A stretch of DNA of 64,000 bases from an uncultured Spirochaetota bacterium (GCA_963820525.1 CAWGAA010000003.1:128001-192000), one strand, 5' to 3'; positions 1-64,000 are shown, numbered from the stretch's first letter. Notes: generated by a model not told the origin, from the letters alone. Made by a program: numbers and translations.

Positions 1-52
1 TGTCGCGGACTGCGACGTGAACCTCTGCAACCCCATGCCGCTCGAGGACTGA
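1..52 (+). CDS. 3' end of an upstream gene (...VADCDVNLCNPMPLED*), product unknown
   Basis: Open frame from position 2 with GC3-rich codons, ending in TGA at 50-52. Confidence 0.45.
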   Translation, partial: VADCDVNLCNPMPLED

Positions 53-135
53 AGCGGGCGGCAAGCCCGCACAGTTTCGCAAGCTCTCTCTCGACAGCGC
101 GCGCGGGAGCGGGGGCTGCGGCGAGCTGTTCGACT

Positions 136-164
136 TTGACAGAGGGCGGCGGTTGACGTACAAT
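136..164 (+). promoter_or_regulatory. sigma70-type promoter for the malQ-GH13 operon
   Basis: TTGACA (136-141), 17-nt spacer, TACAAT (159-164), 22 nt upstream of the ATG. Confidence 0.75.
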
Positions 165-186
165 TGATCCTGCTGGCCGCGCCGTC

Positions 187-2139
187 ATGAAGTTCAGAGA
201 CATTGATCGATATCTCACCGGCCTCTCGGTTCCCGTCTCCGCCCTTCGAAGCTCGGAGAGCTGCGGCGTCGGCGAGTTCGCCGACCTGCCGCTCCTCGGC
301 CGCTTCTGCGCGAAGGCGGGCCTCGACGTCATCCAGATCCTCCCGGTGAACGACACGGGCGCCAACAGCTCTCCCTATAGCGCCCTCTCCGCCTACGCTC
401 TTCACCCCCTCTACCTGCGCCTGGGAGACCTGCCCGGGGCCGCGGCCTATTCCGCAGAGATGAGCGAGTTCCGAAGGCATGCCGAAGAGCGGACGCGGTT
501 CTCCTATCCCGAAGTCCTCGCCTTCAAGATCTCGGTGGCCGAGCGGATCTTCGCCGAGCGCGAGCCTGCCATCCGCAAAGACAGGAAGCTCTCCCGCTGG
601 ATTGACGCCAACCGGTGGGTGATTTCCTATGCAGTATTCAAGACATTGAAGGACTCGCAGGTTACCGAGCCCGGCCGTGCGCTCCCTTCCTTCGATGAAA
701 CGCTCGTTTCCGAGACCTGGAAATCCAACGAAAGCCGCTGTCTCTTTCATGCGTGGATCCAGTTCCAGCTCGAAGCCCAGCTCTCCTCCGCCTCGAAGCG
801 CCTGGAGGAGATGGGCGTGCGCCTGAAGGGGGATATCCCCATCCTCATGAGCGAGGACAGCGCCGACGTATGGGGCTCGCCCCGGTACTTCGATCGTTCA
901 TTCCGAGCAGGCGCCCCTCCCGACATGTATTCCCGGGACGGCCAGAACTGGCGTTTCCCCGTCTATGCCTGGGACGCGCTTGCCCGCGACGACTACGCGT
1001 GGTGGAAAGGCCGGCTCCTGCAGGCTGCCAAGTTTTTCCACGCCTTCAGGATCGACCACGTTCTGGGCTTCTTCCGTATCTGGTGCATCCCCCGGACCGA
1101 GCGGCGGGGGCTCCTTGGCCGCTTCTCTCCCGTGGTGCCCATGGCGCGAGATGCGCTTCGAAACACCGGGTTCGATGACGGCCGCATCCGCTGGCTCTCC
1201 GCCCCGCACTTCCGTGGCGCGGAGATCGAAGCGCGGTTGGGCGCCGATGCCGAAAGGATCCGCCGGCTCTACCTCCTGCGGGTTGGCGATCAAGAGCTTT
1301 TCAACCTGAGAAGCGAGATGGACGGCGAAGAGGCCATCCTGGCCTTGAACGAGCCCGAAGCCGTCAAGGATTTCCTCCTGTCGAAGCACATCGACAGGGC
1401 GCTCATCGCTGTTTCGGAGGAAGAGTTCGTTCCTTCCTGGTATTTCTGGCAGACAACCTCATTCACAGGCATGAGCCAGGAGGAGCAGGCGAATCTCAGG
1501 GAGGCCATCACGGCGAGCCGCGCGGCATCTGAGCGGATCTGGGAGCAGCGCGGGAGGGAGCTCCTGGGGATGCTTCGCGAAACGACCGATATGCTGGTCT
1601 GCGCTGAAGACCTTGGGGACGTTCCCGATTGCGTGCCTCGCGTGCTCTCCGATCTCGGCATCCTGGGGCTTCGCGTTGCGCGCTGGGCGCGCGACTACAA
1701 GGCTCCCGGCGCGCCATTCATTCCCGAGGAGGGCTTCCCGCGCCTGACCGTTTGCACCGCCTCGGTGCACGATACCTCCACCCTCAGAGGCTGGTGGGAG
1801 GAAAGCCCCGCCGAAAGGGAGGCATACTTCCGCCACAGCGGATTCTCGGGAGCATGCCCCGAGCGGCTGAACCGCGGGCTCCTCCTCTCCATCGTCTCAC
1901 GCCTCATGGGCGCCGGCTCCCTTCTCTGCGTCTTTCAGCTCCAGGATCTCCTGGACCTGGAGGAAGCGAACTGGAGCGCGGACCCGCGGGAGGACCGCAT
2001 CAACGTGCCCGGAACCGTCAACGAGAAGAACTGGACCTGGCGCATGCCCCTCACCGTCGAGAGCCTGGCTGAGCGCTCCGAGCCGGCGGCGGCTATCCGG
2101 GCCCTCACGTCGAAACGACAAGGAAGGATCCTCTCATGA
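187..2139 (+). CDS. malQ: 4-alpha-glucanotransferase (amylomaltase, GH77)
   Basis: Motifs QILPVND, SSPYS, KGDIPI, GAPPD, FRIDHVLGFFRIW, AEDLG, HDTSTLRGWW, RINVPGT..NWTWR. Confidence 0.95.
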   Translation: MKFRDIDRYLTGLSVPVSALRSSESCGVGEFADLPLLGRFCAKAGLDVIQILPVNDTGANSSPYSALSAYALHPLYLRLGDLPGAAAYSAEMSEFRRHAEERTRFSYPEVLAFKISVAERIFAEREPAIRKDRKLSRWIDANRWVISYAVFKTLKDSQVTEPGRALPSFDETLVSETWKSNESRCLFHAWIQFQLEAQLSSASKRLEEMGVRLKGDIPILMSEDSADVWGSPRYFDRSFRAGAPPDMYSRDGQNWRFPVYAWDALARDDYAWWKGRLLQAAKFFHAFRIDHVLGFFRIWCIPRTERRGLLGRFSPVVPMARDALRNTGFDDGRIRWLSAPHFRGAEIEARLGADAERIRRLYLLRVGDQELFNLRSEMDGEEAILALNEPEAVKDFLLSKHIDRALIAVSEEEFVPSWYFWQTTSFTGMSQEEQANLREAITASRAASERIWEQRGRELLGMLRETTDMLVCAEDLGDVPDCVPRVLSDLGILGLRVARWARDYKAPGAPFIPEEGFPRLTVCTASVHDTSTLRGWWEESPAEREAYFRHSGFSGACPERLNRGLLLSIVSRLMGAGSLLCVFQLQDLLDLEEANWSADPREDRINVPGTVNEKNWTWRMPLTVESLAERSEPAAAIRALTSKRQGRILS

Positions 2140-5100
2140 GCGAAAAACCTCCCGCAAATCCCACCTTCCACTTCCACATCGCCGCCAAGGCCAGGAACAA
2201 GTATCGATTCCCGGGCGAGCTTTTCGCGATGAGCGGAAACGTTATCTTCGCTGATCTGCACGCCGTGCGCCTGTTTACGCAGAAGATGAACGACGAGCGG
2301 CGCGCCGCGGGGGACACGCGCGCCCTCAGGGCGGGAGACATGAACGCCATGGGGCTCATCGACGAGGTGCTGCACTACGTGAGCCGCCTCTACGTGAAGC
2401 AGGCGGCCCCGCTCGTCTTCGGCAAGGCCCTCGCGTTCGTCAATGACCAGCTGGGAGCCGAGGCCGTCGACAGGGCCCTGCTGCGCTTCCTGGAGGAGTT
2501 TCCGCCTCGCGAGGTGTTCGCGGGCAAGCGGACCGTGGAGGAGTTCCTCCAGGGCGTCGACGGGGAGACTCCCAACCGCGAGATCGTCATCGAAGAGCTT
2601 CTCCACCTGTGGCTTGCCAACGTCAACCCCGCGTTCGGGCCCTTCTGCGAGCTGTTCGACCAGGTGGACGTCGCCTCCCTGCGCGAGCACGGCGAGATGC
2701 TGAAAGCGCTGGGAGACTTCTTCCGCTCGCAGCCCGTGTTCGGCCCCGACAACCAGGATCTCGTCGCGCTGCTCCGCGCGCCCGCCGTGGCCGCCCCGCG
2801 CTCCCTCACGGGGCAGCTGGAGTATATCCGCAGCCGCTGGGGCCACTTGCTTGGAGACCTGCTGTTGAAGCTCCTGATGGGCATCGACCTCATAAAAGAA
2901 GAGGAGAGGCTGCGCTTCGCCTTCTTCAAGCCCGGCCTTCCCGAGGTATACGAGTACGGCGGCCAGTACGCGGAGCCCGAGGCCTTCAGCGCGGACAAGG
3001 ACTGGATGCCCAAGGTCGTGATGCTGGCAAAGAACGCACTGGTATGGCTGGATCAGCTTTCCCGGCGCTCCGGGCGCGCCATCACGCGCCTCGACCAGGT
3101 CCCCGACGAGGAGCTCGACCGGCTGGCCCGCTGGGGCGTCACGGCCCTGTGGCTCATCGGGGTCTGGGAAAGGAGCCGTGCCAGCCGCAGGATCAAACGG
3201 ACGATGGGAAACCCCGAGGCGGAGGCATCCGCCTACTCGCTGTTCGACTACCAGGTTGCCGCGGAGCTCGGCGGGGAAGAGGCGCTGGCGAACCTTCGGG
3301 GCAGGGCGTGGCGCCGCGGCATCAGGCTTGCGAGCGACATGGTCCCCAACCATACGGGAATCGACTCGCGCTGGATGATCGAGCACCCCGACAGGTTTCT
3401 CGCCTATCCCCGGCCCTACCCGCCCTTCCCCTCCTACTCCTTCAACGGATCGAACCTGGTGGATGATCCGCGTGTCGGCGTATTCCTGGAGGACCATTAC
3501 TACACCAGGAGCGACGCCGCCGTGGTGTTCAAGCGCGTCGACTTCGCCACCGGCGACGCCCGCTATATCTACCATGGAAACGACGGCACCCACATGCCGT
3601 GGAACGACACGGCGCAGCTCGACTTCCTCAACCCCGAGACCCGCGAGGCGGTGATCCGGACCATCCTCCACGTGGCATCGCTTTTCCCCATCATACGGTT
3701 CGACGCGGCCATGACCCTCACCAAGAGGCACTACCAGCGCCTCTGGTTCCCGGAACCCGGCCGGGGGGAGATATCCCCTCGAGGGCGGAGTGCGGCCTCT
3801 CGCGCTTCGACTTCGACCATGCGATGCCCAACGAGTTCTGGCGCGAGGTGGTGGACCGCGTGGCGGCCGAGGCGCCCGACACGCTCCTCCTGGCCGAGGC
3901 CTTCTGGCTCCTGGAGGGGTTCTTCGTGCGCACCCTGGGCATGCATCGCGTGTACAACAGCGCGTTCATGAACATGCTGAAGGCGGAGGAGAACGCCAAC
4001 TACCGCCAGACCATCAAGAACACGATGGAGTTCGACCCCGAGGTGCTCAAGCGCTTCGTCAACTTCATGAGCAACCCCGACGAGGACACCGCCATTGCCC
4101 AGTTCGGAGACGGGGATAAATACTTCGGCGTCTGTACGCTCATGGCCACCATGCCGGGGCTTCCCATGTTCGCCCACGGCCAGGTGGAGGGCCTGCGGGA
4201 GAAGTACGGCATGGAGTTCCACCATGCCTACTGGAACGAGAGCCCCAACGAGGGCTTCATGCGGCGCCACGAGAGGGAGATCTTCCCCCTGCTGAAGAAG
4301 CGCTACCTCTTCTGCGGCGTGGACGCTTTCCAGCTCTACGACTTCTTCGACCCGGGCGGCTGGGTGAACGAGGACGTCTTCGCCTACTCCAACAGGAGCG
4401 GCGGCGAACGCGCTCTCGTTGTCTACAACAACGCCTACCGCGAGGCGCGGGGCTGGATCAGGACCTCGGCCGCGTTTTCCGTGAAGGGACCGGGCGGCAA
4501 GACCCTCGTGCAGCGGCATCTCGGGGAGGGGCTTGCCCTTTCAAACTCCGAGAGGGCCTTCGCGGTCTTCCGCGAGCATTCAAGCGGGCTGGAGTTCATG
4601 CGGAGCTGCCGGGAGCTGCGGGAAAAAGGGATGTTCGTGGAGCTGCACGCCTACCAGAGCCAGGTCTTCCTCGACTTCCGGGAAGTGGGAGACGATTCCA
4701 AGGGCCGCTGGTCGCGCCTCTGTGGAGAGCTCGCCGGACGGGGAGCGCCAAGCATCGACATTGCCTTCCGCGAGATGGAGCTGCGCCCCGTGCTTTCCCC
4801 CTTCCGCTCGCTCGTCAATGCGGATACGTGCCGCGAGCTTCTTTCCGCGGTAGGAGAAAAGGAAGGCGCGGCGAAAAAAGGAGCCGCGGGCAAAGCGACC
4901 AAAGCGGGCGCCTCTAAGAAAACAACGAAACCACCGGCCGCGGACAAGAGGAAAACCGCCACGGAAGGCGACGCAAAGAGGCTCCTGGCAGAGATCGAAG
5001 GCCGCTACCGCGGATTTCTCGCCGGGGTGAAGGAGCTGGCGCCGGACGCCGTCGATCAGGAGCGATCGTTTTCTGAGTTCGAGCGCCTCCTGCCGGCCAT

Positions 5101-5794
5101 CGGCGCGGCCGGGGAAGAGCTCCTCTCGAAGGTCTTCCCGGCGCTCTGGGCGTGGGCAGTTTTGGAGCCCATCCGCGCTCCAAGGCCGGCGGAGAATGCC
5201 GGGCCTGTCGCGGGCGGCGCAAAGGCCGCACGCGATGCTGGATCAATAGCGGGCGGCGCGAAGGCCGCGGGCGAAGGCCGGCCTGAGGCCGCCGGTTGCC
5301 CCGCTGTTTCCTGGCTGGATGAATGGATGCTGGGAGCCGTGATCCGGGACTGCTGCTCAGCCGCGGCCTGGGACGGGGAAACCGCGTCTCGGGCACAGGC
5401 CCTCGTCTCGGTGCTCCTCGAAAGCGGCGGTCGGCGGCCAACCGCATCGGAGCTCAAGAGGCTTTCGGCGCGGCAGGAAACCGAAGGTTTCCTGCGCGTC
5501 CACTCGTCCGAAGGGACGCGGTGGTTCCACAAGGAATCCCTGGACCTGCTCCTGGGCGGGCTTTCCGCTTGCGGCCTGGCAGCCGGCGCTGCGGCGGGAA
5601 CGACAAGCCCGGCCGAAGCTCTGAAGAAGGACCGCGCTTTCATCGCCTCGTGCCTCACCAAGGCCGAGGAGTCGGGCTACAAGTGGGACGCCTTCCTCCA
5701 ATCGCTCGTTGAAAGGCCGAAAAAGACGCTCCCGTCCGCAGGGACCGCGCGCGGGAAGCCGGCCTCCGGCGGGCGCGCAAGAAAGAAGGCCTGA
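2136..5794 (+). CDS. Large alpha-amylase family (GH13) protein, split by a frameshift at the G6 run 3763-3768
   Basis: DMVPNHTG, IRFDAAM, LLLAEAFW and NPDE motifs are spread over ORFs 2136..3971 and 3599..5794. One extra G restores WFPEPGRGGDIPSRAE. ATGA overlap with malQ. Confidence 0.85.
5210..5268 (+). repeat. Intragenic tandem duplication with 39-bp period (AGGAKAA x2)
   Basis: gcgggcggcgcaaaggccgc at 5210 and gcgggcggcgcgaaggccgc at 5249. Confidence 0.7.
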
Positions 5795-5840
5795 CGCCGG
5801 GAACACAGAGAGGACTCTGGGCGCGCCGGAAAACTAACAT

Positions 5841-6496
5841 TCACGAGCCTGCCCTTCCGATGAAGCCAATATCCTTCAACCACGTCTCACAGAGCTTCGT
5901 CCACGCGCTCAGAGTGGGATTCTCCCGGGCGAGCGCGGTTCCATGCGGGCCATCCAAAAATACATGGAGATCGAACGGCACACCATGGCGGGACAGCGCT
6001 TCAGCGAATATGAGGCTGTGGGTGACAGGGACGATCGGATCGTTTGCAGTGTGATAGATGAATGTCGGCGGAGTGTCCGCGGCCACATGCTCTTCATCTG
6101 AGAACTCACGCAGGAACTCCTCAGGCAGCTTCTGGCTTCGCGACCACCATTTGAACGTGATCCACGGATAGCACAGCACGTGCCGGGTCGATGTCGAATC
6201 GAGCGGCATTGAAGCGGATGAAACGCACGGCCCGCCGCGCGTTCGAGCAGCGAGATGTCCGGAGTATAGGGATGCACGCGATAGCTCAATAGGAAAGCCG
6301 AAATCCCCATTCCGGAAAGCCAAAGCGCGATCGGTTCTGATTCGTGGGCTACTCTCTCCGTGTAGTTTCCCCCCGGGCACACGATCATGGCTGAAGTCGT
6401 GCGACGGCTCTTGACGGGATATGGCGTGATTCCCGGGGGATCATCGGGGAAATCGGCGCGATACTTCGGGATAGTATCTTCCCAGAGTCGAATCAT
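5841..6496 (-). pseudogene. alpha/beta hydrolase (carbohydrate esterase-like) with frameshift and internal deletion
   Basis: N-part IVCPGG, LSYRV, RAVRFIR..FDIDP and C-part LCYP, TPPTFIYHTAND..V...HS, GPHG are present. The GxSxG nucleophile segment between them is missing at about 6180. Confidence 0.75.
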
Positions 6497-6561
6497 GCGG
6501 CGGGTCTCCTTTCGCTATTGGAGGCGTGAGCCGCGGGCGGTCGATTTGGACCCGGCTCCCC

Positions 6562-7155
6562 CTAATCTTTCAGCGCTGCTCCGAGGATAGTGTACCTCGA
6601 CTCGCGGCAGTCTTTCAGCTGGCGAAGTCCCGCATCATCCAGGGCCGCTCGAAACTCAGGACCGTGAAAGCGGTCTTCTCTCGGGTGGGCGAGGATGAGC
6701 CGGAAAATGAAGCCGGCGTACAGGGGCGGGAAAATCTCTTCAAAGCAGAACAACCCGCCCCGCTTGAGCACCCGCGCGATCTCTCCGACCCCGCGCCGCC
6801 AGTCCTCCAGGTGATGGAGTATGCCGAAATCGAACACGCCGTCCATGCTTGAATCCGCGAAGGGGAGATCCTCGGCATCCGCGACCGTGAAAAACAGCCC
6901 GGAGGCGCCGTTTTCACCGAATCGCCTCAGGGCCTTCCTTATCATGTCAGGGTCGATATCGATGGCATCCAATCGCCGGGGACGGTATGCGGCCTGGATC
7001 AGCCGGGCGCCGACCCCGCGCCCACAGCCAACCTCGAGGATTCGCGCTCCCGCCTGCAGGTCCCGCAGGCCCTTGAAGAAGCGGAGCTCTCCGGCCTGGA
7101 AGGGGATCCGCCACGGCCCATTCACCCAAACCCTTTCGACCCAGTTCGTCTTCAT
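6562..7155 (-). CDS. Class I SAM-dependent methyltransferase
   Basis: ILEVGCGRG, ADAEDLPFADSSMD, ILHH, EIARVLKRGG. Confidence 0.9.
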   Translation of the reverse strand: MKTNWVERVWVNGPWRIPFQAGELRFFKGLRDLQAGARILEVGCGRGVGARLIQAAYRPRRLDAIDIDPDMIRKALRRFGENGASGLFFTVADAEDLPFADSSMDGVFDFGILHHLEDWRRGVGEIARVLKRGGLFCFEEIFPPLYAGFIFRLILAHPREDRFHGPEFRAALDDAGLRQLKDCRESRYTILGAALKD

Positions 7156-7317
7156 GCCCGGCTCTTTCTCCGCCCCGGCAACTGCCCAAGGGTCCTTTTC
7201 ACGATAACGCAAAGTTATCCTTTTTTCATCTCGCTTTCATGGCTTGTGCCGTCACCCGGCCCGTATTTTTCAGGTTAGATCGGCTCAAGCCGAGTGAGGT
7301 GGAATATGAAATAATGG

Positions 7318-8703
7318 ATGAGGTTGGCAATCGCCGCAGCCGCGGTTATCGCGGTCGCACTGGTCGGGCTGTTCTGGCTTCGCCCGCTCATTTTCCACGG
7401 ACCCGAGGTCCAATACCGCACGGTGCCCGTCGGGTACGCGGACATCACGGCTGCGGTAGAGGAGACGGGGACGATAAACCCCGTCAATCAAGTCCTCGTG
7501 GGGAGCGAGGCTTCGGGGATGATCAAAACCCTCAACGCCGATTTCAATTCAGTGGTGAAAAAGGGCCAGGTCCTGGCCACTCTCGATTCGACAACCCTCC
7601 AGGCAGCCGTGGACTCAGCCACGGCAAACCTCGCCCTTGCCCGGGCCAACCTGAACAGCGCTCGGGTGAACGTCGATAAAATGAAGGACCAGCTCGACCT
7701 GGCCAACATGACCCTCCAGAGAGAGGAGCCGCTGGTGAAGCAGGGCCTGGCCGCCCAGAGCCAGCTGGATGCTGACACAACGGCCGCAGAGACCGCCAAG
7801 CAGGATTATCTCTCTGCACAGTCCGCGGTGCAGGTGGCCCAGGCGCAGGTTTCCGTAATAGAGGGTGCCCTCGAGCAGGCGCGGTACAACCTTTCCCGCA
7901 CGGTCATCAAGAGCCCCATCGACGGCATTGTCATGGCGCGAAACGTCAGCGTAGGGCAGACCGTGGCAGCCTCTCTTCAGACGCCCACCCTCTTCATCCT
8001 CGCCACGAACCTCACCGACATGCAGGTGGACACGTCCGTGGACGAGGCGGACGTGGGAAGCGTCCACAAGGGACAGCCGGCGTCCATTACGGTGACGGCG
8101 TTCCCCAACGTCACGTTCTCCGGGACCGTGGAACAAGTCAGGGTGAATCCCACGACCGTCCAGAACGTCGTCACCTATGACGCGGTGATCGCCGTCCACG
8201 ACACTTCAGGCAGGCTTCTGCCCGGCATGACGGCGCAGGTGAAGGTCGAAGTGGGAAAGCAGGCGCACGTGCTCTCCATTCCGATTGCAGCGGTCCTCTA
8301 CCGCCCCCTTCCCGCCCGAGCCTCCGGCGGCTCTGGGGGAGGCGGCTTCGGTGGAGCCGCGGCCGCTGGATTCATCCAGAGCGGAACTCCCGCCGGCCCT
8401 CCGGTGGCAGGTGCTCCGGGATCAAGGGTGACGGTGTGGACCCTGCGGGAAGGGCGGCCTGTCCCCGTTCAGGTTGTCATCGGGCTTTCGGACGGGAAGA
8501 ACATCGAGATCACGAGCGGCAGCCTGCATGAAGGAGACCAGCTTATCATCGCACAACGAAGCGGAGGGGACGGCGGGAATCAAAGGGGAGGACAGGGAAG
8601 CTCGGGCGGTGCAGCCCCTTCGGCGGGGGGCGGCGGGGGGCCTTCCGGCGGGGGTAGCTCGGCGGCACACTCGGACGGCGCCCAAAGGCAGGCACGGCCA
8701 TGA
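7318..8703 (+). CDS. MacA-like membrane fusion / periplasmic adaptor
   Basis: N-terminal anchor, VGSEASG..ADFNSVVKKGQVLA, IKSPIDG, GQTVAASLQTPTLF, LLPGMTA, Gly-rich tail. The RBS-aligned ATG at 7306 is followed by an in-frame TAA. Confidence 0.92.
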   Translation: MRLAIAAAAVIAVALVGLFWLRPLIFHGPEVQYRTVPVGYADITAAVEETGTINPVNQVLVGSEASGMIKTLNADFNSVVKKGQVLATLDSTTLQAAVDSATANLALARANLNSARVNVDKMKDQLDLANMTLQREEPLVKQGLAAQSQLDADTTAAETAKQDYLSAQSAVQVAQAQVSVIEGALEQARYNLSRTVIKSPIDGIVMARNVSVGQTVAASLQTPTLFILATNLTDMQVDTSVDEADVGSVHKGQPASITVTAFPNVTFSGTVEQVRVNPTTVQNVVTYDAVIAVHDTSGRLLPGMTAQVKVEVGKQAHVLSIPIAAVLYRPLPARASGGSGGGGFGGAAAAGFIQSGTPAGPPVAGAPGSRVTVWTLREGRPVPVQVVIGLSDGKNIEITSGSLHEGDQLIIAQRSGGDGGNQRGGQGSSGGAAPSAGGGGGPSGGGSSAAHSDGAQRQARP

Positions 8704-9530
8704 ATCCGAGGAAGGTAAACGGTGCGTTCCTTGCGGCGGAGCTCCAGGGCACCGGGGGGCTGCCCGCCGTCAAAGGTCATCCGTTCATCGAGGTGAAAAA
8801 CTTCGTGAAGATCTATGGTGAAGGCCCGGCCGCCGTCCAGGCGCTGGGAGGCGTGAGCCTGGAGGTCAGAGAGGGCGAATTCGTCTCCATCATGGGACCG
8901 TCGGGCTCAGGAAAGTCCACGTTCATGCACCTTCTCGGCTGCCTGGACCGTCCCACGTCAGGGTCGTACAGGCTTGCCGGAACCGAGGTGTCCGGGTTGT
9001 CGCGCGACCAGCTTGCCCGAATCAGGAATCAGCAGATCGGTTTCGTCTTCCAGAGCTTCAACCTCCTGCCCCGCACTTCGGCGCTCGAGAACGTGGAGCT
9101 TCCCATGCTTTACTGCGGAATCCCCCGCGAGAAGAGGGTGGGCAGGGCGCGCGAGCTCCTCGAGCGGGTCGGGCTTGGGGATCGCATCGATCACAGGTCG
9201 AATGAGCTTTCGGGAGGTCAGCAGCAGCGTGTCGCCATTGCCCGCGCCATGGCAATCGGCGCTCCGCTTCTCATGGCGGACGAACCCACGGGAAACCTCG
9301 ACAGCGCGAGCAGCGTGGAAATCATGACGCTGTTCCGCAGCCTCAATCGCGATCAGGGGATCACCGTGATCGTGGTTACCCATGCGACCGACGTCGCTGC
9401 CTGGTCGAACCGGATCGTCGGCTTCCGCGACGGCCGCGTTGTGGAAGACCGTCCAGCGGCGGAAGCCATCCCGGCGGAGCTGCGCGCGGTGACGCGGCTC
9501 GCCGCGTCGCAGAAGAGGGTACAACCATGA
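8700..9530 (+). CDS. MacB/LolD-type ABC ATPase
   Basis: GPSGSGKST, IGFVFQSFNLL, LSGGQQQRVAIARA, ADEPTGNLD. Confidence 0.95.
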   Translation: MNPRKVNGAFLAAELQGTGGLPAVKGHPFIEVKNFVKIYGEGPAAVQALGGVSLEVREGEFVSIMGPSGSGKSTFMHLLGCLDRPTSGSYRLAGTEVSGLSRDQLARIRNQQIGFVFQSFNLLPRTSALENVELPMLYCGIPREKRVGRARELLERVGLGDRIDHRSNELSGGQQQRVAIARAMAIGAPLLMADEPTGNLDSASSVEIMTLFRSLNRDQGITVIVVTHATDVAAWSNRIVGFRDGRVVEDRPAAEAIPAELRAVTRLAASQKRVQP

Positions 9531-10740
9531 ATCTCGTCGCCCTGTTTCGAATTGCCTGGCAGGCTTTGCGGCGCAATGTCGCCCGCTCCATCCTGACAAT
9601 GCTCGGCATCATCATCGGCGTGGGGGCAGTGATAACCTCCATGGCGATCGGGGCCGGAGCGGAGGCGGCGGTGCTGCGACAGATCGAGAGCTTAGGAGCC
9701 AACCTGATCGTCGTGACTCCCGGAAGCATCACCAGCGGAGGAGTCAGCCTGGGCAGCGGCACCAGGACTTCGCTGAAGAACGGCGACGTCGAAGCCATCG
9801 CCTCCATCGTTCCCGAGTCGAAGCGGCCGCCCCGTACTCCCAGACCAACGCACAGGTGGTGGCCGGCGGTTCCAACTGGTTCACTACAATAGGGGGCACA
9901 ACCCCGGCTTGGACGACCGTCGGCAACTGGCAGCTGGCCAACGGAGGTTTCACGACCGGCGAGGTTGATCAGGCCGCGAAGGTCGCTGTCCTGGGGAGCA
10001 CCGTGGCGCAGAACCTCTTCCCCACCGGCGGCGCCGATGGCAGGATGATCGTGATCCGCAATGTCCCCTTCCTCGTGACCGGGGTATTGAGTCCGAAGGG
10101 TCAATCCGGCTTCGGCCGCGATCAGGACGATGTCGTTATCGTGCCCATCACCACCCTGCAGGACAGGCTGATGGGACAGAATTGGATCAACAGCATCATG
10201 GCCTCCGCCGTATCGCCGGATGCCGTTCCCGGCGTGGTGGATTCCACGGAGCGGCTGCTGCGGCTGGAGCACCACCTCACCGCCCAGGCGCCAGACGACT
10301 TCACCATCCGAAACGTCGCCAACGTCCAGCAGGTGCGCATTGCCACGTCCCAGACCCAGGCGCTCCTCCTTGCCGCAATCGCCGTCGTCTCCCTGGTGGT
10401 CGGAGGCATCGGCATCATGAATATCATGCTCGTGTCCGTCACGGAGCGAACGCGGGAGATCGGCCTGCGCATGGCCGTCGGCGCCCGCGGCCGGGACATC
10501 CTGCTTCAGTTCATCGTGGAAGCGCTGACCCTCGCCTGCATCGGAGGCGTCATCGGCATCGCCATGGGGTTCGGCATCTCCGGGCTCGTATCCATCATAG
10601 GCCATTGGCCCGTGTTGGTCTCCGCCTTCTCCGTCTTGCTGGGCTTCCTGTCCGCGCTGTTCATCGGCGTCGTGTTCGGATTCTACCCGGCGCAGAGGGC
10701 GGCGGCGCTCGATCCCATCGTGGCCCTGCGCTACGAATGA
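9527..10740 (+). CDS. MacB/FtsX-type ABC permease, frameshifted near 9815-9850
   Basis: RSILTMLGIIIGVGAV in the 5' ORF; VGGIGIMNIMLVSVTERTREIGLRMAVGA and LDPIVALRYE in the 3' ORF. Confidence 0.9.
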
Positions 10741-10804
10741 CGGGAGCGGCGGCTCTACCGCGCCGTGGCCGGCGCGAAAGTCGGATTTGCCTGTCGCGAA
10801 AGGA

Positions 10805-11680
10805 TCAGGAGACCCTTTGAGTGCCCCGGCAAGGGTCCCCCTCAGAATCCAGCGGTGGCCGATGATGTAGAGGATCACGGTGGGTGCAGCGGAGATGATC
10901 GCAGCCGCCGAGTACCTGGGCATGTGGTCAACGCCGTACTGGCTCAGGAACTGGCCATGCGCAGCTGCATGGTGAAGAGCGCCGGTTGTTGAGCATGACC
11001 AGGCTGAGCAGGTAGTCGCTCCACGCGCCTATGAAGACGAGGATGACGGCAAGAATCGTCGCGGGTCTCGCCAGGGGCAGCATGATGCGGAAAAAGGTGC
11101 CCGAATGCCCGGCGCCGTCGATGCTGCGCGCATCGGCAAGCTCTCCGGGGAGGTTCTTGAAGAACGAGCGGTAGATCATGGTCCAGAAGGAGACGCCGAA
11201 CGCCGACATGGGGAGGAAGAGGCCGGGCAGCGTGTCCGCGAGGTCGAAGGCGGCGCTCATCCTGTGCAGGGGGAGCAGGACCATCTGGACCGGAACGAAG
11301 AACCCGGCCAGGATGACGTAGAAGAGGACTTCCGTGATCTTGCTCTTGTAGCGGGCGAAGACATAGCCGGCCATCGCGGAGAGCGGCACGGTGCAAACGA
11401 TCGCCCCGGGGCAGACGATAAAGGTGTTGATCATTCCCCGACCGATCTGTACCGCCTTCCAGGCCTGAACGAAATTGTCCCAGCGGATCGCCTTGGGCAG
11501 CGCCCAGGGGTTGTAGGTGTATTCCAGCCGGGTCTTGAAGACGAAGAAGAACGGCAGGATGAGCGGCACGATGACCGCCAGCGCGAAAGCGAGCAGGATC
11601 GCGGTGATCACGATGGACGGGAACTTGCCGCGGGATTCGAAGCCGCGACCGTTCCGTCCCTGTCATGGATGATGTCGTTC
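10805..11680 (-). CDS. Carbohydrate ABC permease (MalG-like), several frameshifts, ends approximate
   Basis: MAGYVFAR, EAA-like ADARSIDGAG..FFRIMLPLARP, FIGAWSDYL, and C-terminal RWILRGTLAGALKG in another frame. Confidence 0.8.
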
Positions 11681-12615
11681 ATTCCGCTCTCCTCCCTGCT
11701 CTGCAAGGAGAACTGCGCGATCGTGAAGATCAGGGAGAGGAGGAAAATGACCACCCCGACCGCCGCCGCGCTCCAGTACTGCCAGTTCACGAAGCCCTGG
11801 TTGTACAGGATGATGCCGAGAGTCTTGGTGGCATCGCCGGGGCCGCCCCGGGTCATCAGGTAGGGCAGGTCGAAGAGCTTCATGCTGCCGATCGTCATGA
11901 GGACGGCCAGGATCCTCAGGGGATAGGAGACGATCGGGAGGACGATGTGCCGCGCGTAGTGCCATCCGCTGGCGCCGTCCAGCATGGCGGCTTCCTTGAT
12001 CTCGGTGGGTATCTGCTCGATGCGCGCCATGAGATAGATGATCGGAAATCCCGTGTACGTCCACGTGGCCACGATGAAGACGGCCCAGAAGGCGATCGAT
12101 TGATTGCCCAGGAAGTCGATGTTCCCGAGCCATGTAAAGCCGATCTTTCTGGCGAGCGTGGGGAGCACACCATTGGTGTTGGAGAAGATGAAAATACCCA
12201 GCATGGCCGTGATGGCCGAGGGCATGACATTCGCAAGGTAGTAGATGGCGCGCAGCGACTTTGTGATCCTGTTCTTGTAGACGATGAGGGAGAAGGCGAT
12301 GAAGAAGGCCAGCGGGAGCTGGACAACCACGCTCACGACTGCCCACTGGAAAACGTGGAGCAGGGCCTGGCGAAACTCGTTGTTGCCGAAGAGGAACTTG
12401 TAGTTGTCCAGCCCATTGAAGGTGGCCTCCCCGAGCCCCGCCGACTTCATGAACGAAAGACGGAAGGTTTCGACGATGGGGTAGTACATGTACACGACAA
12501 GAGCGGCCAGCGCGGGAAGGAGCATGAGCGCGATGAATATCGAGCGTCGGGGATCACGGCTCCTCCTGGCCCTGACGGCTAAAACCTGTGCCTGTGTCCC
12601 GGCAATGCCACTCAT
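11608..12615 (-). CDS. Carbohydrate ABC permease (MalF-like)
   Basis: GLDNY, EIKEAAMLDGASGW, KLFDLPYLMTRGGPGDAT. The true stop is probably near 11680. Confidence 0.9.
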   Translation of the reverse strand: MSGIAGTQAQVLAVRARRSRDPRRSIFIALMLLPALAALVVYMYYPIVETFRLSFMKSAGLGEATFNGLDNYKFLFGNNEFRQALLHVFQWAVVSVVVQLPLAFFIAFSLIVYKNRITKSLRAIYYLANVMPSAITAMLGIFIFSNTNGVLPTLARKIGFTWLGNIDFLGNQSIAFWAVFIVATWTYTGFPIIYLMARIEQIPTEIKEAAMLDGASGWHYARHIVLPIVSYPLRILAVLMTIGSMKLFDLPYLMTRGGPGDATKTLGIILYNQGFVNWQYWSAAAVGVVIFLLSLIFTIAQFSLQSREESGMNDIIHDRDGTVAASNPAASSRPS

Positions 12616-12663
12616 TTCGGCTCACCTCCGCAGCTTCAAACAATAGTTTCTTTATTGGATTTG

Positions 12664-12705
12664 AAAAAGGGGCGAAAACCTCAAAACCGGCTTTCGCCCC
12701 AAAAA
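12664..12705 (-). terminator. Hairpin plus U-tract between the solute-binding protein and permease genes
   Basis: GGGGCGAAA...TTTCGCCCC stem followed by TTTTT on the minus strand. Confidence 0.7.
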
Positions 12706-12723
12706 CGTCTTCGGACGCGATCT

Positions 12724-13977
12724 TTACTTCACCGCTCCCATGTTCTGGGTCGCAAGGGCCTCGAACTTGGTGAGCTCGGCCTTGACGTCGGTGCCGGGGA
12801 TGAAGAAGGTCTGGATCATGTCGTTCAGCGGCGTGGTCACCGCGGGGGGCAGGTTCTGGTCCCACCAGAACTGGACCAGCTTGGCCTTGCTGAAGACTCC
12901 CGCGGCCATCTCGGTGAGCGGGGAGGGGGCCTTGACGCCGGGCATTGCGGCGACGCGGCCGGGTTCCGCCGAGCCCGCGTCCGCGCTCATGGCGTACTTC
13001 ATGAACGCCACGACCGCCGCCTTCTTGCTCTCCGCCTGCTTGGTCGCCGCGAAGCCGATGTCGGTCATGCCCATGACGTCGGTGACGGGACCCTTTCCGC
13101 CCTTCATTGCGGGGAAGGCATAGAAGCCCAGGTCCTGGTCCGTGAAGTCCTTGCTGGAGTACTGGGCGCACATCCAGGAGCCGGTGACATGCATGCCGGC
13201 CTTTCCCGTTGCCATGAGCTGCTGGGCATCACCGTAGCCTTCACCCAAAGGCTTGTCGCCGAAGTAGCCCTTCTTCACCCAGCTCTGGTAGAGCTGAGCG
13301 GCCTTGACGAACGGATCGCTGTCGAACCTGACCTTCCTTGCAGCGGCCCGGGTGAACATGTCCCCGCCGCCGAAGCGGTCCACGAAGTACATGTAGAGGT
13401 GCAGCGGGGGCCACTTGTCCTTGGCGCCGCAGGCAAAGGGCTGGATGCCCTTGGCCTTCAGCGTATCGGCCACCTTTTCGAACTGGTCCACGGAGGTCGG
13501 AACAGTAAGGCCGTTCTCCTTGAAGATGCCCTCATTGACGAAGACGCCGCGATGGCGAAGAAAGGCGCCACGCCGTAGATTTTCCCTTTCCAGGTCATGG
13601 CGTTCTGGGCCGCGGCGCTTCCGGGAACGCTTTTCAGCTCGGCCGTCAGGTCCATGAGCCTGCCCGCATCGGCGTATCCGCCCATGGTGGATCCACCCCA
13701 GCTCTGGAAGATGTCGGGCATGCCGCTGCCGGCCGCCATGGCGATCTTGGTCTTATCCGACAGCCCCGGGTCTCCCAAAGGCACGTAGTCGAGGGTGATA
13801 GTCGGGATTGTTTTCCTGGAACTGCTTGATCAATGCCGTCACATAGGCGTGATCCGGCTCACCGTCGGCGAGGTCCCTGCCCCATACGGTCAACTTTACC
13901 TTCTGTGCCGCTGCCGGCATCGCAACGATGAGGCAGCAGGCGACAGCCACCAGTGCGAATAAAACACGTTTCCTCAT
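12724..13977 (-). CDS. Sugar ABC extracellular solute-binding protein (family 1), frameshifts near 13785 and 13545
   Basis: Signal peptide MRKRVLFALVAVACCLIVAMPAAA; MPDIFQSWGG, GKIYGVAP, LKAKGIQPF, GKAGMHVTGSW in three consecutive frames; GGAGG RBS. Confidence 0.85.
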
Positions 13978-14089
13978 TGCTCTCCCTCCTCTCGGATATT
14001 TGGGAAGCCGGACGGCACGCCTCCGGCCTTCCCTCAAGTGACAGCCTACCCCAACCCTGGGGAGGCTGAAATCGGACAAAGGCCGAATT

Positions 14090-14117
14090 CCGGGATAGGA
14101 TGTATTACCTATCCCGG
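14090..14117. promoter_or_regulatory. Perfect 10-bp inverted repeat upstream of the ABC operon, candidate response-regulator site or terminator
   Basis: CCGGGATAGG-atgtatta-CCTATCCCGG, overlapping the stop codon of the response regulator. Confidence 0.5.
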
Positions 14118-14764
14118 CTCTGGACCCATTTGACCGCGAATCTTCGAAGAACGCCGGCCCCATCGATGCGAAGCTTCTCCTTGATGTGGTCGCGATATGC
14201 ATTGACGGTCTTGACGGAGAGGTTCAGCCCCTTGGCGATCTCCGCCGCCCCATAGCCCTGGCCGATGAGCTCCAGCACCTCCAGCTCCCTGTCGCTCAGG
14301 CGGTCCACGGAGGGGGCCTCGGCCTCTTCGCGGCGGCTGAACACGGTCTCCAGGAGGCGGTCGCGCATGGCGGCGGAGACGTAGATCTTTCCCGACAACA
14401 CGGTCTTGATGGCATCCAGCATGACGGATGCGGCTTCCTGCTTCATCACGTAGCCTCGCGCGCCCGCCTTCAAGGCGCGCTCCGCGTAGAGCACCTCGTC
14501 GTGGATCGAGATGATGAGCACCAGCACCTGGGGGTGCGCCGCCTTGAGGGTCTTCACCAGGTCCAGCCCGTTCTGCCCGACGAGCGATATGTCCACCAGG
14601 GCGATGTCGGGGACCGCCCGCTCGAGAGCGGCCAGCGCTTCGCTCATTGAACCGGCCTCGGCGCACACCTTGTAGCGCTCTTCGCTTCCTATCAGGGCAA
14701 CGAGCCCCTGGCGGAAGACGGGGTGGTCGTCAACGACGAGGAAGGTGACCGGTTTCGCCATCAT
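14105..14764 (-). CDS. NarL/LuxR-family response regulator
   Basis: VVDDHPVFRQG, ALVDISL, GARGYVMK, LSDRELEV..LSVKTV HTH. Confidence 0.95.
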   Translation of the reverse strand: MMAKPVTFLVVDDHPVFRQGLVALIGSEERYKVCAEAGSMSEALAALERAVPDIALVDISLVGQNGLDLVKTLKAAHPQVLVLIISIHDEVLYAERALKAGARGYVMKQEAASVMLDAIKTVLSGKIYVSAAMRDRLLETVFSRREEAEAPSVDRLSDRELEVLELIGQGYGAAEIAKGLNLSVKTVNAYRDHIKEKLRIDGAGVLRRFAVKWVQSRDR

Positions 14765-17163
14765 GATCCTCCTTGCGCGCCGGGGATCCTGCATGCCACG
14801 CGCGTACCCGGCTCCAGCCGCTCGATACGAAGCTCCGCACCGGCCATTTCAGCGCGGTAGCGCATGATGCGAAGCCCCATGCCGTCCGGGGGCATGGATT
14901 CGGGCAGCCCCTTGCCTCCGTCCGTCACCTCGGCGATGAGAGCGGGGGAAGCCCGGAGGTCTCCCCGCACCTTCCGATCCTCCCGATAGAGCCTGACCTC
15001 CACGCGTTCCGAGCCGGAGTGCTTGAGGGCATTGGTGAGCGCTTCCTGGACGATGCGGTACACCTGCAGGGCGCCGTCGGTGTCGGGGAGCCTGAAATCC
15101 GGTGATGCGCGGAAATCGATGGCCGCCGAATGGTTCCGCCTCGCGGCCTCCACCAACTCTTCGACGGCCGCTACCAGCCCGTGCTCCTCGAGCCCCGCGG
15201 GGTAGAGCCCCCGGGCGATCTGTTTGGCCCTGACAATCGAATCCTCCAGGAGGTTTCCGATCTTGTCGATCGAGCTTACCGCCGCGGAGTCCGACAGCCC
15301 GCCGCGCAGCACCGAGGCGAGCATCGCGATCCCCGCCAGGTGCTGGCACAGATCGTCGTGGAGGTCCTGCCCGATCCTCTGCATGGTGCGGTTGGAGGTC
15401 TCGATGACTTCGTGCTCCAGCCGCCGCCGCCGCTCGATCTCCCGGGTGAGCTCGCTGTTGGTCCGCGTCAGCTCCACGGTGCGGCGGGCCACTTCGGCCT
15501 CGAGGCGCCGCTCATGCGAGCGCACCTGCTCCAGGAGAAGCGCTCCCTTGAGGGCGCTCGCCACCTGCTCACGGAGGGTATCGTACACGGCCGGCTCCTC
15601 CGCTCCGCCGGGAAGAACGATGAACCCCAAGGGCTCATCCTGGAACACGAGCGGCTCGAGGACCCAGTACCCTCTCTTCCACGACTTCTCCAGGCCTGAG
15701 GGGAGAAGATGCGCCGTGGGGAAGGCCAGCCCTCGGGGAGGGAGCGCTTTCGATCGCTTCGATCGGGGGGCCATGATGAGGCGCGACCTCCTGGCGGGAA
15801 GGCGGCCGCCTTCGAAAAGCGCGAGGTATCCTCCCTCGATGCCCAGGCGCGCAAGACCCGCCTCCAGGCGGCCCAGCATCACGGGCAGCTCGAATGCGCC
15901 TGCCAGCGAGGCGCTTATGGCCCGAAGCGTTGCCAGCCTCTCCTCGGAAGCGACCCGCCGGGCGGCCTGCAGGCGGCTTTCAGTCTCACCGACAAGGACC
16001 CTGGCAAACTCGTAGAGAGACGAGGGAACCCCGCAGCCGATGCCGCGCGGGTCCGCCCTGTGACGGACTATGGAGAGCATGTCGTTCCATTTCCCGGGAT
16101 TGCCGCCGTCCAGAGCCGCGGCCGCCAGCGCGGAATTGAAGCGGGAGACAAAGCCCTCCTCATCGCGCTTTTTGGCGAGGGCCGCAAGCTCGGAGATGGC
16201 GCGCCTGTCCGCGGCGGTGATGGAGCGCGGGGGAGAAGTAAGCTCGGCGTCATAGCTCTGCCTCGGCGGGCAGCCGCAGGACTGCCGGATGGCGGGCACG
16301 CAGGTGAGGACGCGATCGCGAGGTTTTCGCCCGTCCATGAGATCGAGGAGCGCGTCCACCGCGGAGCACCCCAGCTCATGGAGGGGCTGTGTAACCGTGG
16401 TGAGAGGAGGCGTGACGTACCTTCCCTCCTCGATGCCGTCGAACCCCACCACGGCAACGTCCTCGGGAACGCGCATGCCCGCCTCTCTCAGGACGTCCAA
16501 GGCCCCCAGCGCCATTCGGTCGTTCATGCACACAAGCGCATCGAAGCGGGGACCCGCCCGGAGCAGCACCCGGGCAGCTTCCGCCCCGGACTCCCGGACG
16601 AAGGTGCCCTGCACGGCCAGCCGCTCGTTGAAGGAGACGCCGTTCTCCGCCAGGGCCCCGAGAAAAGCTCGAAGCCGGTCCTCGGCTTCGGCGTGGCCGG
16701 GCGGGCCGCCGATGAGAGCGAAACGAGAGCGGCCGTGGTCGCGCACGAGATGGCGGACGACGGCGGCGACCCCATTGGAGCCGTCCGCCGTGATGCTGGG
16801 TATTCCCGGGACTTTCAGGCCTATCGACACCCGCGAAATTGCCCGTCGGGACGCGAAAAAGCGTTCCAGTCCATCAGCGCTCAAAAAGGTTGAGATGGCG
16901 GAGGAGACCACAATGAGCCCGTCCACGTTCCCCCGGTCCGCGATGCGGTACGCCACGTTCGCCGCGGCCTCCGACTTGATGGGTGAATCGACGCGTGAGC
17001 CGAGGAAACATACGACACCCACGCCCCGCCTGCGGGAGCGCGCTTCGATTCCGCGCCAGACCGCGATCTGGTAGGCGTCATCCAGCTCGGCCGTGAAAAC
17101 GCCGATCATCCGCTCGGGGCGGGCTGGGCGCGTCCCTGCTCCGCTCGAGCGAGAGCGCTTCAC
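14761..17163 (-). CDS. Soluble histidine kinase with N-terminal LacI-type sugar-binding domain (HisKA_3)
   Basis: CMNDRMALG..RVPEDVAVVGFD..PPLTTV..RQSCGC, then RIGQDLHDDLCQ, YRIVQEALTNALKH, DGGKG, GMGLRIM. No TM helix seen; start uncertain. Confidence 0.9.
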   Translation of the reverse strand: MKRSRSSGAGTRPARPERMIGVFTAELDDAYQIAVWRGIEARSRRRGVGVVCFLGSRVDSPIKSEAAANVAYRIADRGNVDGLIVVSSAISTFLSADGLERFFASRRAISRVSIGLKVPGIPSITADGSNGVAAVVRHLVRDHGRSRFALIGGPPGHAEAEDRLRAFLGALAENGVSFNERLAVQGTFVRESGAEAARVLLRAGPRFDALVCMNDRMALGALDVLREAGMRVPEDVAVVGFDGIEEGRYVTPPLTTVTQPLHELGCSAVDALLDLMDGRKPRDRVLTCVPAIRQSCGCPPRQSYDAELTSPPRSITAADRRAISELAALAKKRDEEGFVSRFNSALAAAALDGGNPGKWNDMLSIVRHRADPRGIGCGVPSSLYEFARVLVGETESRLQAARRVASEERLATLRAISASLAGAFELPVMLGRLEAGLARLGIEGGYLALFEGGRLPARRSRLIMAPRSKRSKALPPRGLAFPTAHLLPSGLEKSWKRGYWVLEPLVFQDEPLGFIVLPGGAEEPAVYDTLREQVASALKGALLLEQVRSHERRLEAEVARRTVELTRTNSELTREIERRRRLEHEVIETSNRTMQRIGQDLHDDLCQHLAGIAMLASVLRGGLSDSAAVSSIDKIGNLLEDSIVRAKQIARGLYPAGLEEHGLVAAVEELVEAARRNHSAAIDFRASPDFRLPDTDGALQVYRIVQEALTNALKHSGSERVEVRLYREDRKVRGDLRASPALIAEVTDGGKGLPESMPPDGMGLRIMRYRAEMAGAELRIERLEPGTRVACRIPGAQGGS

Positions 17164-17474
17164 TGCCGAACGAGGGCCGCGGGCTTTTTTGGGGGACGAT
17201 GCTGTATATCGAACGGAAGCGGCCAATCCTTTCGCCCTTTCGCCGGAAAGAAGTCTCGCCGCGTATGGTCGCCGGCTCCACGGCGGGGGCTGGCGAGGAC
17301 GGAGGGCTGATCTCACCTTGGCAGGTGAACGCACTGCGGGCCGAAGAGAGCCCTGTCCAAGGCACCCTTATGATAACCCCTTTGGCCGCGAGACGAAACC
17401 GGTTGAAGACCGGTACTGTCCTTCGGCATCGACACCGGCCCGCCATAGGTCAATTGACCGATACCCTCGGGCCC

Positions 17475-19646
17475 CTAGTAGGGAAGCTCCTGACGCCGGC
17501 CCCGAACCTCGAACTCGGCGCTGAGAACGGCCGTTCGCGCGAGAGCCTCGCTCCTGGGATCCGGCTGCCTGCCGCCGAGAGAGAGGCGGAAGCGGCCGGG
17601 CTCGAGGATCCGCCTCCCCTCATTGTCGATCAGCGCCATCTCACGCGCCGATATCGAGAAGGAAACCCTCCTCGTCTCTCCGGCCGCCAGGGTAACGCGG
17701 GTGAAGCCCACCAGCCGCCGCAGGGGGACGGGCACCGAGGCCTCGAGGTCCGTGAGGTAGAGCTGCACGGTTTCCTCTCCACCGCGAGACCCCACGTTGG
17801 AGACCTTCGCCGATACGGCGAGAGGCCTGCCGGCCGGCACCGTGGCGCCGTCCAACGTCAGCTCCGAGTAGCGGAAGCTGGTGTAGGAAAGGCCGTATCC
17901 GAAGGGGTACAGCGGCTCCGCCTCCATGTAGCGGTAGGTCCGCCCCGCCATGGCGTATTCGCTGAAGGGGGGTAGCTGGTCAGTCGATGCGACGAAGGTA
18001 ACGGGGAGGCGGCCGGAGGGGCTGTGGTCGCCGAACAATATGTCGGCGACGGCCGCCCCGCCCTCCTCGCCCGGATACCAGGCCAGGAGCACGGCGCGCG
18101 CCAGCTCCGCCTCGCGAGCCACCGCGAGGGCGCTCCCGCTCATGAGCACGAGCACGACCGGCTTGCCTTTCGCGGCCACGGCCTCGCAGAGACGCCTCTG
18201 AATCGCGGGAAGCTCAATGCGGACCCTGTCTCCCTGCCATTGGGTTTGGGCGGCGGACCCCTGCTCCCCCTCGAGCCTGTTGTTCAGCCCCAGGACTAGC
18301 ACGACGGCATCAGAGCGATCCGCCGCGGCAAGGGCCTCGGCGAATCCGTCATCCGCCTTCTCGCTCCATTCGTAGCCGCCGTCCCTGGCAACGTCCGCCC
18401 CCGGGGAGTACAGCACCCGGGTCTCGGGAGTAACGGCGCGGCGGATGCCCTCCAGGATGGTGACCGACTTCGATGGGAGCCCGTTGTAATTGCCCAGAAG
18501 GACGTCCCTGTCGTCCGCGTTGGGGCCAATGACGGCGATGCAGCCCAGGTCCTTTCTCAAAGGCAGGAAGCCTCCCTCGTTCTTCAACAGGACCAGCGAT
18601 TCACGGGCCGCCTGCCGGGCGAGGCTCCTGTGCTCCGCGCAGTCGATCTTCTCGTAGGGAATGCGTGCGTAGGGAACGCGCTCCGGCGGGTCGAACATTC
18701 CGAGGCGGAACCTCACCCGAAGCAGCCGCGCGAGCGCCCGATCGATCTCCCCCTCCCCGATCAGCCCTTTATTTACTGCTTCGATAAGGGAAGGGAAGAC
18801 CATGCCGCATTCAAGGTCGCAGCCGTTGTTCACGGCAAGGGCCGCGGACTGCTCGGGTGTGCTGGTCACGGTGTGGTGGGCGTGGAAATCGAGAATGGCC
18901 CCGCAGTCCGACACCACGTACCCCTGGAACCCCCATTCCTCTCTCAATATCTTTCCCAGGAGGGTCGGGCTGGCGCAGCAGGGTTCTCCGTTGGTGCGGT
19001 TGTAGGCGCCCATAACGGACTCCGCCTTTCCCTCCACGACGCAGTCGCGGAAGGCGGGAAGGTAGGTTTCCCGAAGGTCCTTCACGCTCACGCGCGCGTC
19101 GAAATGGTGACGAAAGGCTTCCGGACCGCTGTGCGCCGCGAAATGCTTCGGCGTGGCGGCCAGCTTGAGGTACTTCGGGTCGTTGCCCTGGAGACCCTTG
19201 ATGAAGGCCACTCCCATACGGCCCGTGAGGTGCGGATCCTCCCCGTAGGTTTCCTGGCCCCGGCCCCAGCGCGGGTCACGAAAGATGTTGACGTTGGGGC
19301 TCCAGAAAGTGAGACCATGGTACTGGCGGCGGTAGCCCTGGCGGGCGAACTCATGGTGCTTGGCCCGGGCTTCGTCCGATATGGCCGACGCCACCCTGCC
19401 CATCAGCTCCGTATCGAAGGTCGCGGCCAGCGCGATGGCCTGCGGGAAAACAGTGGCGACGCCCGCCCGGCCCACGCCATGGAGGGCTTCGTTCCACCAG
19501 TTGTATTCGGGGATGTCGAGACGGGGGATGGCCTTGGAATCATAGACCATCTGGGAGACTTTCTCCTGAAGGGTCAGCCGACCGAGCAGGTCCTGCACGC
19601 GCTCATCGAGCGGAAGGTCGGGGTCGAGGAACGGGAACTTCGGCAT
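17475..19646 (-). CDS. GH3 beta-xylosidase/beta-glucosidase
   Basis: YNWWNEALHG, FWSPNVNIFRDPRWGRGQETYGEDP, KHFAAHSGPE, YVVSDCGA, YPFGYGLSYT, FnIII-like tail. AAGGAGG RBS before MPKFPF. Confidence 0.93.
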   Translation of the reverse strand: MPKFPFLDPDLPLDERVQDLLGRLTLQEKVSQMVYDSKAIPRLDIPEYNWWNEALHGVGRAGVATVFPQAIALAATFDTELMGRVASAISDEARAKHHEFARQGYRRQYHGLTFWSPNVNIFRDPRWGRGQETYGEDPHLTGRMGVAFIKGLQGNDPKYLKLAATPKHFAAHSGPEAFRHHFDARVSVKDLRETYLPAFRDCVVEGKAESVMGAYNRTNGEPCCASPTLLGKILREEWGFQGYVVSDCGAILDFHAHHTVTSTPEQSAALAVNNGCDLECGMVFPSLIEAVNKGLIGEGEIDRALARLLRVRFRLGMFDPPERVPYARIPYEKIDCAEHRSLARQAARESLVLLKNEGGFLPLRKDLGCIAVIGPNADDRDVLLGNYNGLPSKSVTILEGIRRAVTPETRVLYSPGADVARDGGYEWSEKADDGFAEALAAADRSDAVVLVLGLNNRLEGEQGSAAQTQWQGDRVRIELPAIQRRLCEAVAAKGKPVVLVLMSGSALAVAREAELARAVLLAWYPGEEGGAAVADILFGDHSPSGRLPVTFVASTDQLPPFSEYAMAGRTYRYMEAEPLYPFGYGLSYTSFRYSELTLDGATVPAGRPLAVSAKVSNVGSRGGEETVQLYLTDLEASVPVPLRRLVGFTRVTLAAGETRRVSFSISAREMALIDNEGRRILEPGRFRLSLGGRQPDPRSEALARTAVLSAEFEVRGRRQELPY

Positions 19647-19699
19647 GGCTCCTCCTTGATGAATGAGCTCCTCAAATGTCATACCAAACCTTTTCGCTC

Positions 19700-20408
19700 G
19701 CCGCAAGAAGAGGTTCGGCCCTGCCGCCGGGACGGGGAGCCTGCTCGTGGTAAGGGCCCCCCGGGCATGTGCCACCTGGAAGAACAGGCCGAAATCCGAA
19801 TTGAAGATGCGGCCCAGCCTCGAGATGACCTGGACAATGATGACGAAGGAGAGCAGCGGCAAAATGATGAAGCGGATCGTGTGGCGGCGGCGCGCTCCGT
19901 CCAGCGCCGCAACCTCGAAGTAGGTCGGATCGATGCCGGCGATCGCGGCGGTATAGATGACGCTGCCGACCCCCATGTATTTCCAGAGATTCACGAAGAC
20001 GAGAATGAAAGGCCACGCGGCAGGGGTGCGATACCAGTTCAGGGGAGCAATGCCGAGCGCCGGGAAAAGGCGCGTGTTGAGCAGGCCGAGCTCCTGGGAG
20101 AGAAGCGTCCCTGATAGAACCGCGCGAACCGCGCGGCCCGAAGACTGTCAAGGCCCAGCGCCACGGCAACGGCCACGGCGTTTCCCAGAAGAATGAAAAC
20201 CAGGTTGTAGAGCACCGTGTTTGTGGTGATTATCCAGATCGCCCTGCCCAGCACGAGGTACTCGAAGTTCAGGTAATTGAAGATGATCAGCGCGATTGCC
20301 CCCGGCACGATCATGCTGGCCAGGCCGAGATTGACCGTGCGCTTTCCGGCCTGCCGCGCGGGCTGAGGCTGCCGATCCTGAATGCCTGTCTTTTCTGAAA
20401 CTTTTCAT
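19700..20408 (-). pseudogene. Eroded LplB-type sugar ABC permease
   Basis: Fragments IIFNYL|NFEYL..NTVLYN, NWYRTPAAWPFILVFVNLWK, AGIDPTYFEVAALDGA, GRIFNSDFGLFFQV, with two internal gaps and a 3' truncation. Confidence 0.75.
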
Positions 20409-20626
20409 TCTTCCCCCCGCACCGCGTCGGTGACCCACGCCAAGATCCTCGAAGCCGGAAGTCTTCCCGCGAAATCGAGCGCTTCCTCGCAGCCGTGGGC
20501 CTCTCAGGCGATCGAATGATTCAGTTGTGTTATACTAGCTGAGGCGCAATATTGGAAGGGGTCGGGCAGGGCACCGTGTGCTCCCCCGCTTGACTCCCCA
20601 TCCCTCCAGGGTGGACATTCTCACTC

Positions 20627-21881
20627 ATGGACAACCCCAAGCTGCGCAATGTCGAGGTCATTCCCGTGCGGGATGACATGTTCGCGCTGCGCGACCCCAT
20701 GCGCTATACGGACAAGATCCTCATGGTGCCGGGAGCCGTCCTCGCCGTCATTTCCTATTTCGACGGGAGACACTCGATGCTGGACGTCCAGTACGAGTTC
20801 ACGCGCAAGTTCGGGGACATCCTCTTCCAAGAGAAGCTCGCCCAGATCATCGAGAGCCTCGATGCCAACGGCTTCCTGGAAAGCGAGAGCTTTGCCGAGC
20901 GCCGCAAAGCCATCGATGACGGGTTCGCGGCCGCCAAGGTTCGGCAGCCGGCCCACGCGGGAGGCGGCTACGAGGCGGAGCCCGAGAAGCTTCGGGACCG
21001 TCTCTCCCGGTATTTCATGCAGGCCGCCGGAGGCGCGGCGGACGGCGGCTCGCGCCCCGAAGCCGCCGGAAGCCTGCGCGCGATCATTGCCCCGCACATC
21101 GACATGCAGCGCGGCGGGACCTGCTACGCCAACGCGTACGGTGAGGTGAGACGCTTGAGCCGGGCGAACACGATCGTGCTCCTCGGCATCTCGCACGTGG
21201 AGACGAGAAACCGCTACGCCCTCACGGAGAAGGATTTCGCCACGCCCCTGGGGAACCTCGCCACCGACGGGGAAGCGGTGCGGAGGCTTGTCTCCGCCTG
21301 CTCGTTCGATCCGTTCCAGGACGAATCGGCCCACAGGTTCGAGCACTCTCTGGAGTTTCAGACCGTCTTTCTCAGGTACATATTCCCCGAGCGCGACGAG
21401 CTCCGGATCGTCCCCATCCTCTGCGGTCCGCTTCTTCCCGAGTTCACCACGAGAGGCTCCCCCCGGGACGAACCCGCAGGTGGCATCCTTCATCGATGCG
21501 CTCACGGGGCTTCTCGCTGAACGGAGGGACGACGTGCTTCTCATCGCCGGCGCGGATCTCTGCCACATCGGGCGGCGGTTCGGCGACACGCAGCCTTTCA
21601 CGGAGGAGTTCGTGAGCACGGCGCAAAAAGCCGACGGCAGGATGCTGGAGCGGGTCACCGGCGTGGATGCCGAGGGGTTCATGAAGTTCATCCAGAAGGA
21701 ACAGGACGGGCGAAAGGTCTGCGGAGTTCCGGCCATCTACACGCTGCTCTCGGCATTGAAGCCGGATGGGAAGACCGCCGAACAGGACGTTCATGGCAGC
21801 CTGCTCTCCTACGACATGGCGGTGGACCAGGAGGGGCAATCCGCCGTCGGATTCGCCGCCGTCGCGTTCGCCGGTATTTGA
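20627..21881 (+). CDS. MEMO1-family (AmmeMemoRadiSam protein B) with N-terminal winged-helix extension, frameshift near 21460-21475
   Basis: RQPAHAGGGY, IIAPHID, LLGISH, FATPLG, HRFEHSLEFQ, IAGADLCHIGRRFGD, VCG. Confidence 0.88.
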
Positions 21882-21941
21882 CCGCTCCATCGGCTTCGGG
21901 GTACATTGACTGCGGGCGCGAGCGCCGCCAGAGGTCCAGCG

Positions 21942-23396
21942 ATGAAAAATCAGGCCAAGAGCGTCTTCCTTTTCGTTTTCCTGCTTTTCCTGGCGCCCTT
22001 CGCCTTCTGCCAGACCGCGGTCTCGGGGGTGCAGAGATCCACTCTGCCCAACGGGCTGGAGCTCGCCCTAGTCGAAAACCATGCGGTGCCGCTGGCGAGG
22101 ATCCAGATCACGTTCCGCTGCGGGGCGATAACCCAGACTCCCGAGACGGTCGGGCTGTTCCACCTCTACGAGCACATGCTGTTCAAGGGCAACCGGGTTT
22201 TCAAAAACCAGAGCGACTTCCAGGCCGCCATGCGCCAGCTCGGCGTCTCCAGCTGGAACGGCGGCACTTCGGTGAACAACGTCACCTACTACTTCACCGT
22301 GCCGTCCGACAAGCTGGACAAGGGGATCGAGTTCTGGGCGGATGCCGTCCGCTATCCCCTTTTCAATCCCGACGAGCTCGTCACGGAGAAAGACGTGGTG
22401 ATGAACGAGGTCCAGGGATTCCTCGACGATCCCGATACGATCTATCAATCCGGGGTGAACAAGGCCCTGTTCTGGAAGTATCCATGGCGAAAGGACGCGG
22501 TGGGCTACGAGAAGATCATCAGGGGAGCCACCGTCAAAACCCTCCGCGATATCCAGAACACGTACTACATCCCCAACAACGCCGCCCTGTTCGTGGGCGG
22601 GGACGTGGATCCCAAGGCCGTGCGCGCCTCCGTGGAAAAATACTTCGGGGACTGGAAGCGGGGAAAAAATCCGTGGGCGTCGCCGCCGGCCCCCCAGGGG
22701 CCCGTGCCCAAGACGGTTCTCCTGGTCTATCCCGATGAGCAGATGTTCAGCGGCATCGCCTATGTGAGCGCCGGCTTCCGCGGGCCGGATCTTGCCTCCG
22801 ACGCCAACGCCACCTATGGGGCGGACGTGTGGGGCAAGCTCATCGACGACCCCAACGGGAAGTTCAAGCAGGACATCTTCAGCACGGTCCCCGGCCTCTA
22901 CAAGAAGGAGTACATATCCGCCTACTATGCCACGGAGCGTGACGGCGGATTCATCGGCTTCTCCACCTACATGGTGCTTGCCCCAACGGGAGACAACTTC
23001 GCGCGCGCGATGTCGTTGGAGAAGGCCTTCATGGAAGAGGTCTCCGCCATGGCGGCCAACCAGGCCTTCTTCGATGCCGGAGACTACGAGGTGATGCGGC
23101 GGCAGCTGGGGGACGAGCGGATAGTGGAACAGGAGACGGTTGACGGCTACATCTCCAGCCTCTCGTTCTGGTGGGCCGTTGCGGGGCTCGACTACTACCT
23201 CGGTTACACCGACAACCTCAAGCGCGTCGGCTATCCCCAGCTTCGCTCGTTCCTCTCGAGCTACCTCCTTGGCAGGAACTTCGTGCTTTCCGTGCGGATC
23301 AACCCGGCGGACTTCCAGAGGGAAAGGATCGCGGCCGAGAAGGCGGGCTTCACCGTGATCACCAAGGCCGACGCCTACTGGTGGCAGGCGAAGTGA
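21942..23396 (+). CDS. Exported M16B zinc peptidase, catalytic subunit
   Basis: Signal peptide, LPNGL, inverted zinc motif HLYEH, WNGGT, EKDVVMNE, YYIPNNA. Confidence 0.9.
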   Translation: MKNQAKSVFLFVFLLFLAPFAFCQTAVSGVQRSTLPNGLELALVENHAVPLARIQITFRCGAITQTPETVGLFHLYEHMLFKGNRVFKNQSDFQAAMRQLGVSSWNGGTSVNNVTYYFTVPSDKLDKGIEFWADAVRYPLFNPDELVTEKDVVMNEVQGFLDDPDTIYQSGVNKALFWKYPWRKDAVGYEKIIRGATVKTLRDIQNTYYIPNNAALFVGGDVDPKAVRASVEKYFGDWKRGKNPWASPPAPQGPVPKTVLLVYPDEQMFSGIAYVSAGFRGPDLASDANATYGADVWGKLIDDPNGKFKQDIFSTVPGLYKKEYISAYYATERDGGFIGFSTYMVLAPTGDNFARAMSLEKAFMEEVSAMAANQAFFDAGDYEVMRRQLGDERIVEQETVDGYISSLSFWWAVAGLDYYLGYTDNLKRVGYPQLRSFLSSYLLGRNFVLSVRINPADFQRERIAAEKAGFTVITKADAYWWQAK

Positions 23397-23410
23397 AAGG
23401 GAGGAGCGCA

Positions 23411-24919
23411 ATGATGAAAACCAGGAAAGCGATCCTTCTGGCGCTGGCGGCCCTTCTGGCCGCGGCCGCGGCGGGCGCCCAGGCCATTCAGTTGACGCGG
23501 GACCAGAGCGTCATCGATGCGGGGGGACTGAACGCCTTTGCCGCCGAAAACCTCCCCTCGTTCACCACCGTCACGCTCGACAACGGGATCCCCGTGGTGA
23601 TGAAGCGAAGCCTCTCCAACCGGATCGTCGCCCTGAAGACCGTTCTCCTCGGGCAGGCCTCCCTTGCGCCCCCGGGAAAAGAGGGCATCGAAGGGGTCAT
23701 GCTCACGATGCTCACCCGCGGCTCGGCCCGCTACAGCTACGCCGAGCTCCAGCGCCTGCTCTTCGAGGACTCGGCGTCCATAAACCCGTCGTACATGTCA
23801 TTCGATACGAGCGCCCTGAACCTGTTCACGATCGATGCGTACTTCGACGCCCTGTTCGACGCGTACGCCGACGCCTTCCTCCATCCCGCGTGGAATGCGG
23901 AGGAGTTTCCCCGCGTGGTGAGCGATTTCAGGATCGCCAAGCAGCAGTCTCGAAGCGACCCCTACTCCAAGAGCGTCGACGATCTCAACCAGCGGTTCTT
24001 TTCCGGTCATCCCTACGCCGCCAGCTTCGATGGGACGGAAAGCTCCCTCGCCTCTCTGACGCTGGACGACCTGAAGAGCTACTACGAGCAGACCGTCTCC
24101 TCGGGAAGGATCTTCATCGTCGCGGTCGGCAACTTCGACCCCGCCGCGCTCGTGGCGAAGCTGAACGCGACCTTCGGCGCCATGCCGAAAAAGGAATTCT
24201 CCCGCCCCGCCGTGCCGCCGTTCGCCGGGACGGTGAAGCCGGACCTGATCGTGGAGGCTTTTCCCCCGTCTCAGGGACTTGCCTACGTACGGGCCGACTT
24301 CGCCCTTCCCGCGCCCGACAGTCCCGAGACACCCGGCATCCAGGTGGCCTTCACGCTCCTGGACGACATCCTGTTCCAGATCGTGCGCACCGAGAACGGC
24401 GCCTGCTACGACGCATGGGCGGCTCTCCATGATTTCTCCGCCGGCTATGGGGACCTCACCGTATTCAAGACGGCGGTTCCGGGCAAGGTGAAAAAGCTCG
24501 TCGACGATTCCATCTCGGTGCTTCTCCGGGGGCAGTGCCTGGCGGGGAAGGTGTCGGCATCGGCGGCGGGCAAGGGCGGGATCGGACCGCAGGTTTCGGC
24601 CAAGGAGCAGGAGGGGACGTTTGTCCCCATCGCGGACGCCCTGCCCTTCTACAAGCAGCAGTTCCTCACCGGCTTCTACTCCGGCCAGCAGTCCAACATT
24701 TCCATCGCTTCCCAGATCGCCTCATCCGTGGTCTACCACGGGGATTTCCGGGACTACCTGCTCGTCATAGACAGGATCGACGCCGTGGGGCAGGATGACG
24801 TGGTGCGGGCGGCGGGGAAGTACCTCAGGGACAATCCGATGATCTGGATCGCGCTTGGCGACGCGGAGGTGTTGAAGGACATTAACCGGGACGACTTCCT
24901 CACGTTCCTGGGAAAGTGA
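23411..24919 (+). CDS. Exported M16B peptidase, non-catalytic partner subunit
   Basis: Signal peptide, LDNGIPV, MLTRGS, GHPYA, R/Y motif VRTENGACY; no HxxEH. Confidence 0.85.
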   Translation: MMKTRKAILLALAALLAAAAAGAQAIQLTRDQSVIDAGGLNAFAAENLPSFTTVTLDNGIPVVMKRSLSNRIVALKTVLLGQASLAPPGKEGIEGVMLTMLTRGSARYSYAELQRLLFEDSASINPSYMSFDTSALNLFTIDAYFDALFDAYADAFLHPAWNAEEFPRVVSDFRIAKQQSRSDPYSKSVDDLNQRFFSGHPYAASFDGTESSLASLTLDDLKSYYEQTVSSGRIFIVAVGNFDPAALVAKLNATFGAMPKKEFSRPAVPPFAGTVKPDLIVEAFPPSQGLAYVRADFALPAPDSPETPGIQVAFTLLDDILFQIVRTENGACYDAWAALHDFSAGYGDLTVFKTAVPGKVKKLVDDSISVLLRGQCLAGKVSASAAGKGGIGPQVSAKEQEGTFVPIADALPFYKQQFLTGFYSGQQSNISIASQIASSVVYHGDFRDYLLVIDRIDAVGQDDVVRAAGKYLRDNPMIWIALGDAEVLKDINRDDFLTFLGK

Positions 24920-25787
<868 letters not shown>

Positions 25788-25791
<4 letters not shown>

Positions 25792-26333
25792 AACCCAGGG
25801 GACCGTTGATGATCGAGCACAGGCTTATCGAGAAGATGCTCCGCTACATGCAGAGGGAAGTGCAGCATATCCAGAAAGCGGGGTCGGCAGACCCTCTCTT
25901 CATCGACACGGCGGTGGATTTCATCAGGATGTACGCCGACAGGACCCATCACGGGAAGGAAGAGGACATCCTGTTCAAGGAGCTGGAGAGAAAAAAGCTC
26001 GCGGGCGCCGACAAGAAGCTCATGGTGGAGCTCGTGGAGGAACACCGGCTGGCCCGGACCGTCGTCAAGGAGCTTGTGGCCGCCAACAGGGCCTACGTCG
26101 GCGGGGACAAGAAGTCACTCGGGGTCATCGAGGAGAAGGTGAAGTGGCTCGTCCTGTTCTATCCCCAGCACATCAGGAAGGAAGACAGGGTCTTCTTTCC
26201 CGGCACGGAGAAGTACTTCACGCCGGAAGAGCTGGACAAGCTCCTTGCCGATTTCTGGGAGTTCGACAGAAGGATGATCCACGAGAAATACGGCAGGATC
26301 GTCGATGAGCTGAAGGAGAGGTATGGAGAGTAA
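25788..26333 (+). CDS. Hemerythrin-like (HHE) domain protein
   Basis: EHRLIE, YADRTHHGKEEDILF, EEH, HIRKEDRVFFP. GTG overlaps the upstream stop. Confidence 0.9.
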
Positions 26334-27177
26334 GCGGCCGATGACGATCGGCATCGACATCGGGGGCACCACGACGAAGATCGTCAGCCTTGCGGGAGAG
26401 AAGATCCTCCAGCTCCTGACCGTGAAGGCGAGCGACCCCGTCGCTTCCGCTTCGGGGGCCCTGGGGAAGCTCCTCGATTCGGGGCATCTGAGCCTGGCGG
26501 ATTTCAGCAAGGTGATCGTCACGGGTGTCGGCTCATCCGCCATCAAGGAGACCCTCATCGGGCTTGCCGTGGAGAGGGTGGACGAGTTCATCGCCATCGG
26601 CCTCGGGGGCCTCTTCCTCTCGAAGCTGGACAAGGCGATCGTGGTGAGCATGGGAACGGGAACGGCGATCGTCAGCGCAAAAGGCAAGGCAATCACCCAC
26701 ATCGGCGGCACGGGAATAGGTGGCGGCACCCTGCTGGGCCTGGCCAGGAGCATCCTCAACATCTCAGACTTCGCCACCATTATCGACCTGGCCCAGACCG
26801 GGAGCTTGAAGCACATCGACCTGTCGGTGGGCGACATCACGGCGATCAAGGTGGGGGACCTTCCCGTGGAGGCCACCGCGTCGAACTTCGGGAAGGTTGG
26901 AGACCAGGCGGACAGGAGCGATTACGCGCTGGGCATCCTCAACCTCATCTTCCAGACCATCGGGGTGATGGCCGTGCTCGGAGCCCGGCTGGATGGAGAA
27001 AAGAACATCGTGCTCATCGGAAAGCTCGCCAACATTCCCCAGGCCAAGGAGATCTTCGCGGGCCTGGCGAGGCTCTACCACCTGTCCTTCCACATTCCCC
27101 AGTACGCGGAATACGCCACCGCCGTGGGAGCGGCGATATCGCGGTGCTCCCCGGCGAGGGAGGGAGGAACGCCATGA
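26323..27177 (+). CDS. Type II (CoaW/fumble-like) pantothenate kinase
   Basis: GIDIGGTTTK, TGVG, DEF, SMGTG, GGTGIGGGTLLGL, DLSVGDI, ASNFGK. Confidence 0.82.
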   Translation: MESKRPMTIGIDIGGTTTKIVSLAGEKILQLLTVKASDPVASASGALGKLLDSGHLSLADFSKVIVTGVGSSAIKETLIGLAVERVDEFIAIGLGGLFLSKLDKAIVVSMGTGTAIVSAKGKAITHIGGTGIGGGTLLGLARSILNISDFATIIDLAQTGSLKHIDLSVGDITAIKVGDLPVEATASNFGKVGDQADRSDYALGILNLIFQTIGVMAVLGARLDGEKNIVLIGKLANIPQAKEIFAGLARLYHLSFHIPQYAEYATAVGAAISRCSPAREGGTP

Positions 27178-27929
27178 ACGTCTCGGGAAGCACCATCCTG
27201 ATAACGGGCGGCGCCACGGGCATCGGGCTTGCCCTCGCGGCCGCCTTCGACAAGCGCGGCAATACGGTGATCGTCTGCGGCCGCAGGGAGGAGAAGCTGA
27301 AGCAGGCCGCCGAGAGGCTGCCCCGCATCCGCACCATCCGCTGCGACGTGGCGGAGGAGGCGGAACGCCGGCGGCTTTTCGAGCAGGTGACGACGGATCA
27401 CCCGGAGCTCAACATCCTGGTGAACAACGCGGGGATCCAGAGGATGATCGACTTTCGAAAGGGTCCCGAAGATCTCGCTTCCGGGGAAAACGAGATCAGG
27501 ATCAACCTCGAGGCCCCCGTCTTTCTCTCCGCCCTGTTCGCCGCCAAGCTGATGAAGATGAGGCAGTCCGCCATCGTGAACGTCTCATCCGGGCTGGCAT
27601 TCGCCCCTCTTTCCATCATGCCCGTCTATTGCGCCACCAAGGCTGCCATTCACTCCTTCAGCATGTCGCTGCGCAGGCAACTCGCCCCGGCCGGCGTGAA
27701 GGTCTTCGAGATCATCCCGCCCACGGTTGATACGGAGCTGGACAGGGGGGCCCGGGGGCGGCGCGGCCAGACCGACAGGGGGATTCGCCCTGAAGAGGTG
27801 GCGGAGGCGGCCGTCGCGGGAATCTCCGCGGACACGTTCGAGATCGCCGTGGGCCAGGCGCAGGGCCTCATCGCCGGCTCCCGGGCAGATCCCAACGCCC
27901 TGTTCGATCGGATGAACCAGAGCTTCTAG
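27174..27929 (+). CDS. Short-chain dehydrogenase (DltE-like)
   Basis: ITGGATGIG, NNAGIQ, VSSGLAF, YCATKAA, EIIPPTVDT. Confidence 0.92.
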   Translation: MNVSGSTILITGGATGIGLALAAAFDKRGNTVIVCGRREEKLKQAAERLPRIRTIRCDVAEEAERRRLFEQVTTDHPELNILVNNAGIQRMIDFRKGPEDLASGENEIRINLEAPVFLSALFAAKLMKMRQSAIVNVSSGLAFAPLSIMPVYCATKAAIHSFSMSLRRQLAPAGVKVFEIIPPTVDTELDRGARGRRGQTDRGIRPEEVAEAAVAGISADTFEIAVGQAQGLIAGSRADPNALFDRMNQSF

Positions 27930-28702
27930 CCCAGCCTCGGAAGGGCCTTGTCGCGCTTCAGGTCCACCTGCATGCAGAGATTCATCGCGTCCAGCACCTC
28001 GCCGAACACTCCCATGATGGCCTGCACCAGCTCGTAGCCTCCGCCGGTGCGCACCTCCGACTCCGGCATCGGGTAGAAAAGCTGGAAGCCCGCCCACGAA
28101 TCCAAGGGGAAGGCGCGAGCCGCCTTCCTGATCTGAAGCGCCGAGCTAAAGGAGCCCTTGGCGAATGACGCCTCGCGGCCGCCTCCCTCGATCCTCGCAA
28201 TAAACCCTTCGCGAAGGATCAGGCGGCGGAGCTCCTTTTCGAGCGCTCCCGCCTTTGTGCAGGCCTTCATGAGGCGGTGCCAGTCCCAGTCTTTGGCGAG
28301 CTGAAAGGAAGCGCCTTCCCCGCCGGAGACGACCCCCCGCTCCACCTGGAGTCCGGACTGAAAGATCCGGTCTGTCCGGTCCACGGAAATGAAGAGCTTC
28401 GCGCAGCCGAAGTTCACGGAGTGAGAGACGGGCTTCGCCTCTCGATTCGCTCTGGGCAGCCAGCAGATCCACTGCCAGTAGACCCCGCGCCCCCAGCGGT
28501 CCGTCACGAAGGGGGTGCCGTGCCTTTCTTCCAGGCGATGCTTGAGGATGCGCGTGATCCGTTCGTGCGGCTCGAGGTTTCCCACCCTGATTCCCCGCTG
28601 GAAATCGATCCACTCGGACCTGAAGGCCTCGCCCGTGGGAACCGCCTCCGCCGGCTTCCCCTTCGCGAGGGGAAGCCAATCGGCCGCCGTCATTCGCCGC
28701 AT
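27926..28702 (-). CDS. Hypothetical Trp-rich protein
   Basis: 258-aa ORF with coding-like composition, converging on the SDR gene; no family recognised. Confidence 0.7.
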   Translation of the reverse strand: MRRMTAADWLPLAKGKPAEAVPTGEAFRSEWIDFQRGIRVGNLEPHERITRILKHRLEERHGTPFVTDRWGRGVYWQWICWLPRANREAKPVSHSVNFGCAKLFISVDRTDRIFQSGLQVERGVVSGGEGASFQLAKDWDWHRLMKACTKAGALEKELRRLILREGFIARIEGGGREASFAKGSFSSALQIRKAARAFPLDSWAGFQLFYPMPESEVRTGGGYELVQAIMGVFGEVLDAMNLCMQVDLKRDKALPRLG

Positions 28703-28803
28703 TGCTATTTTGCTCTCCTTTTTTCAAAGATGCGCCGAGCCGTTTCGCGTGTCAATTGCACGCTCGCCATGGTATAGTACACGGGGCTCACGGGGAGAAG
28801 GCA

Positions 28804-30438
28804 ATGCCGCGGGATACGGGAAAAGCGGAGCAGGACATCCTCCTGAAGGGCGGTCTCATCGTCGACGGGGCGGGAAGGAAAGCCTTCACGGGCAACCTCC
28901 TCATCAGGGCGGGAAGGATTCATCGGATATCGACGCGTCCGATACGCTTCACGGGGGCGTCAATCGACTGCTCGACGAAGGTGGTGGCCCCGGGATTCAT
29001 CGACGCGCACTCGCACCTGGACTGGCACCTGCCCATCAAGGGGCACGAGGAGCTGAAGTGGCCCTTCATCGCCCAGGGGATCACCACCGTGGTGGCGGGC
29101 AACTGCGGCATCTCCGCGGCCGGCTTCCGCGACGGCACCGCCTTCAAGCCCCAGATCGCCAACCACCTGCTGAAGAACCGGGACTTCACGCTGGACTGGG
29201 ACTCTGTAGAGGATTTCTTCTCACGCCTCGCCTCCCAGGGGCTGAGCCACAACCTTGCCCTCCTCGCAGGACATGGATCGCTTCGCTGCTCGATACGGGG
29301 GCTCGATCCCTCACCCCTTCACCCCTACGAATCGGCCGAGATGCTGCGGCTGCTGGAAAAGGCCATGGAGCAGGGCGCCCGGGGGCTTTCCCTGGGGCTC
29401 CAATACGAGCCCGGCATGTTTGCCCGGCCCGAGGAGATCAAGGAGATGGCTCTTGCCGTCAAGCGCCGCGGCAAGATCGTGAGCATTCACGCGCGCGCCC
29501 TCTCGGCGCTCTCCGGCGCCTACCCCGTCAAGCTCTTTGGCAGGCCGCACAACATCATTGCCCTGGAGGAGGCCATCGACCTCGCCCGCCTGACGGGCGT
29601 TCGTCTCCAGATCTCCCACCTCATCTTCGCCGGCTCGCGCACGTGGAAGACCGCGGACACGGCCCTCCGTCTCATCGAGGGCGCAATCGCGGAGGGAATC
29701 GACGCGCGCTTCGACATGTACCCCTACTTCTGCGGGTCCTCCCACATCAATGTGCTTATGCCGCCCTGGTTTCTCGCCCGTCTCCCCGGCGCTTATGACG
29801 ATCCCGCCGCCCTTAAGCGGCTTCGCCGTGAGCTTGTCATGATAGAGAGGCTCCTCGGGTTCGGGCCGGGGGACGTGCAGATCACGGACGCGCGGGAGCC
29901 GGAGCTGAAGAAGTACGACGGGATGTTCCTCTCCCAGATCGCGCGCGCCCAGCGGATGCGGCCCGAGGAGGCGCTGATCGACTTTGCCAAGAAAAGCGGA
30001 GGCCGCGCGGGGGTCCTCTGCCACCGATACTCGAATCCTGGCATCGTGGAGGCCCTGATCCGCCACCCCGCCTCGCTTTTCATGACGGACGCCTGGGTCG
30101 AGCCAGGCGGCGCCCAGAATCCCTCGGCCTTCGGGGCTTTCCCGCGGTTTTTGAGGCTCGCCCGGGAGAAGCGCCTGCTCAGCCTCGAAGAGGCGGTGCG
30201 CAAGATGACCGGTGCGACCGCGGAGCGGTTCGGGCTCACGGACCGCGGGGTCCTGGCCGAGGGCATGGCTGCCGACGTAACGGTATTCGACTGGGAAGGC
30301 GTGACGGACAACGGCTCAAGCGACGCAGCGGACGCCTCCCCCAGCGGCATCGACTATGTATTTGTGAACGGCAAGAAAGCCGTGGATGCGGGAAGAAGGG
30401 TCGGGCTTCTCAACGCGGGAGTGCCCCTTCCCGGCTGA
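28804..30438 (+). CDS. N-acyl-D-amino-acid deacylase (amidohydrolase)
   Basis: APGFIDAHSH, QGITTVVAGNCG, GLSLGLQYEPG, QISH, AFGAFPRFL, AVRKMT, ADVTVFD. Confidence 0.9.
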   Translation: MPRDTGKAEQDILLKGGLIVDGAGRKAFTGNLLIRAGRIHRISTRPIRFTGASIDCSTKVVAPGFIDAHSHLDWHLPIKGHEELKWPFIAQGITTVVAGNCGISAAGFRDGTAFKPQIANHLLKNRDFTLDWDSVEDFFSRLASQGLSHNLALLAGHGSLRCSIRGLDPSPLHPYESAEMLRLLEKAMEQGARGLSLGLQYEPGMFARPEEIKEMALAVKRRGKIVSIHARALSALSGAYPVKLFGRPHNIIALEEAIDLARLTGVRLQISHLIFAGSRTWKTADTALRLIEGAIAEGIDARFDMYPYFCGSSHINVLMPPWFLARLPGAYDDPAALKRLRRELVMIERLLGFGPGDVQITDAREPELKKYDGMFLSQIARAQRMRPEEALIDFAKKSGGRAGVLCHRYSNPGIVEALIRHPASLFMTDAWVEPGGAQNPSAFGAFPRFLRLAREKRLLSLEEAVRKMTGATAERFGLTDRGVLAEGMAADVTVFDWEGVTDNGSSDAADASPSGIDYVFVNGKKAVDAGRRVGLLNAGVPLPG

Positions 30439-30532
30439 AGAGATTGTCCATCCGCTTTCGCGGCCGGCCGGATTGCGCTATACTCTCCCCCGCGCCCCGG
30501 TGGCGTGAAACGGAAATCCAGGAGCCCGGCCC

Positions 30533-31483
30533 GTGAAAGCCCTCTACAGATTCTTCCGCTCCAAACGCCTCGCCTTCGCGCTCCTGCTGGTCATCACCCT
30601 GCTTTCCATCCTTGCCACGCTGGTTCCCCAGGGCGGAAAGAAGGAAACATACCAGGCGGCCTACCCCGCATTGCTTTCGCGCGCGATCCTGGCTCTCCAC
30701 TTCGACAGGTTCTTCAGCTCGGAGCTTTTCTTCGCCGTCGCCGCGCTGTTCACGGCCAATCTGGGGGTCTGCGCAATTGACAGGCTGCTTGCGCGGCGGC
30801 GCGCCGGAGGTCCCAGGCGCTACGGGCCCGATCTCGTTCACCTCGGGCTCCTCCTCCTTGTCGCGGGAGCGATCCTCACCACGGCTCTTCGGCAGGAGAA
30901 GCTCTTCTTCCTGGCCGAGGGGGAACGGGAGGAAATCGGCGGCGGCTATGTGGTGCAGCTGCTCTCGTTTCAGTTTTTGAAGTACGAAAGCGGGGCGCCG
31001 AAGGACTGGATATCCACCGTGTCCGTTCTGGCTGGAGACGGCGTGCGGATCGCCTCGGCGCCCATAGAAGTGAACAAGCCCCTGAGGCTCGGCACCCTGC
31101 GCATTTACCAGTCCTCGTACTCCACGGAAGGCACGACAGAGATGGAGGTCTCCCCGGGGAAAACGGTCTCCGTCAAGACGGGCGAGGCTTTCAGGATCGG
31201 GGACGTGTTCTGGTATTTCGCCGACGTGGAGCCTGCCGCCGCAGGAAACCCTGCCGTCGCGATCTTCCAGAAATGGGTTGGAGGCGCGCGCGTCTCCACG
31301 CTCAAGGTGAGCGCGCCGGGCATGGTGGGCCCCCTCCCCGTCGCGCGGATCTCAGTCCGCCGCCTCACGGGGCTCAAGGCGGTGCGTGACCCCGGCTTCT
31401 TCCTCGTCGTGGCGGCCCTCATCGTCGCGGGCTCCGGATTAGCCCTGACGTACATCCAGAAGCTGGGAGACATGAAAGCATGA
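30533..31483 (+). CDS. Cytochrome c biogenesis system II protein, ResB/CcsB-like
   Basis: ATLVPQ, TM His (DLVHLG), IEVNKPL..IYQSSY, TGLKAVRDPG. Confidence 0.85.
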   Translation: MKALYRFFRSKRLAFALLLVITLLSILATLVPQGGKKETYQAAYPALLSRAILALHFDRFFSSELFFAVAALFTANLGVCAIDRLLARRRAGGPRRYGPDLVHLGLLLLVAGAILTTALRQEKLFFLAEGEREEIGGGYVVQLLSFQFLKYESGAPKDWISTVSVLAGDGVRIASAPIEVNKPLRLGTLRIYQSSYSTEGTTEMEVSPGKTVSVKTGEAFRIGDVFWYFADVEPAAAGNPAVAIFQKWVGGARVSTLKVSAPGMVGPLPVARISVRRLTGLKAVRDPGFFLVVAALIVAGSGLALTYIQKLGDMKA

Positions 31484-32265
31484 CGGCAACGATCGGCCTC
31501 GTCTTTCTGGCGGCTGCGGCCGTTCTGCAGATCGTCTTCCTCTTCCGTCGGGGAGACAAGCGTGACCCGGTTTCCCATTACCTGCTCGCCTGCGCCGCGC
31601 TGCTCCTGCTGGCAACCCTCGCGGACAGGAGCATCCGCATCGGCTTCGTCGCGGTCACCAACACATACGAGTCGCTCGTATTCTTCGCTGCAGCCGTCTC
31701 CCTCGTGCTCTTTGCGGCCCGGATGATCCCCCGGATGCGCCCGCCCCTGTTCGTCCAGTTCGGCGGAACCATCATCGCCCTTGCGCTGCTCATGGTTTCT
31801 TCCTCTCCAATCGCCCCCAAGGATATCCAGCCCCCCATTCCCGCGCTGCAGTCGCTGTGGCTCGTCCTGCACGTCACCTTCGCATTCATCGGAGAATCCT
31901 TCTTCGCCGTCAGCTTCATCGCTGCGATATCCGTATTGGCCCAGAAGGACGCCGTCAAACAGGGCGAGGCGGACAGGATTGTCTACACCTCGATCGGGAT
32001 CGGCTATCCCATCTTCACCGCCGGGGCGCTTATCTTCGGGGCCATCTGGGCGCAAACGGCGTGGGGGGCATGGTGGAGCTGGGACCCGAAAGAAACGTGG
32101 GCTCTCGTGACCTGGCTGATCTACACGGCCTACCTTCACGGCCGGTTGGTGCGCGGGCTTCGGGGAAGAATCGGCGCCCTGCTCGCCATTGCGGGCTTTG
32201 CGGCCACGATATTCACTTTCTTCGGCGTCAACTTCCTGCTCTCGGGACTGCACAGCTACGGCTGA
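31480..32265 (+). CDS. ccsA: Cytochrome c biogenesis protein CcsA/ResC
   Basis: PALQSLWLVLHV, GAIWAQTAWGAWWSWDPKETW (WWD motif), YLH, GLHSY. Confidence 0.93.
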   Translation: MTATIGLVFLAAAAVLQIVFLFRRGDKRDPVSHYLLACAALLLLATLADRSIRIGFVAVTNTYESLVFFAAAVSLVLFAARMIPRMRPPLFVQFGGTIIALALLMVSSSPIAPKDIQPPIPALQSLWLVLHVTFAFIGESFFAVSFIAAISVLAQKDAVKQGEADRIVYTSIGIGYPIFTAGALIFGAIWAQTAWGAWWSWDPKETWALVTWLIYTAYLHGRLVRGLRGRIGALLAIAGFAATIFTFFGVNFLLSGLHSYG

Positions 32266-32297
32266 AAATCCGAGAGCTCAAAGCGTGTCGCGCAATG

Positions 32298-32338
32298 AGC
32301 CCGCCGGGGCCCTTGGGCCGACGGCGGGCTTTGTTTTT
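32298..32338 (+). terminator. Intrinsic terminator after ccsA
   Basis: AGCCCGCCG...CGGCGGGCT followed by TTGTTTTT. Confidence 0.75.
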
Positions 32339-32360
32339 ATGCGGGCCGGGAACGCGGCCC

Positions 32361-32422
32361 CCACCCTTTGCGGCCGTCATTCGATCACGGCCACCCTTTG
32401 CGGCCGTCATTCGATCGCGGCC
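32361..32422. repeat. 30-bp tandem repeat x2 with internal hairpin
   Basis: ccaccctttgcggccgtcattcgatc(a/g)cgg twice, one mismatch. Confidence 0.9.
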
Positions 32423-32427
32423 TGCTC

Positions 32428-33276
32428 TCAGAAGTCGAGCTTGTAGGATGCGTTCAAACTGAAAGTCTGCAGCGCGCCGCCGCCTGTGAAGTTTGCGATG
32501 TTGAGCGTCACGTCCAGAACCGACTTCTCGGTGAGAATAAACCCGAAGCCGGCTGCCGCCCCAGGAGAGAACTGTGTGACAGTGGAAGCCGATCCCGTGA
32601 GCCCCGCCGCGACGATGTTTGTCGTCGTGATCCAGTTGACGCCGGCAGAGATTCCCCCCCGAAGCACAACCCACGGGGCCAGCTTGAACTCTCCGCCCAG
32701 CACGGGGCGCAGCATCAGCCAGCCGACGGAGTCCGCGGGGCGGGAGCCGGCGCCGGGCGCTTCCGCTGCCCACGATCCGTTGCCATACACAATCGTAACG
32801 AGCCCGTCGAAAAACACGGTATCCGCGGGCTTCCAATTCAGGCCCACTCCGCCACCGAATGACAGATAGCCCGCCGGATCGATGCGCGTTGTCGTGTTGT
32901 CCAGGTTCGCCCCGGCAAGCGTTGCCGAGGATGAGAGGATCGTCGTGGTGCTGTCCGCAGTCCCGTTTATGTTTGAAATCAGGTTGGCCGCCTGATTGTA
33001 GGAAAACCCGACCCCGCCTCCGACCAGCAGCGTACCCAGCTTCAGCGCGATCAGGATGTCCGCCAGGTTCGTGGGGGCGTTAGGAGCGGTCACGCTCGGC
33101 AGCGCCGCGTTCGCCGCATAGCTTGCGCCGAGCCCCGTAAGGTTTCCCCTCGGCGCTCCGATCACCCATCCGTTCTCATCCGGCCTGTGAAGGAAAAGCC
33201 CCATCACGAAGGACTGGTTCGCGGCGCCGAGAACCACGCCGGCGTTACCGTTGGGGTTTCCCGTCCAATAGCTCAC
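32428..33276 (-). CDS. Outer-membrane beta-barrel-like protein, probably 5'-truncated
   Basis: Gly/aromatic amphipathic strands and terminal Phe (ASYKLDF). No signal peptide; the GTG overlaps the xylB stop. Confidence 0.55.
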   Translation of the reverse strand: MSYWTGNPNGNAGVVLGAANQSFVMGLFLHRPDENGWVIGAPRGNLTGLGASYAANAALPSVTAPNAPTNLADILIALKLGTLLVGGGVGFSYNQAANLISNINGTADSTTTILSSSATLAGANLDNTTTRIDPAGYLSFGGGVGLNWKPADTVFFDGLVTIVYGNGSWAAEAPGAGSRPADSVGWLMLRPVLGGEFKLAPWVVLRGGISAGVNWITTTNIVAAGLTGSASTVTQFSPGAAAGFGFILTEKSVLDVTLNIANFTGGGALQTFSLNASYKLDF

Positions 33277-34817
33277 GGCTTCGCCAGAAGCTTTCCCAGC
33301 GCCTCTTCCCAGGCGCCGTACGCATCACGGTAGGCGGATTGCAGCTCGGGGCGCGGCTCAACGGCACGCACGGCGGCGAGGCCCTCGAACGCCGAGCGGG
33401 CATCGCGATAGATTCCCGCGCCCAGCCCGGCTCCGCGCGCCGCCCCCTGGGAGCCGTCGGTGCTGTAGAGCTCAACGCGGGCACCGGTAGCGCACGCAAA
33501 TGCCTCGGTGAACAGGTCGCTCAGGAACATGTTGGCATAGCCCGCGCGCACCGTGCGCGCCTCCATGCCCATCCCGCCCATGATGCGAAGCCCATAGCGC
33601 AGCGCGAAGACAATCCCCTCCTGGGCGGCCCGCAGGACGTGCCCGATATCGTGGCGATTGAAATCGAGGCTCAAGACCGCGGAGCCGATGTTGAGGTTAT
33701 CCAGTGTGCGCTCCGCCCCATTGCCGAAGGGGAGGATTAAAAGCCCCCCGGAGCCCACCGGCGCTTTGCCCGCCAGAGCGTTGAGCTGCTCGTAGCTCAC
33801 CCGGTTCGACTGCCCCATGAGGTTCCGCCTGATCCAGCTGTACAGAATCCCCGTCCCGTTGAGGCAGAGGAGAATCCCATAACGCGGTTTCTGCTGGCTG
33901 TGGCTGACGTGGAGGAAGGTGTTGACCCGGGACTGGGGGTCGGAGCGCGCGCTTTCCGACACCCCGTAGACCACGCCCGAGGTTCCGGCGGTGGCTGCCG
34001 CCTCCCCGGGGTCGAGCACCTTGAGGGAGAAGGCATTGTTGGGCTGATCGCCGGCGCGATACGCGACGGAAACGCCGGGAAGGAGCCCCAGCTCCGAGGC
34101 GGCCTCTGCGGTGACGGACCCCTGGAGAGAGAAGGTGGGTACGACATCCGCAAGGAGACTGCGCGGTATGCCGTAGTAATCGATCACGATGTCTGAAAGA
34201 CCTCCCTGGCTGAAATCCCAGAGGATCCCCTCGGAGAGCCCGCTGGCCGTGGTCCTGACCTCTCCCGTCATTCGCATCGCCACGTAGTCTCCCGGGAGCA
34301 TTGCCTTATGGGCTCGCTTGAAGATATCGGGCTCGTTCTGCTTGACCCAGGCTATCTTGGAAGCCGTGAAGTTCCCCGGGGAGTTGAGCAGATGCGAGAG
34401 GCAGACCTCTCGGCCTATCTCGCGAAACGCCTCCTCCCCGATATCAACCGCGCGGCTGTCGCACCAGATGATCGCCGGCCGCAATACCGCGCGAGCCTTA
34501 TCCACGAGCACCAGGCCGTGCATCTGGTAGGAGATCCCGATGGCGGCCACCTCTCGGCCGAGGCCGGCCGCCGACGCTCTGCGCGCGGCCGGGGAAGCCT
34601 CGGCTTTTTGAAGCATCTTGCGCGTGGCGAGGACCACGTGGCGCCACCATTGCTCGGGATCCTGCTCGGCCCAACCCGGCCTCGGCGCTGAGATCGGCAT
34701 CTCCTGGTCTGGAGAAGACGCCGAGGCGACGGCCGTGCCGCTTTCGGCGTCGAGGAGCGTTGCCTTGATGGAAGAGCTTCCCACGTCGTAACCCAGGAGA
34801 AAGCGCTTTGCAGCCAT
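33273..34817 (-). CDS. xylB: Xylulokinase (FGGY family)
   Basis: LGYDVGSSSIK, WAEQDP, ISYQMHG, AIIWCDSR, PGNFTASK, GDQ, GTSG. Confidence 0.88.
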   Translation of the reverse strand: MAAKRFLLGYDVGSSSIKATLLDAESGTAVASASSPDQEMPISAPRPGWAEQDPEQWWRHVVLATRKMLQKAEASPAARRASAAGLGREVAAIGISYQMHGLVLVDKARAVLRPAIIWCDSRAVDIGEEAFREIGREVCLSHLLNSPGNFTASKIAWVKQNEPDIFKRAHKAMLPGDYVAMRMTGEVRTTASGLSEGILWDFSQGGLSDIVIDYYGIPRSLLADVVPTFSLQGSVTAEAASELGLLPGVSVAYRAGDQPNNAFSLKVLDPGEAAATAGTSGVVYGVSESARSDPQSRVNTFLHVSHSQQKPRYGILLCLNGTGILYSWIRRNLMGQSNRVSYEQLNALAGKAPVGSGGLLILPFGNGAERTLDNLNIGSAVLSLDFNRHDIGHVLRAAQEGIVFALRYGLRIMGGMGMEARTVRAGYANMFLSDLFTEAFACATGARVELYSTDGSQGAARGAGLGAGIYRDARSAFEGLAAVRAVEPRPELQSAYRDAYGAWEEALGKLLAKP

Positions 34818-34922
34818 GAACCGGGCTCCTTTCCTTTCTCAGGGATGGTATCAAGGTTATATACCTTCAAGCCCCGCGGGGAAAAGCCGTCTCCCGCGGT
34901 TTTCATTCCGCGATCCCTCACG

Positions 34923-34951
34923 TTGACTCCGCAGCCGCCGGGGGTTATCCT
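34923..34951 (+). promoter_or_regulatory. sigma70-type promoter
   Basis: TTGACT-N17-TATCCT upstream of the 35037 ORF. Confidence 0.55.
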
Positions 34952-35036
34952 CGGTGTCGGGGCTCGATGCGGTATCGAGGAAGCCCCGCGCGCGTGTTGA
35001 ATTCTATAAGATGCCGGGAATCCGAGAGGAGGCGTC

Positions 35037-35297
35037 ATGGCAGGCGACATCGTGAACGAGTTCAAGGTCAGGGGTGAGGAGTTGCTCAAGAAGATCAGGG
35101 ACCTGATCCACGAGGGAAATGTCAGAAAGATCATCATCAAGGACGACAAGGGGAACACGTACCTCGAGTTTCCCTTGACCTTCGGAGTGGTCGGCGCCGT
35201 GCTGGCCCCCGTATGGGCCGCCATCGGGGCCCTTGCAGCGATGGCGTCGAATTTCACCGTGGAAGTTGTAAAAAAGGACGAAGAGCAGAAAACCTAA
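35037..35297 (+). CDS. DUF4342-type small protein
   Basis: EFKVRGEELLKKIRDLIHEGNVRKIIIK..LEFPLTFGVVG; GGAGG RBS. Confidence 0.85.
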   Translation: MAGDIVNEFKVRGEELLKKIRDLIHEGNVRKIIIKDDKGNTYLEFPLTFGVVGAVLAPVWAAIGALAAMASNFTVEVVKKDEEQKT

Positions 35298-35318
35298 GAG
35301 GATTTTGCCCGATACGCT

Positions 35319-35513
35319 TCAGCGCCGGCCGCCTCCCAGAACGCGCGCCGGCAGCATGAGTATGGCCCGCACGAGGTCGAACACGGCATCCAGCGTGAAC
35401 CCGACAATCCGAAAGGGCAGCAGCACCAGCCACAGGATCGGATAGAGGATGAGCACGACCAGGGCCAGGGGCCAGCAGATCACAAGAAGTATGAACCAGA
35501 GAAGAATTCTCAT
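35319..35513 (-). CDS. Small hydrophobic membrane protein
   Basis: MRILLWFILLVICWPLALVVLILYP..LLPFRIVG; GGAGG RBS. Confidence 0.75.
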   Translation of the reverse strand: MRILLWFILLVICWPLALVVLILYPILWLVLLPFRIVGFTLDAVFDLVRAILMLPARVLGGGRR

Positions 35514-35600
35514 GGAATTGCCTCCATCAGGGAAAAGGTTCCCAACCAGCCCTGCTGGGATACCCCCGGCGGGGATACCATAGTAGGGCTGCAATATCGA

Positions 35601-35682
35601 TGTCAAGTTGCATTGTTTTTATGCTTGACAATTCCAGGCATGTATGCTACTTAATTAGTGTATTAGTTAATTAGGACACTAA
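35601..35682. promoter_or_regulatory. Back-to-back -35 boxes plus a 28-bp palindromic operator (YtrA/GntR-like)
   Basis: TGTCAA at 35601 and TTGACA at 35625; TTAGTGTATTAGTTAATTAGGACACTAA at 35655-35682 directly before the AAGGAGG RBS. Confidence 0.7.
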
Positions 35683-35696
35683 GAAGGAGGAAAATC

Positions 35697-35972
35697 ATGT
35701 CCGACAGTAATGAGAAGTTGGATCTGGCACGGAGGATCGCGGTAAGGAAAATGAGCTTCATCAGGCACGCGATCGTCTATCTCATCGTGATGCTCGCCCT
35801 GGTGCTCATCAACAACCTGACGTGGAGCGGCTACCAGTGGTGGCTCTGGCCGGCGATCCTGTGGGGAATCGGCGTCAGCGCCCACTTCGTCTCCGCCTAC
35901 CTCCCGCGGGAGGGGAGCCTGGTGGACCAGCTGACCAAGAGGGAAATGGAGAAGATGGATGAAAAGAAATAG
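35697..35972 (+). CDS. 2TM-domain protein
   Basis: FIRHAIVYLIV..INNLT..WWLWPAILWGIGVSAH. Confidence 0.88.
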   Translation: MSDSNEKLDLARRIAVRKMSFIRHAIVYLIVMLALVLINNLTWSGYQWWLWPAILWGIGVSAHFVSAYLPREGSLVDQLTKREMEKMDEKK

Positions 35973-36876
35973 TCTCAGCCCCATCGACATCCTGGGAATC
36001 ACCCTCGGAACCATCGTTATCCTGCTCGTCGTGGTCGGGATCATTTTCGTCGCCCGTTTCGGGCCGGTTCGCGGGCCGTGGTTCCCGGGCCGCCACTGGG
36101 CGGAAGAGTTCGGCCATGACTGGTCCGAGGAGTTCTCGGGAGGCGGCGCGCTGCGGGAAGAGAAAGACCAGAGCATTGCAGGAAGCTTCCGGGAAGTCGA
36201 GATCCAGAACGTGGCCGGAGAGATCAGGATATCCGGCGGGTCTGCCGGCGAGGTTCAGGTGCACTCGGTCAAAACCGCTTCATCCGCCCGCGCCATGCAG
36301 GCGGTGCAGGTGGAGATCGAAAAGCAGTCAGAACGCCTCGTGATCCGGGAAAAACGGGAAGACTGGCCCCGGTTCCGCTCGGGATCCATCTCGTACACGG
36401 TAACCCTTCCCCGTGGGGTGAAGTCGGTCGTCGCGCACTCGGTGAGCGGCAGCATCGAGGTTTCCAACATTGAGCCGGGGCTCGATCAGCGGCTGGAAAC
36501 GATCTCGGGGAGCATCAGGACCGACAGGGCGCACAACCTGTGGGCCAACTCGACGAGCGGCCAGATCGACTTCGCCTTCGGGGGGCAGACCCTCGAGGCG
36601 CGCTCCATCTCGGGCTCCGTCCAGGGCGATATCCAGTCCATCGAGAAGGGCGGATCGGTCAACATCAGCACCATATCCGGCGCCGTTTCACTCGACGCTT
36701 TCGCGGGACTGGATGCGGGCCTCAACCTGCGCAGCCTGAGCGGGCATGTGTCGTGCGATTTTCCCGTCACCATCTCTTCGCAGAAGAACAACTCACTGGA
36801 GGGAAAGATCGGGGGCGGAAGCATTCCCATTACGATCAACTCGGTCAGCGGCTCCATCAGAATAGACAAGAGGTAG
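35959..36876 (+). CDS. DUF4097-type membrane-anchored beta-strand-repeat protein
   Basis: N-terminal TM helix followed by repeated (S/T)(V/I)SG(S/A/Q)I motifs. Confidence 0.88.
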   Translation: MKRNSLSPIDILGITLGTIVILLVVVGIIFVARFGPVRGPWFPGRHWAEEFGHDWSEEFSGGGALREEKDQSIAGSFREVEIQNVAGEIRISGGSAGEVQVHSVKTASSARAMQAVQVEIEKQSERLVIREKREDWPRFRSGSISYTVTLPRGVKSVVAHSVSGSIEVSNIEPGLDQRLETISGSIRTDRAHNLWANSTSGQIDFAFGGQTLEARSISGSVQGDIQSIEKGGSVNISTISGAVSLDAFAGLDAGLNLRSLSGHVSCDFPVTISSQKNNSLEGKIGGGSIPITINSVSGSIRIDKR

Positions 36877-36897
36877 CGCGAATACTCAATCGAATCG

Positions 36898-36924
36898 AAA
36901 AAGCCCGCTCCGGCGGGCTTTTTT
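36898..36924. terminator. Bidirectional intrinsic terminator
   Basis: AAAAAGCCCGC-tccg-GCGGGCTTTTTT. Confidence 0.9.
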
Positions 36925-37182
36925 ATGTCCTTCGCGTCGTCTCTGCCCGAAAGCGGGGTGCCCCGGCCTTCAGAGCTTCCGTACCGCCTCGTTCCACTGC
37001 CTGAGGGTGCCGGCGAGCACACGGGCGGCCGCAGAATCCGGCTCAAGCGCTCGAGCCCTCGATCGGAATGAGGCCGTATGGCACTGCGATGGAAACCCGG
37101 GTCATTCTCATCAGCGCAAAGGCGACCCCGTCGATGGTTGCGCCGCGCTTGGCCTCGTACTCCGCGGTCCTTCGCCCGCCGA

Positions 37183-37731
37183 TCAGGTGGATCCCCACCT
37201 GATCCGCACTCCAACGACGGGAGTGTAGATCAGCACGTCTTCGAAGGGCATTCCGGGAATCAGATTGCCGAGCACCTGGAAGCCGGCGTAGCCCACAAGC
37301 TGCATCCATCGGGTGACGGGAATGCCCAGCTCGAGGTTCAGCTCTCCAAAAGCGGCCATGAAGCCGGAGGGATTCTCGAAATCGACGGCAAGCCCGCCGA
37401 GCCCGAGCCAGAGATTCACCGCCACGGTGAAAGGGCCGATGCGAAGCTCCTGCCCCGTGATCAACCCCCCGATGCCTCCCGAGATATCGGGCTGGCCCGC
37501 CGTGGAGCCGATGCCGGTGAAGGCCATGCCGAATCCACCGATCCTCTGGCCGTCCGCGGAGACCCCGTAGCCGAAGCCGCCCACGGAGAAAGCGCTGAGA
37601 TCCCTGTTGGCGAAATCTGGATCGTAGTACTGCGAGCCGAAGGTGATACCGCCCCCGCCGTGGGCAAAGAGGGGACAGGCGGCGAGGGCAATCAAAAGGG
37701 AGATGACCGAAATGACGCGAAGCCTTCTCAT
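37183..37731 (-). CDS. Small exported Gly-rich outer-membrane beta-barrel-like protein
   Basis: Signal peptide MRRLRVISVISLLIALAACPLFA and amphipathic Gly/aromatic strands; directly downstream of the caspase gene (alternative ATG at 37746). Confidence 0.75.
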   Translation of the reverse strand: MRRLRVISVISLLIALAACPLFAHGGGGITFGSQYYDPDFANRDLSAFSVGGFGYGVSADGQRIGGFGMAFTGIGSTAGQPDISGGIGGLITGQELRIGPFTVAVNLWLGLGGLAVDFENPSGFMAAFGELNLELGIPVTRWMQLVGYAGFQVLGNLIPGMPFEDVLIYTPVVGVRIRWGST

Positions 37732-37754
37732 GTCAGATTCCTCCATGATGCGTT

Positions 37755-40052
37755 CTACAGCTGCGCTCCGATAAACAGACGCGGAGCGAAACGAGCTGCC
37801 TCCGTGCGCGTCCCGTCGGGCTCTGATGATATGTACGGCAAATACATGTCAACAACCGCCCCCGCAGTCACGGCCATACCGAACACGGGCAGCCCGAGGG
37901 TGGCTTTGAACTGCGGCAGCATGTTCCCCGCCTCGGTCACGTACCAGTCGGCGCCGCCGACGTGCACGGACTGCAGGGTGAGATCGAGGTCGAGGAAAAA
38001 GGGCGAGAGAGGAATATGCCCCCCGAACCCCACGCCGTATGACCAGCGCACGGGGTCGCTTCCCTGCTCGTAGCCCGCCGTGAGCAGGGTATGGGTATAG
38101 CGGGAGCCGAGCTTGAGGGCCGCGTGCCAGCTGGAACCCGTGTCCCACCACATCTCCAGCTCCTGCCTCCCGGCAAGCTCGAAGGTGAGAAGGCCGAACG
38201 GGATCCCGTCGATCACCCGGGCGAAGTTGAAAAGCCCCACCTGGGTGCCCTTCACGGTCCCCGCGATGTTCACAAGCCCCACCTGGGCTCCGTTGACCGT
38301 GTCGGCCACGTTGACCACGCTTATCTGCGGGCCGGCCACTTCCGGAGCGTAGTTGCCCACGCCGGAGATCTGGGCGCCCCTGAAGCGGTCCTGCGACCAG
38401 TTGAACACGCCGGCGATCTGGGCGCCGCTGGATTCCCCGAAGGTCACATTGGCAAGCCCGGAAACGGCGACTCCCTTCTGGCCTCCCGCGGCGATGCACG
38501 AGATTCCAGCGGCCTGGAATCCGGAGGCGAAACCGCCGGTATAGTTGACAATCCCGGCCATCTGGAAGCCCGACGTATCCTCGAGGTTCAGGTTGACGAT
38601 CCCCGCGCTCTGGAAGCCGGAGAAGCTTCCCATGTCGAAGTTGACGATCCCGGCCATCTGCATGAAGCGGCTGTCACGGCCGGCGAAATTCCCGATCCCG
38701 GCCAGCTGCATGCCCCGGACCTTTCCGAGAACGAGGTTTGCAAGCCCGGCCGCCTGGTAGCCGCTCATGGTCTCGGATTCGATATTGGCCAGAACCCCCG
38801 CCTCGAATCCGCTCATGTTGGCGGAGGTTCCCACCAGCATGTTGATGACCACGTTGCGATCCGTTTGGGAAGAGAAAAGCCCATCCTTCAAGTCGGGAAA
38901 GAAGGAGAAGGTGAACTCCTCGACGCGCCGCGGCTTTTCCGTGATGTCGGACGCCGGAGGCTCGTCCTCGGCGTCGCCGCGCGGGATGGTCCTGTCCGCG
39001 GAGAAAGTCCACAGATCCGTGGAGGAGAGGACGCTGCGCTTGTTCGCCGAGATCTTCACCTCGGCGCGATAGCGCGTGTCCTTGGCGTCGAGCACGACGG
39101 CGTAGGCGCCGGGCTCCAGCCCGAGCTCCACCTTCTGACCCTCGGGCTTGTTCAGCTCCACCGCCAGCACGCCCCGGGCGTCCCGGATGTAGAGCCGGCC
39201 CGACACGTCCTCCGCCACGATGAGCCCGGCGGACGCGGCCCGAAGGTCCGTGAGCACGAGGTCTCCCGAGCCGGTGAGGTTGATATCGTAGGCGGGGTGC
39301 TGGGGTCCGTACTGGGTCTTCTCCGTGGAGGCGAGGGTCTCCTGGAAAGCGAAGGCATATGCTTCGTTCAGGGTCACCAGGCCGTCACCGTTGGCATCCG
39401 CGGCGCCGCGAAGACCGGAGACGAGGTAGTGGGTGAAGAACGACGCCCCGATCTTGTCGGATTCCTGCGCCGACTCCTCCGCGGAGCTTGAGGTGAGAAA
39501 CGCGTGGCCCTTCATGTCGGTGGAAGCGTCGAAGAGGAACGCGGGCCGCCAGGTCCCACCCTTGGTCCGGGTGAGGGCTCCCGAGGCGCAGGAATCGAGC
39601 ACCGCCACGCGAACGTCCGAGGGGACGTCCACGATCTGTTTTCGAAGCTCGTCGTAGGGGAAGCTTTCCGTTCCGAGGATCAGCCCCTCGTCGTCGGAGT
39701 GGCCGGAGTAATAGATGAGAAGCTCCCGCCGCTCTCCGCCTTCCCGCTCGCTTTCCATCATCGCCTGGACGCGCCGCAGGCCGTCCTGGAACTCGGACAA
39801 GCGGGGGTCGATGAGCAGGAGCATGTCGCCGTCCTTTACTCCCCCGAGCTCCTTGAGCACGGTGGCGAAGCTCCTGGCGTCCGAGGTGGCGTATTTCAGC
39901 TTCATCCGCGTCGGGCCTCCATTGTTGGAGCCCGCCACCAGGGCGAAACGGCGAAGGGGTACGACGCCGGAGCCCGCTCCATCCGCCGTCAGGGGGATGG
40001 CTCCGACCAGAGCGAAAATGAGAGCCAGACCGAAAAATGACCTTCTATCCAT
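37755..40052 (-). CDS. Exported caspase-family (C14, metacaspase/orthocaspase-like) protease with LA_2272-like repeats and a C-terminal beta-barrel-like region
   Basis: Signal peptide; RFALVAGSN, YYSGH118, VLDSC155, AQES..FTHYLVSGLRGAAD.NGDG.VTLNEAY; 14-16-aa G.Q.AG..N repeats; terminal strands ending FIGAQL. Confidence 0.9.
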   Translation of the reverse strand: MDRRSFFGLALIFALVGAIPLTADGAGSGVVPLRRFALVAGSNNGGPTRMKLKYATSDARSFATVLKELGGVKDGDMLLLIDPRLSEFQDGLRRVQAMMESEREGGERRELLIYYSGHSDDEGLILGTESFPYDELRKQIVDVPSDVRVAVLDSCASGALTRTKGGTWRPAFLFDASTDMKGHAFLTSSSAEESAQESDKIGASFFTHYLVSGLRGAADANGDGLVTLNEAYAFAFQETLASTEKTQYGPQHPAYDINLTGSGDLVLTDLRAASAGLIVAEDVSGRLYIRDARGVLAVELNKPEGQKVELGLEPGAYAVVLDAKDTRYRAEVKISANKRSVLSSTDLWTFSADRTIPRGDAEDEPPASDITEKPRRVEEFTFSFFPDLKDGLFSSQTDRNVVINMLVGTSANMSGFEAGVLANIESETMSGYQAAGLANLVLGKVRGMQLAGIGNFAGRDSRFMQMAGIVNFDMGSFSGFQSAGIVNLNLEDTSGFQMAGIVNYTGGFASGFQAAGISCIAAGGQKGVAVSGLANVTFGESSGAQIAGVFNWSQDRFRGAQISGVGNYAPEVAGPQISVVNVADTVNGAQVGLVNIAGTVKGTQVGLFNFARVIDGIPFGLLTFELAGRQELEMWWDTGSSWHAALKLGSRYTHTLLTAGYEQGSDPVRWSYGVGFGGHIPLSPFFLDLDLTLQSVHVGGADWYVTEAGNMLPQFKATLGLPVFGMAVTAGAVVDMYLPYISSEPDGTRTEAARFAPRLFIGAQL
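38200..38816 (-). repeat. About 13 tandem 14-16-aa beta-helix-type repeats (48/42-bp period)
   Basis: SGYQAAGLAN, RGMQLAGIGN, SGFQSAGIVN, SGFQMAGIVN, GAQIAGVFN, GAQVGLVN, GTQVGLFN. Confidence 0.9.
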
Positions 40053-40058
40053 TGAAGT

Positions 40059-40865
40059 TTATCCTTGTTTCCTGAGCGTCATCGAGAACATGCTCACCCC
40101 GGAGGGAAGCCGCAGGCTTTCCGTATCCGCCGTTCGCGGCTTTGAGGTGAGGGCGCGCGCCGCCAGGGCGATCTTCTGCACGTCGAAGGGAGAGCGGGCG
40201 TACACGAAAAAGAACCTTTCGAACCCCGGAGCGTCATCAAGCTCGTAGGCGAAAGGGAGCACCGCCTGCCCCTGCCTTTCGAGCTCGGGGGAGTTGAGCG
40301 ACTGCCCCTTGTAGTTTCCAGGCAGGTGGTAGGTAAGGACGCCGCGGCCGTCCACGGAAAAGATCACGCCATAGCGCGCTTCCCCGCCCACGTAGCCGAT
40401 CTGAAGGACGTCCTTGGGGTGGACCGCCGAACCGTCCACCAGCTCCTCCGCCCTTCCCGAAGTCTTCTTGAATATGGTGAGATGCGGATTACCGCCCTTC
40501 ACCCTCGTCACCTCCGCTCCCGCTGCCCGCGCAAGGAAAGGCAGCATTGCGTCGCGCAATGTGAAAAACGAGATCAGCACGAGGGCCGCCGCTGCCGCCG
40601 GCAGGATGTAGGGCAGATACGAGCGCCTCCTCGGCTCACGGGCCCGCCCTTCCCCGAGCCTCTCCCGGATGCCGGGGGCCACCCGCTGGGGCGGGTACAT
40701 TGAAAGAATCTCCTGGTTGGACCGCTCGATCTCGGAGAGCCTCGCGCGGAGCTTCTCGTCCGCCTGCAGGGCTTCCCGGACTCTTTGGCTCTCCGCGGCG
40801 GGAAGCTCCCCCAGGACATACTGCTCCAGATGGAGATCCGATACCGTCCATGACTCGCGCCTCAT
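40059..40865 (-). CDS. Putative anti-sigma factor: cytoplasmic helical domain, one TM helix, periplasmic DUF4384/ActD-like domain
   Basis: LEQYVLGEL..L..I anti-sigma-like N-terminus without Cys, TM at about residues 83-103, TRVKGG, FSVDGRG, YELDDAPGFERFF. ATGA-coupled to the ECF gene. Confidence 0.75.
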   Translation of the reverse strand: MRRESWTVSDLHLEQYVLGELPAAESQRVREALQADEKLRARLSEIERSNQEILSMYPPQRVAPGIRERLGEGRAREPRRRSYLPYILPAAAAALVLISFFTLRDAMLPFLARAAGAEVTRVKGGNPHLTIFKKTSGRAEELVDGSAVHPKDVLQIGYVGGEARYGVIFSVDGRGVLTYHLPGNYKGQSLNSPELERQGQAVLPFAYELDDAPGFERFFFVYARSPFDVQKIALAARALTSKPRTADTESLRLPSGVSMFSMTLRKQG

Positions 40866-41347
40866 GACTGGGCCTCCTCGAGCGCCCGCGTGCGCGTCTT
40901 GAGCGCCGCCAAACGCTTTCTTACCCCGGAGACCGAGAGCCCCACGTGGGAGGCCACCTCCTCCAGGGTCATCTTGTCCACATAATGCAACACCGCCATG
41001 GTGCGCGTGGACGACTGCTCGCGCCGAAAAATCCGCTCGAGGAAATGCCGTGTCACCGCCATTTCCTCTACGTCCTCCGCGGACGCGACAGTAAGGAGGA
41101 TTTCGTCACCGGAGATCTTCGGGTGCCGCCGGTCCGAGCGCAGCATGTTCAGGCAGACATTGGTGGCGATGCAGTACAAAAGGCTCGATGGAGCCCGATC
41201 GTTCAGCCGCTCGCTGTGGCGGAGCACGCGGACGAACGTGTCCTGCATCGCATCCAGGGCCCGCTCCTCGTCGCCGAGGAGCCGTCTGCACCTGCGCAAG
41301 ACCATGGGACCGTACTTATTGTAGAGAGCTTCTACGTTCAGCGCCAA
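40862..41347 (-). CDS. ECF RNA polymerase sigma factor
   Basis: Region 2 LYNKYGPMVLRRC..DAMQDTF..LYCIATNVCLN; region 4 MTLEEVASHVGLSVSGVRKRL. Start is TTG 41347 or ATG 41368. Confidence 0.93.
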   Translation of the reverse strand: MALNVEALYNKYGPMVLRRCRRLLGDEERALDAMQDTFVRVLRHSERLNDRAPSSLLYCIATNVCLNMLRSDRRHPKISGDEILLTVASAEDVEEMAVTRHFLERIFRREQSSTRTMAVLHYVDKMTLEEVASHVGLSVSGVRKRLAALKTRTRALEEAQS

Positions 41348-41491
41348 GGGGATCCCCCAATCCTCCATTGACTATAACACGAAAGAGGGTGAAAAATGGT
41401 ACCGGACAATTCGGCGCGCACGCAGTGACACTTGGCGGCGGACCCCGTGTTCCATTGGTGTCTGAACCACGGACACAATGGAGGTTTACCA

Positions 41492-42067
41492 ATGAGAGTT
41501 GCGATCCTTTTCCTTGTCTTCTTCTGCGCCCTGATTCCCGCATGCTTTGCGGCCCCGACGTTCACTTTCACCGCGGACGCGGCCACTGATTTCTCTTCCC
41601 TTCCCTCGGCCGAGCAGGCCTTCAGCGGCATCGCCGACAACTTCCAGCCCCTCTGGGGATTCGGCTGGGAGATCGTGATGCGCCGCATCGGCTTCGGCGG
41701 AACGTATATGGTGGATTTCTTCCGCGACGACACCTCGCGCTGGGCCATGGACTGGTACGGGGAAGGGCTCTTCGTGAGCTACCACATCTTCGGCGGCGGG
41801 GCCTTCCTGGATCCCTTCATCCAGGCCGGAGCGGGATGCGCCGGGAGAGTGCTCCTCCACTCCACCGGCGCTCTCCAGCGGAGCCCCGACATATCGATCT
41901 TTCCGTTCCTCGCAGCCGGTCTCTCCCTGAACCTCGAGGGATTCCTCCTCGGGGCGAAGCTCAGCTACGTTCCCTTCCAGTCCGAGATACCCGTCACGGA
42001 TATCCCCGGCTATCCCGTGGAAAACTTCAAGATCACGATCTTCTCCGGCATCTCCCTGGGCCGCTGA
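41492..42067 (+). CDS. Small exported outer-membrane beta-barrel-like protein, divergent from the ECF gene
   Basis: GGAGG RBS, signal peptide, amphipathic strands (WGFGWEI, FLDPFIQAGAG, LLGAKLSY). Confidence 0.75.
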   Translation: MRVAILFLVFFCALIPACFAAPTFTFTADAATDFSSLPSAEQAFSGIADNFQPLWGFGWEIVMRRIGFGGTYMVDFFRDDTSRWAMDWYGEGLFVSYHIFGGGAFLDPFIQAGAGCAGRVLLHSTGALQRSPDISIFPFLAAGLSLNLEGFLLGAKLSYVPFQSEIPVTDIPGYPVENFKITIFSGISLGR

Positions 42068-42116
42068 GGCCTCCCGCCCTTTCCCGCGCTTCGGCATCCA
42101 TGCTACCATTGGGTGG

Positions 42117-43367
42117 ATGCCGAGGCATTTTGTCGGGTTCGGTTTCGGGCCCATCCAGATCGGACTCATGCTCACCGAGGCCGCGGAATCGGGAAACTTC
42201 GAAAGCTTCACGATCTCGGAGATCGACAGTGGCCTGGTGAGCGCGATCCGCGGAAACGGCGGCTCGCTCGCTGTCAACATTGCCGCACAGAGCGGGATCC
42301 GCAAGCGGGTCCTCTCCGGGGTCTCGATATTCAATCCCAACGTCGCGGAGGACAGGGCCGAAATCGGCCGCGCAATCCGCGAAGCCGACGAGCTTGCCAC
42401 CGCGGTGCCCAGCGTGAGCGCGTATGCCGCCGGCGGGCCGGCATCAATCGCCGCGCTCCTGGCGGCGAACATTACCCCTGACAAGCCGCGGATCCTCTAC
42501 GCCGCGGAGAACAACAACTTCGCCGCGGAGATCCTGCGCGCCGAGATAGTGAAAGTCGCTTCACCGGGCGCGCTTTCGCGCCTTCAGATCCTCGACACGG
42601 TGATCGGCAAGATGAGCGGCGTGATTTCCTCCCGCCAGGAGATGCGTTCCCTGGGGCTGGAGCCTTTAGCGCCCGGGCTGGACAGGTGCGTCCTGGTGGA
42701 AGAGTTCAACAGGATCCTCATCTCCCGCGTCACGCTGCCCGGCTTCCAGAGGGGCATCCGCGTGTTCGAGGAGAAAGACGACCTTCTGCCGTTCGAAGAG
42801 GCCAAGCTCTTCGGCCACAATGCCATCCACGCCCTCCTGGGATACCTTGCATGGACCCGGGGATACACCGTCATGAGCGAGATCCGCGGGGACGCCGGGC
42901 TTCTGGCGCTGGCAAGAAAGGCATTCCTGGAGGAATCGGGCGGCGCCCTCATCAGAAAGCACGACAAATCGGGGGATCCCCTCTTCACGCCGAAGGGCTA
43001 CAGGGAGTATGCCGAAGACCTCCTCGCGCGCATGACGAACCCCTACCTCCATGACAGGGTGGAGCGCATCATCCGCGACCCCGAGCGGAAGCTGGGCTAC
43101 TCGGACCGGCTCATCGGAACGATGCGAGAGACCTTGAAACAGGGCGTTGAGCCCAGGATCATGGCCGCGGGGGCTGCGGCGGCGGTACTGTTCGCGATGA
43201 ACGCGCGCGATGAATCCCGCAGGGCGAAACCGCACCCGGCGAAGCCCCCAGAATCAGCCGTCGAGGACTTCCTCCTTGACCTTTGGCGGAAGGAGCCCTC
43301 CGACGAGCATCGCCGGAGGTGCATCTCCATGGTGCAGCAGGCAATGCGGGACCTCGCGCTTCCCTGA
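42117..43367 (+). CDS. Mannitol-1-phosphate-dehydrogenase-like polyol dehydrogenase
   Basis: FGFGPIQIG, TAV, AAEN, K..GHN..HA, NPYLHDRVERIIRDPERKLGYSDRL. Confidence 0.75.
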   Translation: MPRHFVGFGFGPIQIGLMLTEAAESGNFESFTISEIDSGLVSAIRGNGGSLAVNIAAQSGIRKRVLSGVSIFNPNVAEDRAEIGRAIREADELATAVPSVSAYAAGGPASIAALLAANITPDKPRILYAAENNNFAAEILRAEIVKVASPGALSRLQILDTVIGKMSGVISSRQEMRSLGLEPLAPGLDRCVLVEEFNRILISRVTLPGFQRGIRVFEEKDDLLPFEEAKLFGHNAIHALLGYLAWTRGYTVMSEIRGDAGLLALARKAFLEESGGALIRKHDKSGDPLFTPKGYREYAEDLLARMTNPYLHDRVERIIRDPERKLGYSDRLIGTMRETLKQGVEPRIMAAGAAAAVLFAMNARDESRRAKPHPAKPPESAVEDFLLDLWRKEPSDEHRRRCISMVQQAMRDLALP

Positions 43368-43484
43368 GGGGACGCGCCGGGCCCCGGATCCGGGCATCGG
43401 TGCGCCTTGACGGGCCGCAGAGCTTTCTCTACCATCCCCTGTGGCCGGGCGCCGAGAGACCGCCCCTGGCCCGGGAGAAAACCC

Positions 43485-45257
43485 ATGGCGATCCGCAAAA
43501 CCAAGATTGTCTGCACCCTCGGCCCCGCCACGGAGAGCGTCCGCGTGCTGAAACAGCTCCTCCATGCGGGGATGAACGTCGCGCGTTTCAACATGGCCCA
43601 CGGCGACCACGACTACCACGCCGCGATGATGGCGCGCCTGCGCGAAGCGAGCAAGGCCACCGGCATCCCCGTGGCCCTCCTCATCGACATCAAGGGGCCC
43701 GAGATCCGCACGGGCGTCGTGGAGGCGGACGCGACGATCCAGCTTTCCACGGGAGACGCCGTCACCGTGACGGTGGACGACGAGCCCTGCACCGCCGGCC
43801 GCATCAGCATCACCTACAAGGATCTGCCGGACCAGATCTCGGCGGGCAAGCACATCCTGATCGCGGACGGGCTGATCGACCTCGAGGTGATCGGCGTGGA
43901 AGGCCGCGTGACGCGCTGCGTCGTGCGCTCGGGAGGGACCCTCGGCTCGCGCAAGAACGTGAACATCATCGGGATCAAGAGCAGGCTGCCCGCCGTCACG
44001 GAGAAGGACGTGGCGAACGTCGCCTTCGGCGTGAGCCAGGACATGGATTTCGTCGCCGCCTCCTTCGTTCGAAAGCCCGAGGATGTCCTGGAGATCCGCC
44101 AGCTCCTCCTGGCGAAGGGATCCCGGATGCAGATCGTCTCCAAGATCGAGGACGGGGAAGGCCTGGCCAACATCGACGACATCATTCGGGTGTCGGACGG
44201 CATCATGATCGCGCGGGGAGACCTCGGAGTTCAGCTCCCCACGGAGGAGATTCCCCTGGCGCAGAAGAGGATCATCCTGAAGTGCCACGAACAGAACAAG
44301 ACCGTGATCACGGCCACGCAGATGCTCGACTCGATGATCGTCAACCCCAAGCCCACCCGGGCGGAAGCCACCGACGTGGCCAACGCCATCTTCGACGGCT
44401 CGGACGCCGTGATGCTCTCCGGAGAGACGGCGAGCGGAAAGTTCCCCGTGCTGGCCGTCCAGACAATGGACCGCATCGCCCGGGCTTCCGAAGACTCTCC
44501 GGAGTACGAGTCGCGGGTTCGGCGATTCTTCCGTCTGGAGGAGAAGGAGGAAGACACGGCCCAGGCCGTTGCCCGGGCGGCCTACATGGTGGCGCGCGAG
44601 ATCGGGGCCGCGGCCATCCTGGCGCCCACGATCCACGGCACCACCCCGAAGCTGATCAGCAAGTACCGCCCCGCGGCCATCGTCCTCGCGGTCACGCCCT
44701 CCGAGGCCGTTCAGCGCAAGCTCCTCCTCTACTGGGGAGTGGTCCCCCTCATCGCAGATATCGGGGAGAACACGGACGAGATGCTGAACAATGCGCTCCA
44801 GGCGGCGCTCGACAAGGGGCTTGTGAAGAACGCGCAGAGGGTCGTGATCCTCGCCGGAGTGCCCGTCCGCTCGCCGGCGATGCTCAACATGATCCGCGTC
44901 CACTTCATCGGAAACGTGCTGAACAAGGGCAAGCGCGGCTTCGGGGGATATCGAGCCGGCAGGGTGGTGAAGGTGATCGACGCGCTGGACGCCGAGCTCC
45001 GCCTCAAGCACGACGGGACCGAGATCCTCCTGGTCAAGTTCCTCACCCCCGATTTCCTGCCGCTCCTGAAGGGCGTGGCGGGAATAATCATCGAGCAGTC
45101 CTCCTACTTAAGCGAAGAGCAGATCAAGTCGGTGGAGCCCGCGGTCGTCGCCATCGCGGAGGTTCCCGAGGCGGTGCAGAGCCTCGAGGACGGCATCACC
45201 GTCACCCTCCACGGCGACGAGTTTGTCATCTACGAGGGAGTGCTCACCAGCAGCTAG
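43485..45257 (+). CDS. pyk: Pyruvate kinase with C-terminal swivel-like extension
   Basis: KTKIVCTLGP, ARFN..HG, DIKGPEIRTG, SKIE, GIMIARGDLG, ATQMLDSM..PTRAE, MLSGETA. Confidence 0.97.
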   Translation: MAIRKTKIVCTLGPATESVRVLKQLLHAGMNVARFNMAHGDHDYHAAMMARLREASKATGIPVALLIDIKGPEIRTGVVEADATIQLSTGDAVTVTVDDEPCTAGRISITYKDLPDQISAGKHILIADGLIDLEVIGVEGRVTRCVVRSGGTLGSRKNVNIIGIKSRLPAVTEKDVANVAFGVSQDMDFVAASFVRKPEDVLEIRQLLLAKGSRMQIVSKIEDGEGLANIDDIIRVSDGIMIARGDLGVQLPTEEIPLAQKRIILKCHEQNKTVITATQMLDSMIVNPKPTRAEATDVANAIFDGSDAVMLSGETASGKFPVLAVQTMDRIARASEDSPEYESRVRRFFRLEEKEEDTAQAVARAAYMVAREIGAAAILAPTIHGTTPKLISKYRPAAIVLAVTPSEAVQRKLLLYWGVVPLIADIGENTDEMLNNALQAALDKGLVKNAQRVVILAGVPVRSPAMLNMIRVHFIGNVLNKGKRGFGGYRAGRVVKVIDALDAELRLKHDGTEILLVKFLTPDFLPLLKGVAGIIIEQSSYLSEEQIKSVEPAVVAIAEVPEAVQSLEDGITVTLHGDEFVIYEGVLTSS

Positions 45258-45260
45258 CTC

Positions 45261-46490
45261 TCAAGAGCGCACCCATCGGGCGATCTCCGCCAGCCTGAAC
45301 CTCTTTCCCGTCATGAGTATCCCCACGCGAAAGATCTTCGCCGACAGGAAAGCCACCAGCGCGATCGTCGCGGCAAGGAGCGCGATGCAAAGAGCGATCT
45401 GCCAGGACGGGACCGCTCCCATCACGATTCGCAGGAACATCACCACGGGGGCGGTGAGGGGAAAGAGGGAAAGGGCCACGGCGAGGGGAGCGGCGGGGTT
45501 CATGATGATGGGCGTGATCATCACCACCGGAACCAGGAGGAAGATGACGACCGGCCAGCCGAGCTGGCTCAGGTGCTGCTCGTCCTGGGCGGCGGAGCCG
45601 AGGGCCGCGTAGAGGCTGGAAAAAAGAAGGAAGCCGAGCAGAAAAAAGAGCACGAGGTACAGGAGCGTGGCCGGCGTGATGGCCAGGTTGAGGGCCACTC
45701 CCAGCCGCCCGCCGAAAGCCGCGAGAAAGCCCGCGGTCATGAGAACCCAGACCGCGTACTGCAGCATGGCCGCAAGAGCCTTGCCGAGTATTTTCCCGTA
45801 GAGGATATCCAGAGGCTTCACCGAGGAGAGCAGGATCTCAACGGTCCTGGACGTCCTCTCCATGAGGACGGCGCGCCCCGTTGCCTGGCCGTAGAGCTGG
45901 ATCGAGAAATAGAGCAGGAGCACGAGGGAGACGGCGGTGAAAAGCAGCATGAGAAAATCGCGGCCATCCGCGCTGCCCGCACCGCCGAGCTGCCTGGTCT
46001 CTATCGTGGGAGGCTCGAGGAGAGAGGCGATTTTCTCCGCGGGAAAACCCGCGTCCTCCAGGCGCAATGCCACCACGGACTTTCCAACCGCGGACTCCAG
46101 CGCGCTTATGATGCGGAAGTCGACGGCGCCGCGCGAAACGTACTCGAGCCGGGTGGCGGTCTCCAGGTGGTCGGGAAGCACGATGTAGCCGTCCAGAGCG
46201 CCCTCCTTGACCAGCCCCTCCATGGCCTGCGGGGAGGCCTGAACGTCGACCACGCGGATCCCCGCGCGAAGGAGCGCGGGCTCCACGCCGTCGAGGAAGC
46301 GCTGATCCGCGTTGGCGAAAGCGATCGAAAGCCTGGCGCTCCCCTGCCCTCCACGCGCCGCAAGCAGGCCGGGAAGGACGCTCAAGGCCACGATGAGGAG
46401 GGGCCCCAGGATGGTGAGCAGGACGAATGCCCTGTTGGCCGCCGTGAGCTTGAACTCCATGCGGGTTATCCTGGCCAGCTTGCTAGCCAT
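45261..46490 (-). CDS. ABC-2 exporter permease (NatB/YhaP-like)
   Basis: ERTSRTVEILLSSV..GKILG, LYAALGS, PLTAPVVMFLR, AKIFRVGILMTG. Confidence 0.9.
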   Translation of the reverse strand: MASKLARITRMEFKLTAANRAFVLLTILGPLLIVALSVLPGLLAARGGQGSARLSIAFANADQRFLDGVEPALLRAGIRVVDVQASPQAMEGLVKEGALDGYIVLPDHLETATRLEYVSRGAVDFRIISALESAVGKSVVALRLEDAGFPAEKIASLLEPPTIETRQLGGAGSADGRDFLMLLFTAVSLVLLLYFSIQLYGQATGRAVLMERTSRTVEILLSSVKPLDILYGKILGKALAAMLQYAVWVLMTAGFLAAFGGRLGVALNLAITPATLLYLVLFFLLGFLLFSSLYAALGSAAQDEQHLSQLGWPVVIFLLVPVVMITPIIMNPAAPLAVALSLFPLTAPVVMFLRIVMGAVPSWQIALCIALLAATIALVAFLSAKIFRVGILMTGKRFRLAEIARWVRS

Positions 46491-47388
46491 CCCGCGTCCC
46501 CCTTCGCCCCAGCTTCTCCACGAAGATCCTGTGGAGGGAGGGGCCGACGATCTCGAATCGGCGCACCGCCGCCTGGGCGGCGATGCCCATGAGCAGCTCC
46601 TGGGGGTTCGCCCCAGCGGCAGGCTCGATCTCCACCCATCGGGGGTAGCGGGTGATATTCCTGATCAGGGACGAAAGCCTCGAAAAATCGACGTTTCCAT
46701 CGAACTCGACGACGACCGTGTTCCTCCCATGGCGGTCCTTCACCTCGGCCATGGTTCCCGAGATCACCTCGCGGCCCCGATCCATGACGAGGATCCGCGT
46801 GCAGAGCTTTTCAGCGACATCCATGTTGTGGGTTGAAAAGAGAATGGTCTTCCCCTTTGCCGCAAGCTCCAGAACCGCTTCACGGAGCACGTCGCTCGCC
46901 ACGGGATCGAGGCCGGTGAAGGGCTCGTCGAGGAAGAGGAACTGCGGGTCATGGGCGACGGAGGCGATGAACTGCACCTTCTGGGCCATGCCCTTGGAAA
47001 GCTCCTCGCACCTGCAGAGCTTCCAGTCCGAGATGTCGAAGCGCTCGAGCCAGCCGTCTATCCCCCGCTGCGCCCGGCGCGGGTCCGCGCTCTTCAGGCC
47101 GGCCAGGTAGAGGAGCATCTCGTTGACCCTGACCCTGCGGTACAGCCCCCGCTCCTCGGGAAGGTAGCCGATCCTGTCCTTGTCCGCCTCCGCGATGCGC
47201 CTGCCGTCGAACAGGATGGAGCCCGAGTCCGGCGCCAGGATGTTCATGATCATCTTGATCGTGGTGGATTTGCCCGCGCCATTCGGTCCCAGGAGGCCGA
47301 ATATCTCGCTCTCCGTCGTGGAGAACGATATGCCGTCCACGGCGCGCACCTCGCCGAAGCGTTTCCGTACTTCTTTCAGCTCGACCAT
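46483..47388 (-). CDS. ABC exporter ATPase (NatA/YhaQ-like)
   Basis: GPNGAGKST, GYLPEERGLY, LSKGMAQKVQ, LDEPFTGLDP. Confidence 0.93.
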   Translation of the reverse strand: MVELKEVRKRFGEVRAVDGISFSTTESEIFGLLGPNGAGKSTTIKMIMNILAPDSGSILFDGRRIAEADKDRIGYLPEERGLYRRVRVNEMLLYLAGLKSADPRRAQRGIDGWLERFDISDWKLCRCEELSKGMAQKVQFIASVAHDPQFLFLDEPFTGLDPVASDVLREAVLELAAKGKTILFSTHNMDVAEKLCTRILVMDRGREVISGTMAEVKDRHGRNTVVVEFDGNVDFSRLSSLIRNITRYPRWVEIEPAAGANPQELLMGIAAQAAVRRFEIVGPSLHRIFVEKLGRRGTRDG

Positions 47389-47400
47389 GGGATGCCGAGC

Positions 47401-48513
47401 TTACTCGCCCATGGAGCGGGCAAGCTCCTCGACGAGCTTCCTCTGATCCGCGCTCAGGCGGCCGGGAATTGCGACTTTCATAGTGACCAGTTCATCTCCT
47501 GCGCCGCCGCCGCGCAGCTCCGGCATCCCCTTTCCCCGGAGACGGAAAACGGAGCCGCTCTGCGTCCCCGGCGGGATTTTCATCACCACTCCGCCGTTGA
47601 GCGTCGGCACCCGGATCTCCGTGCCGAGGATTGCCTTGGGGAGGCTGATGGAGACCTCGGTATGCAGATCGCTTCCCTGGCGCTGGAAGGAAGGGTGAGG
47701 CTGGACTTCGACCACGACAAAAAGATCTCCCTTCCCTTTCGCGCCGGGCTCACCCTCCCCCCGCATCCGCAGGCGCGAGCCCGAGTCGACGCCCGGCGGT
47801 ATCGTGACGGTGAGGGTGCGGGTCACCCTGATTCTGCCTTCCCCGTGACACTCCGCGCACGGGGTCTGGACCACGGTCCCGGTCCCGCCGCAGCGGGGAC
47901 AGGTCTGGGCCATCTGGAAGATCCCGCTCGTCACCACCTTTTTCCCCGAGCCTTTGCACTCGGGGCATTTGGTCCTGCTGGTGCCCGGCTTGGCTCCGCT
48001 TCCCTTGCAGACGGGGCAGGTCTCGAATCTCGGCACCGAGATGGTCTTCTCGGTCCCCCGGAATGCCTCATCCAGGGTGACCGCGACTGCGATCTCCAGG
48101 TTCCTCCCCCGGGCGGCCGCGGCGCTCTCGCCCTGCCGTCCGCGCCTGCCGAACAGGTCGAAACCCAGATCTCCGAAGAGGTTCTCGAAGAAGCCGCCGC
48201 CCAGCCCGAAGTCCCCCATGCCCTCGAACACGCTGGAGAAATCCGTGCCCCGGTAGATGTCCTCGTAGGCGTACTTCTGATCGATCCCGGAGTGACCGTA
48301 CTGGTCGTAAAGGGCGCGCTTCTGGGGATCCGAGAGCACTGCGTACGCCTCGGAAATCTCCTTGAATCTCTCCTCCGCCTCTTTCTTCTTTTCCTGCGGA
48401 ACGCGGTCGGGGTGGTGGCGCAGCGCCAGCTCCCGGTAGGCTTTCTTGATGTCCTCGCTGGTGGCGTTCTTCTTGACGCCGAGAATCTCGTAATAGTCTC
48501 TTTTTGACGACAT
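47401..48513 (-). CDS. dnaJ: Chaperone DnaJ
   Basis: [13 protein letters not shown] region, four CxxCxGxG repeats, C-terminal domain. Confidence 0.97.
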
Positions 48514-48561
48514 AGGGTTCGAGGCCGCCGCCGGGGGCGGGCGGCCTCTCAACGCCCCCTC

Positions 48562-50484
48562 TTATTTTTTCTCCTCGCGGAACTCGGCGTCTATGACGTC
48601 GTCCTTGTCCTTCTTGGCCTGTTCCTGGGCTCCCTGCGCGCCCTGCTCTCCGCCGGGCTCGCCGCCGGCTGCCCCTCCGGGCTGCTGTCGGCCGGCGCCG
48701 CTCTGCTTGTAGACCTCCTCGGCCAGCTTGTGGGAGGCCTGGGTGAGCTCGTCCATTCCCCTCTTGATGCGGTCCGTATTCTTGTCCTTGATCGCCTGCT
48801 TCAGATCGTTGAGCTTCACCTCGATCTGCGCCCTCTCCGCCTGGCTCACCTTGTCGCCGTAGTCCTTGAGGGATTTCTCCACGGAGTACGCAAGGGTGTC
48901 GGCCTGGTTGACCAGCTCCACCTCTTCCTTCTTCTTGGAGTCCTCGGACGCGAACTGCTCCGCCTGGCGGACCATCTTCTCGATCTCTTCCTTGGAGAGC
49001 TTCTTGGGCGCCGTTATCTTGATGGACTGCTGTTTGCCCGTACCCAGGTCCTTGGCGGAAACGCTCACGATGCCGTTGGCGTCGATGTCGAAGGCCACCT
49101 CCACCTGCGGTACACCGCGGGGCGCCGGGGGAATACCCACCAGGTTGAACCGGCCAAGCTCGACGTTGTCGTTGGCCATCGGCCGCTCACCCTGAAGAAC
49201 CCGGATGGTCACCTCGGTCTGGTTGTCCGCGGCCGTGGAGAAGATCTCGCTCTTCCTCGTGGGGATCGTGGTGTTGCGATCGATGAGCTTGGTGAGCACG
49301 CCGCCGAGGGTCTCGATTCCCAGGGACAGCGGGGTCACGTCGAGGAGCAGGATGTCCTTGACCTCTCCCTTTATGATGGAGGCCTGGATGGCGGCGCCCA
49401 TGGCAACACACTCCATGGGGTCGACGCCGCGCTCGATCTTCTTGCCGAAGAAATCCTCGACGAACTTCGCCACGATGGGCATCCGCGTTGGGCCGCCCAC
49501 CATGATGATCTTGTCGATATCGGCTCCGCTTTCGTTGAACTGGACCCCGTCCTTGGAGAAGGCCGCCCGGGAGTCCTTGAGCGCCATCTCCAGGGGGCCG
49601 CGGCAGCGCTGGACGATGGGGGCGATCAGCTCTTCCAGCTTTGCCCTATTCACGCTCATGGTGAGGTGCTTGGGGCCGCTCGCGTCCGCCGTGATGAAGG
49701 GCAGGTTGATGTCCGTGGTGAGGGTGCTGGAAAGTTCCACCTTGGCCTTCTCCGCCGCCTCTCGCACCCGCTGCATGGCCATCGTGTCCTTCTTGAGGTC
49801 GATGCCGGTCTGGCGCTGGAACTCCCTGACGATGTAATCCACGAAGGCATTGTCCATGTCGGTGCCGCCGAGCTGGGTATCACCGCTTGTGGCGACCACC
49901 TTGAACCCGCCCTCCTTCCACATCTCCATGATCGTGACGTCGAGGGTTCCGCCCCCGAGGTCGAACACGAGGATCTTCAGCTCCCGCCCGGCCTTCTCCA
50001 GGCCGTAGGCGAGACAGGCGGCGGTCGGCTCGTTGATGATGCGAAGAACTTTCAAGCCGGCGATCTCCCCGGCGTCCTTGGTGGCCGTACGCTGGTTGTC
50101 GTCGAAGTAGGCGGGACAGGTGATGACGACTTCCTCCACGGTATCTCCAAGGTACGCCTCGGCGTCCTGCTTGATCTTCTGCAGAATGTATGCCGAGATC
50201 TGCTGAGGGGTGTACTCCTTGCCGAACACATGGAACTTGTGGTCCGTGCCCATCTTCCGCTTGGCAGCGTAGATCGTGCCATCCGGGTTGATTGCCGCCT
50301 GGCGCCGCGCCGGCTCGCCCACGAGCCTGTCGCCGTCCTTCGTGAAGGCGACGAACGAGGGGAACGCCTTTCCGGAAGAGACCCCGGCCCCCTCAGCCGA
50401 GGGGAGGATCACGGGCCTGCCGCCCTCCATGACGGCCGCCGCCGAGTTCGAGGTTCCCAGGTCGATTCCAATCACTCGTGCCAT
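48562..50484 (-). CDS. dnaK: Chaperone DnaK (archaeal/monoderm-type, no diderm insert)
   Basis: [53 protein letters not shown]. Confidence 0.98.
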
Positions 50485-50810
50485 CTTTCCTCACTCCTTG
50501 TCTCCGCAGTTATGCGTTTCGTTTTCGATCTCTTGGAGAGCGCTGCATGGCCGCAGGGCGCGATCGCCGGCAGCCAGCTCGAACCTCCCGCTTTTGCCGC
50601 CCCCCGCGCCTCCTCGCGTTTCGAGGACATATGCCTGCCTTCTTCTTTCGGGCTAGAGCTTCGCGTGAGACGTTTGGCTGATCAAAAAGGTAAGAACAAA
50701 GGGTAGGGAAGTCAAGAGCACTTCCGGCTCCGGCGCTTGGCGGGCTCGGGGCGCGTGAAGAGCAGCGTGCGGCTCGACGCTTCGCGCAAAAACCGCTACC
50801 ATCCGGGACC

Positions 50811-52184
50811 ATGACGCGCATCACATTTCCCGCAGGCTTCCAATGGGGGGTGGCCACCTCGTCGTGCCAGATCGAGGGCTCCCCGCTGGAAGACGGTGCC
50901 GGCCCCTCGATCTGGCACGAGTTCGCCCACAAAAAGGGAAAGATCAGGGACGGCTCCACGGCGGACGTGGCGAGCGACCACTACCACCGCTGGGCCGAAG
51001 ACATCCAGATCATGAAAGGCCTCGGGCTCGGGGCCTATCGCTTCTCCATAGCCTGGCCGCGGATATTCCCCGCGCCCGGCAGGCTGAATCCAAAGGGCAT
51101 CGATTTCTACTCCCGGATCGTGGACGGCCTCCTTTCCGCCGGCATTACGCCCTACCCCACCCTCTTCCACTGGGACGAGCCGTCGTGGCTGGAGCGCGCT
51201 GGCGGCTTCGTCGAGCGCTCGTCCATCGACAGATTCCTCGAGTACGGCGCCGCGGTGATGGAGCGGCTGGGAGACAGGGTGAAGAACTGGATCACGCTCA
51301 ACGAACCGTCCGTGTTCTCTTTCTTCGGCTACGGAACCGGAGAGTTCGCCCCGGGACGAAAGCGGGACCTTCGCGCCTTCTATCACGTCGCCCACAACCT
51401 CCTCCTGGCCCACGCGCGCATGGTGGAGGCGTTCCCATCCCTGGTGAAGAACGGCAGGATCGGCATCGCCCACCACTTTGTGTGGGTATCCGCGAAGAAC
51501 CCTCCCGGCCCGAGAGATGGAGAGGCCGCCGCGTTCATGGATGACGCGGTCAACCGCTTCTTCATGGATCCCCTTTTCTTCGGCAGGTATCCCCAGCGCG
51601 TCGTATCCCGGCTGCGCCGCTTCCTGCCCAAATCCTTCGAGAAGGACCTCTCCGAGATTGCGGGAAAGAGGGGAGACTTCTTCGGCTTGAACTACTACAC
51701 CAGAAACGAATACCGCTACGCCCTGCTCCAGCCCTATATGCACGCCAGGGAAGTCATCGACCCGCGGCGGCCGCGCAGCGCCATGTGGGAGATCTACCCC
51801 GCGGGGATGGGCAAGTCCCTGGCGCGCCTGCGCGACGAATACGGAAATCCTCCGTGCTTCATCACCGAGAACGGGTTTCCGCTGGTGGAAAGGGCGGGCC
51901 GCGATCCATTGGACGATCGCGAAAGGATTGCCTACCTTTCCAGCCACCTTGCCGAGGTGGGAAAGGCGGTTGCCGACGGCGTGGACTGCCGCGGATATTT
52001 CCATTGGACGCTCATGGACAACTGGGAATGGGACAAGGGATTCGAGATGCGCTTCGGCCTGGTGCGGACCGATTTCGCCAACCAGAAACGCACGTGGAAG
52101 GCGAGCGCCTCCTGGTACCGCGAGCTTGCGCACGCCAATGCCCTGGAGGTTGAAAGCCTCCCTGCTTCCGGTGACGACTCATGA
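50811..52184 (+). CDS. GH1 beta-glucosidase
   Basis: FQWGVATSSCQIEG, DHYHRW, YRFSIAWPR, TLNEP, ITENG, DNWEW. Confidence 0.95.
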   Translation: MTRITFPAGFQWGVATSSCQIEGSPLEDGAGPSIWHEFAHKKGKIRDGSTADVASDHYHRWAEDIQIMKGLGLGAYRFSIAWPRIFPAPGRLNPKGIDFYSRIVDGLLSAGITPYPTLFHWDEPSWLERAGGFVERSSIDRFLEYGAAVMERLGDRVKNWITLNEPSVFSFFGYGTGEFAPGRKRDLRAFYHVAHNLLLAHARMVEAFPSLVKNGRIGIAHHFVWVSAKNPPGPRDGEAAAFMDDAVNRFFMDPLFFGRYPQRVVSRLRRFLPKSFEKDLSEIAGKRGDFFGLNYYTRNEYRYALLQPYMHAREVIDPRRPRSAMWEIYPAGMGKSLARLRDEYGNPPCFITENGFPLVERAGRDPLDDRERIAYLSSHLAEVGKAVADGVDCRGYFHWTLMDNWEWDKGFEMRFGLVRTDFANQKRTWKASASWYRELAHANALEVESLPASGDDS

Positions 52185-52873
52185 TCGATTTCCAATCCCT
52201 TGGAGGTTCCGCCAGCTTCTACTTCACCCGCCATGGGGAAAGCGAAGGCAACCGGGACGGCATCATGCAGGGCAGGACCCCCTCCACGCTCACGGACAAG
52301 GGGCGCGCGCAGGCCCGGCAGGCGGGCCTGTGGTTCCGACCGCGGGGAATAAAGACGATCGTCTCCTCGCCCCTCGCCCGCGCCGGCCAGACCGCCCGGA
52401 TCATCGCGGATGAAACCGGCGTTTCGGACCTCAGGTTCCTGGACGAGCTCGTGGAAATAGACACGGGGATCTTCAGCAACCTGACCCGGGCCGAGGCGCG
52501 CGCGAAATACCCCGAGGCCTGGCTTTCCTTCACGCGGGAGAGCTGGGAAGGAGTGCCGGGTTCCGAGAAGATCGAGGAGATTCTAGAACGAACCCGCGCG
52601 GCATGGGACAGGCTTTTCGACGTGTACCGCGAGGGAAAGGAAACCCTTTTGTGCGTGACGCACAGCGGGTTCCTCCAGTGGATGATCCGCTCGACCCTCG
52701 GCCTCACGACCTGGATGCCCCTCCTCTCCACGGGCGGCAATTGCGCCATCAGCCTCCTGCGCGTGGAGAACGGGCCGTCGAACGAAGAACGGCCTTTCCC
52801 CTTCGTCAGCTGGGAAATGATCAATGTGCCGCCGGATCGCTCATCCGTTGACGCCTCCCCGGCCGATCATTAG
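52181..52873 (+). CDS. Histidine phosphatase family protein
   Basis: RHGESEGN, SSPLARA, EIDTG, VTHSG. Confidence 0.9.
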   Translation: MIDFQSLGGSASFYFTRHGESEGNRDGIMQGRTPSTLTDKGRAQARQAGLWFRPRGIKTIVSSPLARAGQTARIIADETGVSDLRFLDELVEIDTGIFSNLTRAEARAKYPEAWLSFTRESWEGVPGSEKIEEILERTRAAWDRLFDVYREGKETLLCVTHSGFLQWMIRSTLGLTTWMPLLSTGGNCAISLLRVENGPSNEERPFPFVSWEMINVPPDRSSVDASPADH

Positions 52874-52884
52874 AGTAGCGAATC

Positions 52885-54183
52885 ATGAAAATACGCATTC
52901 TTTCCTGGGGCTCCCTCCCCCCCCGTGAGCGAAAGTCCATCCTCGCAAGATCGGAGCAGGACATCTCCCGCGCAATGGAGCAGGTCAGGAAGATCCTCGA
53001 CCGCGTCAAGGCCGAAGGAGACCGGGCGCTCGTGGAGTACACGCGGCAGTTCCATGGCGCGGACCTCACGGGAAAGGCCCTCCGGGTGTCGGAAGAAGAG
53101 ATCGAGGAGGCGGGCCGGTCCATCCCACGCGCCGTAGCCGAGGCCATCACGGCGTCCGCGGGGAACGTGCGCGCCTGCCACGAGGACCAGCTCCCCGGCC
53201 CCCTGAAGCTCAGGGAGGTGCGGCCCGGGGTCTTTGCCGGAGAGCGGGCCGTCCCGATCCCTTCCGCCGGGCTGTATGCGCCCCGCGGCAAGGGCAGCTT
53301 CCCATCCTCGATGTACATGATGGCGGTGCCCGCTTCGGTGGCGGGGGTTTCGAGGATCGTGGTCGTGAGCCCGCCGGACGCCCAGGGGCGCTCTGATCCG
53401 GCCACGCTTCATGCCGCGCGGGTATGCGGGGTTCACGAGATCTACCGCATCGGCGGGGTGCAGGCGGTTGCCGCGCTCGCCTACGGGACCGAGAGCGTTC
53501 CCGCCGTGGCCAAGATCGTCGGGCCGGGCAGCCAGTTCGTGACGGCCGCCAAACGGCTTCTCTTCGGCATCGTGGACGTCGGCCTCCCCGCCGGTCCGTC
53601 GGAATCCCTCGTCATCGCGGACGACACCACGGATCCCCGGCGGGCCGCCCTCGACCTCCTCATCGAGGCCGAGCACGGCCCCGATTCCCAGGCCCTCCTG
53701 GTCACGGCAAGCCGCGCCGTGGCCGACGCCGTTGCCGCCCAGCTGCCGAAGCTCGCCGCCGAGCTTCCCGAGCCGCGCCGCTCCTTCGTGGAAAGCGTCT
53801 TCGCCGGCTACGGCGGGATCATCCTCACGTCGAGCATCGAGGAGACGGCCGACGTGGCCAATGCGGTGGCCCCCGAGCACCTCCAGATCGCGACGGCTGA
53901 GCCCTTCGCGGTGCTTGGCCTGATCAAAAACGCCGGAGAGATTCTCCTCGGGCAGCACACCCCCTTCTCCCTCGCCAACTACTCCATCGGCGCCAACGCC
54001 GTGCTCCCCACGGGCGGCGCGGCGAGGACCTGGTCCCCCCTCTCCACGCGGGACTTCATGAAGTGGTCTTCGATTGCGTATCTGACCCAGGAAGGTTATA
54101 GTTCATTGAAAGACACCGCCCTTGCCCTCGCGGATTACGAAGGTTTCCCCGCGCACGCCAAGGCGTTGCGAGAAAGGAGCTGA
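52885..54183 (+). CDS. Histidinol-dehydrogenase-family protein, non-canonical active site
   Basis: GGVQAVAALAYGT, KIVGPG, PAGPSE, APEHL, EGFPAH; but EAEH for QAEH and NY..GANAVLPT for DY..GxNHxLPT. Confidence 0.85.
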   Translation: MKIRILSWGSLPPRERKSILARSEQDISRAMEQVRKILDRVKAEGDRALVEYTRQFHGADLTGKALRVSEEEIEEAGRSIPRAVAEAITASAGNVRACHEDQLPGPLKLREVRPGVFAGERAVPIPSAGLYAPRGKGSFPSSMYMMAVPASVAGVSRIVVVSPPDAQGRSDPATLHAARVCGVHEIYRIGGVQAVAALAYGTESVPAVAKIVGPGSQFVTAAKRLLFGIVDVGLPAGPSESLVIADDTTDPRRAALDLLIEAEHGPDSQALLVTASRAVADAVAAQLPKLAAELPEPRRSFVESVFAGYGGIILTSSIEETADVANAVAPEHLQIATAEPFAVLGLIKNAGEILLGQHTPFSLANYSIGANAVLPTGGAARTWSPLSTRDFMKWSSIAYLTQEGYSSLKDTALALADYEGFPAHAKALRERS

Positions 54184-54184
54184 C

Positions 54185-55681
54185 ATGAGCCCGGCGAGAG
54201 CCAAGCCGCGAAAACCCACCCAGCGTCCCGCGAAGAAGCCCACCCCCTCCGCGCGGCGAACCGCCGCAAAGGCGAAGCCTGCCAGGAGGGCCGCCGCAAA
54301 GCGCCCCGCGCGCGCCGCCGAACAAGCCCGAAAGCGCCCTCCCCGCGCCAACGCGAAGCTGTTGGATCTCAAGGACGACACCCTCAAGGCATGGGTCGTA
54401 ACCGCAGACATGGGGCTGGGGCACCAGAGGGCCGCCTACCCGCTTCGCTCTATCGCCAAGAGCGGGATCATGACCCTGGGAAAGGCGGCCGACACGCCGC
54501 CGGAAGAGCACAAGCTGTGGGTGCGGATGCGCAAGAACTACGAGTTTCTCTCTCGTACCAAGAACTGGCCCGTCGTCGGCAACATGCTCTTCAGCCTCCT
54601 GGACCGCATCCAGAACATCCCGCCCTTCTACCCGATACGCGACATGTCCAGCCCTTCGTTCCAGGTGATGTGGCTGAAGTCCTACATCGAGAAGGGCATG
54701 TGCATGGGGATGATGGAAAGAATCCGCCAGACCCCGCTTCCGCTCATCACCACGTACTTCGCCCCGGCCATCGCGGCCGATATGGCGGGCTACTCCCGCG
54801 TCTACTGCATCCTCTGCGACGCGGAGATCAACCGGGCCTGGGTGGCGGAGAACCCCCGCAGGAGCAAGATCGTCTATCTCGCCCCCTGCGGAAGGACGGT
54901 GCGCAGGCTCCACCAGTACGGGGTGCCCGACGAGCGGATCTGGCTCACGGGCTTCCCCTTCCCCATCGAGCTCCTGGGAGATCACAACCTCAATGTCCTG
55001 AAGTGGGACGCCGCGCAGCGGCTGTTCTACCTCGATCCGATGAACCGCTTCTGGCCCCTGCACGGGAGAAACGTGACCCACTTCCTGGGCCCCCAGAACT
55101 GCCGCTTCGCCAAGGACCGCGTGCTCACCATCACCTTCGGGGTCGGAGGCGCCGGCGCGCAGACCGACATCGCCTACGCGGTGGCGCGAAGCCTGCGGGA
55201 CAAGATCGCCAAGGGCACGATCCAGTACAACGTGCTCGCCGGGATCAGGCCGGAAGTCAACGAGTTCCTCCAGAAGATGAAGAAGGACCTGGGGTGCCCC
55301 TCCATCAACATCGTGTTCGGCCGCAGCCTCGAGGAGTACTTCAAGAACTTCACGGAATGCATGCGGGTCACCGACATTCTCTGGACCAAGCCCAGCGAGC
55401 TTTCCTTCTACTGCGGCCTGGGAATCCCCGTCGTCATCGCCCCGCCCATCGGCTCGCAGGAGAAGTACAACCAGAGCTGGCTGCTGGAGATCCAGGCCGG
55501 CTATCCCCAGGAAGACCCCCAGTACGCGGACCAATGGCTCTTCGACCTGCTGAACGCGGGGAGGCTCGCCGACGCGGCGTGGGACGGCTTCCTCAAGGCG
55601 CGCAAGTACGGTACTTACAAGATCTACGAGATCCTGCAAAACGGGGCCATGGAGAGGGAGACGTCCGTTCTCCGCAGATGA
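54185..55681 (+). CDS. GT-B-fold glycosyltransferase-like protein (DUF6938-like) with basic low-complexity N-tail
   Basis: ADMGLGHQRAA, LTGFP, GVGGAG, TDILWTKPSELSFY, PIGSQEKYN. Confidence 0.7.
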   Translation: MSPARAKPRKPTQRPAKKPTPSARRTAAKAKPARRAAAKRPARAAEQARKRPPRANAKLLDLKDDTLKAWVVTADMGLGHQRAAYPLRSIAKSGIMTLGKAADTPPEEHKLWVRMRKNYEFLSRTKNWPVVGNMLFSLLDRIQNIPPFYPIRDMSSPSFQVMWLKSYIEKGMCMGMMERIRQTPLPLITTYFAPAIAADMAGYSRVYCILCDAEINRAWVAENPRRSKIVYLAPCGRTVRRLHQYGVPDERIWLTGFPFPIELLGDHNLNVLKWDAAQRLFYLDPMNRFWPLHGRNVTHFLGPQNCRFAKDRVLTITFGVGGAGAQTDIAYAVARSLRDKIAKGTIQYNVLAGIRPEVNEFLQKMKKDLGCPSINIVFGRSLEEYFKNFTECMRVTDILWTKPSELSFYCGLGIPVVIAPPIGSQEKYNQSWLLEIQAGYPQEDPQYADQWLFDLLNAGRLADAAWDGFLKARKYGTYKIYEILQNGAMERETSVLRR

Positions 55682-57012
55682 TCGGCGAGATGCAAACGCC
55701 CGAGGACGTCTTTGACTGGGCGGACGGGTTCACGAACCTCGAGAGGGGCAGGCTGCCCTTCGACAAGCGCAATTACCGCCTGGACCGGATGCGCCGCCTG
55801 CTTGCCCTCTTCGGCGGCCCCGAACAAGCCTTCCGGACAATCCACGTCGCGGGGACCAAGGGCAAAGGCTCCACGGCCGCGCTCCTTTCGGCGGTCATCG
55901 ACGCGGCGGGCGGAAGGTGCGGCCTGTATACCTCGCCCCATGTGAGCTCGCCGCTCGAGCGGATCTCGGTGTCCGGCGCCCCGCCGCTTCCCGAGCTGTT
56001 CGTCGGCCTGGGACAGGAGCTTCGAGAGAGGGTGGAGCGGGTTCGCCCGGGCGAGCTTCCCGGCGGCTTTCCCCCAACAACCTTCGAGCTGTATACCATG
56101 CTGGCATTCCTCGCTTTCCGCTCGAGCGGATGCACGGACGCCGTTGTGGAAACGGGGATCGGGGGGCGGCTCGATGCCACCAACGTCGTCCACCCCGAGG
56201 CATCGGTGATAACTCCCCTGGACCTGGAGCACACCGAGATCCTCGGAGACACCATTGAACGGATCGCCTTCGAGAAGGCGGGCATCATCAAGGAGGGGGT
56301 CCCCGCTTTCATCGCCGCGCAGCCCGCGGATGCCCGGCGGGTCTTCCGGGACGCGGCCCGCCGGAGAAACGCCCCGCTTGTCTTCCTCGACGAGGAGCTT
56401 GAAAGCCTGGAGGTGTCACTGACGGACTGCGGCACCTCGTTCAGCATGAAGCTCAAGGGGATGAAGAGCGAGGAGTTCCGCCTCTCCCTCCTGGGCCGCT
56501 TCCAGGCCGAGAATGCCACCCTGGCGTACCTCGTGCTCAGGCGGTGCCGGCCCGATATCCCCCGCGCCGCTTTCCAGCGAGGCTTTCTGGGCGCCCTTCT
56601 TCCGGGGAGAATGGAGGTGATTCAACGCTCTCCCGTCATCGTCGTGGACGGCGCCCATACCCCGCTTGCCGTCCGGCGCCTCCTGGAATCGTTCTCCGCC
56701 ATCTTTCCCGGCGAAGCGGTTCTCATCTTCGGCTCGGTTGCGGGCAAAAGACCTCATGAGATGGCGGAGATCCTCGCCCCGGCTTTCAACACTGTCATCG
56801 TCTCCACGCCCGGGACCTTCAAGGCGAGCAGACCGGAAGATGTGTATTCTATTTTCAATGCTCTCAATCCCCGCTCAGTGCTGGAGAAAGACCCGGCCGC
56901 CGCGCTCGCGCGTGCCCGGCAGGCCGCGGCGGGAAAGCTGCCCATCCTGGTGACGGGATCGTTCTACATGGTCGCGGAGATAAGAAAGCTGGTATCGGGC
57001 AGCGAACGATAG
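55678..57012 (+). CDS. folC: Folylpolyglutamate synthase/dihydrofolate synthase
   Basis: IHVAGTKGKGST, YTSPH, TTFE, ETGIGGRLDATN, EKAGIIK, PGRME, DGAH, VTGSFY. Confidence 0.95.
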   Translation: MIGEMQTPEDVFDWADGFTNLERGRLPFDKRNYRLDRMRRLLALFGGPEQAFRTIHVAGTKGKGSTAALLSAVIDAAGGRCGLYTSPHVSSPLERISVSGAPPLPELFVGLGQELRERVERVRPGELPGGFPPTTFELYTMLAFLAFRSSGCTDAVVETGIGGRLDATNVVHPEASVITPLDLEHTEILGDTIERIAFEKAGIIKEGVPAFIAAQPADARRVFRDAARRRNAPLVFLDEELESLEVSLTDCGTSFSMKLKGMKSEEFRLSLLGRFQAENATLAYLVLRRCRPDIPRAAFQRGFLGALLPGRMEVIQRSPVIVVDGAHTPLAVRRLLESFSAIFPGEAVLIFGSVAGKRPHEMAEILAPAFNTVIVSTPGTFKASRPEDVYSIFNALNPRSVLEKDPAAALARARQAAAGKLPILVTGSFYMVAEIRKLVSGSER

Positions 57013-57035
57013 GCCCGATGGGGCGGGAGGTGACA

Positions 57036-57587
57036 ATGCGTCAGGAAATCTTCTTCAAAGATCGGCTGATTGTGGAAACAGGCGACATCACGGAGGCGGT
57101 CGTCGACGCCATCGTGAACGCGGCGAACTCCAGCCTCAAGGGCGGCGGGGGCGTCGATGGCGCCATACACCGGGCCGGCGGCCCCGAAATCCTGGAGGAA
57201 TGCCGGAAACTGCGGCAGGGAAAGTACCTCGGAGGGCTTTCCCCCGGGGAGGCGGTTCCGACCACGGCAGGGCGTCTTCACGCCCGCTATGTGATCCACA
57301 CCGTCGGCCCCGTGTGGCACGGCGGGGGCTCCGGAGAGGCTGAAACCCTCTCCCGCTGCTACAGAAACAGCCTGGAGCTCGCCGGCAAGCTGGGCCTCGA
57401 CAGCATCGCCTTCCCCGCCATCTCCACCGGCGTCTACGGTTATCCCATGGAGGAAGCCGCCCGTATTGTCTGGAAGACGCTCGAGGATTTTTTCGCCTCG
57501 GCCGCAGCGCCGCGCGTTGTGCGCCTGGTGTTCTATTCCGACGAGGACATGAGCCTTTTCCTCTCCGCCCGGCCGGAGGCTGTCTAG
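57036..57587 (+). CDS. Macrodomain O-acetyl-ADP-ribose deacetylase (YmdB-like)
   Basis: GDIT, AIVNAAN, GGGGVDGAIH, VIHTVGP, AFPAISTGVYGYP. Confidence 0.95.
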   Translation: MRQEIFFKDRLIVETGDITEAVVDAIVNAANSSLKGGGGVDGAIHRAGGPEILEECRKLRQGKYLGGLSPGEAVPTTAGRLHARYVIHTVGPVWHGGGSGEAETLSRCYRNSLELAGKLGLDSIAFPAISTGVYGYPMEEAARIVWKTLEDFFASAAAPRVVRLVFYSDEDMSLFLSARPEAV

Positions 57588-57591
57588 CGGC

Positions 57592-59007
57592 ATGACGGCC
57601 AGCGCGTCCCTGAACTGGAAAGAGATCGACCTTCTCCTGGAGGAGCTCTCCCTTGCAGGCAGCCTCGTTCAGGACGTGCACCAGCCCACCCACGACAAGC
57701 TGGTGTTCTCTCTTTTCAGGTCCGGCGAGCATTTCACGCTTCTGGTGAGTCTCTCCACCCGCTTCCCCCGGCTGCACCTGCTCACCGAGAAGCTCCCCAA
57801 CCCGCCAAAGCCCTACCGGTTCGCCGCATTTCTGCGCGCCCATATCAAGGGGGGAAAGATCGAGTCCACCGGGCAGGTGGGGCGGGAAAGGATTGTCCGA
57901 ATCGACATGAAAAAGGCGGACGAGCGGAAAACCCTCTGGCTCAGGCTCTGGGGATCCGCGGCCAATGCAATCGTCACCGATGCCGATGGCGTCATCCTGG
58001 ACGCGTTCTATCGGCGGCCAAAGCGCGGTGAGGTTTCGGGAGGCAAGTTCGAGCCCCCCGCCGCCCGCCCTATTGAAGCGCAGCGGGAGTACGGGGTGCG
58101 GGAGCTTCCCGGAGAAGGGGGCTTCAACGCGCGGGTGGAAAACTTTTTCAGGAAGCTCGAGGCGAGCGGGGACGCGGAGAACACGCGCGCGCGCCTGGAG
58201 ACGGAGCTCTCCGTGCGCGAGAGCAAAGTGCTGGCCAACCTGGAAAAGCTGGAGAAGCGACTTGCCGAATACTCCAACCTCGAGCGCTTCAAGGAGCTGG
58301 GAGACCTGCTCATCTCCTCCCTCCATCGGATCTCCAAGGGAGACAGGTGGGTGAAGGTGGAAGACTTCTTCCACGGCGATGTTCCCGTGGACATCGAGCT
58401 TTCCCCCGAGCTCACCCCGCCGCAGAACGCGGAAAGCTACTACGAGCGCTACAGGAAGGCGCGCGACGGCATGGGCAAGGTCGTCGACGAGATCGCGCAC
58501 CTGCGCGGGATGCTGGATGCTATAGAGAGAGATCGAAGCGCTCTTTCCCGGGGAGACGTGGAAACCCTGCGAGCCCAGGAAGGGAAGGCAGAGCAGCGAA
58601 GGAAAACGGCCGTATCCCCCGATACGCCGGGGCTCGTGTTCGAGCGGCCACCCTACAGGCTCATCGTCGGCCGCTCCGGCAGGGAGAACGACGAGCTCTT
58701 GCGTCATGCGGTGCGGGGAAACGACTGGTGGTTTCACTCCCGTGACTATCCCGGCGCCTACGTGTTCGTCAAAGCTCCCCAGGGCAAGAGCCTACCCTTG
58801 GAGGTGATGCTCGACGCGGGAAACCTCGCAATTCACTTCAGCAAAGGGAAGAACTCGGGCGCCGGGGACGTGTACTACACCCGGGTGAAGTACCTGCGCA
58901 GGGCCAAGGGGGGAAAGAGGGGGCTTGTGATCCCGACCCAGGAGAAGAACCTCCATGTCAGGTTGGACGAGGCCAGGATCGAGAGGCTCAAGAGCGGTGG
59001 GGAGTAG
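57592..59007 (+). CDS. NFACT/RqcH (FbpA) ribosome quality control factor
   Basis: ERIVR, QNAESYYERYRKA, VGRSGRENDELL, DWWFHSRDYPGAYV, VYYTRVKYL. Confidence 0.9.
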   Translation: MTASASLNWKEIDLLLEELSLAGSLVQDVHQPTHDKLVFSLFRSGEHFTLLVSLSTRFPRLHLLTEKLPNPPKPYRFAAFLRAHIKGGKIESTGQVGRERIVRIDMKKADERKTLWLRLWGSAANAIVTDADGVILDAFYRRPKRGEVSGGKFEPPAARPIEAQREYGVRELPGEGGFNARVENFFRKLEASGDAENTRARLETELSVRESKVLANLEKLEKRLAEYSNLERFKELGDLLISSLHRISKGDRWVKVEDFFHGDVPVDIELSPELTPPQNAESYYERYRKARDGMGKVVDEIAHLRGMLDAIERDRSALSRGDVETLRAQEGKAEQRRKTAVSPDTPGLVFERPPYRLIVGRSGRENDELLRHAVRGNDWWFHSRDYPGAYVFVKAPQGKSLPLEVMLDAGNLAIHFSKGKNSGAGDVYYTRVKYLRRAKGGKRGLVIPTQEKNLHVRLDEARIERLKSGGE

Positions 59008-59019
59008 TACATTTTCAGC

Positions 59020-59499
59020 ATGAAAGAGACGGTATCGATCGATTCCATCATTACGCAGCTCATGGCTGTCTTGGGAGAGGCCTTCGAAGGCCCGAAGGAA
59101 CGGTGGAGCTACTTCACGGACACCGGCGCGGACGCGGGGATGTTCGCGACGATCGGCAAGCTTAGCGCCGAGGAGGCCACCCGGGTGCTGGGGGAAACCT
59201 CGATCGCCGCGCACGTGAGCCACGTGCTCTTCGGGCTGGAAGCATCCGCGGCCTGGATATAAGGGGATCGGACAACGCGGGATTGGAAAGGCAGCTGGAG
59301 GGTGAGCTCGATCGAGGAAGCGGATTGGAAGCGCCTCCTCGAACGGCTCAGGGCCGGCTATCAGACGCTTCGCCGGGCAATACCGATGTATGCGGCAACC
59401 ACCCCCGAGGCGATGGGCGGGGCCGTCGGCGCCCTTGCCCATGCAGCCTATCACCTGGGGGCGATCCGGCAGAAAGTCACATTCGCCAGGAAAGCGTGA
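59020..59499 (+). pseudogene. DinB-like helical bundle protein with in-frame TAA at 59260-59262
   Basis: EAFEGP, SIAAHVSHV, then *GDRTTRDWKGSW..AHAAYHLGAIRQ in the same frame. Confidence 0.8.
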
Positions 59500-59514
59500 A
59501 CGACGGCGCCCGGC

Positions 59515-60924
59515 CTATGCCGGGCCGCCCGCGGCGGTCGCAGTCCGCTTCCGGTGCCGCACGAAATAAATGACGCCTGCCAGCATGATGAGAGCGGCGA
59601 AAGCAAGCAACAGGTTGCTGTAGGGGAAAGCCTTGCTTTCCGAAACCAGGGGATTGACCGGCACCTGGAGCCACCCGCTTTCCAGGATCCTCGCAACGAG
59701 GGCGGTCCCGACCGCGGCGGAAACAAAGGTGACCAGGTTGAAGAGCCCCATGCCCACTCCGGTCTCGGTCACCGCCAGGGTCTGGGAAACGCTGTTGACG
59801 AGGGCCGTCTGGACCAGGGTGAAGCCGATGTAGGTTAAAAGCAGCGCGGCTGAAACAATCCAGGCGGAGAAGCCGAGAAAGGAAGAGATCAGAAGGAGGC
59901 TGGCAACCAGGAGCGCCAGCCCGATGGCGACTACCGAGTCGTTGCCCCTCTTGTCCGCCAGGCTGCCGCCTATCCTCCCGAAAACGACGCCGCTGATGGC
60001 GCCGGGAAACATGATCAATCCGATCTCCTTCGTGCTCATGCCGCGAAGCGCGTTGAACATCAGCGGAATGATGAAAATAATCCCGATGGAGGCGCTGAAG
60101 AGGATGAACCCCACGAGCATGCCGCTCCTGAACCTGAGATTCCGGAAGAGGGAAGGCTCGATGAACGGGTTTCGGGCGCGAAGGATGTGGAGGGTGAAGG
60201 CTCCCAGCGCCAGTACGCTCGCCGCAAGGTAATACCATGCCGTGAAGGAAAGGAACAGGATAAAGGAAGTGATGCCGATTCCGATGAGGAATGCGCCCAG
60301 AATGTCCACGCCTCCCTCCTTCCTCGGCTCTTCGGGCAGCACGCGGAAGAAGAATGGAACCGAAACCAGGGTGAGCAGGGGGATCAGGAACAGGTACGTC
60401 CACCCGAGGCTTCCCGAGATGAAGCCGCCGATGACGGGCCCAATCCCGGCGGCGAACGCGACCGTCGAAGTGATCGAGCCGAACACCTTGCCCCTGTCCG
60501 AAGCGGGGAAGAACCGCGCGACGATGACCATGATCAGGGCGGGGATCGCGGAGGCGCCGGCGCCCTGGATCGCGCGCGCCGCGATGACGGCGGGATAGAA
60601 GGATTGCAGGAGAAAGCCGGCCAGGGAGCCCGACGCGTAGATGAAGACGCCGATGATGATCAGCCGCTTGAGGCTGAAGATATCGGAGAGCCTCCCGAAG
60701 ATGACGGAACCCATCGCGAAAAAGACAATGAAGGTCGTCATCACCCAGCTCACCCCCGAGGGATTCAGCCCAAACTGGCGGGCGATCGCGGGTATCGAAA
60801 CATTGAATACCGTTTCGTTGAGCACGCCGAAGAATACGAGGAAAACGATCCACGGGAGGGCCTTCCTCGCATCCAGTGAAACAGCCTGAGGCGCCATTCT
60901 GGGCGCCGTGTTGTCCATGTCCAA
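59515..60924 (-). CDS. 14-TM MFS efflux pump resembling Tet(L)/Tet(K)
   Basis: FFGVLNETVFNVSIP, GRLSD..LKR, ARAIQGAG, GIGPVIGG, MFPG, GMGLFNL, YSNLLL. Confidence 0.85.
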   Translation of the reverse strand: MDMDNTAPRMAPQAVSLDARKALPWIVFLVFFGVLNETVFNVSIPAIARQFGLNPSGVSWVMTTFIVFFAMGSVIFGRLSDIFSLKRLIIIGVFIYASGSLAGFLLQSFYPAVIAARAIQGAGASAIPALIMVIVARFFPASDRGKVFGSITSTVAFAAGIGPVIGGFISGSLGWTYLFLIPLLTLVSVPFFFRVLPEEPRKEGGVDILGAFLIGIGITSFILFLSFTAWYYLAASVLALGAFTLHILRARNPFIEPSLFRNLRFRSGMLVGFILFSASIGIIFIIPLMFNALRGMSTKEIGLIMFPGAISGVVFGRIGGSLADKRGNDSVVAIGLALLVASLLLISSFLGFSAWIVSAALLLTYIGFTLVQTALVNSVSQTLAVTETGVGMGLFNLVTFVSAAVGTALVARILESGWLQVPVNPLVSESKAFPYSNLLLAFAALIMLAGVIYFVRHRKRTATAAGGPA

Positions 60925-60942
60925 TGTGCCTCCCTTCGCTAT

Positions 60943-60992
60943 ATATTGTTTTGAATATTCACCAATATGCGAAGAGAAGGAACCGGAGTCAA
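60943..60992 (-). promoter_or_regulatory. sigma70 promoter with overlapping palindromic operator for the MFS gene
   Basis: Minus strand TTGACT-N17-CATATT; ATATTG..TGAATATTCA..CAATAT dyad at 60943-60968. Confidence 0.65.
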
Positions 60993-61007
60993 TGGTTTTC
61001 TAAAGAA

Positions 61008-62593
61008 TCAATCCGCGGCTGAGGGCACATGCGCGCCTGAGCATTCGAACCAGTCGAAGTCAGCCGGGCTTGAGCACTCGCGCCCGTTGCCCGTCGCGTA
61101 CATCCCCATGGTGACTCCCGTGAATCCGCCCGCCGCTTCGGACGATAGATCCAAGGTTTCCGCCGTTCCCAGTCCGGTCTTCTCCCCGTCGACAGGCCGG
61201 TAGAAGAAGCTGTAGCTTCGTGGAGAGCAATCCACGGACAGGACGACGTCACTGCGGCCAAGCTCGCGCCCGGCCTTCTCGACAGTCACCCCATTCACGG
61301 TCGTCCTGAAGAATACCCGCCGTCCCCCCGCGCCCGCCGTGATTCCGATCTCGTAGTGGAATTTCTCGTTTGCGCGAAGGACAATCCCGGCCTCCTCGCT
61401 TGCGCTGCGCGGGTCGAAGGAGACGCGCGCCGAGACGCTGCACGCAAGGTGTGTCTGCCGGCGCGCGACGAATGCGGGCGAATCCTGGTGATTCAGGCTC
61501 ACGGGGGAGCCCCAGAGCCGCAGGTGCCCCGGTCTCTCGCAGAGAGAGTAGTCTCTCTCCTTTGGGTTTCTTATGAAAATCCACTGAAGGCCGAGCACGG
61601 CATCATTGAAATCGTCTCTCGCCGGCTCCTGCGGGCAGGGGCATTGGGGAAGGCGCGGCGAGGGCATGGAAAGCTCGATTGTGCCGTTTCCATTGACTAC
61701 GGGCCAGCCTTCCCTCGACCAGCGCACGGGCGCCAGGCAGGTTTCACGGCCGATGAAGTGGAAGCGGGCGGCCGCCCCCCCTGGGGCCTGATTCCCAGGC
61801 ACACCAGCCACGTGCCGTCAGGTGTCTCGACCATGTCCGCGTGGCCGAGGGCCTGGAGGGGATGACCGGGGCGTCCGCGATGCGTGAGGATGGGATTGGC
61901 TGGATTCGCGACGAACGGCCCCCACGGGGAATCGCTTCGGGCGATTGTCTCCCTGTGCCCGTAGCTCGTCCCGCCTTCAGCGATCATGAGATAGTATTTC
62001 CCGCCCACCTTGTACATGTGCGGCCCTTCAGGCCAGACCCCGCCCGTCCCCCTCCACAGCTCCCGCAAGCCGCCTTCCAGCGAGCCCGTCTCAAGGTTCA
62101 GCCGTGACTGAACGATGGCGCCGTCTCCCATGCCTTCGTGGCGGGTGTAGTAGCACGTTCCATCATCGTCAAAGAAGAGGGAGGGATCGATGCCGTCCGC
62201 ATCCAGCCAGACCGGCTCCGACCAGGGGCCTGCCGGGTCCCTGGCCGTGACAGAGAAGTTGCCCCTGGGACGGGCCGCCGCACCGTCCCCTCCATCAACG
62301 AGCGTCGTCACCATGATGAAGGTGCCGTCGTGGAAGCGAAGCGTTGGAGCGTAGATGCCGCCGGAGGATCTTATGCCGCCGAGGGCGAGCTGGCTCCTGC
62401 GCGTCAGGCAGTGGCCGATCTGGCGCCAGTGGACGAGGTCCCTGCTGTGGAACACGGGCACGCCCGGGAAATACTCGAAGGTGCTCGTGACCAGGTAGTA
62501 GTCGTCGCCGGCGCGGCAGATGCTGGGATCCGGATAGAAGCCGGTGATGATGGGGTTGGAGAACTCTCCGCCCCTGGGACTGCGCTGCGCCAT
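61008..62593 (-). CDS. GH43 beta-xylosidase/arabinofuranosidase, frameshift at the C-run near 61775-61780
   Basis: NPIITGFYPDPSICR, STFEYFPG, GIYAP, GIDPSLF, WPEGPH, GHAD; then GRETCL and a C-terminal domain with GGFTG. Confidence 0.9.
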
Positions 62594-62813
62594 GGGTATC
62601 CTTTACTCCATGATGGATCGAGATTCAACCGTCGCGGCGGCCCGCCCTGGATCCAAGGCATCCTCTCCCGAAAGTATACGGCCCGAGGTGCAGCATGGAA
62701 TCAGTGAAACCACCTATGCGCCTCTTCGAGGAGACGGTGGAGGCATAGGCGATTACACCGATGGACGGCGGATACCTCCCGAACTATTCTCCAGGGAAGG
62801 CAGGCCCGACATC

Positions 62814-64000
62814 TTGAGCATTACTGCGAATGAGAGAATCACGAGATACAGGACGGCAGCCGCAACTCTCAAATTCATGAAGCGGGATGGCACGCCCCTG
62901 GCCGGCCGGACGCTGTCCATTGCCCAGAAAAGCCACCACTTCCTTTTTGGGTGCAATGGCTTTCCCATCATCGCGCTGGTCAATGGCGAGCTTGAGGGCG
63001 GAGAAAAGGAGCGTGCCGAGAAGGCTCTGGACAGTTTCATGAAGCTTTTCAACTTCGTGACGCTTCCCTTCTATTGGGGCCAGTTCGAGCCGCGGCAGGG
63101 ACACACGGCCACCGACAGAATACGCGCCGCCGCCAGGTGGTTTCGAGACCGCGGGCTGCTCGTGAAAGGCCATACCCTCTGCTGGCATACCCTCGCCCCG
63201 GATTGGCTCCTGGCCATGGATAACGCCGAAATCCTTCGGGCCCAGCGAAACCGGATCAAACGGGAGGTTTCCCGCTTTGGCGGGCTGATCGACATGTGGG
63301 ACGTCATAAACGAAGCCGTCATCATGCCGGTGTTCGCCAGGTACGATAATGGAATCACGCGGATCGCGAGAGAGCTGGGACGGACGAAAACCATCAAAAC
63401 GATGTTCGACGAGGCAAGAGCCGCCAACCCGTCGGCCGTTTTGCTGATAAACGATTTCGACGTCTCGCCCGCCTATGACATCCTCATCGAAGCGTGCCTG
63501 GAGGCGGGTGTAAAGATCGATGTAATCGGAATCCAATCCCACATGCACCAGGGTTATTGGGGAGCGGAGAAGACGTTGAAGGTCCTGGAACAGTTCGAAA
63601 GATTCAACCTGCCCATTCACTTCTCGGAAAGCACCATCGTTTCGGGAAGGCTCATGCCTCCCGATATCGTAGACCTCAATGACTATCGCTCCGACCACTG
63701 GCCCAGCACGGCGGAAGGCGAGGAGCGTCAAGCCCGCGAAGTGCTCCTGCACTACGAGACTCTCTTTTCGCATCCCCTTGTTTCAGGCATCTCGTGGTGG
63801 GATTTTTCGGATGGGCAATGGCTTGCCGCACCCTCCGGCCTGATTCGAAAGGACGCCTCCGTGAAGCCCGCCTACGAAGAGCTCCTGAAGATGGTAAAGA
63901 AGGAATGGTGGATGGCCCCCGCGCAATTCACAACCGATGCGGAAGGACGTGTTCAGTTCAGCGGATTTTTCGGTGAATACGAGGTGAGTCTCGCGGAAAA
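62814..64000 (+). CDS. GH10 endo-1,4-beta-xylanase-like protein, runs off the window end (absent from the ORF track)
   Basis: Manual translation from TTG 62814: HHFLFGC, LPFYWGQFEP, KGHTLCWH, WDVINE, IGIQSHMHQG, IHFSE, WWDF, KPAYEEL. Confidence 0.9.
   Translation, partial: MSITANERITRYRTAAATLKFMKRDGTPLAGRTLSIAQKSHHFLFGCNGFPIIALVNGELEGGEKERAEKALDSFMKLFNFVTLPFYWGQFEPRQGHTATDRIRAAARWFRDRGLLVKGHTLCWHTLAPDWLLAMDNAEILRAQRNRIKREVSRFGGLIDMWDVINEAVIMPVFARYDNGITRIARELGRTKTIKTMFDEARAANPSAVLLINDFDVSPAYDILIEACLEAGVKIDVIGIQSHMHQGYWGAEKTLKVLEQFERFNLPIHFSESTIVSGRLMPPDIVDLNDYRSDHWPSTAEGEERQAREVLLHYETLFSHPLVSGISWWDFSDGQWLAAPSGLIRKDASVKPAYEELLKMVKKEWWMAPAQFTTDAEGRVQFSGFFGEYEVSLAE

Follow-up and report, generated by a model that had tools for sequence, protein, structure and literature searches.

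A candidate envelope signalling module of ECF sigma factor, anti-sigma factor and caspase protein in an uncultured Spirochaetota bacterium

Gene organization and conservation of the locus

The window, a 64,000-nucleotide stretch of DNA from an uncultured Spirochaetota bacterium, contains five open reading frames between positions 37183 and 42067, placed as an earlier note on this sequence had given them. The operon claimed there is real: the ORF coordinates, the overlap at ATGA and the spacing of 6 bases were all borne out. On the minus strand, the gene for an ECF sigma factor (40862..41368) overlaps through ATGA with that for a single-pass anti-sigma factor (40059..40865), whose stop codon is separated by 6 bases from the ATG of a gene encoding a 765-residue, predicted outer-membrane-anchored caspase protein (37755..40052). 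The caspase stop codon lies 8 bases before an ORF for a small secreted envelope protein, here termed omp187 (37183..37746, minus strand), and a second small secreted protein, omp211, is encoded divergently (41492..42067, plus strand). The flanking genes are housekeeping genes (mannitol-dehydrogenase-like, pyruvate kinase and xylulokinase-like) whose synteny is conserved across the family. Read from its ATG, the sigma factor has 168 residues and matches Sigma70_r2 (E=1.2e-16) and TIGR02937 (63.9 bits, cut-off 42.9). Translation probably starts at a TTG, codon 8 (41347): GGAGGA comes immediately after the ATG, and the alignments with relatives begin at residue 8.

Conservation of the sigma, anti-sigma and caspase genes as a trio across genomes had been named beforehand as a check, and it was found. 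Order and strand were kept in 20/20 loci fetched from the same order, and the gene order was also kept in all 80 named loci, as far as contigs reach: the sigma gene was upstream of the anti-sigma gene in 78 and the caspase gene downstream in 79, the three missing genes corresponding to contig ends (L086, L098 and L095). The labels of these 80 loci comprise Spirochaetota, Myxococcota, Aminicenantes, Latescibacterota and Fibrobacteraceae. With start codons picked by script, a 4-base overlap was the commonest spacing at both junctions of the trio. This arrangement is far beyond chance. Among genomes of the order, 35 of 41 contained a match to the module, which appears vertically stable at that level, and the anti-sigma family comprised 2,265 clusters at E<=1e-30. 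The neighbour genes of the trio that were scanned showed no cas genes. We put at about even the chance that the locus belongs to a widespread and uncharacterised family of three-gene modules for envelope signalling.

Domain architecture and a shared motif

The transmembrane protein had been described in the earlier note as having an anti-sigma-like N-terminus and a periplasmic domain, and both descriptions stand. NCBIfam anti-sigma models matched the 268-residue protein at E ~1e-10, over its N-terminus only and under their cut-offs. In the AlphaFold model (pLDDT 88), residues 10-75 (40641..40838; features of the operon are on the minus strand throughout) form a cytoplasmic domain of four helices that contains no Cys/His zinc motif and whose fold matches RslA (3hug_B, Z 6.6), RsiW (5wuq_C, Z 6.5) and MucA (8z6g_A, Z 6.3). 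The predicted transmembrane helix, residues 87-114 (40524..40607), is a long model helix and a hydrophobic stretch in the alignment. Residues 128-266 (40068..40484) form a periplasmic beta-sandwich with an Ig/macroglobulin-like fold (Z 7-9) and an invariant LDDAPxFERF motif. This domain is DUF4384-like; PF14326 was matched at E<=0.01 by 28/80 anti-sigma orthologues, with the window's own copy below the cut-off (E=0.068, 13.7 bits vs 27).

The third protein departs from the proposal of an exported caspase plus separate outer-membrane proteins, since the caspase makes up the N-terminal portion of a protein with an OmpA-type barrel of its own at the C-terminus. In the AlphaFold model (pLDDT 90.7), together with fold matches, a signal peptide is followed by a metacaspase fold, an Ig-like domain, a beta-helix and an 8-stranded barrel. 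The predicted Sec-type signal peptide, approximately residues 1-25 (39978..40052), is a hydrophobic N-terminal helix leading into low-confidence residues 20-29; orthologues have ordinary signal peptides, with RR within the first 15 residues in only 7/79. The catalytic domain (residues 31-273; 39234..39962) matched Peptidase_C14 over residues 34-228 (33.6 bits, cut-off 21.4) and aligned with the metacaspase AtMC4 (6w8r_A, Z 20.9, rmsd 2.9, 207 aligned). The dyad of His118 (codon 39699-39701) and Cys155 (codon 39588-39590) is intact, as had been claimed: both residues, and also D153, were present in 72/72 aligned orthologues, D58 was present in 71/72, and the domain looks active. In the profile, DSCsSG lines up with the DSCHSG of metacaspases and sDA with their NDA/NDV. 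According to the accessible part of one study, two Asp residues in the metacaspase pocket confer specificity for basic residues (PMC6426788); the residue-to-residue mapping of these onto D58 and D153 is our own, not that study's. The S1 pocket would be metacaspase-like, in keeping with cleavage after Arg or Lys.

Beyond the catalytic domain, model strands form an Ig-like beta-sandwich (residues 274-356; 38985..39233) that was present in every locus reaching that far, and MALT1 caspase-Ig3 entries aligned over ~400 columns. At the boundary between protease head and membrane anchor, T355-I-P-R358-G359 and a disordered linker to residue 375 (38928..38990) make up a candidate release site. R358 was found in 71/72 orthologues and G359 in 72/72, residues 357-371 have pLDDT below 50, and the linker after the site is hypervariable in orthologues. 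The beta-helix (residues 376-624; 38181..38927) has rungs of ~16 residues with LA_2272-type repeats (NF047436 LA_2272_repeat, 36.6 bits, cut-off 25), and matched 3p4g_A (Z 20.9) as well as autotransporter passengers and TPS domains (Z 13-18); this spacer is missing in 15/69 complete orthologues. Eight long strands form the C-terminal outer-membrane barrel (residues 625-765; 37758..38180), with matches to the OprF N-domain (4rlc_A, Z 15.0, rmsd 3.0, 121 aligned), NspA (Z 13.5), PagL (Z 13.4) and OmpW (Z 12.1). Because the protein ends in such a barrel, whose topology is known, the caspase domain should face the periplasm and not the surface, which argues against the surface signal that the earlier note had envisaged. 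Neither a TonB box nor a plug-like signalling domain came to light.

A short, near-invariant motif, TRxKG, occurs twice in the operon, once starting the disordered loop after Cys155 of the caspase (T161-R162-T-K164-G165; 39558..39572; pLDDT below 50 at residues 164-176), where it is a candidate autoprocessing site, and once directly after the transmembrane helix of the anti-sigma (T120-R121-V-K123-G124; 40494..40508), where K123/G124 is a candidate site-1 cleavage site. In the caspase loop (n=72), T was conserved in 65 sequences, R in 64, K in 72 and G in 71, and in the anti-sigma (n=80), T120 in 52, R121 in 71 and both K123 and G124 in 80. A set of 150 independent anti-sigma representatives had the juxtamembrane K-G in every member and xRxKG in 136. 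The anti-sigma copy is coil between the transmembrane helix and the first strand (pLDDT below 50 at residues 115-118), and all three sites (anti-sigma, caspase loop and post-Ig) are in or beside low-confidence coil. One clade (L076, L090, L096 and L105) has a hydrophobic residue in place of the Arg two before the Lys in both proteins, a co-variation that is probably one evolutionary event. The invariance of K123-G124 could be structural, because the site sits right at the margin of the beta-sandwich: residue 124 is where the fold alignments begin, and mean pLDDT over the block 121-130 is 80. The type of S1 pocket and the common motif offer circumstantial support for an action of the caspase on the anti-sigma.

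A promoter motif and the small envelope genes

The motif GT[GA]AC-N17-GTGTT was found upstream of sigma and of the two small envelope genes. Motif discovery with no preset pattern recovered it from 25 of the 71 regions upstream of sigma genes, compared with 7 or fewer in shuffles, and positioned instances were present in 49 loci. A relaxed scan of the window detected GTACC-N17-GTGTT, with one mismatch to GT[GA]AC, at 41376..41402 on the minus strand, as a predicted autoregulatory ECF-type operon promoter. The exact form GTGAC-N17-GTGTT lies at 41425..41451 on the plus strand, 40 bases upstream of the divergent gene.

That gene, omp211, most likely starts at the ATG at 41492, which follows GGAGG and gives 191 residues, and a start at 41432 was set aside. 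Its homologues were found in 14/20 related loci, and the motif preceded 18/27 of them in its strict form and 26/27 in its relaxed form, vs 4.3% of random 290-base windows. The 187-residue ORF of omp187 has a probable start at its second ATG (37731), behind GGAGGA, which would make the gap after the caspase stop codon 23 bases. Read from there, it contains a lipobox-like L-A-A-C motif and may encode a lipoprotein. This accessory gene had homologues in 23/41 genomes, immediately following the caspase gene in G005, G008, G016, G020 and G024, and the relaxed motif was upstream of 12/15 unlinked homologues.

No Pfam family was found for omp187 or omp211, and profile comparison detected no similarity between them or of either to the caspase barrel. 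Feature-based comparison gave leads only, to OMP_b-brl, TP_0126 and DUF2715 clusters; OMP_b-brl clusters are among the neighbours of omp211, again as a lead, and this protein is possibly an outer-membrane barrel. Both small proteins, taken for beta-barrel-like in the earlier note, are candidate barrels at most, and the promoter motif suggests that they are targets of the sigma factor and not sensor components.

Proposed mechanism, alternatives and known systems

Whether the co-encoded caspase switches sigma on by cutting the anti-sigma is, in our judgement from sequence and models, evenly poised. The conserved trio, the anti-sigma fold and the dyad support the original proposal in part, with the caspase as a candidate for the dedicated site-1 protease; its surface signal and separate outer-membrane proteins are not supported. 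In such a relay, both ends of the barrel chain would point into the periplasm, so that the protease acts there, tethered beneath the outer membrane, and cleaves after Lys or Arg. It would process itself at TRxK164/G in the loop behind the catalytic Cys, and probably also cut at R358/G359, so that the protease head is freed from its anchor. In the anti-sigma, the protease would make the site-1 cut at this motif too (TRxK123/G124), some nine residues out from the inner membrane, and the RseP-type site-2 protease of the genome (an M50 gene is present at G000 C1:530871-532169) would then remove the stub to release sigma. Sigma would drive its own operon from GT[GA]AC-N17-GTGTT, along with small envelope genes, omp211 and omp187 among them. 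The trigger would probably be some condition of the outer membrane or periplasm under which the protease can get to the inner membrane. With the protease anchored at the outer membrane, the site no more than about ten residues from the inner membrane, and no beta-helix spacer in 15/69 complete orthologues, access is likely to need an extra step; candidates are release, an intermediate that precedes insertion, or compression of the envelope.

Since the caspase gene is itself in the autoregulated operon, the caspase would also be a sigma output, which suits rival readings equally. It might be nothing else, with the DUF4384-like domain sensing another cue in the periplasm, general proteases cutting the anti-sigma, and the caspase, along with the small envelope proteins, serving for example to remodel or trim envelope proteins. 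Periplasmic proteases of DegS, Prc or CtpA type cut other anti-sigmas, many ECF operons include the principal target of their sigma factor, the remaining predicted targets here are envelope proteins, and the outer-membrane tether keeps the protease and the anti-sigma site far apart. We nevertheless think this unlikely, because it leaves unexplained both the TRxKG common to the two proteins and the strict co-occurrence and translational coupling across phyla; moreover, the accessible part of a preprint reports that DUF4384 is often fused to protease domains (10.1101/2022.08.17.504292). A more doubtful alternative is that the caspase protein serves as the outer-membrane partner in a relay like cell-surface signalling, its head binding the DUF4384-like domain and shielding the anti-sigma until loss of contact exposes it to other proteases, with catalysis reserved for self-processing or other substrates. 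The layout resembles a TonB-dependent transducer and FecR-type anti-sigma, in that an outer-membrane protein with a periplasmic module faces an inner-membrane anti-sigma with a periplasmic domain, and a Pseudomonas transducer is described, in the available text of the source, as guarding its anti-sigma against proteolysis (PMC11637429). However, the near-invariant dyad and S1 aspartates indicate that catalysis matters, the common motif points to active-site recognition, and the TonB box and plug-like domain of such transducers were not seen.

It is very improbable that the locus is a programmed-death or anti-phage module in which sigma induces a caspase that harms the cell's own envelope. Bacterial caspase-family proteases do occur in conflict systems, craspase and DdvA tie the family to sigma factors and defence, and the best NCBIfam match was 'caspase, EACC1-associated type' (E=7.7e-18). 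That match scored 64.7 bits against a cut-off of 140, however, PADLOC models were matched by none of the 5 proteins, and the module sits in conserved housekeeping synteny, not in a variable island, and appears vertically stable within the order (35/41 genomes).

The relay with the caspase as site-1 protease can be set beside several known systems. In the sigmaE-RseA-DegS-RseP pathway of E. coli, a single-pass anti-sigma is cut first at site 1 in the periplasm and then by an M50 site-2 protease; that order, the autoregulated operon and the logic of outer-membrane surveillance would be alike, but the site-1 enzyme of E. coli is a PDZ serine protease anchored in the inner membrane and encoded elsewhere, and here it would be a co-encoded, outer-membrane-anchored cysteine protease. 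FecA/FecR/FecI (with Prc and RseP) is likewise a trans-envelope relay of outer-membrane protein, inner-membrane anti-sigma and ECF sigma that ends in proteolysis; here, in contrast, there is no TonB-dependent receptor or FecR domain, and the outer-membrane component is itself a protease. In type III-E craspase, as described in the accessible part of the preprint, Cas7-11/Csx29 cuts Csx30, which with Csx31 holds RpoE, so that a caspase-family protease cuts a sigma-factor inhibitor within a flexible linker, and DUF4384 is one group of Csx30 C-terminal domains (10.1101/2022.08.17.504292). That system is cytoplasmic, RNA-guided, CHAT-type and CRISPR-linked, whereas the present one is predicted to be periplasmic and C14-type, with no cas among scanned neighbours.

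The gene association itself was listed by Asplund-Samuelsson et al. (2012), in whose available text a sigma-70 family gene is common to four metacaspase operons of M. xanthus, and the association is also given for Anaeromyxobacter, Haliangium, Sorangium, Ralstonia and Fibrobacter; that part is an operon listing, and mentions no anti-sigma, outer-membrane anchor, motif, promoter or mechanism (PMC3501461). By analogy, the idea that a caspase cuts an anti-sigma is not wholly new, and its nearest mechanistic precedent is DdvA of Myxococcus xanthus. As far as the accessible text goes, DdvA has a periplasmic caspase-family His-Cys module and holds the ECF sigma DdvS as a single-pass anti-sigma, and a cut in the flexible segment between the transmembrane helix and the periplasmic domain, before RseP, is proposed (PMC11506125). 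In that account, the TPR-CHAT module is fused to the anti-sigma and acts in trans in a dimer, and the anti-sigma domain binds zinc; here a C14 metacaspase-type domain is on a separate, predicted outer-membrane-anchored protein, and the anti-sigma has no Cys/His motif and bears a small DUF4384-like sandwich. The DdvS regulon consists of CBASS/CRISPR, whereas the predicted targets here are small envelope proteins.

Gene order and conservation of the module

The module is encoded on the minus strand, where an ECF sigma gene (168 aa; 40862-41368) is followed by the gene for a single-pass membrane protein, the putative anti-sigma (268 aa; 40059-40865), and by that for a caspase-domain protein (765 aa; 37755-40052). 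Behind them lies omp187, an ORF of 187 aa (37183-37746, minus strand), and a divergent ORF of 211 aa, omp211, is found on the plus strand (41432-42067). The earlier note had described four tightly coupled minus-strand genes and a divergent ORF, and this observation was confirmed as a whole, including the junctions, which consist of an ATGA overlap between sigma and anti-sigma, 6 bases to the caspase ATG, and then 8 bases to omp187. Since GGAGGA directly follows the called ATG in both the sigma gene and omp187, their start sites are probably slightly downstream, at a TTG at codon 8 for sigma and at the second ATG (codon 6) for omp187. The most likely start of omp211 is 41492, an ATG seven bases behind GGAGG, from which the ORF encodes 191 aa with a plain signal peptide.

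Next to the module, on the plus strand, are genes for DUF4342 (35037-35297), 2TM (35697-35972) and DUF4097/LiaG-like "toastrack" (35959-36876) proteins. The 2TM/DUF4097 pair stands beside the caspase gene in 7 of 20 related loci and may be another envelope-stress unit. The flanks, at 42117-45257 (plus strand) and 33273-34817 (minus strand), hold mannitol-dehydrogenase-like, pyruvate kinase and xylulokinase-like genes, which keep their position in many genomes of the same family; the module therefore occupies a stable chromosomal setting.

Within the window's order, 35 of 41 genomes, counting the one that contains the window, had a match to the caspase protein, and loci were fetched from 20 of the 34 relatives, chosen as strong matches with room on the contig. 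In this neighbourhood survey, the trio claimed in the earlier note was recovered, with all 20 loci agreeing in the order and strand of sigma, anti-sigma and caspase, although the sigma gene is cut by the contig end in L017, and the anti-sigma is split over two frames in L018. In the latter locus (G034:C11, ~5550-6330) a long open frame continues from the anti-sigma region into the caspase gene, but a fused anti-sigma-caspase ORF was rejected because the anti-sigma halves are in different frames, and the oddity is put down to a frameshift, to pseudogene formation or to faulty assembly.

With the anti-sigma alignment as query and each species represented by one genome, a scan gave at least 600 stretches and at least 563 confirmed relatives, of which the best 80 were kept. 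These best 80 of at least 563 relatives are labelled mostly Spirochaetota, together with Myxococcota (including cultured Corallococcus), Aminicenantes/Acidobacteria, Latescibacterota, Fibrobacteraceae and one "Proteobacteria". Several others are MAGs labelled Eubacteriales or Clostridia, a label that is doubtful because the module's protein bears an outer-membrane barrel. Using profiles built from the 20 relatives, we found sigma upstream in 78 and caspase downstream in 79 of the 80 loci, again in agreement with the claimed trio, and the three exceptions (L086, L098 and L095) are contig ends. When start codons were picked by script, both junctions most often showed a 4-base overlap. When 1.84 billion representatives, one per cluster at 50% identity, were searched by profile, the anti-sigma family comprised 7,358 members at E<=0.001, of which 4,394 passed E<=1e-10 and 2,265 passed E<=1e-30, and the best 150 members were all full-length, at ~250-330 aa.

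Domains and predicted location of the proteins

The sigma matched Sigma70_r2 (E=1.2e-16) and exceeded the cut-off of TIGR02937, the ECF superfamily model (63.9 against 42.9 bits), while its match to Sigma70_r4_2 was, at 22.7 bits, short of the 25.7 cut-off. Its small size, its composition of region 2 and region 4 only, and the superfamily match are those of an ECF (group 4) factor, as are the presumed cognate anti-sigma, joined to it by the ATGA overlap, and the autoregulated promoter suggested by a dyad that is conserved upstream of the sigma gene in several phyla.

The N-terminus of the anti-sigma matched two NCBIfam anti-sigma models at E ~1e-10, under their cut-offs. In the AlphaFold model (mean pLDDT 88.2), four N-terminal helices (residues 10-75) are followed by a long TM helix (residues 87-114), a coil up to residue 127, with 115-118 at pLDDT <50, and a beta-sandwich. 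The N-terminal fold resembles those of RslA, RsiW and MucA with Z 6.3-6.6, modest values for helical folds, and the sandwich resembles Ig and macroglobulin domains with Z 7-9, a range often seen with such folds. No zinc motif was seen in the sequence alignment of the anti-sigma, and its profile found no match at E<=1 when compared by sequence with solved structures. The C-terminal part scored 13.7 bits (E=0.068) against DUF4384 (PF14326), not reaching the gathering cut-off of 27, and matches at E<=0.01 were found in 28 of 80 orthologues (best 1.9e-5); judged by these matches, the periplasmic domain is DUF4384-like and is not filed as a DUF4384 member. We rejected a homology between this sandwich and the Ig-like domain of the caspase protein, by which both would be DUF4384, at an hhalign probability of 0.5%.

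The caspase protein exceeded the cut-off of Pfam Peptidase_C14 (PF00656; 33.6 against 21.4 bits, residues 34-228) and also matched LA_2272 surface repeats C-terminal of the C14 region. Its AlphaFold model was built on 69 sequences (mean pLDDT 90.7, with low confidence at 20-29, 164-176 and 357-371), and contains a caspase/metacaspase domain at residues 31-273 (AtMC4, 6w8r_A, Z 20.9, rmsd 2.9, 207 aligned), an Ig-like beta-sandwich at 274-356, a beta-helix at ~375-624 (Z 20.9 to 3p4g_A, and Z 13-18 to two-partner-secretion domains and the passengers of autotransporters), and an 8-stranded barrel at 625-765, which resembles the OprF N-domain (4rlc_A, Z 15.0), NspA, PagL and OmpW. The top Foldseek hits were fungal metacaspases and the MALT1 caspase-Ig3. 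Eight long strands of the barrel lie within 629-764 (1p4t_A, Z 13.5; 2erv_B, Z 13.4), as in OmpA-type barrels; the barrel is without a Pfam match, and we take its topology from the fold class. The earlier note had envisaged an exported caspase separate from the outer-membrane proteins, a claim not supported by the model, in which the caspase protein itself ends in an outer-membrane barrel.

In eight-stranded barrels of the OmpA class, both termini lie on the periplasmic side and a channel for a passenger is lacking, and for this reason the caspase head should, on the model, hang under the outer membrane within the periplasm. The beta-helix resembles the passengers of Ag43b, TibA and UpaB (Z 13-15). 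Autotransporters need a 12-stranded C-terminal barrel for surface export of the passenger, and a type Va autotransporter was rejected given eight strands and OmpA-type matches. The beta-helix is absent from 15 of 69 complete orthologues, and the tails of nine of these are all Gly- and aromatic-rich in alternation, with ends of the aromatic-x-F type in four and FQFGK in three more. Judged by these tails, the membrane anchor seems to be general and the beta-helix spacer optional. The N-terminus of the caspase, M-D-R-R-S-F-F (40030-40052, minus strand), looks twin-arginine, but Tat export was rejected since RR occurs within the first 15 residues in just 7 of 79 orthologues.

A shared basic-Gly motif and a conserved promoter dyad

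The intact His118/Cys155 dyad claimed for the caspase was borne out, as H118 and C155 are present in 72 of 72 aligned orthologues, and the protein thus joins the caspase-hemoglobinase fold to the His-Cys dyad of Peptidase C14. Candidate S1-pocket aspartates are D58 (71 of 72) and D153 (72 of 72), and in a profile alignment DSCsSG of the caspase falls over metacaspase DSCHSG, and sDA over NDA/NDV. The protein therefore has an Asp after strand 1 and another two residues before the catalytic Cys, as metacaspases and orthocaspases do. Two S1-pocket Asp residues give metacaspases their Arg/Lys specificity (PMC6426788), and D58 and D153 would be this pair according to a residue mapping that is our own.

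Past the TM helix by about nine residues, the anti-sigma carries T120-R121-x-K123-G124, conserved in 52 (T), 71 (R), 80 (K) and 80 (G) of 80 sequences. In the caspase the motif recurs as T161-R162-x-K164-G165, with T in 65, R in 64, K in 72 and G in 71 of 72 sequences, at the start of a disordered loop nine residues beyond the catalytic Cys, the place where caspases and type II metacaspases receive their activating cuts. A third basic residue followed by Gly, R358-G359 (conserved in 71 and 72 of 72), stands where the protease head passes into the disordered and hypervariable linker that leads to the anchor. In the close relatives L034-L047, a hydrophobic Ala/Gly/Val-rich insert of 60-130 aa (AAxGAAVGAAVGK-like), missing from the window's caspase, directly follows the invariant R-G; this insert could be a membrane-active or amphipathic segment.

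The juxtamembrane span of 150 independent anti-sigma representatives contains K-G in 150 and xRxKG in 136, by a crude regex count for which chance K-G is roughly estimated at about a third. In one clade (L076, L090, L096 and L105) the Arg two before the Lys has become hydrophobic in anti-sigma and caspase alike, a suggestive co-change that probably arose only once. Since the sandwich begins at K123-G124, structure could account for the invariance of this pair. Complex prediction with the caspase head (28-372) and the anti-sigma (108-268), supplied as alignments, scored 0.00 twice and is neutral on binding.

Spaced word pairs were counted, with no pattern preset, in 71 sigma upstream regions, and 25 of them contained GTGAC ... 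TGTT, against a maximum of 7 in shuffled sequences. After refinement the dyad reads GT[GA]AC-N17-GTGTT and occurs in 49 loci from several phyla, mostly 54 to 66 bases 5' of the called start. In the window, a one-mismatch copy is located 5' of sigma (41402-41376, minus strand), and an exact copy 40 bases 5' of the divergent omp211 (41425-41451, plus strand). Among omp211 homologues, 18 of 27 have the strict dyad and 26 of 27 have it when one mismatch per half-site is allowed, counts that include three loci with the gene 3' of the caspase gene; the background rate is 4.3% of random 290-base windows. Homologues of omp187 are present in 23 of 41 genomes; five relatives have them directly 3' of the caspase gene and the others at a different place, and a relaxed dyad lies just 5' of 12 of the 15 unlinked copies. 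Because the dyad precedes them or their homologues, omp187 and omp211 look like outputs of the sigma. No dyad of its own was found 5' of omp187 in the window's genome, where the gene is probably co-read with the operon.

A strict-dyad scan of the window's genome gave 6 hits, not above the 1-8 hits of other spacers, and its coding/intergenic control was crude and its result not clean. As the hit number matches these counts, we do not claim a wider regulon, and name as targets only those backed by conservation in relatives. Exact dyads in this genome (C1:2859816, C1:2894779, C3:985488, C1:1736717 and C1:2366184) lie 7-50 bases 5' of ORFs, among which are two lipobox-like signal peptides and one plain one, the number of hits being at chance level. 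The same half-sites with 15- and 23-base spacers fall outside high-GC3 ORFs in 7 of 8 and 7 of 7 cases, and may represent a repeat or the binding site of a different regulator. A scan of 36800-42300 for sigma-70 promoters and terminators gave counts inside the shuffle range. Neither omp187 nor omp211 had a match in Pfam with the threshold relaxed to E<=1. When omp187, omp211 and the caspase barrel were compared with one another by hhalign, the probabilities were <=6.2%, and BLASTP of omp187 against omp211 gave E=0.015, values that establish no relation. The conserved promoter motif can serve directly in a reporter and as a lead to the regulon.

Models of the switch and comparison with known systems

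The earlier note had proposed the caspase as a dedicated site-1 protease acting on the anti-sigma. Its claim of caspase-gated signalling is partly supported, in that the conserved trio and the dyad stand and the shared motif adds circumstantial support, while the surface signal and the separate outer-membrane proteins are not supported. We regard as evenly poised between right and wrong the reading that the caspase is the dedicated periplasmic protease of the sigma switch, self-activating and cutting the anti-sigma before RseP. The caspase would activate itself at TRxK/G and would cut the anti-sigma at the same motif, RseP and cytoplasmic proteases would then free the sigma, and the freed sigma would raise its own operon and the small envelope proteins. 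An RseP-type M50 gene is expected in nearly any bacterium; PF02163 matched above its cut-off in the window's genome (G000 C1:530871-532169) and also in all 14 control genomes, so that its presence says little. The chief difficulty is geometry, with the enzyme on the outer membrane, the site hugging the inner membrane, and the spacer not universal. Release of the head at the universal R358/G359 would overcome this problem, as would a caspase precursor not yet inserted, and if either is true the module would be a reporter of outer-membrane state.

Carried further, in a proposal that we offer as doubtful, the module might sense outer-membrane biogenesis by reporting on itself, as a counterpart of sigmaE/DegS in phyla that rely on other means. 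The protease itself would be a beta-barrel client, whose inserted barrel would keep the head away from the anti-sigma site; failed insertion, or release at R358/G359, would let active caspase reach the inner membrane, where it would cut the anti-sigma TRxK/G and turn the sigma on. Were this true, signalling rather than death would be the role of a bacterial caspase relative, and its natural substrate would be defined; to our knowledge, the natural substrates of such proteins are almost unknown. It is unlikely, in our judgment, that the caspase is merely an effector induced by the sigma, and quite unlikely that it acts as a partner shielding the anti-sigma in the manner of cell-surface signalling. 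That the module is a death or defence device seems highly improbable, since the five proteins matched no PADLOC families at E<=0.001 and the neighbourhood is housekeeping and syntenic. Returning to the caspase as protease of the anti-sigma, its confirmation would reveal a new route from the outer membrane to transcription in diderm bacteria.

The association of these genes has been published before, and the idea of a caspase-family protein acting with an anti-sigma has a 2024 precedent. Operons of sigma-70 and metacaspase genes were listed, without mechanism, for Myxococcus, Anaeromyxobacter, Haliangium, Sorangium, Ralstonia and Fibrobacter (Asplund-Samuelsson et al., 2012, PMC3501461), ECF54 has been tied to CHAT proteins by gene context (PMC8999054), and ECF25 anti-sigmas may carry DUF4384 (supplement of PMC7826278). 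The word "caspase" is absent from the main text and part of the supplement of this ECF re-classification (PMC7826278), and later group descriptions may bear on the point. Our literature searches (ECF/anti-sigma/caspase, DUF4384, metacaspase, Myxococcus) found no experimental study of the module, which is widespread and uncharacterised.

In type III-E CRISPR, Csx30, which holds RpoE, is cut by Csx29 (10.1101/2022.08.17.504292). In M. xanthus, the anti-sigma DdvA has as its own periplasmic part a caspase-family module of TPR-CHAT type, and cleavage of the juxtamembrane linker of DdvA before RseP has been proposed (PMC11506125). Whereas TPR-CHAT lies inside the anti-sigma in DdvA, the 268-aa anti-sigma described here has only a beta-sandwich outside the membrane, and the protease is a separate C14 protein. 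New here is a candidate ECF-gating protease that is co-encoded, predicted to be anchored in the outer membrane and of metacaspase type, with a concrete candidate cleavage site. If the caspase cuts the anti-sigma, this would be the third, and by far the commonest, link between a caspase-family protein and a sigma inhibitor, after craspase and DdvA.
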